Assembly (NCBI GenBank): GCA_951406725.2
Contig: OX597842.1
Location: 6,014,001 to 6,078,000 of the forward strand
Reading direction: 5' to 3'
DNA: 64,000 nucleotides
From: Octopus vulgaris
Lineage: Eukaryota
Position 1 is the first letter of the stretch; the number at the start of each line of letters is the position of its first letter. Position numbers and translations under genes: made by a program. The notes under the pieces are model-generated. The model ran no database searches. It saw nothing but the letters and a program-made list of their open reading frames with translations, and was not told the DNA's origin. Below, in pieces: positions 1-64,000 of the stretch.

Positions 1-450
1 TGGAAGTCTCCAAGAAAGCTTCTAGATTTCCAAAGATATTGTGCCTTCCTACAACTGTCAAGGCATAGTCTGAAGGCGTCGTCTTCGCTGTCATTCATAT
101 ATGTTTAGGACCATCGAATTACTATCCGGATCTAGCATGGTTGTCCGTGACTTGAGATCTAAGGATTAGCGCAATAACACTGCCAACCCACTACTTGAGT
201 ATGGTAGATCACGGTATGAGAATATCTCACAGTCGTTGAGAGCGTACACTCCCGAGCGCTTGTCTTTGCTAATAGCTACTGCATCTATGTCTCGGGACTG
301 AGGTCATTGAACAAAGGACCTTGCTTCCAAGATGACTTCAGGCCATGTACATTATACACACCACCCTGTATAAAGCCATGTCTGTGGAGAAAGAAGGAGG
401 GAGATGTCACTATCCGAGAAAGCAGTGTAATCGGATCCTTTCTTAATGAC
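1..450 (-). mobile_element. Degenerate Tx1/L1-clade LINE APE endonuclease fragment
   Basis: Broken minus-strand frames read GVYNVHGLKSSWKQGPLFNDL / SRDIDAVAIS / LNDCEIFSY..LAVLLR / DAFRL / NLEAFLETS. They align by eye with the endonuclease at 40950-41400. Confidence 0.7.
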
Positions 451-739
451 CCCTCTAATAGTTCCCCGCAATTTCAAAAGTAGCATATCAGTATATCCGT
501 TTCTTTACTTCTCAGTTTTATTACGTCAGGATAGAGATCAACAGGTTTCTCCTGACCCGAAGAAATACTTCTTTCAGTTATATTTTTCTGTTGCTAGTTT
601 AGATATACCTCGTCCCTATTTGTGTGTGTGTGTGTATCACATATTATTTATATATATATATATGTGTGTGGGAATGTGTGTGTATGTATGTATGTATATA
701 TGTGTGTGTATGTGTGTGTGTGCACTTATACATATTTAT

Positions 740-1110
740 GTATGTTCTAAAGATATTTGTGACGGATGAAGCAAGCACTCTATACATGGTTTATTTAAAG
801 CTGAATACCTTTCTCGTGACCGGAGTTTCACGCTACAGCAATCATCAGGTGAGAACTGCTATTAACTGAGACTTTTGTTCTTTTATATCTTTGTTCTTCG
901 ATTTACACCTCTTGATTTTATTGGTTGTTCTCGTGTTGCTTGCAGTAAGGTTTTGTCTGGTTGATTGGTTTCTGGTTTTGTTTTAAATTGTTTTAACTTT
1001 GTTTATTGTCATTTGTTCAGTCATCCGTAATTTTATTGGTTTCTTATTTTATTTATTTGTTTGGTTTTTACTCCGGCAGTTTTCGCTTTATATTTATATA
1101 GAGTGAATAC
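740..1110 (-). mobile_element. Penelope-like terminal repeat (pLTR) fragment with minimal hammerhead
   Basis: Hammerhead core at 811-855. The same family occurs on the + strand at about 4670-5250. Confidence 0.6.
811..855 (-). ncRNA. Minimal type I hammerhead ribozyme
   Basis: Minus strand reads ttctcac CTGATGA ttgc-tgta-gcgt GAAA C-tccg-G TC^ acgagaa, with stem I ttctc/gagaa and a GUC cleavage triplet. Confidence 0.65.
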
Positions 1111-1329
1111 AATTTTTCTCTAAGTACATAAGAACAAGCTTGATAAATGGAACCTACTTGAAAGGCCGCGTAATTTAAAAGACGATAGTATCAGAGAGAG
1201 ACTGATCGAAAAGTATTTTTGCTGTACAATCATCGGACTATTCAAAGCCAGATATAAACAACATATACTCTCACGCGAACCGGTAGCGTTTTCCCCCACC
1301 CCTCCACAAATTCCTGCTTTTTACATGTA

Positions 1330-1680
1330 AATTCCAAATCACTGAGGGTTGTTCCTACTTCGGGATCCTGGGAAATGCATCTTCGTGCTCTCACACATGA
1401 CTGTCTGGAAGCCCATTGATGGTTGTATCGGCACTGGGTGGAAACTACAATATATTTATTGAACGGAATTCTGCCTAAGATGTGAACGCGTCTCTTGTTA
1501 GCACGCATGATGATTCGGTATGGCTATTCTTTCGAACAGTTTTCACATTCTGGCTTATTATGACCATGTTCGCGCCACACACCGGCCGGGCTTTGCACTG
1601 AAGCTGCGATACATGGCTAGATGTGCTGGATAAACACTTAGACGACTCGAATCCCAAGCATCTAACTTAAACAAGTATGC
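1330..1680 (-). mobile_element. Possible degenerate Ty3/gypsy integrase fragment
   Basis: RRVHILGRIPFNKYIVVS resembles the integrase motif RVHIDFAGPF.GK.YLIVVD. An HHCC-like remnant lies upstream. Confidence 0.4.
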
Positions 1681-1799
1681 AAAACACTGCGCACACAAAT
1701 TGCACACACACACACACATACATACACATATATATATATGTGTGTGTGTGTGTGTATAACATATATACACACATATATACATACAAACACACACACATA

Positions 1800-2560
1800 A
1801 GTTGAATAAAGTTAAAACAGTTTGGTTTTCACGTTTTTTTATGGTATTTTAACAAAATTAGCGCTTTCATACACAGTGAACTCATCAGATTTCAAATGTG
1901 TTTAACTGACAGTTCAGTCCTTGATAACTTTAGTATCTCTTAGAACGCTCCAACCAGACAAATTTTTCGAATACTTTTTTGATCAATCCGTAAGCTCTTA
2001 AACATCACAGTCTGCCAGCCGTACTGATATTCTGCAACTTGTTTATATTTTTTAATCCACATCATTAACTGGTTGTTATATAATTGTTGTTATTTCCGTT
2101 CAGAACAGGTTTGAACATTTTAATAAACCGTTTTTCTTTTATCTTTCTTCCAACCTCACTTGTGTCATGTAGTTTGTGGAAAGGAAAAATTAGAAACGTT
2201 TTCTGACCACATGTCTCTATACATTCGCTCAATGGAATTTGGCAAACATTGGTGTTCTGGATTTGTTGTCTGTGAACTTGTGAGCGTTCTGATAATACAC
2301 TCCCTGTCTCGCCTATATATAATTCCTCACAATTCGGACATTTAATGCAGTAGATCAAATTTCTACTTCTGCAGTTCATATCTGCATTTGTGAAAATCTG
2401 TCCATTTTTTGTTCTAATGGATCCACTCATATGCATGTAGTGACACATTCCACATCTGTTACCATTGCACTTGGATACTGTGAATGTGTTATCCTGTTTG
2501 TTCATGTTGAATCTTACCTTTGTTAATAATTTCTTTAGGTTATGTGGTTTGCCTTTTGCT
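1800..2560 (-). mobile_element. Penelope-like element 3' part: GIY-YIG endonuclease plus pLTR
   Basis: ORF 2065-2505 has CNGNRCGMC, NCRSRNLIYCIKCPNCEELYIGETG and a final FKPVLN. A hammerhead lies downstream at 1855-1893. Confidence 0.9.
1855..1893 (-). ncRNA. Minimal type I hammerhead ribozyme
   Basis: Minus strand reads gaaat CTGATGA gttcactgtgtat GAAA GCGC TA^ atttt, with a palindromic stem III. Confidence 0.7.
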
Positions 2561-2746
2561 TAAGGTGTTTGATTAGTTATAATGGTTTTTAAAATTTTTC
2601 ACTTTGTTTTATGAATCGCAAATTTGTTTTGATGATACAATATTTGCATTATTTACATCTGACTGATATGCCTGTGGGCATATGGCGTAGTGGTTAAGAT
2701 CGCGGGCTATTAATCCCGAGATTCCGAGTTTCACTCCAAGTAGTGA

Positions 2747-2813
<67 letters not shown>

Positions 2814-2885
2814 TATAATAATAACAACAACAACATCCGGAAAATACTTTAGGAATGAGAACCCAGGTTCGAAATTCCCCCAGCA

Positions 2886-2928
2886 CACCTGATGAAGGCT
2901 GGAGAGTACATCAGTCGAAACGTTGTGT
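2886..2928 (+). ncRNA. Minimal hammerhead ribozyme
   Basis: acac CTGATGA aggctg..cagtc GAAA CG TT^ gtgt, with stem I acac/gtgt and a palindromic AACGTT stem III. Confidence 0.7.
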
Positions 2929-2937
2929 TACTAACAA

Positions 2938-3456
2938 TCATCATCATCATTGTTCGACCGTGGTCGAGACAATGGAATTTACTATGTTGCGCCAGACTTC
3001 ACGGTCCATCATAGCATTACGGAGGTCCTGTTGCTGGATGCCTGTATCCCTGGAGATTACATCAGGGTAGGAGAGTGTGCGCCCTCTGGTGTTGCGAGTA
3101 GATGGCTTCCAGAGGAGAAGAGTAGAAATTACTTCTTTTTCAGCTCTACAACAATGTCCAGCAAACTGGACTCTCCTACCCTTCACAAGAGATGACACAG
3201 GTGGTAATTTCCCATATATTTGCATTTTGGTTGGATGGTGCTTCCACGAGAGATTTTGAGCACTCATACGGAGGCGAGTGTAGGTTCCATCCAACCGCCT
3301 CTCAAGCTTCTTTGATAACGTCCAGGTTTCTGAGCCATAGTAGAATTGGTTCGACTGTGGCTTTGAATATTTCAAGTTTGAAGTCTCTACTTAGATTTGA
3401 TGACCAGATCTTATGCATGTCATTACAGGCTGACCAGGCCATACCCTTTCTAGTCT
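2938..3456 (-). mobile_element. 5'-truncated RTE-clade LINE
   Basis: Encodes YGSETWTL..RRVQFAGHC..MDREVWR and ends in a (TGA)n tail. A 10-bp TSD ttactaacaa lies at 2928-2937 and 3457-3466. Confidence 0.85.
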
Positions 3457-3789
3457 TTACTAACAAACAAGATGACAAATTTCAGTCAAATGTAAATAAT
3501 GTAAATAATGTACATAATTCCTCATCTCTCAAATATAGAACTGTACTGTTTTGATGATGTTAAAAAATGTTTTGGTGATGCGGACTGAGTTACAAGAAAT
3601 GGTATGTGTGTGTGCGTGCACATATATATGCGCGCGTGTGTGTAAATATATATGTATATAGGAATGTATGCGTGTATAAATGTATGTAAGTGTATGTACG
3701 TATGTATGAATGAATGCAGCTATCTGGTTATTGTCATTTGTTCAGGATCCGTCACTTTATTGGATTTTTATTTTATTTATTTACTTATT

Positions 3790-3943
3790 TGGAGTGGCTG
3801 TGTGGTAAGAAGCTTGCTTCCCAATCACATGGTTTCGGGTTCAGCCCCATAGTACCTTGGGAAAGTGTCTTCTACTGTAGCCTCGAACCGACCAAAGACT
3901 TGTGAGCAGACTTGGTAGACGGAAACTGAAAGAAGCCCGTCGA

Positions 3944-3974
<31 letters not shown>

Positions 3975-3984
3975 TGTATGTATG

Positions 3985-4050
<66 letters not shown>

Positions 4051-4289
4051 GAAAAATACAAACTGGGACAAGAACGTAAAACATTTAGAAGACGATACAA
4101 AAAACACGGACGGGACATTCGAAGCCTTCAATCTTCAGTCAAGAACCGGATCATCCTAGCAATTTCGGCTGATCAATCTTGAGATCGCTCCGATCCGGCC
4201 AGCCCCAAGGAAAATCTAAGCTACGAGCATTAGATTTCTTGGAAGAAGGATCGAATGTATACGAAACAGGGACAGAAAAACGGACGATG

Positions 4290-4362
<73 letters not shown>

Positions 4363-4548
4363 TAAATGTATGTATTTGTGTGTCAGTGTTTGTGATCCCC
4401 ACCACCACCATCGCTTGACAACCGATGTTTACGTCCTCTGTCTCGTAAGGCTTACAAAGAATAAGTCCTGGGGCCGATTTGTTCGACCATAAGCGGTGCT
4501 CCAGCATGGCCACAGTCAAAGGACTAAAACAAGTAAAAGAATAAAAGA
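3790..4548 (+). mobile_element. SINE family B (tRNA head, CORE-like box, internal microsatellite) with a nested PLE-like fragment at about 4048-4290
   Basis: Matches the copies at 29079 and 35452. Confidence 0.85.
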
Positions 4549-4669
4549 ATATACGTATTTATATGTGTATGTATGAATGTATGTCTATATGTATATCTAT
4601 ATGTATGTATAAATGTATGTGTGTGAGTATATATATATATATATATATACACGCACATATATATGCAGG

Positions 4670-5250
4670 AAAAACTCAACCAACCTATAAAAGCAAAAAA
4701 AAAAACAGGATGTATGATCAACGAACAGAAAAATGATAACTACCAAAATCACTAGACCATGAAAAAGAAAAACAGGATGTATGGCCAACGAACCGTAAGA
4801 AACATGTCTTTCTGTACAAAGCTAGTCAACAACTAAAACATATCTAACTGAAAAACAGGAAATGTGCTCAACAACTCAACATAATTACAGTCATGAAAGA
4901 AACAAATGAAATTAATAAAGAGGAAACACGCAAAACAACAAAATAATTTCGACAAATATGTTTACGAAAATAAAACTACAAAAGCAAAGACACACAAATT
5001 ATAAGGAACCAATAGAATGGCGAAAACTTCAGGAAACGACCCTAATTAAATAAAACAACATTATAAGATAAACAAACCAATGAAATAAACAACCTCAAGC
5101 AACGTCATAGTGTAAAGAACACACGGAAATAACCAATAGAAACAAGAATAGAGACAAAATAACAAGCCCATGCCGATGGAGATCACTGTACAGCTACACT
5201 GAATGACAGTTCACGCCTGGTGATCGCTGTAACGTGAAACTCGACGAAAA
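4670..5250 (+). mobile_element. Penelope-like 3' UTR/pLTR fragment
   Basis: cctggtgatcgctgtaacgtgaaac at about 5217 is a degenerate copy of the hammerhead at 811-855. Confidence 0.55.
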
Positions 5251-5836
5251 AAAGAGAGTTCAGATTAGAGAAACTATGTATGCATGTATGTATGTAATGG
5301 AGAAATTGTACAAAATGTATAAACAGATTATGAGTAAATGTAATCACTCTTTATTAATTTCTATTATCATACGTTTCCACCGCAAGACCTTAAACGTTTC
5401 TGTAGTTATCTTAGAAAATATACAGTTGTATCTGTATTCCAAGGGGCCAGCTTTGTCACACTCTATGTCATGCTGAATCTCATTGAGAACTACGTGTCTG
5501 TGGCGTGGTCAGCCACTTCCACGCTAATTTCCCGAGCAGGCTGTTCCATCGATCGGATGAATTGGAACCCCCGTCGTCGAACCGACGGAATGCTGGTATG
5601 CCAATACTATAGCCCTGCGAAATTTCTCACACCACAACCTAACCAAATCCAAGAGAGACACAGAGGAGTGAGAGAGAGAATGACGAAGACTGAAGAATCA
5701 GTCCCAGTATTTTGCACCGCTACGGAAAATGGGATTTTTTTCTAGCGGTGTCAAATGAAATTGTCACCCATAATTATGGCCCTAGTATCGATCTATTGCA
5801 TTTCAATCTATTTTAAATTTAGGGTTAGAGTTAGGG

Positions 5837-5904
<68 letters not shown>

Positions 5905-5906
5905 GT

Positions 5907-5980
<74 letters not shown>

Positions 5981-5993
5981 GTATATATATATG

Positions 5994-6079
<86 letters not shown>

Positions 6080-6082
<3 letters not shown>

Positions 6083-6250
6083 ATAGAAATGGTAAGACAA
6101 CAAAAGAATGAAAGAGACCTCGATATTATGTAAATAGAGGAATTTATCTGTAAATATAATATGTGACAATTATTCGGTAGCCATGGTAAAACTCCGAGTT
6201 TCGAATGTCGGGGCGGAAACCCACGCCGGCATCTCTTCAGGTATCGGGCC
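6080..6250 (-). mobile_element. PLE pLTR with hammerhead-like core, abutting (TA)n
   Basis: Minus strand reads CTGAAGA, a long stem II, then GAAA CTCgGAG TT at about 6190-6241. Confidence 0.55.
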
Positions 6251-6464
6251 ATCGAAAAAAAGGCTATGAAAATGACACTTAAGACAAAAGAGCTATTTGA
6301 ATAACTGCTAAGTAAGAGGAGGGAGTAAAAGTAAGGGACTAAAAATGTTCATAGTAAGCGCGCATGTCCATACATACATATGCGCGCCCGCATACCCACG
6401 TAAATGCGCCTTTATGTATATACTTATCCACCCTCACTTGAAACACACACACATATATTCTCTC

Positions 6465-6866
6465 TCTCTTTTACTTGTTTCAGTTATTTGACTACGGCCA
6501 TGCTGGAGCACCGCCTTTAATCGAACAACTCGACTCCGGGACTTATTCTTTTGTAAGCCCAGTACTTATTCTAACGGTCACATTTGCCGAACCACTAAGT
6601 GACGGGGACATAAACACACCAGCATCGGTTGTCAAGCAATGCTAGGGGGACAAACACAGACACACAAACATACACACACACGCATATATATATATACATA
6701 TATACGACATGCTTCTTTCAGTTTCCGTCTACCAAATCCACTCACAAGGCTTTGGTCGGCCCGAGGCTATAGCAGAAGACACTTGCCTAAGGTGCCACTC
6801 AGTGGGACTGAACCCGGAACCATGTGGTTGGTAAACAGCTACTTACCACACAGCCACTCCTGCGCC
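6465..6866 (-). mobile_element. SINE family B, full length
   Basis: Reverse complement of 35452-35852. Confidence 0.9.
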
Positions 6867-7309
6867 TATATATATATGTTTCTTTACCTTTCCGTCTACC
6901 AAATCCACTTACAAAGCTGTGGTCGGCTTGGGACTACAGTAGAAGTAGTTCAGTGGGACTGAACCTGGAACCAAGTTGCTGGGAAGCTAACGTCTTACCA
7001 CACAGCTATGCTTGAAATATAAATATATGTAAATAAGTTCATTTGAAACACTTCACAACAATTTTGTAGATAGGCATTTTGGTGTCAGTCCCCTCTGATA
7101 GTGTCAACCAGTGCAGTCCATTCTCCTCTTCCCTTCACTACATATATCTGCCACCCCTTCTGACGCCAATGATTTTTTTGAAAATGTCTGATAAGGGCGT
7201 TTGCTTGGTGTTGCTGTGTGCTTTTGGTGTTTGAAGTCATTATTTGTGCGTGGGGATGCGCGGCGTGGCCTTTGTTGTTATTCTACTTCTTGATGATAAT
7301 GAAGATGAA

Positions 7310-7355
<46 letters not shown>

Positions 7356-8317
7356 GATGGTGGTGGTGGTAGTGATTGTGCTGGCTGCGGCAGTAATGGT
7401 GAAGATGATGGTGGTGGTGATGATGATGATGGTGCCGGTGATGATTATCATGATGATGGCAATGATGATAAATGATCATGATGATTATGATGATTATGAT
7501 GGTGATGGTGGTGAAGATGATGGTGCAGGTGAAAATGGCGATGATGATAAGGATCGTGATGATTATGATGATGATGGTAATGAGGTGAAGGCAATGATAA
7601 CGATAACGATAATGATATTGATTATGAATATTATGATGATGTTAATGGTATTCCTGCCAATTACTCTGCAGAGTGTTTGATTTGTGGTTTGTGTTGGATA
7701 CAAATGTTTGCCAGTTTCCTGGGGTTTTTTGTGTATGTTTTAATTTTTTTTAAACTTTTTTTTGTTTTAGTTGATTGATTGAGAGTTTTTATTTCTGTTG
7801 TGTTTGTGGTTGCTATTTCTGGAACGCATGGCCTATTCGTTAACGTGTCGGACTCTCAATCATGAGGTTCTGAGTTCAATTCCTGAACCAGGCAGCACAT
7901 TTTAAGACGCTACTCCAGCCTGGACATTACTGTCTCGAGTCACGGGGTCGGTTAATCGATTTCCGATTGAGACCACAAAATTTCCCTGCTATCACTACCA
8001 CCGACACGGACGCCAGTCCGTTACAGGGTCACCCATTTACAGCTGAATGGACAAGAGCAACGAGGAATGAAATGTGCCTGAGGACTCTATTCCTACAAGT
8101 CTCCCTTGAATAGTGGGCAAAGATGGATGGATGGTTGGATGGTTGGATGGATGGTATCTGCTTCATCTCAATTGAAGCTTTATTTTGGTGGGGTAGAAAT
8201 TTGTAAAATTATTTTGTTTTCTTCATTGATCTGTGAGTGCGTAGTGATGGTAATTGGAAGGTGGTCTGAGGGATTACTTACCAAGTGGTTGTGGTAGCTA
8301 TATATGTGAGAAACGGA

Positions 8318-8547
8318 AGGCGGCGAGCTGGCAGAAACGTTAGCACGCCAGCCGGAATGCCTAGCAGTATTTCGGCTGCCGTTACGTTCTGAGTTCAAAT
8401 TCCGCCGAGGTCGACTTTGCCTTTCATACTTTCGGGGTCGATAAATTAAGTACCAGTTACGCACTGGGGTCGATGTAATCGACTTAATCACTTTGTCTGT
8501 CTTTGTTTGTCCCCTCTACGTTTAGCCCCTTGTGGGCAATAAAGAAA
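8318..8547 (+). mobile_element. SINE family A (tRNA head, Meta-like central domain, Tx1-like tail)
   Basis: Central motif gcctttcat.ctttcggggtcgataaattaagtaccag. A 19-bp TSD tatatatgtgagaaacgga lies at 8299-8317 and 8548-8566. Confidence 0.9.
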
Positions 8548-9804
8548 TATATATGTGAGAAACGGAGAAGAGATATAGTTGGATTGATAAGGTTTGTGTG
8601 CGTAGGTAGGTTTTATTGAGGATGTAAAGGACGTTCAGGTGCGATGCTCTTCTGTTATCTGTACTTATATATATTCGTTATTAGCGACAGAAGCAATATT
8701 ACGTCAAAATAGCAATCTACGTATCATACTTAAAGCAAATACATCGCTGAGCTGCAATTAGAAGCAGACGGAAATCGTCCAGCAGTGGTAGTGGCATTGC
8801 TAAATGCGTGCTTCTGCCGCTTTGAGCTTCGTTTGCTACAACTAAGGTGAAAAATAAAACCCATCAGAGCTGCTCTATCCCACGTAAAAACCGCACGAGA
8901 TACACATAAGTTTTGCAAACTCTTCTAAATCCATTAAAGTACTGGAAACCTTTCGCATCGTCGTCGGGTATCTCAAGATCACAAACGTTTCGCATCTCAC
9001 TCTGTATGCTTCGCCTGGGTGGGGCAGCGAAGACTGAACTAGTTTTCACCTACAGAAGCGTTCCACTTGCGGACTTTTATCAATCATAGCCACCTTGAGC
9101 TAGTTTCAACTGCCGTGCCTATCTTCTAATGATTTTTATTCAGCCAGCTGTTACTCACGACACTGAACGTTTTTTTCATTTTTTATATCAGTTACGGTTA
9201 AGGCAATGAATTGACAGAATCGAGCAAAATTCACAGCGGTATTTCGTCCGTCTTTACATTCTGAGCTCCAATTCCACCGAAGGCGACCTAAGGCAGTGAG
9301 CTGGCAGAATCGTTAGCACCCCAGGTAAAATGCTTAGCGGCATTTCGTCCGTCACTACATTCTGAGTTCAAGTTATGCCAAGTTCGACTTTACCTTTCAT
9401 TCTTTCGAAATTGTTGGCCTTCTGCCAAACTTTGAAACTTTAATCAGTAACGGTTGGTTTTGTTTTAGCATGCAAATGCCAGTGGATTCTTGCTGGGGCA
9501 ATCCTTGAGTTTGTCGCTCTCCCACATGACCTTGAGTGTGCCGCTTTCCCAAGTCCCTACCGGGTTATATAGCAGAACCAAAAGCGCCGCCCCCATCATA
9601 GTATTACCGAGGCAGATGTTCCCTTGCCCGCTCCACCCTCGTTTCGTTACAAAAACAACAACAAAAAAAGAAAAGAAATCTAAAAATGAGAAAAAGGAAA
9701 GCTCAAAGGGCAAAGAGACAATAATTTGTGTAAGACTTGTAGTATGATGGAAAAAGCGTGGCACACAGCCAGAAGCAAACATCGTCAGCAACAACAACAA
9801 CAAC

Positions 9805-9862
<58 letters not shown>

Positions 9863-10182
9863 GTTAATGACTGTCATATCTTCCGTTGAGAACTAAGGAA
9901 GTGTGTGTGTCTGTGTTTGCGTGTGTGCCTGTATATATATGTGCGTATGTTTGAGTGGTTTAGGGTTTGTGTGTGTGTGTGACGTGCGTGTGGGCATTGT
10001 ATGTATGGTTGAGTGGGTGTTTGAGAGAGAGTGTGTGTGTATGTGTGTGCGCGTGTGCGTGTGTGTGTGTGTGCGTAGTACAGTTTGTTGTTTGACATCT
10101 TTGAAACGAAAGTTTCGAACGAAATAAAGAAAACACACACACACACACACATATAGATACACTCACACACTTACACAGAACG

Positions 10183-10253
10183 AAGGTCACGCTGAAGTGA
10201 CCTTCGCTCGTTAAATAATCGTGACCTCAGACTTAGCCAAATTGGCTTGACCT
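10183..10253. promoter_or_regulatory. Cluster of four nuclear-receptor half-sites (candidate)
   Basis: AGGTCA-N8-TGACCT sits within the palindrome cgaaggtcac/gtgaccttcg, followed by two further TGACCT. Confidence 0.35.
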
Positions 10254-10349
10254 CTTTCTGATTTCTCTGCGATGACAATCTCAATGATTGACAACAACAA
10301 CGTTGTTATTCCTATTAATATTGTTGTTGTTGTTGTTGTTGTTGTTATT

Positions 10350-10568
10350 AAGGCGGCGAGCTGGCAGAATCGTTAGCACGCCGGGCGAAATGCGTAGCCG
10401 TATTTCGTCTGCCGTTACGTTCTGAGTTCAAATTCCGCCGAGGTCGACTTTGCCTTTCATCCTTTCGAGGTCGATTAAATAAGTATCAGTTGCGTACTGG
10501 GGTCGATCTAATCGACTGGCTCCCTCCCCATAAAAAATTCGGGCCTTGTACCTAGAGTAGAAAAGAAT
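10350..10568 (+). mobile_element. SINE family A, alternative tail
   Basis: Same head and core as 8318, with tail ggccttgtacctagagtagaaaagaat. Confidence 0.85.
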
Positions 10569-10569
10569 A

Positions 10570-11985
10570 TTGTTGTTGCTGTTGTTTAGCCCTAGGTCAG
10601 TCCTGATCCAACAGGTATATAATCATAGATATATTCCACCCATAACAATGGTATCTTTTATTCAGACATAGTGTACCTAGGACTATATCATCTAATGTAC
10701 ACATAGTATACTATTAGTTAATATTAGTGGCTAGAGTCGTTGTAGTTGTTTAGCCCCAGGTCAATTCGAATCCAGTATATCTATGATCATAGATGTTCCA
10801 CTTGCGGCTGTCGTATCTTCTAATCAGACATTGGTAGCGGGCCGCCCGAGCCGCCAATGTGCAGAGCTCTTACTAGCAGCTACCAGGGACGTGCCCTTAC
10901 AACCGTTACATTTATTTCATCGCCACAAGGCTTCCCACTTCTCTGAACAAAACGCAGACTGCTCCTCTGGGCCTCCACACCAGATACCAAGTGATATACT
11001 AGAGCACAACGAGCATGGTTGACGATGGGGCTGCTCTGCAGTAACAGACCACCTGCTAATTGACGCCCAACCCGTGTCTTATGGTACTGATCGCCTGCTT
11101 GGCCGCACTAACCTTCAAGCCGTTGGTCTAGGACTCCTCCGGCTTGTTGCTGTCCATCTTCCTGGCACGGAAGACCAAAGGGGTTGCTAGTACTCAGGAC
11201 TACATTACCTAAAATATAGTATATTAGTATTTGTCACTCTCTAACAGGTTTCTGGTCGAGGCTGTGGCAGTGGAGACCTCCGGCGTTCTCGGCCCCCGGG
11301 CCATATTCCTGCTCACCGCTACCGGAACGGACTTCGTTATCCACAAGTGTGAACCCCGAGTGTCAGAGTGGCTGTTCCAGCGCATCTCCCTCGCCGTCCT
11401 CCGAGGCAACGCCTTTTCCATTTTGTCCACAGGGGCCATGAGGCGGTCTGAATTACAGGAAATTGCACGTTTCACTCCTTAATGTAAAGTTACTCCATAT
11501 AAATTACTCTGTTAAATTCTCATTTCTGTATATTTGACATATTTATTGTAAAGCGTATAAGCGGCTATAGTTGCTGTTTAACCCCAGTACAGTCGCGATC
11601 CTGTAGACCTTTCATCAAACATGCTCTAACCGTGACCATCCCATCTTTTATTTAGACATAGTATATCGAGGACTACATTATCTTCTACATGGTATAGTAG
11701 TCAGTATGAGTTGTTATAGTTGTTGTCGTTTAACCCCAGGTCAGTTCTGATCCAGACAAACCTATAATCAAAGATGTTCTAATTATGACCATCCCATGTT
11801 TTATTCAGCCATAGTGTATCTAGGACTACATTATCTCATGCGCAGTGTAGCAGTTAACTGTCATAGTTGTTGTTGCAGTTCTTTGGTCCCAAGTCAGTCC
11901 TGTTCCAGGAGGCTTATGGTTAAAATATTCCAGCCGTGACCATTCCATTTTGTGTCCAGAAACTGTCAATCTAAGACTCAACCAA
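10570..11985 (-). repeat. Five diverged ~150-170 bp tandem units resembling a SINE 3' tail
   Basis: Recurring gttgtttagccccaggtcag...gaccatccc...ggactacattatc at about 10580, 10745, 11570, 11725 and 11880. Confidence 0.75.
11231..11560 (+). mobile_element. CRE-clade (restriction-like endonuclease) non-LTR retrotransposon 3' end
   Basis: AVETSGVLGPRA..FL..EPR..WLFQRISLAVLRGNA is the typical CRE C-terminus. Confidence 0.7.
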
Positions 11986-12590
11986 TCAATAATTATTCGT
12001 AGCTAAAGTGGCGATCAGGCAGAATTATTAGCAGACCGGGAAAAATGCTTAGTGGCATTTCGTCTGTTTGTACATTCTAAGTTCAAATTCTGCTGAGGTC
12101 GACTATACCTTTCATCATTTCGAGGTCGATAAAATAAGTACCAGCTGAGCACTGGGGTCGAGGTAACAGACCTAGTACCTCCCCCGAAAGTGCTGGCCTT
12201 TTGCCAAAATTTGAAGCCAATATTTATTAATATCTAACCGGGGATGATTCGAGGAAGATCTGACTGTTATTTCTAGCATGTTAAGTTGAGATATTTACGT
12301 TGTTTTTGTTTTGTTGTTGTTGTTGTTGTTGTTGTTGTTCGTGTTATTTCACTTGACATGTATGACAAATTGTTATTAAACATCTATAAATGACAGGAAA
12401 ATCGACACACAGACAGAAAGACACACATATACACTCGCAAAAGACACAAATTTACACAAGTCACTAACTCACACACGCACTCACACACACACGTTTGCAT
12501 GTTTGTGCGTATTTGCGTAACTGTGTGTATCTGTGAATGCATATAATACACACACATACGCGCGCACGTACACACACACCATCGTCATTC

Positions 12591-12630
<40 letters not shown>

Positions 12631-12674
12631 AATATACAATATGTAGAATCTAAAGGTTTCATATGTATGTATAT

Positions 12675-12705
<31 letters not shown>

Positions 12706-12973
12706 CAATATGTAGAATCTAAAGGTTTCATATGTATGTATATATGTATGTGCGCATGTGTGTGTGTATGGGTGTGTGTGTGTATGTTTATCTATCTATC
12801 TATCTATCTATACACACTCACACACACACACATATATATATATGCGTGTGATGTATAAAGGTTACATATATGTAAACATACATACACATACATGCATGCT
12901 CACAGATATATGTGTGTCTTTCTCTTCCTCTCTTAATCCTGTCTTTCTTTCCTTCCTTTCTTCTCTCTCTCTC

Positions 12974-13123
<150 letters not shown>

Positions 13124-13474
13124 ACATATATATGTTTATATGTATATTTTCCGTGACAAGTCTTCTAATTTAACAAGAGTATTATTTTTGTATTATTATT
13201 ATTATTTTATTGTCTCCATTAAAATGATGCAGCAATAATTGTCCAAAAACATCTAAATGTCTCCTTCCTTAGTCTTCCTTCTTCCATTATTAAGTCTTCC
13301 TACATCCTTGTGTCGTGTCTATCGTATCTAGTTTCCGATTTATCTATCGTCTGCTCCAATCTGGACCTAACATTCCGCTTGACTAATAGATGTCAGAGTT
13401 CATTGTTTGCAGGCTAAGCCAGCTACTGTTTGTAGTTAGAAAGCAGTTTATTAATCGATGCAGGCTCGTTTCGG

Positions 13475-13882
13475 TTACTCTTTTACTTGTTTCTGTCATT
13501 TGACTGTGGCCATGCTGGAGCACCGCCTTTAGTCGATCAAATCGACCCCAGGACTTATTCTTTGTAAGCCTAGTACTTATTCTATCGGTCACTTTTACCG
13601 AACCGCTAGGTTACGGGGACGTAAACACACCAGCATCGGTTGTCAAGCGGTGTTGGTCGGACAAACACAGACACACAAACATACACACACATATACATAC
13701 ACATATATATATACATATATACGACGGGCTTCTTTCAGTTTCCGCGTACCAAATCCACTCACAAGGCTTTGGTCGGCCCGAGGCTATAGTAGAAGACATT
13801 TGCCCAAGGTGCCACGCAGTGGGACTGAACCCGGAACCATGTGGCTGGTAAACAAGCTACTTACTACACAGCCACTCCTGCG
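13475..13882 (-). mobile_element. SINE family B, full length
   Basis: Reverse complement of 35452-35852. Confidence 0.9.
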
Positions 13883-14391
13883 GTTGTATGCGTTCTGAGT
13901 TCAAATGCCGCCTAGGTAAAAATTTGCCTTTCATCTGTTTGGGGTCGATACATAAAGTATCAGTCGTGTACTGAGATTGATCTCTTTCTCTCTTTCTATG
14001 CGTTTGTTTGACTCTGTGTCTGTCTCCCTTTCTGGAAGACACAGATGGAGCCAGACCTGGTGTGGGTCGGGCCAGCCAAGTCTAAAAATACTCGAGATAT
14101 TCTTTTATTCTTTATTCTCCAAGTTGCCTTATACTCCAAGTTTCTTGAAATTCTTCAGAGCAATATTTAGATTTATATGCCATACATGAAGAATTACCTT
14201 GGATGTTTATTTTACTTGAATTTATTGGTATCTGATTGTTTGATATAGCTAACCAAATTCCTTTAACACTGAATACTGTATAGATATCTGCCTGGATTTA
14301 TTAATATCTTTTACTTACTATCATCATCATCATCATCATCATCATTATTATTATTATTACTATTATTATTATTATTATTATTATTATTACA

Positions 14392-14442
<51 letters not shown>

Positions 14443-14529
14443 TTTATCATTATTATTATTATTATCATTATTATTATTATCATTATTATTATTATTATTA
14501 TTATTACTCTTTCACTGTTTTTAGTCTTT

Positions 14530-14913
14530 AAACTTGTTTCAGTCATTTGACTGCGGCCATGCTGGAGCACTGCCTTTAGTCAAGCATATCTTATTCTTTG
14601 TAAGCCCAGTACTTATTCAATCAGTTTCTTTTTGCCGAACCGCTGGGTGACGGGGACGTAAACACACCAGCATCGGTTGTCAAGCAACGTTAGGGGGACA
14701 AACACAGACACACAAATACACACACACACACACACACATATATACATATACATATATACGACAGGCTTCTCTCAGTTTCCGTCTACCAAATCCACTCACA
14801 AAGCATTGGTCGGCCGGGGCTAGAAGACACTTGCCCAAGATGCCACGCAGTGGGACTGAACCCGGAACCATGTGGTTGGTAAGCAAGCTACTTAACACAC
14901 AGCCACTCCTGCA
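14530..14913 (-). mobile_element. SINE family B
   Basis: Reverse complement of 35452-35852. Confidence 0.9.
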
Positions 14914-15636
14914 CCATTGTTGTTATTATTATTATATATGTGTGTGTGTGTGGATGAAATTACGTTTGACCCTTTGGCCGATAACTGAGGAAGAATTGGT
15001 TTAGTAAACGTTCGTTTGTTTGTTTACTCCTCTTTTTCTTTTTAATTATATACTGTATATAGGTAGTTCATATTTTCCGTTAGTTGTTTTTTTTTATTAT
15101 TATTAAATCCCGAAAATATGTACGTAACGTAGGCGTAGGAGTGGGTGTGTGGTAAGTAGCTTGCTTATCTCCCCTACTATGCAAAATTAAATTTTTCGAT
15201 GTAGCGTTGTTATTCGAACTAAAATTTATATTGTTAGTTTTAAAAATAACTTGCCAGCGTTCCCTTCATCATATACGCAATCATCACATTCGGTTAAAAT
15301 GGCTTATTGATGTGTGTTGTTTCTTTTTTCCCCTGATGAGAAGATTGCATTGTTTTACATCATTTTATTCCCTCTGGAATAATACCAATGTTTTCTTCTA
15401 AACATGTCGTTTAACTTCATTTCTTTATCTGTGCTACAAAAACATTTCACTAAACCCTGGAATTTCTACCTTTATAAGTAGGCTAAAACATCCTTGGTAC
15501 TTAAGTGAAATTTTTGCTACCCTGGTAACTATTTATTTTTCCGTGTTATTTGTACATGTGTTGATGTGTATATGTATATATATATGTGTGTGCGTGTATA
15601 TATATACGTGTATATGTATGTATATATATATATATA

Positions 15637-16854
15637 ACGGGAAGCTTTATGAAAATAAACAAAAGACGAAGGCAGGTGGAAAACAAACGAACAATTGTAT
15701 TAGTATGGCGCTCAGGAAATATAAATAAAACAAGTCTTTAACGTTTCGAGCCTACGCTCTTCAACAGAAAGATACACAGAGAGAGAAAAACACAGAAAGA
15801 AGGAGAGAAAAAAAATGCGTGCAGTAGCTAACGAATCAACATGGCGATCTGATTTCGGCCAGAGGTCAAAGATCAAACATGAGACGCGAGAGCGAAATAA
15901 GGGGAGATAATAGGGTTGATAAATGGGTTGAGGGACCAGCTAAAAGTGCGTGGGAGGGGTCTGGATGTGTGTATGTATAGGGTTGGTGTATGTATTAGTA
16001 TGTATAAGGGTGTGTGTGTGTGTGTGTGTGTATGAGAGAGTATTAGTGCGTAAGATTGGTCTGGACGTGCGTATGTATGGGGTTGGTGTATGTATTAGTA
16101 TGTATTAGTATGTATTAGTACGTATTGGTATGTATAGGTGTGTGTGTGTGTGTGAGAGAGAGTATAAGTGCGTATGCGGGGTCTGGACGTGTGTATGTAT
16201 AGGGTTGGTGTAAGTATTAGTATGTACTAGTATGTATTAGTACGTATTAGTATGTATTAGTTGGTGTGTGTATTAGTATGGCACATCATATGTGATGTGA
16301 TGTGTAAAGTCATGTGGTGTAGTGAGGAGAAGAGGGGGAGGGGGAGAAGAGGAGGGAGAGAATGGGAGGGGAAGAAGGGGGAGAAGGGGGAGAAGGGGGG
16401 AGGATGGGGGAGAATGAAGGGGATGAGGGGGATGAAGGAGGAAAGAGGGAGAGGGGGAGAGAGAAGGGGAGAGAGGGAGTGAGGGAGCAGAGGGAAGGGG
16501 AAGAGGGAGGGAGAAAGAGGGAAGAAGGGAAGGGGAGTAGGGGTGAAAGGATGAAGGACTGAAGAAGTAGGGGTCGGGGGAGAAAGGATAGGTGAGGAGG
16601 GGGAGAGGGGGTTAGATGAGGAGGGGGAGAGTTGAGACCAAATGGCGTATAAGAGCGAAGAGAGAAGATTAATTCCTGTTCACGGCGCAAACGGGAATCC
16701 GGATGGCCTCTGTGTAAGGACAAACCGAACACAGATAGGTGTTGCAAGGAGTGACCGGTGGAGCGGAAATGGCGTGAGACCGGTGTGTCGTTCGCAAGGT
16801 GGATGTCACGAAGGTGTTCCGCGAACCGGTCAGCCAAGCGGCGTCCCGTTTGTC

Positions 16855-16858
<4 letters not shown>
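15637..16858 (-). mobile_element. Penelope-like element: GIY-YIG C-terminal half, low-complexity 3' UTR and pLTR
   Basis: Encodes [35 protein letters not shown]....PFGLN. Hammerhead tcttt CTGTTGA agagc-gtag-gctc GAAACGTT^aaaga at about 15735-15772. Confidence 0.9.
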
Positions 16859-16918
<60 letters not shown>

Positions 16919-16959
16919 TATATATATATATGTAAATATATATATATATATATATATAC

Positions 16960-17017
<58 letters not shown>

Positions 17018-17147
17018 GACAAACGGGACGCCGCTTGGCTGACCGGTTCGCGGAACACCTTCGTGACATCCACCTTGCGAACGATACACCGGTCTCACGC
17101 CATTTCCGCTCCACCGGTCACTCCCGCAACACCTATCTGTGTTCGGT
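16725..17147. repeat. Inverted repeat (~130-bp arms) centred on (TA)n
   Basis: 16725-16858 is the reverse complement of 17013-17147 with few mismatches. Confidence 0.95.
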
Positions 17148-17298
17148 CCTTGTCGGAAGACAGAGCTATTGTTTTACCTTGAGAAAAGCGCTGTTGAAGT
17201 GTTAAGTGAAATTTGGCAATCGAGGATCGAATCCATGCTATGCCTGCATGAAGCCACTATAAATACGTTGTGGTATAAAAAATATCTACTGTCTGAAA

Positions 17299-18064
<766 letters not shown>

Positions 18065-19530
18065 CGAGAAAATTACAGAAAACTGTCAGTGAGAGATTGT
18101 TGGAGGTTGGCGATAGTGTACTCTGACTGGTCGTAGCATTTTAAAGGTGTGCTTTATGAAGGCTAATTTATTAAAGTTAATATATAAATGTAGTATATAT
18201 GTATATAGATATATGAATGAAGTGTTTAATGTTTAAGAATGAAATGAAGAAAGTGCAATAATAACGTTCACACTCACTGATGGTCGCTCTCAGTAACTGC
18301 CTTTAGCTTATAGAGTTCTTGTTTTTATAACTATCGAAAAGCAGCCAGAAGGATAGACATATTGTTAAGAACAAATGATTTCGTTGGAGGTCTGTTATCT
18401 CCATTCCAGCCCCTGGTGGCCTAGAAGTGGTTAGAAGGGTTATGTGGCAAAGACATTATTCTGCTTGGCGCAGGCATCTGGGAAGTGTATAACTGGTGTC
18501 ATTCACGGAAAAACTATCGTTTTACCTTGAGAAAAGCGCTGTTGAAGTGTTAAGTGAAATTTGGTAATCGAGGATCGAATCCATGCTATGCCTGCATGAA
18601 GCCACTACAAATACGTTGTGGTATAAAAAATATCTACTGTTAGAAAAAAGAGTAACTAAAAATGCAGAATTATTGGAGTAATGGGCATTCAAAAAAAGAA
18701 TGTGTGTATAGAGATGTATGAATGAAGTGTTTGAAGTTTAAGATTCAAATCAAGGAAGTGCAATAATAATGTTTAGCAGTTCAAAACTGAGTGGCGAAAC
18801 GCAGAATTAGGTCGGCTGATCGTGAGAGTCATATATTGATCGCTTCGCTAAAAACTGCAGGTGGTATGGGTTATTTCCCTTGAGTTGTTTAAATAGAATA
18901 ATAGTAATATGTAGTAGGTAGAAAGATCGATTGGAGGGGCCCTACTATAGAATTTTTACAAAATCTAAGTATGTCACGAGATTTCCAGACATGAGTTCTA
19001 CTCACGTGTCAAATAAAGTATAAAAGTGATAGTGTCTGCAAAAATTAGAAAATGGACACACAAAAAATCAATATTCAAGACACATAGAATGTGTCTTGAT
19101 TATGCCTGCACTGGCGATTAAAAAGTGCATGTTGTGCACTAATTATGAAATCATATGATTTGCGGCTGAATCTGTTTTCAAAAGGCTCGCTTCCCTCGAG
19201 TTCGGTGTTTATTATGGTAGTTTTGACTTTAAGAGTCCCTCCAAGCATGAGGCATTTATGTAGAGAAATGCCCTTAATATAAGGGAGTAAAGAGTTAAGG
19301 GCTGAAACGCTCGCATGAGGAGGACTTCTTCCCTGAAGTCCTTCAAATACCCTAAAGTTTCTCCTAGCTATTGAACATGCATTTCAGATGTTCAGCCTTG
19401 ACATAACAGGGTCACTGAGGGATACGTGAAGGGTAAACATGACCGTAGGATACTCAACCACTTTTACTCTAATTTAGTGAGAAGCTATTTCAGTTGATCG
19501 AATGACTAGAAATCGACAAAGACCCATTTC

Positions 19531-19612
<82 letters not shown>

Positions 19613-19845
19613 TGAGTCAATGTAGGTATGCATATATTGTTGAGTACATGTTCTCTTTGTCTCCCCCACCTTCTTTGGTAACCGATGTTCTTCCAGGTCA
19701 GGTGCCCCACCACCACCACCACCACCACCACCACCACCACCACCGCTGAGACCCGCTCGTCACGTCATTTGATTGACGTCATGAACAGCATTCTAGTTGG
19801 GAACTCATTTAGTTTTAATTCGCGCGCGTGAAATATTTGTACAAC

Positions 19846-19874
<29 letters not shown>

Positions 19875-19876
<2 letters not shown>

Positions 19877-20149
19877 GTATGTAAATATGTATGTATATAT
19901 GTATGTATATATGTATGTATATACGTATGAATGTATGTATGTATGTATGTATGTATGTATGTATGTATGTATGTATGTATGTATGTATGAATGTATGTAC
20001 GTATGTATGTATGTATGTATGTATGTATGTATGTATGTATGTATGTATGTATGTATGCAAGTATGTATGAATGTATGTACGTATGTATGTATGTATGTAT
20101 ATATGAATGTATGTATGTATATATGTACGAATGTATGTATGTATGTATG

Positions 20150-20183
<34 letters not shown>

Positions 20184-20921
20184 TGTATGAATGCATGTAT
20201 GTATATATGTATGCATGTATGTATGTATGTATGTATGTATGTATGTATGTATGTATGTATGTATATATGAATGTATGTATGTATGTATATATGTCCGAAT
20301 GTACGTATGTATGTATATATGTATATATGTATGAATGCATGTATGTATGTATGTATGTATGTATGTATGTATGTATGTATGTATGAATGCATGTATGTAT
20401 ATATGCATGTATGTATATATGTATGCATGTATGTATGTATGTATGTATGTATGTATGTATGTATGTATGTATGTATGTATGAATGCATGTATGTATGTAT
20501 GTATGTATGCATGTATGAATGTATGAATGTATGTAGGTATGCATGTATGTATGTATGTATGTATGTATGTATGAATGTATGTATGTATGTATGTATGTAT
20601 GTATGTATGTATGAATGTATGTATGTATGTATGTATGTATGTATGTATGTATGTATGTATGTATGTATGAATGCATGTATGTATGTATGTATGTATGAAT
20701 GTATGTAGGTATGTATGTATGTATGTATGTATGTATGTATTTATGTATTTATGTATGTATGAATGTATGTATGTATGCATGCATGTATGTATGTATAGAT
20801 GCATGTATGTATGAATGTATGTATGTATGTATGTATTTATGTATGTATGTGTGTATGTATGTATGTATGTATATATGTATGAATGTATGTATGTATGTAT
20901 GTATTTATGTATGTATGTATT

Positions 20922-20955
<34 letters not shown>

Positions 20956-21128
20956 TGTATATATGTATGAATGTATGTATGTATATATGTATGTATGTAT
21001 GTATGCATGTATGCACGCATGCATGTATGTATGTATGTATGTATGTATGTATGTATGTATGTATGTATGTATGTATGTATGAATGTATGTACGTATGTAT
21101 GTATGTACGTATGTATGTATGTATGTAC
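19875..21128. repeat. ~1.25-kb degenerate (TATG)n satellite
   Basis: Direct inspection. Confidence 0.97.
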
Positions 21129-21365
21129 GTTGCTGAAAAATTTTCTGGTTTTGGTTAAAAGAAAATACAGGAGGATCAATTAATTATGGTTAGGGTTAGG
21201 GTTAGGGTTAATTACGATCTTATTCAACATATTCCCGTCTCAGATTCACACACGTATTGCAGCAGTCGTTCAGTTTTATCAAAGTAAAAGAACTCGGAAG
21301 GTTGAGCCTCCAACCAGGCCTTTCGTGATACCCTTAAAGCTAGGATTTTTTAGCACCTCCTTGAA
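21126..21365 (-). mobile_element. Mariner-derived MITE containing (TTAGGG)n
   Basis: TIR-like tgctgaaaaattttctgg / ctaggattttttagca. The minus strand encodes KLNDCCNTCVNLRREYVE (mariner C-terminus). A sister fragment lies at 26918-27058. Confidence 0.65.
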
Positions 21366-21391
21366 TGCATGCGTATGTATGTATGTAGTGA

Positions 21392-21707
21392 GGGCGCGTG
21401 GCTTAGTGGTTAGGGCATTCGGCTCATGATCGTAAGGTTGTGAGTTCGATTCCCGGCGACGCGTTGTGTCCTTGAGCAAGACACTTTATTTCACGTTGCT
21501 CCAGTCCACTCAGCTGGCAAAAATGAGTTGTACTTGTATTTCAAAGGGTCAGCCTTGTCACTCTCTGTGTCACGCTGATTATCCCCGAGAACTACGTTAA
21601 GGGTACACGTGTCTGTGGAATGCTCAGCCATTTGCACGTTAATTTCACGAGCAGGCTGTTCCGTTGATCGTGTCAGCTGGGACCCTCGTCGTCGTAACCG
21701 GCGGAGT
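21392..21707 (+). mobile_element. SINE family C (tRNA-derived CORE-SINE)
   Basis: Has A and B boxes and the CORE-like tgtgtccttgagcaagacacttta. A second full copy lies at 57314-57638. Confidence 0.9.
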
Positions 21708-22133
21708 ATTATGTATGTATGTATGTGTGTGTGTGTATGTGTGTGTGTATGTGTGTGTGTGTGTGTCTATTTATGTGTTCATGTATATACATATATGCAT
21801 GTGTTATATACAATACAGAAAATCATGATGGTGATGATGATTGTTATGATGCATACAAGCACACACGCGTTATTTTCTTTGTCTTTTGCATAATTTGATT
21901 AAGTATCAGAGTGTAAAAGATATATAAATATGTAAATATGTAAATATGTATATGTGCAAGTTCATACATCTATCTATGTGTGTGTTTGTGTGTGTGTGTG
22001 TGTGTGGTATATAAACTTGCGTACATGCATCATACTTAAATAAATATATGAATATATATATGACTTGATTTGGTCTAGTTTCAGCTCATGAGCTGTGGCC
22101 ATGTTGGGGCACCGCCATTATATATATATATAA

Positions 22134-22170
<37 letters not shown>

Positions 22171-22552
22171 CATGCATACATACATGCATATAGGTATAGA
22201 TATAGAGATATATATTCATGTATATATGTATATCAAATTAAAGAATAACACGGGAACAGTAATTACAGCTGTTTCTCCCATACGATGCATTGCACTCAGA
22301 GCTGAGCGCTGGTGCATCGCCTAATAGTTTTCTCGGATTTTTCTAAAATGAAGTGCAAATTTATTTAGGAAAGCATTTACATACATTGAAAAGATCACCG
22401 TCGAATATATAAAGAGCAGTTGTCATATTTCATTCCATAACAGCTATCTCCGATGACTGCAGGGTTATATAATCGGATTATTAACTAATACTCCTTTAAA
22501 TAACTAATGCAAAACCGATTGATCAGCCGTAATGGATATTGTACACTACCAT

Positions 22553-22591
<39 letters not shown>

Positions 22592-22928
22592 AATGTATGT
22601 ATGTATGTATGTATGTATAGAAAGACAGACAAATAGACAGATTAATATGTAATTTTGTATCTATGTATTTAATCGGTGCTCAGACGATTTATATGATTTG
22701 AACGCATTGTTTTAGTCATTATGTTGCCGCATTAAAGGGTTTAGTCGAACGAATAGGTCGCGGTTTTTAAGCCTGGCACTTCTATCAGCCTCTTCTTGCC
22801 GAACCACTACGTTACGAGAACGCAAACAAACCAACACCGGTTGGCAAGTGTGGGACAAGCACAAACTCACACATACATATACATACATACGTACATACAC
22901 GCATACATACGCAGACACACACACACAC

Positions 22929-22977
<49 letters not shown>

Positions 22978-23035
22978 CATACATTTACATACATAATATA
23001 CATATATATACATGTATATATACATATATACACGA

Positions 23036-23078
<43 letters not shown>

Positions 23079-23079
<1 letters not shown>

Positions 23080-23130
23080 TAGCAGAGATACCCGGCGTTG
23101 CTCGGGATTGAAATGGCATAGTTTTTTTTA
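23079..23130 (-). mobile_element. Helitron 3' terminus fragment
   Basis: Minus strand shows the hairpin cccgagcaacgccggg followed by CTAG|T. Confidence 0.7.
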
Positions 23131-23309
23131 TTGTTTTACTTGTTTCATCATGTGACTGCGGCCATGCTGGAAAAAATTAACTACAGGATTTATTCTTTGT
23201 AAGCCTAGTACATATTCTAACTGTATTTTGCCGAACTGCAAATTTATGGGAATGTAAACACCGTAACTTCAGTTGCCAATCAATGGTGGGGGTATAAACA
23301 CACACAAAC

Positions 23310-23380
<71 letters not shown>

Positions 23381-24592
23381 ACAGACTCCTTTCAGTTTCT
23401 GAGTACAAAACCCACTCACAAAACTGAGGCTATAGTATATATATATATGTGCTTGTGTGTTTATATATATATATATATATAAGTTCAGCAAAAATTTAGA
23501 TTCAGATGAATATGGTACTTAAGTTAAAGGCGCCAGAATTTGGTATGGTATTATCCATATAAATCAAATGGGGGTGATTATAATCAAAATAAGCAACAAG
23601 GATATCCAAAGGCAGTGTAGTACAATCGCTTCATGCTACTTCATTTAATTAAACAATGTAAGTGTTACATCAGTTTTAAAATGTAGAGCACTCTTCAGCT
23701 CCATATGGAAATTTTTTAATTAAATTGACAATGTTCATTTTTATACTTATTCCATTTTCCAACATTACAAAGAGGGTAGGTATATAGACAGAGAGGTGAA
23801 TTTCATCAGTAAGAACATGGTAGTAGAAGATCTTCCCTCATGAGCAGATTTTTTATCACTGAGTTCACTTTGTTATTTAGATTTACCAATGGGGAGGGTT
23901 TTGTTTTTATTAAGTTCAGTGGAGACAAACATATATATACAACATATATATATATATATATATACATACATATAACAACGGTCCTGTTTCAGTTTACGAC
24001 TACCAAATCCACTCGAAAGTCTTAGTGCACCTCGGGGATATAGTAAAAGACATCCGCTCAATGTGTCACACAGTTGGGACTGAACCCGAAACCATGCGGC
24101 TGGAAAGCAAACTTCTTGCTCCCAGCAACACACGTGGCTTGTATATAATATACAAAGAAAATATGAAATATAAAGTAGCATATAATAAGGTAACACAAAT
24201 ACCTTATATTCAGTTTATTTGTAAAACTCACAGATATAAAATCATAGCTCCGACTCCGTATTACCGTTATGCATTGTCAGTGACTAAAGATCTGGCTTAG
24301 TTGAACTAAAATTGACCTGCATTGGCTCATGTATGTGTGTGTCTATGAGTGTGTGAGTGTGTGTGTGTAAACATATATATATATATATATATACGAACAC
24401 ACACACTCATAGAGACAGACACACACACATGTATATAAACTTTAGGTTAGTTAAAATATGTTTGTGACGCATTTTAACTTCTAAAGGCAAATTCACTGCT
24501 GTTACCATGGAGAAAACATTCTCTATTATGGTAAGTGTGAAAACGCCACATATATATATGTATATATATATATATTTATAAACATACATGTA

Positions 24593-24650
<58 letters not shown>

Positions 24651-25227
24651 AATGTGTGTGTGTGTATTCATAGATATGTAGAGGTATATATGATTGTACG
24701 AAATCGGGGTGTCTTGAATCAGCGTTATCTTTCGTTGGCCATCTGCAGATAAGGATCTCTGTTTGGTTCAATAGACGAACATCGAATGATCGGCATCAAG
24801 AATAGTAAACACATTTTACCACGATTCTGCGAGACATCTGCCAAACTTGATTTATTAAGGTTGTGACCAACTCAAAGATGAAACAAACAGACGCCTTATG
24901 AAGAATGGCAAATTACGAAAAGCAACCGAAAACTTTGGAAAAATAATGTAATAGCACAGGCATAGTTTTGCGGTTATAAAGCTCGCTTTGCAACCGAGTG
25001 GTTTGGGGTTCATTCCCACTGCGTGGCAATGCCTTGTGAGTGAATTTCACGGACGAAAACTGTGTCTGTGTATATACATGTATGTATAGATACGTATCTA
25101 TACATACATATATATACACAGGCACAGTTTTCGTCCATGAAATTCACTCACAAGGCATTAGTCAGCCGTGGTCTATAGTAGAAGACAGTTGTCCAGAGTG
25201 TCACGCAGTGTGAATGATACGTATATG

Positions 25228-25560
25228 TGCGCATGGCTCAGTGGTTAGAGCGTCGAGGTTACCATTGCGAGGTTGTGAGTTCGAATCCCTGACCAGGCTG
25301 CGTGTTGTGTTCTTGAGCAAGACACTTTATTTCGCGTTGTTCCAGTTCATTCAGTTGTAGAAATGAGCTGCGATGTTACAGGTGCCAAGCTGTATCGGCC
25401 CCTTTGCCTTTCCCTTGGATAACATTGGTGGCGTGGAGAAGGGAGGCCGGTATGCATGGGCGACTGCTGCTCTTCCATAAACAACTTTGCAGGGACTTGT
25501 GGCTGGGAGGGTAACTTTCTAGATACAATCCCATGGTCAGTCATGAGCGAAGCGGGTCTC
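25228..25560 (+). mobile_element. SINE family D (tRNA-derived CORE-SINE with a different tail)
   Basis: A box tggctcagtgg, B box gttcgaatccc, and a CORE domain shared with family C. Confidence 0.8.
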
Positions 25561-25972
25561 AGCTCGTATATATATATATATTCTTTTATTTGTTCCAGGC
25601 ATTTGACTACGGCCATGCTGGGGCACCGCCTTTAGTCGACCAAAAGGACCCCAGGATATATTCTTTGAAAGCCTAGTAATTATTCTCTCGGTGTCTTTTG
25701 CTGAACCGCTAAGTAACAGGGACGTAAACACACTAGCATCGGTTGTCAAGCGATATTGGGGTGTCAAACACAGACACAAACACATACACATACACTCATA
25801 TATGTATGTTTATACGACGGTCTTCTTTCAGTTCCTGCCTACCAAATCCACTCACAAGACACTTGACTAAGATGTCACGCAGTGGGACTGAATCCAGAAC
25901 CATTTGATTGGTAAGCAAGCTACTTACCACACAGCCACTCCTGGGCCTGTAGTCATGTGTGTATATAGATAC

Positions 25973-26050
<78 letters not shown>

Positions 26051-26475
26051 ATATATATGTATGTATATATATATGTATATATACATATATATATGTATAC
26101 ATATGCATATATATGTATATATATATGCATATATATGTATATATATATATGCATATATATGTATATATATATGCATATATATCTATATATATATACGTAT
26201 ATATATGTATACATATGCATATACACATGTATATATATGCATATATATGTATACATATACGTATATATATATGTGTGTGTATATATATATGCATATGTAT
26301 ATATATATTTATATACATATGTCTATATATCTGTATATATATATATATATGTATATATATGTATATATTTATATATATGTATATATATTCATATATATAT
26401 GTATATATATATACACATATATATGTGTATATATATATATATATACACACATAAATATGTGTATATATATGTGTA

Positions 26476-26530
<55 letters not shown>

Positions 26531-26533
<3 letters not shown>

Positions 26534-26758
26534 TAATCCCTCGACTATCGCTGGTGTTACGTTCCAACCTCCCCATCCCCACCGTGATAAGTGAAAATCC
26601 GCGAATTAGAAACCGTACTGTACTAAATATTTTAAAATCATTTTTATAATTATATATATTTATTTCATTATAAATGCAAAACAACACCACGGAGGAATCG
26701 ACGTAAACTTAAATAATAAACCGCGATAGGTGAACCGTGATACGGTTAGAGATTACTG
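26531..26758. mobile_element. Tigger/pogo-like MITE
   Basis: TIRs CAGTAATCCCT / AGAGATTACTG followed by TA. Confidence 0.75.
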
Positions 26759-26759
26759 T

Positions 26760-26794
<35 letters not shown>

Positions 26795-26820
26795 GCTAGC
26801 TAGCTAGCTAGCTAGCTAGC

Positions 26821-26855
<35 letters not shown>

Positions 26856-26856
26856 G

Positions 26857-26918
<62 letters not shown>

Positions 26919-27074
26919 TGAGTGGATGCTGAAAATTTTCTGGCTTTAAGTATGTTCCGAAAGGTCTGGGTTGGGGCCCAACCTTCCGAATTCTTTTACA
27001 GACCCTAGAAAACTGAAGAACCCCTGCAATAAATGTGTGAATCTGTGAGAAGAATATATATATATATATATATA

Positions 27075-27471
27075 TAATTAATCAATATAGGGTGGCAAAA
27101 AAAAATTTTGTAGAATTCTTTTGCCACCAGCGGCCTAGTAGGAAAAAATTAAAATAGTCACAGACCATTTTTAAAGTTCAACATCAACAATAAAGGAACG
27201 GCCATAATAGGCCATTCACCATAATAAAACCACAAAGTTCAACCGCAAATAAAAGTTAATTCAGTAAACCAGGAGAAAATTTAAAAAACATTTATGTTTT
27301 TTATACGATATACCGTTTCATCTGCAGATGAAACGGTATATCGTATAAGAAATTACAGGGTAAATGTTTTTTAAATTTTCTCCTGGTTTACTGAATTAAC
27401 TTTTATTTGCGGTTGAAGCTTTGGCTGTTATTTCTAGTGGGTGAATGGCCTATTATGGCCGTTCCTATTGT

Positions 27472-27475
<4 letters not shown>
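27075..27475. mobile_element. Palindromic (inverted pLTR-like) element
   Basis: Imperfect arms of about 145 bp surround a perfect 48-bp palindrome centred on CTGCAG (27322-27327). Both ends abut (TA)n. Confidence 0.75.
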
Positions 27476-27547
<72 letters not shown>

Positions 27548-29078
27548 ACATATACATATACACACATATATATATACATATATATTAATATATATATGTA
27601 TATGTATACATATATATATATGTATATATATATATATATGTATACATATACATATATATATACATATATATTAATATATATATGTATATGTATACATATA
27701 TATATGTATATATATGTATAGGCAAATTATAATAAAAGTGAAAATAAAAGCAACAAAAGTAAAAAAAAGGACGTGCACAGGGAATGCATTAGGTTGACAC
27801 TAATTTAGGATGGAAAAAGAGGGGCTGTGACGTTTCTGGCATGACTTTTTGTCAGAAAGAGGAAAATGAAAAGTTCTGGAGAGAAGGAAAACAAATTCTT
27901 TGAGAAAATCACATGTTGTGACATACCTGGTGTATGTGTGTGTGCGTATGTGTGTGTATTTGTGTGTTGTGTATGTGTGTGCGCGTGCGTGTCATCGCGC
28001 GTGTGCTTGTGACCCGCCCACTTCACAGCCGGTTTTGGTTTGTTTACGTCCGCCTAGTGGTTCAACAAACGTGATTAATAGAGTAAGTACCTGACTTTAG
28101 AAAAATAAGAACTAGGGTCAATCTGTTCGAAAACTCTTGAAGACGGTGCACCTGCGTGAGTGTAGTCCAATAACTGAAGCAAGTAAAAGATAAGGAAACG
28201 GATACAAGATGAGTCCTAAAAGACCCTACACCAAAATGGTGTTTCATACAAGTTTAATAACACTTCTCTGCTGTTGGTTAGTTCACTAATGCACGCTTAA
28301 AGAGGACCACGATGTAGGCCCGGAGCTAGACCGAGAGTTTTCAGGGTCCTAAGCTGGAAACGGTACCACTAGTTAAGATCTCTCCTAACTGCAGAAAGTA
28401 AGGCGTTAGTTAAGGTTTCTAATTATGAATGAATTCATAGATACATTCGTTCAAAAGTTGGGGACCTGAGATTTCGAGGCTGCTTTCCCCTTTTAAGAAT
28501 AGTAAATCGGAGATTCCCAGATTTGTCGTGTTGAAATCCATGAAATCCCCTCCATTCATTAATTTAAAAAGGGAGAATATTTCAGGCTGTCTGGCTTAAA
28601 CTTGCAGATTCATATTCCTGTGTAGTGAAGGACGCAACATCTAAGAGAACTTCTATACCCTGGGTTAGAATTCTGCTGTTTACCATCAAAGTACCATCAA
28701 CCGGTTGTTACTGAAGGTAGTATCATGATGTTTTGTACGATTTCTTCACACCTCTTTGTATTGGTTACGGAGCTGGTAAGAAAATTTACAAGACCCTAAT
28801 CGGAGGTATTGAAGATCTGAAGATCCCTGATGTTACTAACGCTGGTACTTTTTGAACGACATTAGCATCAAAATGGAAGCAATAGGAGAAGCAAAACATC
28901 TCTTATCGCGTTTAAATGAGCTATTGTAGGAATTTCGACGGTAGACCAAAGCATTTTGTCCATAATTTGAAGTTAGATTAAGAAATTCCGCTTTAAAATT
29001 GAATGTCAACTTACTTAATAATAAATGGTGCAAGCAATTAAGAGCATTGGCCATATTTACATTGTAAAAAAGGACAAT

Positions 29079-29490
29079 GCGCAGGAGTGGCCGTGTGGTA
29101 AGTAGCTTGCTAACCAACCACATGGTTCCGGGTTCAGTCCCACTGCGTGGCATCTTGGGCAAGTGTCTTCTATTATAGCCCCGGGCCGACCAATGCCTTG
29201 TGAGTGGATTTGGTAGACGGAAACTGAAAGAAGCCTGTCGTATATATGTATATATATATATGTGTATGTGTTTGTGTGTCTGTGTTTGTCCCCCTAGCAT
29301 TGCTTGACAACCGATGTTGGTGTGTTTGCGTCCCCGTCACTTAGCGGTTCGGCAAAAAAGAGACCGAAAGAATAAGTACTGGGCTTACAAAGAATAAGTC
29401 CCGGGATCGAGTTGCTCGATTAAAGGCGGTGCTCCAGCATGGCCGCGGTCAAATGACTGAAACAAGTAAAAGAGTAAAAGAGTAAAGAGT
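29079..29490 (+). mobile_element. SINE family B, full length
   Basis: tRNA head, CORE-like box and (gagtaaaa)n tail. Confidence 0.9.
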
Positions 29491-29838
29491 ATGCACTCTC
29501 TATCCTGTTAGTTTCTGTGTGAAGGATGAGAGAAGACAACGAGAAAGAACAATTCACGAGTATAAACTAAAGAAAACAAACCCGATTGTAGTGTTCATGA
29601 GTGGAGAGGCCTGAAAGATGATGAAAGCACACGTGCTCCAAAGACCTTCTGCAATATCCTGACTTTATAAGTTGATTTGACTTCATGAAATGAGGTCCTC
29701 TTTGTTGTGCTGACGGTGTGTTGGGTACAGGGATAGGAGATACTAAAATACAAAGCTATTAAAGAATGATGTGAGTCACGACGATGGCTGTGAAGAGTTC
29801 CACAAGAGAGAATAGATGTCGTGAAGTTCTATCTAGTC

Positions 29839-30073
29839 CAGTGGTTATCAACCGGGGTCGGCATAACTCTTCAGGATTCATATAAGATTTTATTGTTAAA
29901 GTTTATGAGCAATAAATTGGTTATACATCGACAATACACAAAATATGTTAACAATTTTTTGATAGAAATATTATTATTTCTAAGTTTCTCTAATGGAGAC
30001 TACGGCAGCGGTACTACCCTGAAACTAGACTGCAGATGCCTGACAAGCAAGGGGAAGCGGCTGACCTCCCCTG
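29839..30073. mobile_element. hAT (Buster-like) MITE
   Basis: Termini CAGTGGTTATCAACC / GGCTGACCTCCCCTG. No clean TSD. Confidence 0.55.
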
Positions 30074-30344
30074 TTCGAAGGATATAATGGACACAAGTTC
30101 GTGTGTCACATAGCTAGCTAGAGGCGATGGCCTCTTGGAGCAAATCAACGGCAGCTTTCGTCCTATATTTATGGACTGCCATATTAGTTTGGTATTTAAT
30201 GTACCAAACATTTAAGCTTCTACCTAAAAACTCACAAGGTTTTGGTTGGACCGAGACTGCAGTAGAAGACACTTACCGATGGTGGTACGCACTGAACCCA
30301 GAACCACGTGGTTGACAAGTATACTTCATAACACACAACCACAC

Positions 30345-30655
30345 TTGCCCACGATTATGATATAGAAGCAATCACCTTCTGGCTAGAAAAATACCCAGAA
30401 GAAATCCCAGGACGCATCAATCACAGATTCATAATTGCAGCACTGAAATTCATCCTACTGAACAACTATTTCATGTTCGATATAGTTTACTATCGACATA
30501 TGTGGAATTGCAATGGGAACTCGAGCTGCCCCAGTGATTGCGAACCTTGTAATGGGTTACCTAGAACTTCAAATATACCAATCATCACTACAAAAATATG
30601 GCACCTTATTTCATTGCTATTTAAAGGAGAACTGGAAGAGGTATTCAAATGAAAT
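30345..30655 (+). mobile_element. Penelope-like reverse transcriptase fragment
   Basis: Encodes LKFILLNNYFMFD..YY / [21 protein letters not shown] / WKRY. Confidence 0.9.
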
Positions 30656-30658
30656 ATG

Positions 30659-30730
<72 letters not shown>

Positions 30731-30829
30731 CATATATACATATACATATATATACACATATGTATATATATACATACATATACATATATATAGCTGAATA
30801 ATACATATATTTGTCTGTGTGCGTGTGTG

Positions 30830-31161
<332 letters not shown>

Positions 31162-31380
31162 CACACACACACATACATACATGCATACATACATACGCAC
31201 GTATGCATTCATATATACACGCATACACATTCATACATACACACATATACATTTATACATACACACATACATTCATACATACATGCATAAACAGATATTT
31301 AAATGTATACATACACACATATACATCCATCCATACATACGTAAACACATATTTAGATGTAAGCATATGCATATACATAC

Positions 31381-31411
<31 letters not shown>

Positions 31412-31739
31412 GATATATTGCGTGCAGTCACCCGGCTAACAGCGCATGTAATTAGCAGTGTAAGCGGATACATATTTCGGATGTTTGTGCCTTTCTAGGG
31501 TGTGTCAGCTGGTACACCGTGTACTCAGCTGAACGAATGCTTAATGAGTTGTTTTGTTGTACGTGCTATGGGTAAGAGTTTGCATCTGTATCCACACCTG
31601 CTACATTATAAATAGGTACCATGAAGAGGTATTGTTTCCACTGCGTCCACTTTACAGTATATATGTGTGTGCGTGTTTGTGTATATGCATATAAATACGC
31701 ACAAATATACTCATAAACATACTTCCGTAGATATGTATT

Positions 31740-32050
31740 TATCACGTGATCACACGACCGACCAGGCTATTAGATGTTGCTGCACATCGCTGGTTACCAT
31801 GCGCTTCGCATTGTTTTTGCCTTCAAATGACGCTACCCCGCTGGTTAAGCGAACAGGCCAAAAGAAGAAAGAGTGGGAGAAAGTTGTGGCGAAAGAGTAC
31901 AGCAGGGATCGCCACCCCCTCCTGCCAGAGCATCGTGGAACTTTGTTTTCGCTCAATAAACACTCACAACGCCCGGTCTGGGAATCGAAACCGTGATCCT
32001 ACGACACCGCGAATCCGCTGCTCTGACCACTGGGCGATTGCGCCTCCATA
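31740..32050 (-). mobile_element. SINE family F (tRNA-derived)
   Basis: Head ggaggcgcaat.gcccagtggt.ag..cagcgga..gtttcgattccc. A second partial copy lies at 47495-47662. Confidence 0.8.
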
Positions 32051-32743
32051 TATATATATATATATATATACATATATATATAAAAGAACCTTTCTTCTTG
32101 ATGTATTTATGTATGTATGCATGTACGGACGGACGGAAAGACGGACAGACGGACGTAAGTAACGGATAAAAATTGTGTAACCAACACAACATTGGTGGAT
32201 GAATAACTTTCTTTAACGAGGTAGTTTGCATTAATATGATACCAACAGTTTCATGCTCAAACTTAGAAACTAGAATAACGCAAACATAGTAACCACACTT
32301 GATAGACTATATGCGATTGAGCGTCAAGCGAGGTTTTGTATGAGACTATATAGTACATGCATAAAGGATAAATTCAGTAAGGGACGCTGTCGTTTAAAAA
32401 TTATAATAATAGTTATAGCCATTGTGTTGCATGCTTTGCAAATCATTGGCTACTTCGATATGCAAAGGCTACTGCACACATGCAAGACATGAAAGCACGA
32501 CCATTATCTCATTGTCTCTCTCTCCCTCTCATATATTTATATGTATTCTTTTATTCTTTTCCTTGTTTCATTCATTTGACTGTGGCCATGTTGGAGCACC
32601 TCCTTTAGTCGAACAAATCGATCTCTGCACTTATTCTTGGTAAGCCTCGTATTTATTCTATCGTTCTCTTTTGCCGAACAAGCGATGGTGCGGGAACGAA
32701 CACAGACACACAAATACATACATACATACATACATATATATAT

Positions 32744-32827
<84 letters not shown>

Positions 32828-32985
32828 GCCACGGGATTCTTTCAGTTTCCGCCTGCCAAATCCACTCACCAGGCTTTGGTCGGCTCAAGGATATAGTAGA
32901 AGAAGACACTTGCCCAAGTGGCACGCTGTGGTGAGACTGAAGCTGGAACCATGTTGTTGGGAAGCAAACTTTTTACCATACAGCG

Positions 32986-33039
<54 letters not shown>

Positions 33040-33049
33040 GATATGATAT

Positions 33050-34800
33050 AATATAATATAACGTAAATCCCGTTCTGTGCGCGCGTTTGTGTGTGTGTGT
33101 GTAAAAGATTAACGACCGCATTTTTCAACTGATTTTCTCCAAACTGGGAACATACATTACTTATGTTCTAGGGGTGGTTTTAGACTCTCAAAATTTTTCA
33201 CATAATGTGGAACAGGCCCCCTGGGAGCAGAAAATACCCGTTCCTGGGTTATGTGGATAAGGGATGTAACTCTTTGCGAAGTAACTTTCAGAAATTGATT
33301 GTCTCCCTTACATCCATTGACCACAAAAACTTTTTGAATATTGCTTTTTATATTATATTCACGTCTTTGAAAGTTTAAAAAATATTTACTTCCGGTTTTC
33401 TAGTGTCAGTGACGTCTATATATCTCTATCCATCTCTATCTCTCTATATCACTCTATATCTTTTTATCCATTTCTATCTCTATATTTATCTATCTTTCTA
33501 TATCTTAGCTATCTATCTATGTATATTTATTTGTTTAACTAGCTAGGTTTCTTTCACTGCCCCTCTCGAAAGATTTCATTCTCTATTGTTTTCATTTTCA
33601 TCTCCCAGACCCTCTTGTCTTCACTTAAAGTTCAATCGTTATTGTTTTCACTGTAAGGTTTCAATCGCTATTTACAAACAACAATGACAAATTACTGACA
33701 GAAAGAATTTCACAATTACTGACGAAAGTAATTTCATACATAATTTACTGATAGAAGTAACTTCATAAATTTCACTTCAATCCATACGCTTCGTTAAATT
33801 TACCGACAGATTTCTTATTTATTTTTGCAACGTTTTTCGCTTTTTTTGTTGTTGATGGAATTACTGATAAAAGTAAGTTCATAATTTACTGACTGAAGTA
33901 ACTTAAAAAATTTCACTTAAATCCGTACATTTAGTTAATTTCCCTAAAAATTTCTTATTCACTTTGCAACGGTTTCGTGTTTTTCTGTTGTTAACGGCTT
34001 TTTTCTGGGTCCTTCGATACTAGCTCTTTGGTTTACTGACAAATTTCGCTCCAACCCGTACAATTCTTTATTTTCTGTAAAAATTTCTTATTTATTTTCT
34101 GCCTGTCGTATTAAGAAATATAATTTCCGTTACCCAGTTATTTTCATTGTTTACTATCTTCTGTACCCGAGTATTTCTATGTACGTATATAACCATACCT
34201 AGAAGGAAGGTGTCAAATTTGTCTACAATGTCAAGGTCAGCCAAAAGAATGTCTCTGCCCAGGGAAAGAGAAACAGCTGCAAAAAGGGAAGCATACCAAG
34301 AAACGACCAGACTGTGCACTACAAAAGCCAGAGTATCTCAAAGTGATGAATAGAGGTATGCACGGCTGACAAGGAACAGGATCTCCACTACAGAATGAAG
34401 AGCAGTTGCAACAGCTCAGAGAAGCAACTTCTATGAAGCAGCTTTCAATTATGATCCAGCAGTTCATTATGCATATTACACTAGAGTTTCCAGTGGTGCA
34501 ATGACAACTGATTGCATACATTGTAAAGCAAGGAAGTGGCCTGGAGAGACACCTGCACTGTTTTTTGGCAACACAAAACGTGTTTTTGAATTACGTGTAT
34601 TTACTTTATATACATATATGAGTTGAAAACTTTCTCTTAACATTTCACTTAACGTCTATGTTCCATTCTGGCATGGGTTGGAGAGTTATTAATGTGGAAA
34701 GTTGATATCTCAGCTACTAGCAGTTGAGACCTGCGTAATCTAGACGGCGTTTTTAATTTTCATTATTTTTTAACCCGAACAATGCTGGGTATTTCTCCTA
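33050..34800 (+). mobile_element. Internally deleted Helitron
   Basis: Carries AFNYDP and DCIHCKARKWPGETPAL N-terminal motifs (34441-34560) and the degenerate 3' hairpin acccgaacaatgctgggt..cta. Confidence 0.75.
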
Positions 34801-34805
34801 ATATG

Positions 34806-34838
<33 letters not shown>

Positions 34839-35451
34839 GTGTGTGTATACATATGTATATATATATATATATCCATATATATGTGTATATATATATATAT
34901 GTATGTTTGTATGTATGTATGTATGTATATGTGTGTGTGAATATATATATTATATATCTTTACATCTATAAATACATTTTATATACGTATATATTTTAAA
35001 CATACGTTTTGCACACATTCGCGCGCACGCACACCCACTCACACCTTACATACGTATATATATCGGGTGGTATAGCAAAGGTGCTCAGTGTCCCGGGGCT
35101 AAAGACACATGTGGCGGCATTCATCACTACTGAAAAGTTTTCATTATAATAATTATTCGTCTTGCCACTCATTACGACTAATTAACCATTTAATGACAAT
35201 AACATGAAGAATTAATTACTGCTTTACAGAGGTGACGAATTGGCAAAGAATCGTGAGAGTTTCGAATAAAATGTCCTGCAGTGCTTTTTCCTGCCCTTTT
35301 CTGCTCTCAGTTCAAATCCCGTTGTGACCAAATTTACCTTTCGTTCATTTAGGCATCGGCGATCTTTCAGAGAAAGTATATCATAATTGAAAGTATTTAT
35401 TCGGCAATTTTCTAAAACTATATATACTTACATGCATAAAAATACATATAT

Positions 35452-35852
35452 AGGCGTAGGAGCGGCTGTGTGGTAAGTAGCTTGCTTACCAACCACATGG
35501 TTCCGGGTTCAGTCCCACTGCGTGGCACCTTGGACAAGTGTCTTCTACTATAGCCTCGGGCCGACCAAAGCCTTGTGAGTGGATTTGGTAGACGGAAACT
35601 GAAAGAAGCCCGTCGTATATATGTATATATATATATGTGTGTGTGTGTGTCTGTATTTGTCCCCCCAACATCGCTTGACAACCGATGCTGGTGTGTTTAC
35701 GTGTCCCCGTAACTTAACGGTTCGGCAAAAGAGACCGATAGAATAAGTACTAGGCTTACAAAGAATAAGTCCTGGGGTCGATTTGCTCGACTAAAAAGGT
35801 GGTGCTCCAGCATGGCCACAGTCAAATGCCTGAAACAAGTAAAAGAGTAAAA
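35452..35852 (+). mobile_element. SINE family B, full length
   Basis: Used as the reference copy. Further copies or fragments lie at about 23135, 23975, 25580, 32545, 47230, 50275, 57675, 59790 and 62553. Confidence 0.9.
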
Positions 35853-36091
35853 GGGAGAGACATACACATAAACACATACATACACAAAAAATACATAAAA
35901 CGTAAGCGATACAGCTGGAAAAAAAACTTAAAGAAATACATATACATACATAAATATACATACATCCACATAAATGCATACATATACTTACATACACAAA
36001 TATACATATATTCACATACATAATCACATACACACACAAAAAATATGTTTATACATAAGCGATTTAGGTGAAAAAAATTAAAGATATATAC

Positions 36092-36293
36092 ATTTCTTTA
36101 TTGCCCAAATGGAGCTAAACACAGTGATTAAGTCGATTACATCGACCCCAGTGCGTAACTGGTACTTATTTAATCGACCCCGAAAGGATGAAAGTCAAAG
36201 TCGACCTCGGCGGAATTTGAACTCAGAACGTAACGGCAGATGAAATACCGCTGAGCATTTCGCCCGGCGTGCTAACGATTCTGCCAGCTCGCC
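36092..36293 (-). mobile_element. SINE family A
   Basis: Reverse complement of the 8318 copy. Confidence 0.85.
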
Positions 36294-36571
36294 AATCGCG
36301 GAAATTGCCGAATGTTTTCAGTTTCGATATACTTTCTCCGAAAGATCGCCAAGGTATCAGTCACATAGAGGCACGACCATGGCTGCATGATTAAGAAGCT
36401 CGCTTTGTAACGAAGTGGTTTTGGGTTTCGAGTTCAGGCCCACTGCGCAGCACCTTGGGCAAATATCTACTCTAGTTTCCAGCTAACCAATGCCTTGAGT
36501 AACTGGACTATAGAAACTGTGTGGAAGCCCTCTTGTATGTATATATTTGATGGGCTTCCACGTAGTTTGTA

Positions 36572-36633
<62 letters not shown>

Positions 36634-37134
36634 TGCGTGTGACAGTAGTTCAATGGCTGAAACTGGTAAAAGAATTTAAAAAATAATAAGATACAAGAAC
36701 ATTGTTTGTAAAAGATGATTTTCAGATGTCCCTTTGAAGGGGTAAGATGCATAGCCAAAGGGGCTCATACCTGCTATATGATATGCAAAGAAAGAACTGC
36801 CTTACCTTTCACCGCCAAAATAGAATGTAATCGTTATCCAGTAAACATCCTGGTCAACGTCGTTCTGCTTCCATCATTAACTCGTATAATGACGTTTCTG
36901 CTGACCTAATTAAATTCTGAAAATAAAATATGATTTATATAATATTCTTCTGACGTACTGAAAAATGTGATTTAGGAAAAGAGAAAAAAACATCGCACTG
37001 GGATCGATGTAATCGACTGGCCCCCTCCGCCTAACTTGCTGGCCTTGTGCCAGAATTTGAAATATTATTGTTATTCGTTTCTACTTTAGGCACAAGGCCA
37101 GAAATTTTGGGGGAGGTGGGGCCAGTTCATTACG

Positions 37135-37346
37135 GGCTAAATACAGAGAGGACAAACAAGGACAGACAAACGGATTAAGTCGATTATATCGACCCCAGTG
37201 CGTAACTGGTACTTAATTTATCGACCCCGAAAAAATGAAAGGCAAAGTCGAGCTCGGCGGAATTTGAACTCAGAACGTAACGGCAGACGAAATACTGCTA
37301 AGCATTTCGCCCGGCGTGCTAACGTTTCTTCCAGCTCGCCACCTTA
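37135..37346 (-). mobile_element. SINE family A
   Basis: Reverse complement of the 8318 copy. Confidence 0.85.
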
Positions 37347-37353
37347 AATAACA

Positions 37354-37429
<76 letters not shown>

Positions 37430-37439
37430 AAAGGCGGCG

Positions 37440-40400
37440 TCATTGGATTCACAGGTTCGATGCCGTCGCGGTAAGGCATTCGTTTTGAACTCCCGAAGAA
37501 GTTTGATTTTTGTTGTCACAAGTTGTTGAACTCTTGTTTTTATTGTTCAATTCGTGTTGTAAGGTAGCTGCCCTCCTAGGGAGCTAGATTTTCTTTTAAA
37601 AAAGCCCCCTTTTGGGGGCTAAATACACCAATTACATCGAAGATTTTCTTCGCAAATTTTACCAAAATTAATGGTGATCGAGCGAGGGAGTAAGGACGGG
37701 AGGTTGAAGAGCCAACTCAACGAAGACTTCCCCGCCTTCACCACCACTATTGTTCCTACACGGGAAAAAGAAGAGGAGGAGAAAGAAGAAAAGGAACAAG
37801 AAAGGGAAAATGATGGCAAAACGCTTGGAAAATATCGAATTAAATAATGAAATGTGGGGAGAAGGCGAAGATTCTCTTGAAGAAGGAGCTTCCCAAAGTG
37901 GGCGATTTCAACTTACAGGTGGACGATGGGCCAATTTCTAGAAAATGGTGGGCGATTTGATGGTGTCAAACATCAGCTCATTAATAGTCTCCTGCGTTCT
38001 GAATTTTCTATACAAGTGGATGAGTAAACTGTTGTCGACAGTCAATGTTTGATGATGGTATATGTTCGGTATAACAGCAAAGTCCTTCAACCTTGTGAGG
38101 AAATGCTGTTCACAGAGAAATTGCCGCTTGATTCAAAAGGTGCAGCAATTTTTCACTCTTAAGTCTTTCCTTTTTGAACATAATATCCCACTCAGTAATA
38201 TTCTTGCCTGTGCGTCTGATGGAGCCCCTTCGATGATAAGAAGACACAAAGGTTTTTCATCTCCCCTAAAACGTGGAAATTCCCACCAGATACTAACTGT
38301 TCATTGCTTGGCATACCGGCAGCATCTAGTGGCAAAAAATATGAACGGTAGATTGAATGATGCGCTATAGTTATTTATCAAGACTGTGGACAAATTGAAG
38401 TCCAGTCCCTTGTCTGATCGAATTTTCCGTCAACTCTGAGAAATGATGAGGACCATACTAAACTTTTATACCATGCCGAAGTGCGGTGGTAAAACTGTGC
38501 TTTACACTTTGTTGAACTGTTTTATATATCTTTTTCTTTGAAAATACTCCACTATCCGCTTCATTGATGGCTGCAAGGTGCGGTATCTTTTTTCTTTGTG
38601 ATATACTCATAAAATTAAATGATTTGAATAAGTTATTGCTAGGAAACAGAAAAATTCTCGTTGATTGTACATCATTTATCACTACCTTCATTTCGAAATT
38701 GGAGTTGTTTAAGACTGACATTTCAAAACGTCAATTCCATCAATTTCCACAACTTGATTCTTTGAAAGATGAAATGATTGATGCGGATTTAACTACATAT
38801 CGCAACTATTTACAATCATTGCACGATGGCATAGTGGAGCGATTTCAAGATGCTATTGCGTTACATATTCCAAATTGGTATAGCAATCTGTTTGAGGTCG
38901 GATAGTTGATTGCGAGGATGATGTTCAGGAGAAATTGATGGAATTATAAAATGACAATGACTCCAGAATGCGATATTGCCGTAATGGCAAAGAAGGTTTG
39001 TGGTACCATCAGAATATATTGAATTCCTACCCCAATCTGTGGAAACATCTGAAATTACTTTTGCTTGCCTTCCCTACCTCGTACCTGGTTGAATCTGGTT
39101 TTAACCATGTTGGAACATTATTTTCCCATAAAAGAATTGGACTGGATGTGATACAACGAAGAGACTTGAGGCTAAAGTTGACAAGTTTGAAACCGAATGT
39201 CTCTGCACTAGCTGCATCGCACCAGACACATGGTTCTCATTAAAATGTTTTATTATTTTCCTTTATAATACAATCATTAATTATTTTTGCATCGGTAGTT
39301 CTGATCAATGATTCATTTGGGGAAAATGAAAATCAGTGTAAAAGAAAGCGCGTTTCCAGAAGATAATCTCTCTGCATAATATAGAGTTAACGCGCGAATC
39401 TTATTTACACTACTGGCAAAACTAAACCCACAATAAGGGATTAGTAAACAACCGCATATTTAGTCCAAATGGTACTAACAGGGCAACGAGTCTACGATAT
39501 AGTGTGTGTGTCAAATGATACAGGAAGGGGTCCTAGGGATTTTGTGTTGGGGAGTGGGGTTGTGTCAGGGTTGTTTTTACACAGGTGGGCGATGGAACAT
39601 TTTTTGGCTGATAGGTGGGCGATATTGCAATTTGACACAAAAATTTGGGAAACACTGCTCCAAACACTACAATTGAAATCGAACAAGGAACCCTGAAGAG
39701 GACAATAGCATACAAAGTAATAAGTCTAAGAACAAAAAATGTGCAGAGAGCGACCGAAGCACTGACAGAAAAATATCTTCATCCCATTTGGGATAATAAG
39801 ATTTACGTTTACAGTGGGAAGCGTTTTGGGACCGTTGAAGTGAAGTTCCAAAACGGAGAAGCAAGGAAACATTATCACCTCTCTTCGCAGTGAGGAACTG
39901 AGAGAAGATTAGTAAGGATTAAGGTGGCCAAAATCCAGCCAGAAATCGATATAGAATATGTAGCAGCAGCCGTCCTGTATGAACTTGGGAATAGGACAAA
40001 TATCCTCCAGGGATACAGGTTGAGGAAGCAAAATTGGATAGGAGCGGGGATGATGCTCTTCTGCCAAATTGAAGAGGAGCAGATAGAAATTATTCCCGAC
40101 TTTATCATCATGAGAGGAGGGAGAAGGCTGCTTGTTGCAGTCGAAAGTAGAAAGCCGAAATGCCACCTTTATGGCCACACGAAGCCATTTAATGGCTTTC
40201 TGCCTAACCAAGAAAGCACCCACCAAAATGCCCCTGCTGCAAGCGCCTCTACCACAGGAAAAGCTCAAGCAACAACCACAGCAGAGCAAACAAACAAGAG
40301 GATGCAACAGTGTGGGACACAGGCCATCCAACATGAGCGGCAGGAAAAGGAGTCACAGGAAAAGCAGAGAGAGAGAGAGAGAGAGAGAAACCCCCAGAGA

Positions 40401-43061
40401 ATGAAAAGAAGAGCACAGATTTGCAAATGAACCCCTACTGATACAGAAGAGGACGAGAACGGAGCGTTGGACGGGAGATCCCTGGAGTGGACAATGGTAA
40501 AAGGGAAGAGAAAACAGAGAACGAAAGAAAAAAGCAGCAGCAACACAAGAAAAAATAAATAAAATATAAAAAAGTGACCCTCCCACACAAATACAACATA
40601 AACACGAACACACAAGAACAGAAGCGCCACACTGAAACAAACAGAAACAAAAACAGTAACCAAGGCAACTACACAGTAATAGACGCAAGCAATACAGAAT
40701 CCATGCAGGCAATAAACAATATATTAAACATTGATGAAAACAGCTGTGTCACAGCCACATTCCACAAACCAAAAATTATTACCGTAGAACAAAACACATA
40801 CACACTTTTAAAAGCAAGACACCTGAATGCCATTGGAGAATTTCGGACCTCTATTAAAAGAATAATCTATAAGGTATTACCAACGGTGGGAGCAGCAACC
40901 TGTGACACCTATAGGTAAGTGTTTTTTCTCTCGTTTATCCAACTCGTAGTTGCACTCAGAATAGGCAGATTGAATGCGCGGGAACTGTGCGATCACTGGA
41001 AACAAAATTACCTCCTCAGTGACCTCACGTCTCTACCATTGGATGTGGTGGTCATCAGTGAGGCGAGAGTCGCCGAGGAACGGGTTCTCGCTTCCTTCCT
41101 CAATGGCTATGAGATATTCTTATGTCCAAGTCGGTTGTGATGGGGAGGCCGTCTGGTCATGTTGTTTCGGAGGGGTTTGAACCTCGCAGTACGAGCCATC
41201 TTCATAGACCGAGAGAGTAGGTGTGTGGTGCTGGACGTGGCAAGCAGGGAAGGCTATGCTTTCAGACTAATAGCGGTCTATACCCCGAGCGGGCAGGGTC
41301 GGTCAGAGTTCTTCAGGCGTCTACAGACCTTTCTAGGGACCTCCCACTCCTTAGTGCTAGTGGGGGACTGGAACGGTATCTTAGATGAACGCATAGACTA
41401 AGTGGGATTTAGTAGTGGGAAGCGGGGTGCAAAAAGCCTCTCAAACCTGCTCAGTAGTTTCCAATTAGCTGACAGGTACCGACTAGACCATCTCAATGCG
41501 CCAATGTGGATTTGTTCAAATCGCAACGGGTCGTCCAGATTGTTCTTAGGATTTTCTGCAGATTAGGGAATAGGGATAGCATAGGGTGTCCACATTTTCA
41601 AATAGTCGGCTACACAGACCACAAGTTCGTAGTATGTACGCTCGACCTAGATAGGTTACATAGACAGGGACTTGGCATCTGGAGAAGCAGGTCCATGCCG
41701 TCCAACAGCTACTTGGGGTCTGGTTCGGTCCAGGTGGACAAGAACTGGGACGAGGTGACGATCAGGGTAGCCAAACTCACCCAGAAATGGGCTGAGAGGA
41801 AACTGTCCCTGAAAGATCGGGCGGAGGTGGCGAATACGTACATCGAATCCGTCATCTATTACCGTCTGACCATCGTGCCTTACCCTAAGACACGCCTGAA
41901 GAAGTTGGAGAGTATACTCTTTCGCTTTCTATGGAAGGGGCGCGTTCCTCTTGTCAGGCGGTCCATCTGCTGTCAACAGCCGCTGAGCGGAGGGCTGTGC
42001 ATGCCGCGATTGCTGATACGCAGGCATGCGCTGAGGCTGCAGCATCTCCTTAACGGTGAGCAGGTGTGGTCACCCTTCGTCAGACACGCTTTTCTTCAAC
42101 TCATCTCCTTAACGGAAGTGCAACCTTGGGTCAAGCGGAAACCGAGGGAGGGCGAGTGACATCTTGAGTGCCGAAAAGCCCTCTTAGTCTTCTACCAGTC
42201 GGGCAATGCGGTCGGTAGAAATTCTACCTTAGTGTTTTCTAGGGGGTTAGCGGAGGATAGGTGTGACGACGTACTTGGGGAGACTCTGGGCTTCAATGAG
42301 GATCTTTTTCAGATGACTTTCGGGCCGGGGCCTATGGATAACTTCCAGAAATCCCTAGTCTGGCAATGCTACCGGGGAGCGTTTCCGATTCGGCATAAAC
42401 TCCACAGGCATGGAAGTGCCGTCAGTCGGAGCTGCCCGAGATGCGCACGGAGCGATGAAACCATTCTGCATGCACTCGTCCAGTGTCCGACAATTTCTGA
42501 CGCGTGGGTTTATGTCGAGCACTTGCTGTCACGTGTCGCACGGATCTGGCTAACAACCAAGTCTATTGCTAAGATTGCTCCGCCCTCTTCGGTCGGGAAG
42601 TTTTCATCTGCGTGGTGGCCATGGCGAAAGAAGTTGTGTGGTGGACAAGACTGAAAGGCACTTTACTCTCTGGCGAATCAACTTTTTCATGTTTCACTTG
42701 AAGAGACGGATCAGAGTGGAGAGGGAGGTGCATCCTTCTAGCAAATTTATTGAAAGGTGGATGAGAATGGCGAGCATGGTTCGTGTGAACAGGCCTGCTC
42801 TGAGCATGCGCTTCTGAGTGGCGTAAAAGAGAGAAGAAGCACTTCCCTAAGCGGTGAGGGAAAAATTTCTGTGGTGTTTGCACGGTTTCCCCTTGGAAGT
42901 CCCCCCGCCACTATTGGGGAATTGTATTTGTTTAATTTTATTGTTAATTTTTGTTATTGTTTTATGTTTACTCGGTAAACCCCTCCGTTTGTGTCCGTTT
43001 CTGCCACTGTGTTTGCGCCCCTGTATGTTCTATGTAGGCCCATGTGGCCAGTAAAGAAAAC
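37440..43061 (+). mobile_element. Tx1/L1-clade LINE, both ends present, RT core deleted, degenerate
   Basis: ORF1 remnants, an APE endonuclease (VVVISEAR, FRLIAVYTP, LVLVGDWNGIL, YTDHKFV), the post-RT region KWAERKLSL and the CCHC finger CPRC..ETILHALVQC. An 18-bp TSD attattaaaaaggcggcg lies at 37422-37439 and 43062-43079. Confidence 0.92.
37884..39657 (+). mobile_element. hAT (Buster/Charlie-type) transposon relic nested in LINE ORF1
   Basis: Encodes FSIQVDE, ASDGAPSM, HCLAYRQHL, YHAEVRW, LLAFPTSYLVESGF and DLRLKLT...HQTHGSH. Termini are gcttcccaaa / tttgggaaacactg, with subterminal ggtgggcgat repeats. Confidence 0.92.
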
Positions 43062-43070
43062 ATTATTAAA

Positions 43071-44160
43071 AAGGCGGCGATCTGGCAGAATCGTTACCAC
43101 GCCGAACGAAATGCTTAGCGGCATTTCGTCCGTCTCACGTTCTGACCTCAAATTCCGCCGAGGTCGACTTTGTCTTTTAGCTTTTCGGGATCGATGAATA
43201 AAGTACTAGTGGAGTACTGGGGTCTATGTAATCTACTGTCCCCTCCCCACAAAATGCAGACCTTGTGCCTATAGTAGAAAGGATTATATTCTGCCATCTG
43301 ACACAAAAGGTAATAATGGTTTCTTCTTTTCTTGGATTTGCTCTTCAGTAGAAAAAGAAAGAACAAAACACTAAACAAAAGAAATCAAGAAGAATATTAA
43401 AATGTATTATAAACAAACAAATGAGAGAAAATGAAACGATTGATAAAAGCCCAATAGAAATTTTACGGCAAAATAAACAACTCGTTTGGCAATAATCACA
43501 ACCACGACAACCGCAATAATAACAATAACATTGCGCGTGCACATACCGCGTCGGGCATAAACAGGAATAGCAACGAGTTCGCCTGTCTTTACGTTCTGAG
43601 TTCAAATTCCGCCGAGGTCAGCATTGCCTTTCATTCTTCCGGGCTCGAATAAATAAGTAGCAGTTGAGTACTGGGCTCGATGTAATCGACTTAACCCCGC
43701 CCCCAAGATTGCTGGCCTTGTGTCTAGATTAGAAATGGTTATAATTAAAGACACCGAGTTGGCAGAGTCATTAGTACATCGGATAAAAATGCTTAGTGGC
43801 TTTTCTTCCGGCTTTCTCAGTTCAATTCCGCCAAGGTTAAAATTGCCTTTCATCCATTCTCGGTCGATAAAATAAAAACCAGTCGATGTAATTGATTACC
43901 TCTTCCTACAAAATGTCGGGCCTTGTATCTATATAAGAAATGATTAGGCGTATTAAGAGGGCGAATTGGTAGAATCATTAGCGCGTCGGAAGCAATGCCT
44001 TGCAGAATTATTCCGGACCTTTACGTTCTCTGATCAAATCCCATCGAGGTCAACTTTACTTTTCATCCTTCGTATGTCTGTGTGTGTGTGTGTGTGGGTG
44101 AGGGGGGTGTCAATAAAATACTAGTTAAGTACTGGGATCCATGAAATTGTGTAGCCCCAA
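43071..44160 (+). mobile_element. Cluster of four same-orientation SINE family A copies
   Basis: Copies at about 43071, 43580, 43750 and 43955, with varying divergence. Confidence 0.75.
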
Positions 44161-44231
44161 TCCCCTTCAGTATTCAGATTGTTCTGCTGAATCTAATGTT
44201 TATTCATTCACATTATTTTGAATTAATGATG

Positions 44232-44823
44232 CATTATTTACATTATTTACATTTGACGGATATTTGTCCTCATCTTGTTTGTTGTTAACACAACGTTCCG
44301 GTTGATACACTCTCCAGCCTTCATCAGGTGTCTTGGGGAAATTTCGAACCTGGGTTCTCGTTGTTGTTGTTGTTGTTATTATTATTATTGAGTGAGAGAG
44401 CAGTGCATGCCATCAAAGTGACACTGGGGTAAAATATACGAAGCCCAGTATACCCATCATACCCGTCTGATAAGGGTACACTAGGCACATGCATCACAAC
44501 TATATGTGCGCAACATGGCGATCTCATATCAAGATAAACAGCACAAGACCTTGCAGGTGGGGTCCCAAAGAATCCCTCTCAACACACAGCTATGATGCTC
44601 CCCCACTACTTCTGCTCGTGATCAGATATGAACACATTGTCAGCCACCAATGAACATGGTCAACTGGTTAAGGTCAAACAACTGACAAGAAAATCTGTGG
44701 TATTGAGCAGAATATTTGCTGTAGCCCATCTTTTATACCAAGACAAAATAATGTACATGATAACACTTCCAATCAGTTAAGATCAGAAGCCACGAGAGCT
44801 ACTGCCTGGTACTGCATCAGGGC

Positions 44824-44885
<62 letters not shown>

Positions 44886-45393
44886 TCACTGCCTGAAATT
44901 TTCTATTGGTAGTTTTACTCGAAGGAAATATTTGCGAAGTGTTGTATTATTCTTTGAGTAAAACCACCTCTAGAAGAGAATATGACCACAGCTTTGGTAG
45001 GTTACACAAAGGCGAAATATGCTGCCCCCTCAAAATAAGACTAGAGGAACATCGCAAAGCTGTGACACGAGGAGATATTGATAAATCGGGTATAGCTGAT
45101 CATCTATGGAAAAATGGTGACCACCTCCCCTTGTGGGATGAAGTTAAAATTATCGACAGAGAACACCACTGGAAGATATGAAAACTAAAAGAAGCAGCAC
45201 ATATGCTAGGACATAATAACCTTTTAAGCAGACCGAGTGCAGATATTAGTAGCATGTGGGAACCGGTATTAAGGAAGGATAAGAAAATATTAGATTTATA
45301 AGCCCAAAACTTCACTCCATAATCGCCCATGGCGTAGTGGTTAAGAGCGCGGGAAACTAACTCCAAGATTCTGTGTTCGATTCCAGGCAGTGA

Positions 45394-45458
<65 letters not shown>

Positions 45459-45640
45459 GTAATAACATCGTAAAATACCTTAGGAATGAGAACCCAGGTT
45501 CGAAATTTCCCCAAGACACCTGATAAAGGACGGAGAATATATCAGCCGAAACGCTGTGTTAACAACAAACAAGATGAGGACAAATATCCGTCAAATGTAA
45601 ATAATATACATAATTCCTCATCTTTCAAATATAGAACTAT
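44232..45640 (+). mobile_element. 5'-truncated Penelope-like element with inverted 5' pLTR and tRNA-like, hammerhead-bearing 3' pLTR
   Basis: GIY-YIG region PLKIRLEEHRKAV..KSGIADHLW..WDEVKIIDRE..LKEAAH. tRNA-like head at 45324-45397, hammerhead remnant at 45515-45560, and an inverted copy at 44232-44897. Confidence 0.9.
44390..44827. mobile_element. Unclassified ~440-bp insertion in an (ATT)n tract
   Basis: Interrupts the (TTA)n of the inverted pLTR and is absent from the cognate 3' copy. Confidence 0.6.
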
Positions 45641-45761
45641 ATAATCATGGATTATTTTGTACCATTTTCGCACCAATGATGTGATTGTTAATTTCTAGAA
45701 TGACATTTTATGACATGTGGCCGATTTAAAATTGCTGCCCTGATGTCAAAATTAGAAACCA

Positions 45762-45884
<123 letters not shown>

Positions 45885-45896
45885 CTCCTCCTCCTC

Positions 45897-45948
<52 letters not shown>

Positions 45949-47191
45949 AAGAAGTCGGTTGGACGGGGGTTGCGAGCAGTGACTTCCTGGCACAGATGTG
46001 AAGGGATTTTAAATTCCCGGGCTTACAATCAGCTGTGATGTGGTAAGGTATATTAAACATTGATCATATTTTCCATTGATCTTAACCGAAAGCCTGAGAA
46101 GTGTCAATTAGTCAATTTATTTTCCAGTAAATTTTATATGATTTTGTTGTGTAGGGAGGGTCATCATGCCACACACTGATTCAATTTCACAAATTTATTA
46201 AACATCGATTTCTTTTTGTCAAAGTCCTTTCGCTGCTTTTCTTTTTGGCTTTTTCTTTTGTTTATTAAATTTATTAACTTTTAATGAATAGTTAAAATAT
46301 ATCATCCTGTTAATTTAAGTCTAGACCTTGTGGTTTAAATAATTTGGGATCTATTATTTTAACTTTTCCATTATAATGGCAGTGTATGTGATGGTAGCGG
46401 TGGTGTATGATGGTGATTGTGGTGGTGGCGCATAGGATGGTAGTGTGTGTGGTGGTGGTGGTGGTGGCGTGTGTATGTTTGTGTGGTGTGTATGTGTAGT
46501 GGTGGTGGTGTGTGGTGATGGTGACATGTGTGGAATGGTGGTGGTGGTTGGAGAGGTGGTTTAAGTGTGGTGGTAGCAGTGGTGGTATTGTGTGATGGCG
46601 TGAGGCTGGTGGTTGGAGTGGTGGTGTATGAAGGTGGCAATTGGGTTGGTAGGGGGGATGTTGTTTCCATTGATTTCTCACCACCACCAGTCCACTCGCC
46701 ACTATCCCCATCAACCATGCACACACACACACACACACACAAACACACATACACACACACATGCACAAAATAGGGAGTAGTAAAACAGTTGACAACCGAC
46801 GAGGAGTTATCTTTTGTTGGTATTTTGTCCTCTACTTATCTCTCGTGTGTTCACGTACTTTTTAGTCGTTGATGATGTACTTAATGTGTGTATATATAAA
46901 TATAACTCCAAGAAAGTTAGATGTTGTGAATCCAACCAAACTAAGGGATATCTATCCAATATACTGCCGGTAGAATACCCAATTATTAATACACAAGTGC
47001 TTTTTATTGCATTGCAATTACATTACCGAGTGTACTAAATGGGAGAGGGTAAAGAGATATATTTTGTAATTGTCATTTTAAGTAAATGAATAAATTGACG
47101 TAATATAATGTCTAAAAGTTGATAAACCACCTATTAATCTCCTCCATTTTCTTATTGCTCTCTCTTTCTCTTTCTCTCTCTCTCTCTCTCC

Positions 47192-47234
<43 letters not shown>

Positions 47235-47413
47235 AACCACATGGTACCGGGTTCAGTCCCACTGCGTGGTACATTGGGCAAGCGTCTTCTACTATGGCCT
47301 CCGGCCGACCAAAGCCTTGTGAGTGGATTTGGCAGACGGAAATTGAAACAAGCCCGTCGCATATATATATATGGCCGCAGTCAAATGACTGAAACAAGTA
47401 AAAGAATAAAAGA

Positions 47414-47446
<33 letters not shown>

Positions 47447-47779
47447 GTACTTGTTTCAGTCATTTGACGCGGCCATGCTGAGCACCGCCTTTAGAGTGGT
47501 GAAAGAGTACAGCAGGGATCACCACCATCCCCTGCCGGAGCCTCGTGGAGCTTTTAGGTGTTTTCGCTCAATAAACACACACAACGCCCGGTCTGGGAAT
47601 CGAAACCGCGATCCTCCGACCGCAAGTCCGCTGCCCTAACCACTGGGCCATTGCGCCTCCATTAAAAGTTAATGCAGATTCTGGGTGGGATTGAACCCAT
47701 GATTTTCAATGTGGTTGGCTGCATATGGCCCTTACCCACAGGACCACCAAGACACATATATATATATATATATATCAAA

Positions 47780-48130
47780 TCATGATATAAAAAAATTCAA
47801 TTGTAGAGATAAAATAGCATGTTCTTTGGTGAATAAATGTTCACGTAGAAACATTATATATAAATGTACTGTAAAAATAAGTGCACATATATAAGCATTT
47901 ATAGGTGCAGTTAACGGTAACCTTCAAGAACCGTTGGAGGAACCATGCAGTATCATTTACGATCAGCTGCAAAGGGCAATGCACATATCTTGTAGACCTC
48001 ATATAGGACCTCAAACGGAAAGAAAATACAATACAGCACGACTTGGACAATAATGTGATATGCAAAATCATATAACGCATATTCAAAGGTAATCTAGCCT
48101 CTGCCTTGAGGAGACACTTGATATGATATT
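47780..48130 (+). mobile_element. Penelope-like GIY-YIG fragment
   Basis: Encodes FNCRDKIACSLVNKCSRRNIIYKCTV / FIG / FKNRWRNH. Confidence 0.75.
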
Positions 48131-48351
48131 ATATTGATATAACGTCATGATAAAGTAATCGACAAACTCCCGAATTATTTTAACATATAACCATAGACGT
48201 AAGAGCTCATTTCTGGAATTTACAGAGAACATGTAATGTTCAATGTTATATCGATCCTTTCTTTCTGAAAAGTGTCATTATGATTTGGTGATTACTTCCA
48301 CCGAAAAGATTATACTCTTATTTACCTGAATTATGTGGTTTTCATTATTGC

Positions 48352-48870
48352 AACTAAATTTGTGCCTCGCTTGCTCACAGAAGATCAAAAGTAGTCAGGA
48401 CCGAATGCATGTCGTGAACTGAAAGAACAGTTTGAAGTTGATCCGAACCTTTTTTCGAAGGTAATCACAGGTGACGAAAGCTGGTGCTACGTCTACGATC
48501 CAGAAACGAAGCAGCAATAAAGTCAATAGAAGCATTCAATGTCACCACGCTCTCCAAAAGTGTGTCAAGTGAAGTCCAATGTCAAAGCGATGCTGATTTG
48601 CTTCATCGATGCGAAAAGAATTGTCCACACAGCATTTGTTCCTCCTGGTCAAACAGTTAACCAGACATTTGGCTAGGCAAGTCTGAAGCGTTTGCGAGAT
48701 GAAAACGCCCCGACCTGTGGCTAAAGCGGAAACTGGTGGTTTCATCACGACAGTGCACTTTCGCACAATACCTATAGTATGAGACAGTTTTTGACCAAAA
48801 AGGCATCGTCCCCTTTATCCACCCTCCATTTTCATCCGATCTTGCTCCCTGCACCTCTTTTTGTTCCTCT
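48352..48870 (+). pseudogene. Mariner transposase relic
   Basis: Encodes KFVPRLLT, VITGDESWCYVYDPETKQQ, FVPPGQTVN, WWFHHDSA and HPPFSSDLAPC, with stops and frameshifts. Confidence 0.92.
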
Positions 48871-49149
48871 TCTTCTAATGGATGCGTGGGACGGAAAATT
48901 ATTGATTTGACTTCACACTGTGAAGCGAGAGGAATCGTCAGTAGTATGTATGTATGTATGTATGTATGTATGTATGTATGTATGTATGTATGTATTTTGC
49001 TTACTTCGATTCATCATTAAAATAATTAAAATGATCCGATAAGTTTGTCCTGCCTTGGTTTTGTTTTCCCCTTCCTTTAATTTATATATATTTCTATTTA
49101 TACACCAAGTGAATGAACGCGCGCGCGCATGTGTGTAAATGTGCGGGAG

Positions 49150-49826
49150 AATGAATTTTTTCTGTGTGATAGCAACTATTAATGAACGATTAAGCGACTG
49201 CGATAGGAGCCAAGAACAGTTAAATTTATGAGCAGACTGGCAGGACAAGTCAATATCCCGCTAGAATAATAAGCTGACCACATGTCCTTTGAAGTAAAAC
49301 ACTTTCAGACACAAGAGATAAGCAATTCTTCTAGTTCATATGGTGACAACATTATTACCTTAGAGTGTTAATCTATCTTCATAAGAGGCGAGACATGTCT
49401 GTGCGAAAGAAAAGGCTGCATTTGAGGTTTTGTTCATTTATATTTTATGCTACAGATTTGTAATTTCCATTCATTAATTTTGGTATATTTATTTATTTTA
49501 TAATTTACGTTTTTGATCTTTATTACCATTAATTTATTTAGCATTTTTTATAACTTGTGTCTATTGGAATCTATGTGTTGCTCTTCGTCAAGGGAAAGCT
49601 AAAAATAGAATATGAATATATGAATGGGAAACTATCGGTGATCCAGCAACGTTCTCTAAGTCACTCACCTGATGACATGTGAGTATACAGCTATTGCTGG
49701 TTCATATTTGCATCATATGTAATAATATGTATCATTTGTGAAACACTCAGCTAACAGCTGAAACCACTGTTGTGAATTGGATTAAAGCCTGTTCATCCCA
49801 TCGTCTTGTATTATAAATTTTTGCTA
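49150..49826 (+). mobile_element. Degenerate PLE 3' end with long-stem-II hammerhead-like motif
   Basis: cac CTGATGA ... GAAAC cact GTT gtg at about 49667-49775. Confidence 0.45.
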
Positions 49827-49858
49827 CACACACGCACACACACAAATATATATATATA

Positions 49859-49918
<60 letters not shown>

Positions 49919-51342
49919 TGTGTGTGTGTGAAATATAACGTGTCTTGAATGGCACAACAATGCAGAGTGGACTATAATAACCGTTATAATTTAATTATCC
50001 ATAGCCTGATATAATAACATTTTGAAATATAAGAATTCCTTCTTCAGATATCGCTGAGGAATTGATCGAGTCACTACTATAATCGGTTTTCCAACGGTTA
50101 CTGAATTTTTTTTTTTTTTCGGAAGCGCCTCTGCATTGGTTTCACGAAGCTTTTTCCGGAATTCTTTTCATGAGAAGTGCGTAAGGGCGGCCATGTCTCG
50201 CGCTCGTGTGTGTTGGCACATCTGCAACGCTGCTTCTAAGTTATGTATTATAGATGCAGTTTCTTTTTTTTTAACCTAGTACTTACTATCGATCTCTTTC
50301 TCTCCCTCTCTTGTTACGGGGACGTTAACAAACCAATATCGGCTGTCGAGTGAAGATGGGGGACAGATACAAGTAGAAGACACACACATACATAGACATA
50401 CGCGGGGTTCTTTCAGTTTCTTTCTACCAAATCTACCCGCGGGGCTTTGGCTGCCATGGGATACAACAGAAAATACTTGCCCAAGGTGCCACGCAGTAGA
50501 ACTGAATATGGAAACGTGGGTGAACGACAAACTTATCACCCACCCACGTCCGCATCTATATACGTATATATATATATCCAGTCATACATGCACACATACA
50601 CACACACACAGATACATACAAATATACATATACATACATACATACATACATACATACATACATACATACATACATACATACATACATACATACATACATA
50701 CATACAAAAATAACCTGTTGATGTTGAAATTCCAATAAAGGAACCTTGGATCTAGGTTAAAAACCGACTCCTCTATTGGCAAAAAAATCTTGAAATAAAA
50801 CTGAATAATGATATTCATACAATGATTGCATACATGGGAGAGTAAGGAATGATTTGACGGAGAATTGGTTAGTATTTCTACAAGGTCTAGATATCATGAA
50901 GAGGTCTACCTCATTAAGCCTGTAGGAATATTAATGAAATTGGCGTGATTTTAGCTGATTCTCAAACCTATAAGTATTGCAATTAACGGGACTCAGAGCA
51001 TTTTAAAAAGCCTGGTGCGAATGAAAGAGCTGTCTACAGGGTACCTCGACGTGCTATTACTAGCAGCCAAATCACCTTCACATTCCGCCCTCTAAACGCG
51101 CACAAGCATAACTACTGTTGTCGCTGGATGTACATGAATGAAAGAATAGTCAAGAATAAAACGTGTTAGAATGAAAGGGATAGTTGTGGTGGTGATTATG
51201 GTGATAATATTGTGGCTGCTGTGGTAGTGAGGAGGACCAAAATGCCGATAGAGTTATGTGGGTTCGATTCCGAGTGAAATATGTTCATTGATAATAGCGA
51301 TATGATGTTGGGGATGGTATTGGTGGTGGTGGTGGTGATGGT

Positions 51343-51575
51343 AAGGCGGCGAGCTGGCAGAAACGTTAGCACGCCGGGCGAAATGCTTAGCGGTATTTCG
51401 TCTGCCGTTATGTTGTGAGTTCAAATTCCGCCAAGGTCGACTTTACCTTTCATCCTTTCGGGGTCGATAAATTAAGGACCAGTTACGCACTGGGGTCGAT
51501 GTAATCGACTTAATACCTATGTCTGTCCTTGTTTGTCCCCTCTATGTTTAACCCCTTGTGGGTAATAAAGAAATA
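51343..51575 (+). mobile_element. SINE family A, full length with Tx1-like tail
   Basis: Matches the 8318 copy. Confidence 0.9.
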
Positions 51576-51973
51576 GGTGGTGGTGGCAGTTGCAGTAGTG
51601 GTAGTAATAGTGGTGGTGGTGGTGGTAGTGGTGGTGACGACGACGATGACTAGAGGGTGATGAGAGACGACAAAAATGATGGTTATGATAACTATGACGG
51701 CAACGACGATGATGATGATTACGTTGGTCGTGGTGGTGATGAACTGAAAGTAGCGGTGTCGATGGTAGTAATTGTGAAAATATGTGAATGTGTTTGTGCG
51801 TACGTGTTTAGTGTCGGTGGTGAAGGTGGTTGTGTCGATGGTGAAGGCTGTGAGAAGAGACGATAGAGTTGGTAGAGAAGGGGCGGAAGAAAAAAAACTG
51901 GGTCAGAACCGTGGTTCACCGCTCAGGGGCAGTTCTCTCTGCTGCAGCGGTTAGAGTAGATTCAAGTCCTTGC

Positions 51974-52001
51974 ACCGGAAGTGACGCGCCGATGACGTCA
52001 T
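51974..52001. promoter_or_regulatory. ETS-CRE composite site plus full CRE (candidate)
   Basis: ACCGGAAGTGACG followed by ATGACGTCAT. Confidence 0.45.
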
Positions 52002-52979
52002 TGAGGGCTCGGATGGCTTTCGGTAAAATAGGAGTTGCATTAAGACTGACAGGATGTTCTTGTGACTATGCACGTATGTATGTATGTATGTATGTGTGTA
52101 TGTATGTATGTATGTATGTATGTATGTGTGTGTGTATGTATGTAAGTATGTATGCATGTATGTATGTATGTATGTATGTATGTATGTATGTATGTATGTA
52201 TGTATGTATGTATGTATGTATGTGTGTGTGTGTATGTATGTAAGTATGTATGTGTGTGTGTATGTATGTATGTTTGTATGTATGTACATATATACATGCA
52301 TACATAGACATATATATGTATACACACATATGAACGTATGTGTACATATATTTATGAATAACATCATTATATATTACACATACACACATATTTATGCATT
52401 TACATATCATTATATATTATACATACACACACATATATACACACACACAAACATGTATATATACTCATATAAATACATAATACATATATATGTATATATA
52501 AATGCATGCATGTATGTATATATGTGTGTGTTCGTGTGTGTGCACACGCGCGCGCATACCCATACATACACTCATATCAAATGTATGGGCGTAGCCAGGA
52601 TCTCCACCGGAGGGGTGTTCTCTGGTTCATTAAAAGAGATCCACCATTAACCGTTTAATTTGCAAAAACACAACATTAAAATAAAAGTTAGATAATAATT
52701 ATTCTGGCATGGTACGACCTTGTGGTACCCCTGCAGGGTACGGAGGTGCATGTACACACACACACATGTATATATATATATATATATCGTGTGTAGCCAT
52801 GTAGTTAGGGTGTGGGTCTCACTATTATAAGGTTATGAATTCGATTCCTGACCTGGGTAGCGCGATGCGTCCTTGAGCAAGGTTAATAACTGCTCGTTAC
52901 TCCAGTCAACTCAGCTGTTTTTAAACCCTAAGTTTTCCATTTAATTTCTATCAAAACGTCTTAATCTCCATATAAGGTT

Positions 52980-54050
52980 ACTCAAAGAACTGTCCTCATG
53001 AAATACCGTTGTTGTTTAATATTTAGAAAAAACAATATTTTGAAAACGTTTCGAAACAAACATATTTTTTTTACTGCCCGAACTAAGTGGATATTAAAGG
53101 AAGCTGGAACTTACACAAAAGATACTTAGCTTCGTGCACACAAGGCGCTTATAACCCAGTTCTTTTGTTAAAGCCGTTACTTCTATGAAGCAATTCTTAA
53201 TTTTTCACTCAAAGGTCATACAGCATGTTTCACTTGTAGCTGCCGCTCCTCTACAGTTGTGCCTTATTTTCAATCGATCAAATAATTCTGAATTCGTGAA
53301 AACATGCATCACATAACAACCATATAAATTTCGAGAAAGCCGTAGCACATTTTTATCAGGCCTGACAAAATGAATGTTTGTGCCTTTCATGTCGTTTTTT
53401 GAATGTTAATGCAGTTACCACAGTGTATAATTTAGATTCATACTTTCACACTGTACACTACCAACTTTGTCAAACAGTTATCATGAAGAGAGCAATTCTC
53501 ACGAATTCTGAGGTTGCATGATTCGTGTTGGTTGGCCGGTTGCCTATGTTTTTCATCCACCTCTGCAGCATTATGACCTCTGATATTACAACCGAAATAC
53601 TTACTAGCTGAGTGTACACACACACACACAACTCTGGCATTCAAATGACTCAATAATACAGTCTTTGAATATAACACGCACATATTCACGTTTAAGAACA
53701 GATTTATTAAAGAACGACTCGGTATCGATCCATTATCCTCAAGCGCCTCTGCCAAGATTCGTTGCTTGAATTAAGATATGGTTTTAAACCAACAATCCTA
53801 TATTTGATATTACATAACATCAATTACAAAGCCGTCTACACAGACCATCAAGTAGACTTCCCGACATTTATTTCAGCCAGTCACATCTTGAGTCTGGTGT
53901 CACAAATACATCACCCGTTCAGCAAACACATAACCCAACATATATATCAGCCAACCATATGAAAAGTCGGTTGACATCAAAATGGAACTTCAGAATATTC
54001 AATAATATAACGCCATTTTGTTACAAGTAAGGATTTGATCCTATCTTCTT
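52980..54050 (-). mobile_element. Degenerate Penelope-like element (GIY-YIG region)
   Basis: Encodes NIRGHN..SCNLRIRENCSLHDNCLTKLVVYSVKV and FKKRHERHKHSF. Confidence 0.7.
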
Positions 54051-54342
54051 TTGAGAGATGCCACAATTGCACCTGGCGGATTACTTTACAGTGGGATGCT
54101 ATTTGTTTGTTTGATTTTATTTTTTATTCTTTTATTTGTTTCAGTCATTTGACTGCGGCCATGCTGCAACAACATTATATATATATATATATGAATACAA
54201 AAATGGGATAAGAATGCAAAACATTCAGACTTAGGTGATACAAAAAAGTGACATGTATCATGTTGTTAATACTCCTTGATATCCCAACCCATAGAACAAG
54301 AGTTAGGAGTCAAAAATATCTCCCAGTTGGGAATCTTACATA

Positions 54343-54889
54343 TCTCTCTCTATATAAATGGCAGTTTGTCTGTCTGTGTGTCTGTGTGTCTGATAGGTTG
54401 TACCCTCACCCTGACCACGGCTTTCAACCGATTCTGATGAAACTAAACACAAACTTCGCCCAATGTCATAATTCAAAACTAACGCAGCGAAAATTTTGAA
54501 AAGTTCCCTCAGTTCTGAAAAAAATCGATAAATTCGTCATGGGGTCGAGAATCTCAGCTTTTTATATGCAACACATTTTCTGTTGTAGTTTTCGCAACTT
54601 GCAATCGATTTTCACCAAACTCATGGTGAAGCTTAATGTTACCCAAAGAAACTTAATTCTGACGTTAGTTTTCCATGCAATACCTTACCATCAGAAAAAT
54701 CGATAAAATCATGCCATTTTGGGAAATCGCGTTTTCGCCCAAAGGGACAGATAGGAACGTCGTATACGCAGAAGACATTGCAACCTACACTTGCGCATTC
54801 GTTCCCTAGAGGGAAAGGACTAGATTGGGATTAGTCATTGCCTACTAGGGGCTCTTACATACCCGGGCAACGCCGGGCTATGCTGCTAG
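54343..54889 (+). mobile_element. Non-autonomous Helitron with both ends
   Basis: A|TC 5' end, 3' hairpin cccgggcaacgccggg, and CTAG|T. Confidence 0.85.
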
Positions 54890-56478
54890 TCAACCCTAAA
54901 ACAGGAATTGGGCGCTACTTTTGACTCACTATGTATATATGTATATATGTATTTGTGTATACACACGCGCGCACGCACACACACACACACACACACAATG
55001 AAAGTGACTCTAAATATAATACGTTCACACATAAGGCATTCGACTAAGATTTTCTCTAGCACATTTTAACAATCGTCAGATTGTAAAATAACTCGAGTAA
55101 ATATGTTAATTTAAGAAAATATCACCGTCTTTATCTTCATTCAATAATAACAATCTGACCACCACATTGTCTTCTATGTTACATTTGGTGACTCGTCGTT
55201 CGATTTAATGACCTGTCGATAATTTCTCCCCAACATTCGATTCCCTGCTATAATTGATGACCTCTTGAGTATTTATTGTATCTTATAAGGGTGGTGATTG
55301 GGGGGTGGGATAAATAGCCAGTATTATCGAACTGGGTATATTTACAGAGTTGTTAGTCGCTAATGTTGTTAACCTTGTCTATTAGCGAGATACTGTTCCA
55401 TACAGAAAAGGGATTTGACATTTTCTTTTATATACCAAGTAAAATCAATTACCGGATTTGCACGTTAGCTGTTTCTAATTCGGTTTAGGCGCGATTGATT
55501 AGTCTGCATCCAGGGGTTTCGGTTGGTGATCGTTAAAGAGTAAGAAATGGCCACTTAGTGGGTAGGGTAAATATACTGCTGCTGCTGCTGCTGCAACTAC
55601 CGCAGCTACTATTACTACTACCAATACTACTACAACTACTACTATTGTTGCTGCTGCTGCTGCTGTTGCTGCTACTACTACTACTACTACATAAAATACA
55701 AAAAACAAAGTTATATCTTGATATCGCTAGTGATAACAATACTCAAAATATATAACAGACTGGAATTGTTAGCCCGTCTCTTGTAATTTCGATCAATTGT
55801 ATCTTGTCCTCCCTCTTATAGAAGTGTGGCTACAATCCAGCCTACCTCTACTTCTGGGGGGGGGGGGTATTTAATTTTTTTTCCGGGACGTCCTATGTCC
55901 CAGATATAAAGGTAAAAATAAAATATTTCCACTTTGCAAGTTCGAGTCGAGTACTCCCTTGCACGCTCCGTTGACTTGAACCTTGCTTCTATTGTGGCGA
56001 ATTTACCGCCTCTGATTAGATACCTTTCATAGTCGCACCAAGACACTTTTCGAAGGTGCTTTCTTCCATGTGTTCAAATCTTTTTTCTCTACATTATATA
56101 CTTTATAGACAATAGTCTTTTCTTTAATTTAATTTTTTATTATCCATCTGGACTATTCCATTTCTGCAGGCCAATTTTATTTTTAATTTATTCCCATTCA
56201 TGTGAAACCACTTATTCAAGTTCAAATCATTGATACAATTTTATACCAATTGCTATTTTTACTTTTGTTATGTTACGATTATATTATACATATATATAGG
56301 CGTAGTTATGTGATAAGAAGTTTGCTTCCCAACCACATGGTTCTTCATTCAGCCCTACCGCGTGGTACCTTTGGGCGGTTTCTACTATCAAAGCACTTGT
56401 GAGTGGATTTGGTAGACAGAAACTGAAAGGAAGCCTGTCATATGTGTGTGTGCGTGTGCGTGTGTATATAGGTTACTT

Positions 56479-56572
<94 letters not shown>

Positions 56573-56577
56573 AAGAT

Positions 56578-56720
56578 ATGTTTCTTTATTAGCCACACAG
56601 GGCTGCACACAGACGGGACAGATTACAAAGTAGAGCTTTTCTTTTTGGGGAGAAAAAAAAAGTGGAGTAGGTTTTCGATCAAAAAGGATCGTAAAAGGGA
56701 AGAAAAAATGCCAAATGTCA
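56578..56720 (-). mobile_element. Tx1-like LINE 3' end next to (GATA)n
   Basis: Minus strand tgtcccgtctgtgtgcagccctgtgtggctaataaagaaac resembles the tail at 43020-43061. Confidence 0.6.
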
Positions 56721-57313
56721 AACTGAGCAGCTGCGAATCTAAGATGTCCTTCACAAATGCACTGGGGTTCAGCAAGTTTGTTCAAAAGACAGCTGTTTCA
56801 AAAACCAGGATACCTGACGAAACTACTTAAAATTTTTGTTTGGTTGTGAAAGTATCTGGAACCACAGGCCTGGAATTGCGTTATCTCATTCAATCCTCAC
56901 TTTCCCGTATATTTTAAAAATATATTTTATTTTAAAATGGGTGAGTGACATCTGAGGGGTGTTTGAGTGTTACTATTCTAAGCATGTCCTGTAATCTCAC
57001 GTAGATTCCTAGAACGTTATCACATGATTATCGGGGTTGCTGGTACTGTTCCTGCCACTCCCGCTGTTGTTGTTGATAATGGTGGTCACTAACACACATG
57101 TATATATTCATATATACACACATACGTACATACATAGATAATATAAACAAGTGTGTGTATGTGTGCATATATACATGTATATAAATATGTGCGTGTGTAT
57201 ATATACATACATTTAAATATACATATATAAATCTATACATACACACACACAAGTATATATATATATATATACATACACATACATATATATACACACACAC
57301 ACATATCTTGTGA

Positions 57314-57638
57314 AGGCGCGTGGCTTAGTGGTTAGGGCATTCGGCTCGCGATTGTAAGGTCGTGAGTTCGATTCCCGGCGACGCGTTGAGTGCTTGAGCA
57401 AGACACTTTATTTCACGTTGCTCCAGTCCACTCAGCTGGCAAAAATGAGTTGTACCTGTATTTCAAAGGGCCGGCCTTGTACCTTGCACACTTTGTGTCA
57501 CGCTGAATCTCCCTGAGAACTACGTTATGGGTACGCGTGTCTGTGGATTGCTCAGTCACTTGCACGTTAATTTCATGAGCAGGCTGTTCCGTTGATCGTA
57601 TCAACTGGGACCCCTCGTCGTCGTAACCGACGGAGTGC
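57314..57638 (+). mobile_element. SINE family C
   Basis: Matches 21392-21707. Confidence 0.9.
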
Positions 57639-57674
57639 TCCTTTTTTTTTATATCTTCATATATAAAGACAGAC

Positions 57675-57831
57675 ACAGGAGTGGCTGTGTGGTATGAAGC
57701 TTGCTTCCCAACCACATGCTTCCAGGTTCAGTTCCACTGTGTGACACCTTGGGCAAGTGTCTTCTACTATAGCCTCGGGCCGACCAAAGCCTTGTGAGTG
57801 GATTTGGTAGACGGAAACTCAGAGAAGACTG

Positions 57832-57891
<60 letters not shown>

Positions 57892-58108
57892 ATGTGTGTA
57901 TGTATGTATTTGTGTATCTGAGTTTGTCATCTACCATCGCTTGACAATCGATGTTGGTGGGTTTACGTCCCCTTAACTTAGCGGCTCGGCAAAAAGATCG
58001 ATAGAATAAGTAGTAGGCTTACATAGAATAAATCCCGGGATCAATTTGTTTGACTAAAGGCGGTGCTCCAGCATGGCCGCAGTCAAATAACTGAAGCAAG
58101 TAAAAGAA
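57675..58108 (+). mobile_element. SINE family B
   Basis: Matches 35452-35852. Confidence 0.88.
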
Positions 58109-58792
58109 GATATATATATATATATATATACCACACGCAAAGCAACGTGAGATAAAGCATTTTTCTGAAGACCAAAACGAACCAACCAGTCTGATCCGGG
58201 AATTGCAACGACCGCACCCTAACCACGCGCAATCTCGCGATTGTGAGTACAACACCCCAGCCATGCACAATCATACGCGCGCGTGTATATGGAGGGATGT
58301 GGTGCAGTCGTTAGAATGTAGCATTTATCATCCTACGATTTGAGGATGGAGCGGTACGTTGCGTCCTTCGGCAAGGCAGTTCATTTCACATTACTGCTAC
58401 CAATTTAGCTCTGAATAAGATAAAGCCGAGTAATGGTACTGTCATCTTTTAAATCCTTGATATTCCGATTCATCGAGGGTGGGATGGCCCAGATGGTGTT
58501 TATGTCACGAGTACGTGAAAAAAATTAGCGATAGCATGGTGCCAGATCATAATCATTAGTAACGGCTATGATTATACACGCACATATGTTTGTGTGAATA
58601 CATACATACGTGCATACATATGTGTGTATATGCGTGTTTGTGTGTACACACTTATCTACACACACACAAATATATGTATGTATGTATATGGTGTGCTAGG
58701 TAGGTCTCTTTTGGTGAAAGTGACCTTCACCAGAATAAGTTGATGTCACCAGAATGAGTCCAACGATCATTAGGTCTTGCTACCCTGAGCCG

Positions 58793-58839
<47 letters not shown>

Positions 58840-58878
58840 CATACACACACACACAAAATATGTGTCTCTACACATGTG

Positions 58879-58884
<6 letters not shown>

Positions 58885-58910
<26 letters not shown>

Positions 58911-59022
58911 CATGAATGTATACATGTATGTATGAATACTTGTATGTATGTATATGTATTTATGCATGTGCATATATATATATATGTACATATATATACA
59001 TATCATATGTATGTATATGTAT

Positions 59023-59067
<45 letters not shown>

Positions 59068-59082
59068 ATATATATATATACA

Positions 59083-59126
<44 letters not shown>

Positions 59127-59244
59127 ATACATATACATACATATGATATGTATATATATGTACATATATATATATATGCACATGCATAAATACATATACA
59201 TACATACAAGTATTCATACATACATGTATACATTCATGCATACA

Positions 59245-59275
<31 letters not shown>
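58885..59275. repeat. Inverted repeat centred on (TA)n
   Basis: The irregular low-complexity arm at about 58900-59030 is an exact reverse complement of about 59118-59245. Confidence 0.9.
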
Positions 59276-59278
<3 letters not shown>

Positions 59279-59606
59279 CATACATACATATGTACATACA
59301 TATATACACACGTACATATATAAATTATCGTATATTCTTATCAGTTAGTTATCGTTGCGTTCCGAAAATAGTAGACTACACCATCACCACCACCTTAACA
59401 CACAACTGACCTTGGAGCCACAACAGCAACAGCTACATACACATGCGCGCACACGCACACTTACATGCATATGTGTGTATAGAGAGATATTTATACATGT
59501 GTTTGTGAGTAATTATATATATTTAAACACATATATACATATATCTGCATGTATATATATATATATACTGTATATGTGTAATATTACAGGTATATATATA
59601 CATACA

Positions 59607-59641
<35 letters not shown>

Positions 59642-60895
59642 TTATATATGTGCACACACACACACACACACACTAGCGATGCGTCCCATATTTGTTCCTT
59701 TCTTATGAGCAGAATCGGCACACGAGGATTATGAAGCAAACAACTCTTCTCTATAAACATGTTTTTCGGTTATTTTCTGTTGAACAATGCTGCAGTTGCC
59801 GTCAACCAAATCCAGTTACAAGTCTGTGGTTGGCCTGGGGGTACTGTAGAAAACACTTGCCCAAGGTACCATACAGAGAGATTGAACGTCGAACCCCGTG
59901 GTTGAGAAGCAAATTTCTCAACCACACAGTCATTCTTGCATCTAATGTCTGTTTACATTTGCTGTTAAATGGAGTAGTGTCCCACTATGCCTCAAAGATT
60001 ATCAAGCAGAAATCCATAAAATAAATGCCAGATTGAAATACGTACTGAGGTCAGTATGATCAATTACATTTTTGAAGATGATACCCCATCATGGTGACAG
60101 TTGAAAGACTAAACCTAGTGAAATAATGTTTAAAGACTTAATGGCTTCAAATTTAAGGCAATGGATAATGTGTTCAAAACTTCGTATTGAACTTCCACTC
60201 TATACGATAACACTGTATGTACATCTCGGTCTACTTGGCTTTCAACAATTAACAATTGTAATTTGAAGTTGAATGGTTAGCGGTAAGAAAGATGTCCAGA
60301 TTTCTTAAAAAGTTATTGTGCAAAATATAGAGAAAAAGTATGTTTTTCACCACAACTAAACACACACACATACACATGTGTCTCTGTGGTAACTTAAGCT
60401 ACAACAAATAGCAGCCAAATCTGTGTTAAATCACACACTTTCATCAAAAGAAAGACACAGATTTACAGTATTTCAGGAAGGAAAAAAAGTATGCGAGGTG
60501 TCTACTACATCAGAGGCAACTCTGGGCTAAACAAAACACAGACAAACATGCTTCACATTAAAAGATTATATACTAAATAATGCTAATGAAGTTGACAGTA
60601 TATCTTCGAAGTTTCATTCCCGGGTAAATCTCCATGGATTTTAAACATTTTCTTTATATGCTCTACCTAAAACAAAAATGGTTCAAGCAGACTTGCCTCT
60701 CTTAGCTAAAGACCACAAATTGTGCGACTCGACCTCGTTTCCGAGATAATTTTTGTAGTTAAAAAGAGTTGTTGTGCAAAATACATGCTTTATTTGGTAG
60801 CCGAAATATTACTGAATCTTTTGATACCTCTAACGTCAAAATCGGCAACTCAGTTTTCGAATCCATAAATATACATCTATCTATCTATCTATCTA

Positions 60896-60997
<102 letters not shown>

Positions 60998-61179
60998 TGT
61001 ATATATGTCAGATAATAGTTTTACTTTTTGCCCATGACACTGCATGGACCCTAAATAGGGCTCGCGTAGAATTTGAATAAAATCGTTTGGGTAGTTTTCG
61101 AGTTTTAGTGATGCACACATACAGACAATATGATAGACAGACAAACAATCTCAGCTTTATATATATATATACACAAAAA

Positions 61180-61377
61180 ATTTATAATGATATACATAAT
61201 TATAACAGGGGCTTGTCTTGTGCCTCACTACGTACTGAAAAGTAGACGTTAAAATAATGTGGTGTGATTTTTCTCGGAGGATTTATGGTGGTAATAGTGT
61301 TTTTTGACGTCTATTTTTCAGTGCGTGTGTGAGGCACATGACAAGCAATTGTTATAATTATGTATATTATTATAAAT
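61180..61377. mobile_element. MITE-like foldback
   Basis: Imperfect arms of about 75 bp (tataatgatatacataattataac..gcttgtc.tgtgcctcac..gaaaagtagacgt and its reverse complement). Confidence 0.65.
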
Positions 61378-61727
61378 TATTTGTAAAATTTACCTATGAG
61401 GTTTTTATTTACGCGCTGACCACTTGGTAAAAATTATTATATATATATATATAATTGTATATGATATATATCATAATGTTATTTATTCTCCGATTATATA
61501 AACAAATGACCGAAAAATGACGAGCTCACCTCACGCTGAATCGAACCCACAAATCGATGCTTTCATACCTTCCTGCGAATCTGATTGGCCTAACGCCCAC
61601 CCATTAATTTCAGTCAAATTTAGTTAATATATACTTAAACTGTCTTAAATAATTTTTTATAAACAAACCCGTAACTCGCAAAGCCTTTCGGGTTTGTTTA
61701 TAAAAATATTATTTATGTAGTTATATC

Positions 61728-61817
<90 letters not shown>

Positions 61818-61859
61818 TGTATGTATGCATGTATGTATGTATGTATGCATGTATGTATG

Positions 61860-61905
<46 letters not shown>

Positions 61906-61907
<2 letters not shown>

Positions 61908-62263
61908 CCAATAAAAAATGCGGACGCATACTAACAATATTCTTAACAATTAAACCTGGAAAAATAGAGGACAAAAAGAAAGTAATTGAAATTACAGCTT
62001 TAAATATTGCTGCTGAAATTAAAATTAAGAAGTATCTCTTACGTACTTTTTCATATTTCTTTTAGAATTCAATTAATTTCACTTTGCCATTTCTATTTTT
62101 ATTTTATTTTTCGTACTAAATGAATTAATAAGAAAATTAAAAATTTTAATTTTAGCACCAGTATTTTAAGCTCTAATTTTAATGATCTTTTTCTTGTCCT
62201 CTACTTTTCCAGGTTTAATTGTTAAAAATTTTGTAAGAATGCGTCCGCATTTTTCATTGGCTA
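61906..62263. mobile_element. MITE-like element with ~120-bp TIRs
   Basis: tagccaataaaaaatgcggacgcat..aattaaacctggaaaa.tagaggacaa matches the reverse complement of about 62140-62263. Confidence 0.8.
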
Positions 62264-62745
62264 GTCCATTGTTTTTACAGGCATTGCAGTAATAGTAAAA
62301 TTTTAATTAAAGATATATAAAATTACCATTTTTTGCAGTCATTCTGAATTCAAAAGTTTCCAAGAAAATTCAAACAAAATTTTGATTTTTTTTTCATTTG
62401 ACTAATTCTCATTTAGAAATTAAATTAAAAATGAATGATAATCATTGCAACTTTGCCTTTCCTGGATATAATGTACATACAGTAATTTCGGTACTGTACA
62501 CAAAGTTACAAATAAATATATTTGAAGAATTTTTAGAATAATGAAAAAGAATTACTCTTTACTCTTTTACTTGTTTCAGTCATTTGACTGCGGCCATGCT
62601 GGAGCACCGCCTTTAGTCAAGCAAATCGATCCCGGGACTTATTCTTTGTAAGCCCAGTACTTATTCTATCGGTCTATTTTGGGACGTAAACACACCAGCA
62701 TCGGTTGTCAAGCAATGCTAGGGGACAAACACAGACACACAATCC

Positions 62746-62781
<36 letters not shown>

Positions 62782-62885
62782 CCGGAGTAAACACATAAAT
62801 GTGAAACAAGGTGGAAAAAAGAGTACTCAAATACCAGTGGTAGAGTAATATGCTTTATTTTAAGCAGCAGAAAATTCAACAAAAT

Positions 62886-62923
62886 CTGTTACTCTGAGTT
62901 TCTCGTTGCCGTTCATCAGACAG
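62886..62923 (-). ncRNA. Minimal type I hammerhead ribozyme in a PLE pLTR (62781-62940)
   Basis: ctgt CTGATGA acggcaacga GAAA CTC-a-GAG TA^ acag. Confidence 0.75.
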
Positions 62924-64000
62924 TTTTTGCTAGAATGGAACATATATATTAATTCAATCTATACTCTTACAAACGCTACACCTTTAAAAAGAAATGGACT
63001 TGTTTGATTGGCCCTTTAGAAAAAACGGTCAATCTTCGAGCGATAAACAAAAAGGTCAAAAATATATGTATATATATATAAAAACTTATAAAAATTATAA
63101 AATCCGAGGAAAAAACCGAGGAAAAAACCTATTGCCGTTAATGAAGACAGTACAAATTAATGCATAGAAATTAAACCTGTTATAAATACTGCAATACATA
63201 TTTATATTAAAATCCACATATATATATATCAACATACACAAAAGGATGCGCGTAAACGCCATACATACATATACAGACGTATGAATATGAATCTAAATTA
63301 TACACATAAAAGTATGTGTACATATATTCACGCAAACCGTCTCGCACGCAAGCTAAAATTCATCTATGTAGCAATTCTCATATACTGAGCAAGGAGGGGG
63401 AACGAAAGAAAGGGAAAGAGAGAAAAAGGAACGAAGGAGGGGTGGGGGAAAAAACTTGTAGCGATATTATTGGCATCTATAGAGGCCAGTATACATACAC
63501 AAGTTTGAATTGATACATATACATACCGTCGTGTGTATGCGTGCTTAAGCACAAGCATACTTTCACTTACACATACACAGATACGCATGCTTACAAATAC
63601 ATATGCTTTGCTATACACAAACTTATATAAACATTCTAAATTTGACAACATTGCTTTTTTTAAAAAAACATTGCTTTTAAAAAATGGGTGCATTAATAAA
63701 AATATATACGAAAGACATATAAAATAAAATATAACATCCTATTTTGGGTCATTTATAAATAATCAAGGTAATATAAATAATCAAGGTAATCTTATGCAAT
63801 ACAATAACATGAAAACAAAGTTTGTAGGTTTTTCCTAATATATATGTAGAAACAATAAGACTTTGCTATAGGTCCGTCGTAGCGCTCAAGAGTCAAAATC
63901 AAAATCAAAAAATCAAAATACAAAATATATACTCTATCCATATGGTATATTTATATTCGACATTTTAAATTTAGCCGCGTGCCTACATAAGTTCATTAAC

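Follow-up and report, generated by a model that had tools for sequence, protein, structure and literature searches.

Among the closest described systems, Poseidon_Ac (PAc) of Anolis carolinensis is a Penelope-like element (PLE) with a single ORF of about 835 amino acids that combines reverse transcriptase (RT) and GIY-YIG activities and has a hammerhead at its start; RT starts in vitro at two internal sites that delimit a 30–40-nt tail, and both strands of its AT-rich targets are cut and extended (PMC11167929). The octopus element analysed here shares these features. It differs in that its pseudo-LTR (pLTR) starts with A and B boxes at which copies pile up, no tRNA-type head being described in the accessible text on Poseidon_Ac (PMC11167929). 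The Pen2 and Pen3 elements of Adineta vaga share with it a pLTR that includes the first ORF codons, an inverted pLTR, a one-sided tail (31 bp in Pen2/Pen3), short target-site duplications (TSDs; 8–10 bp), a palindrome at the 5′ end of the pLTR, and solo pLTRs (PMC3846280), and the layout with ORF start, inverted pLTR, one-sided tail, and 8–10-bp TSDs is also known from PMC8557442. Pen2 and Pen3 differ in that TATA/Inr-like motifs are proposed for them, tRNA goes unmentioned in the paper, and their solo pLTRs are few and are ascribed to recombination or deletion (PMC3846280).

Animal non-LTR retrozymes are likewise non-coding, pLTR-related units that carry a type I hammerhead and rely on PLE enzymes, but they form tandem arrays, whereas the octopus copy comprises one unit plus an inverted stub (10.64898/2026.07.22.740005; PMC4209133); a term search of the accessible part of the preprint 10.64898/2026.07.22.740005 found no mention of tRNA or Pol III. 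Sequences derived from small RNAs are carried by other retroelements: RTE-1_DAn has a tRNA-like sequence but is a LINE (PMC5786205), and Helenus, Ajax, and Cassandra have terminal sequences derived from tRNA or 5S RNA but are non-autonomous LTR elements (PMC10886601); none of these is a PLE. A recently published annotation of octopus repeats reports many SINE and Penelope families that are unclassified, and its accessible text does not connect the two (PMC13282606). The literature searched, which includes term searches of the accessible parts of PMC12988792, PMC8967140, and PMC3747384, contained no tRNA-headed PLE and no PLE-dependent SINE; Repbase, Dfam, SINEBase, subscription papers, and supplementary or archived repeat libraries lie outside that search and may contain the family.

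The window is the whole 64,000-nt stretch of Octopus vulgaris DNA that was analysed (assembly GCA_951406725.2, contig OX597842.1, positions 6,014,001–6,078,000 of the forward strand). The unit at 2670–3543 on its forward strand is interpreted as a 345-nt solo pLTR of a Poseidon-type PLE that is split by a 520-bp fragment of an RTE-type LINE. The comparisons given below confirm the observations of the earlier note in part and also support its interpretation in part. BLAST against the window aligns 2682–2940 and 3462–3545 with consecutive parts of another copy (45329–45641), leaving a 520-bp gap between them, and the unit without the LINE diverges by about 9% from the consensus. The consensus is a script-built majority sequence of the 3′ part of the element; its hairpin starts at 1619, the A and B boxes are at 1633 and 1678, the hammerhead core is at 1766, and the tail extends to 1885.

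The unit begins at 2670, which corresponds to G1620 of the consensus, 13 nt before the A box (2683–2693), and this agrees with the earlier note, which had placed its start at a tRNA-like head. The 12-nt hairpin junction lies at 2670–2680 and has its loop in the fold-back orientation, and template-jump junctions at other loci begin at the same G. This start is followed by the tRNA-derived head (2676–2750), in which the A box is intact and the B box (2726–2737) has decayed, and by an (AAT)n/(AAC)n spacer (2751–2840). The first part of the 53 initial codons of an 835-amino-acid RT and GIY-YIG ORF (2855–2937; the homologue P0006 aligns from residue 11) overlaps the hammerhead (2885–2928), and sequence comparison assigns 3467–3543, beyond the LINE, to the remaining pLTR and a tail extension of about 30 nt that ends at the long 3′ site.

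Upstream of the head, a 34-nt copy of the 3′ part of the pLTR lies in inverted orientation (2636–2669, minus strand), ends at the short, tail-less 3′ site, has 88% identity to the copy's own tail, and is joined to the head through an ATAT microhomology. Arm–head junctions of the same type occur at loci L230, L337, and L083. The earlier note had recognized this inverted tail as 2647–2669 with the same TAAATAATG class of ending as at 44232; the class is the same, and the arm in fact reaches 2636. The earlier note had expected no LINE-type TSD, but two identical 12-bp copies of a TSD are present (2625–2636 and 3547–3558, plus strand); the test motif was matched by 8 of 29 paralogues of the host element, and these eight have the site in a single copy. 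The insertion lies in the RT–EN linker of a different PLE family, the 3′ part of which occupies 1692–2636 on the minus strand (GIY-YIG ORF 2065–2559) and resumes at 3559.

The interrupting segment (2938–3457, minus strand) derives from a single-ORF APE-RT LINE, of which it encodes a frameshifted C-terminal part; it is a 5′-truncated 3′ end with a (TGA)n tail, flanked by a 10-bp TSD (2928–2937 and 3457–3466). Protein comparison matched it with 184 of 316 candidates at E ≤ 1e-10, with P0121 as the best match (85% identity) and full-length relatives of about 1045 amino acids; a Pfam scan of the fragment gave no match. From its architecture we infer an RTE affiliation, and it would have entered 3′ of the hammerhead after insertion of the pLTR. 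The description of this copy as devoid of coding sequence does not hold, given this reverse-strand LINE ORF fragment and the 53 PLE codons in the rest of the unit. The sister copy (44232–45641, plus strand) consists of an inverted arm (44232–44890, itself interrupted), the GIY-YIG end of the ORF, a stop codon, the head, (AAT)n, the hammerhead, and the tail. A separate repeat of about 430 bp (44392–44830) lies within the (AAT)n of its inverted arm, and similar sequence flanks loci L009, L153, and L164.

The hammerhead core can be read directly as CTGATGA at 2889, GAAAC at 2917, and a GTT triplet, with a stem II that includes one G–U pair and a stem I of 4 bp, and was rightly described as intact. 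It is a minimal type I hammerhead within the pLTR, with a palindromic helix III, a layout described for PLE hammerheads in the accessible part of PMC4209133, and its cleavage is predicted. Rfam gave no hammerhead match at the gathering score, ARAGORN and Rfam at normal thresholds reported neither the head nor the hammerhead, and single-strand folding gave no significant z-scores. The alternative label of retrozyme in the earlier note is at odds with the structure, as retrozymes are defined by tandem hammerhead units and the focal copy is one unit with a 34-nt inverted stub. Further hammerhead-like pLTR remnants of other families, adjoining (TA)n tracts, are located at 740–860 and 4040–4290 of the window.

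The unit corresponds to the pLTR of an autonomous element. In 26 of 30 copies selected by an endonuclease-coding stretch, the head (at least 40 nt) directly follows the stop codon, and in copies selected by post-tail sequence the tail continues into the ORF. The assembled consensus monomer is 2646 nt long, and its ORF begins between (AAT)n and the hammerhead; the focal copy therefore includes the first 53 codons. This ORF aligns over about 800 residues with an 836-amino-acid Anolis protein (37% identity) and with P0006 (56%), the N-terminus of which has the same hammerhead-encoded peptide; it has an RVT_1 domain match, and its GIY-YIG endonuclease is read from motifs. A single ORF with RT and C-terminal GIY-YIG, a pLTR that repeats the ORF start in tandem or inverted, a 30–40-bp tail at one end, and two 3′ ends identify it as an EN+ PLE of the Penelope/Poseidon type. 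The unit is thus most probably a solo pLTR of an autonomous Poseidon-type PLE with a tRNA-derived 5′ end, likely produced when the element's own RT primed internally on RNA started at the head.

Long coding copies are few. Only 5 of 52 loci with the ORF N-terminus extend more than 1000 nt into the ORF, and most stop 75–270 nt past the tail and then rejoin the pLTR start; with a tail-junction anchor, those ORF-side ends were scattered. The scarcity of long ORF copies hints at short templates, and short or looped templates may be common. At five loci (L283, L288, L289, L290, L292), a head-less tandem unit of about 290 nt (consensus 1719–1885 plus 121 nt of ORF) forms a small retrozyme-like derivative of the focal PLE. 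Locus L276 (1128–1776, oriented) contains a head-to-tail dimer of head, tail, and 84 nt of ORF, both units of which start from consensus 1624, and L426/L427 carry a similar unit with 234 nt of ORF.

The positions at which copies begin were scored at loci with exact 20-mer matches, which were taken in the order listed along the first 61 Mb of a single contig (C1). Every distinct arm with an exact head 20-mer and at least 150 nt of upstream sequence was included, which gave 100 arms from 180 loci; an initial head search, biased toward the junction of the query itself, was left out of the counts. Nineteen 5′ ends were within the head, 62 were at consensus 1619–1630 (including fold-back arms with spurious alignment to 1596–1615), and 19 arms continued into the ORF end (four assigned by eye). 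Among the 81 arms that reach the head start, 62 (77%) end in this 12-nt window, compared with 9.6% (about 8) expected from the truncation rate within the head (P = 2e-46); some non-independence, from a few insertions represented by both halves and from duplication, does not remove the peak. The sharp peak at the head that the earlier note had proposed to look for in a plot of 5′ ends is thus present in these 61 Mb, and a defined 5′ end of the template at the head is supported.

At other places in the element, the full PLE does undergo ordinary random 5′ truncation, as seen in the 19 ends within the head and the scattered ORF ends, but the excess in the 12-nt window rules it out as the source of the peak, and it is extremely improbable also from genome-wide counts, which fall sixfold over 60 nt. 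Exact 20-mers in the 2.8-Gb genome number 7841 for the hammerhead, 5148 for the head, 850 for a site 60 nt upstream of the head, and 62 for the ORF N-terminus. Correction of exact counts for 6–7% divergence would give roughly 25,000–35,000 hammerhead-bearing arms genome-wide.

The peak could also arise with no RNA start at the head, if the 12-nt palindrome were a hotspot for fold-back or pausing on a long read-through RNA. Palindromes are found at the pLTR 5′ ends of rotifer PLEs (PMC3846280), the octopus hairpin has a folding energy of −4.6 kcal/mol as RNA, and 19 of the 62 ends are classed by a pattern rule as folding back through it. However, the other 43 ends are without fold-back, and fold-back priming itself requires a cDNA end at 1619–1622, because the next native base is unpaired. 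A 4-bp hairpin would be unlikely to halt three quarters of the cDNAs. In addition, template jumps, which involve no target trimming, begin at G1620 in two independent junction types (L441; L426/L427), with one or two added A residues and no extra G. A hotspot without an RNA start is therefore very unlikely. The junctions without extra G, although tiny in number, are compatible with an uncapped RNA, and the tRNA-like head is likely the transcription start of the element.

Insertion by PLE machinery, as the earlier note had suggested, is borne out by the inverted arm, the one-sided tail, two fixed 3′ ends, and TSDs of 10–13 bp. The 3′ ends are bimodal, with 22 of 51 at 1852–1864 and 28 of 51 at 1879–1885, and 37 of 51 copies have an inverted arm. 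Direct repeats of at least 8 bp, mostly 10–13 bp, flank 16 of 46 insertions, compared with 1.5% of shuffled pairs.

In the proposed mechanism, the A and B boxes would direct transcription, most likely by Pol III, from the G located 13 nt before the A box. The element's protein would then nick both target strands about 10–13 nt apart, and cDNA synthesis would begin internally, either about 240 or about 270 nt into the RNA, much as anole Poseidon cuts both strands and starts RT at two tail-delimiting sites. Priming in the first pLTR would give a short, ORF-less cDNA extended to the very 5′ end of the RNA, and priming in a downstream pLTR would give ordinary 5′-truncated ORF copies such as that at 44232–45641. 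The two cDNAs would finally join head to head, in many cases via the 12-nt hairpin with which the RNA begins. For the focal copy, a left cDNA that began at the short site may have extended for about 34 nt before it jumped to the head via the ATAT microhomology and met the right cDNA, which would have started at the tail end. An RNA start at the head would explain why most head-reaching copies begin there and why they look like SINEs.

The central proposal of the earlier note, a SINE that depends on a PLE, shares this 5′ peak; since the unit is the element's own pLTR and ORF start, the peak cannot separate a SINE from the PLE's own start site. A true PLE-dependent SINE would consist of solo pLTRs that are transcribed by Pol III into the flank and re-mobilized in trans as a lineage of their own. 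Several observations favour it: head-bearing copies outnumber ORF-linked copies about 6 to 1, the consensus A and B boxes are perfect, one solo copy is without TTTT before its flank, a small head-less tandem derivative exists at five loci, and non-autonomous PLE derivatives are known (PMC8557442). As in SINE2 elements, there is a tRNA-related head with A and B boxes and a defined 5′ end at that head. SINE2 elements also have a head that is absent from the autonomous partner and a 3′ tail that comes from a LINE partner and ends in poly(A) or a simple repeat; here, the head is present in the ORF-bearing copies, and the 3′ end is the PLE ORF start plus tail.

The solo copies show no sign of a separate lineage. 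Forty-nine ORF-linked and 62 solo pLTRs have the same majority base at all 241 sites (0 of 241 differ), with the smallest P values of this site comparison falling mostly in the anchor as a selection artefact, and the one strong non-CpG polymorphism (G/A) is at 37% in both groups. The ages also agree, as divergence is 6.1% (n = 18) in one group and 5.0% (n = 51) in the other (P = 0.18). Among 37 and 50 well-covered copies, shared derived alleles show no clustering by solo or ORF-linked label (P = 0.33), in a 171-site test that, on star-like copies diverged by 5%, could overlook small solo or SINE subfamilies. Moreover, solo copies are without RNA beyond the RT start sites, which anole Poseidon requires in the form of the first 172 nt of its ORF (PMC11167929). 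A PLE-dependent SINE is accordingly unlikely as an independent lineage, and, as the sharp peak marks the start site of the autonomous element, it is also unnecessary.

Which polymerase starts at the head can be approached through the promoter motifs and terminators. The consensus A and B boxes are perfect and at tRNA spacing, and a start 13 nt before the A box is usual for SINEs. A strict A+B pattern is present in 8 of 30 copies; the corresponding counts for two control PLE families are 0 and 1 of 30. The B box of the focal copy has three substitutions, which makes present-day activity of this copy as a Pol III gene unlikely. The head scored best against tRNA-Arg within the tested genomic set of Arg, Ala, Thr, Cys, Ser, Lys, and Glu genes; an origin from tRNA-Thr was considered and scored lower. 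Octopus tRNA-derived SINEs, OK, OR1, and OR2, were reportedly described by Ohshima and Okada in 1994, and OR2 is said to be about 270 bp long and tRNA-Arg-like. OR2 may be the focal unit, both being about 270 bp and closest to tRNA-Arg.

The 2646-nt monomer contains no TTTT, whereas the ORF sequences of two head-less PLE families have three (in 1131 nt) and four (in 2085 nt). This deficit is weak (P = 0.009 by base shuffle, 0.029 by codon shuffle, and 0.08–0.20 under Markov nulls); GGGG is likewise absent from the monomer, and the second control family is also below its TTTT null (4 versus 6.4). Raw RNA-seq from three runs on a long copy had equal depth on both strands, a profile that tracks copy number, and no start peak. 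A TCTTT-type terminator 80 nt past the tail, which had been suggested by 8 of 52 ends, was rejected after the tail-junction anchor placed only 2 of 50 arms there and the others were scattered. The internal promoter in the pLTR of Drosophila Penelope is LINE-like and TATA-less (PMC2377424), so the octopus head could instead be passive cargo at a Pol II start.

Pol III transcription from the head is plausible on these sequence features. A more far-reaching version, which we put forward tentatively and with some doubt, is that an autonomous coding PLE is transcribed end to end by Pol III from a captured tRNA promoter, that TTTT terminators have been eliminated from its 2.65-kb monomer, and that internal RT initiation yields tens of thousands of SINE-like solo copies, some of them probably catalogued as a SINE family.

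Other elements in the window include the end of a very young PLE family without a tRNA head (16310–17173, minus strand), in which the 40 genomic copies that were scored show 100% identity over 231 bp and L384 has a 695-amino-acid open stretch; this family is probably still active. Other tRNA-like repeat families are present at 3790–3940 and 43080–44130, with several related copies clustered in the latter interval. A decayed LINE with ORF1-like and RT C-terminal frames, read as L1/Tx1-like, occupies 39894–42820.

These results indicate that an autonomous element can produce SINE look-alikes without a separate SINE lineage, which matters for repeat classification. If OR2 is the focal unit, a named SINE is really a PLE pLTR. 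The sharp run-off peak provides genomic support for the internal-initiation model of PLE transposition. Should the coding RNA truly be a Pol III product, translation would have to proceed from an uncapped message of 2.6 kb, and one could test whether the hammerhead within the first codons acts as a processing step.
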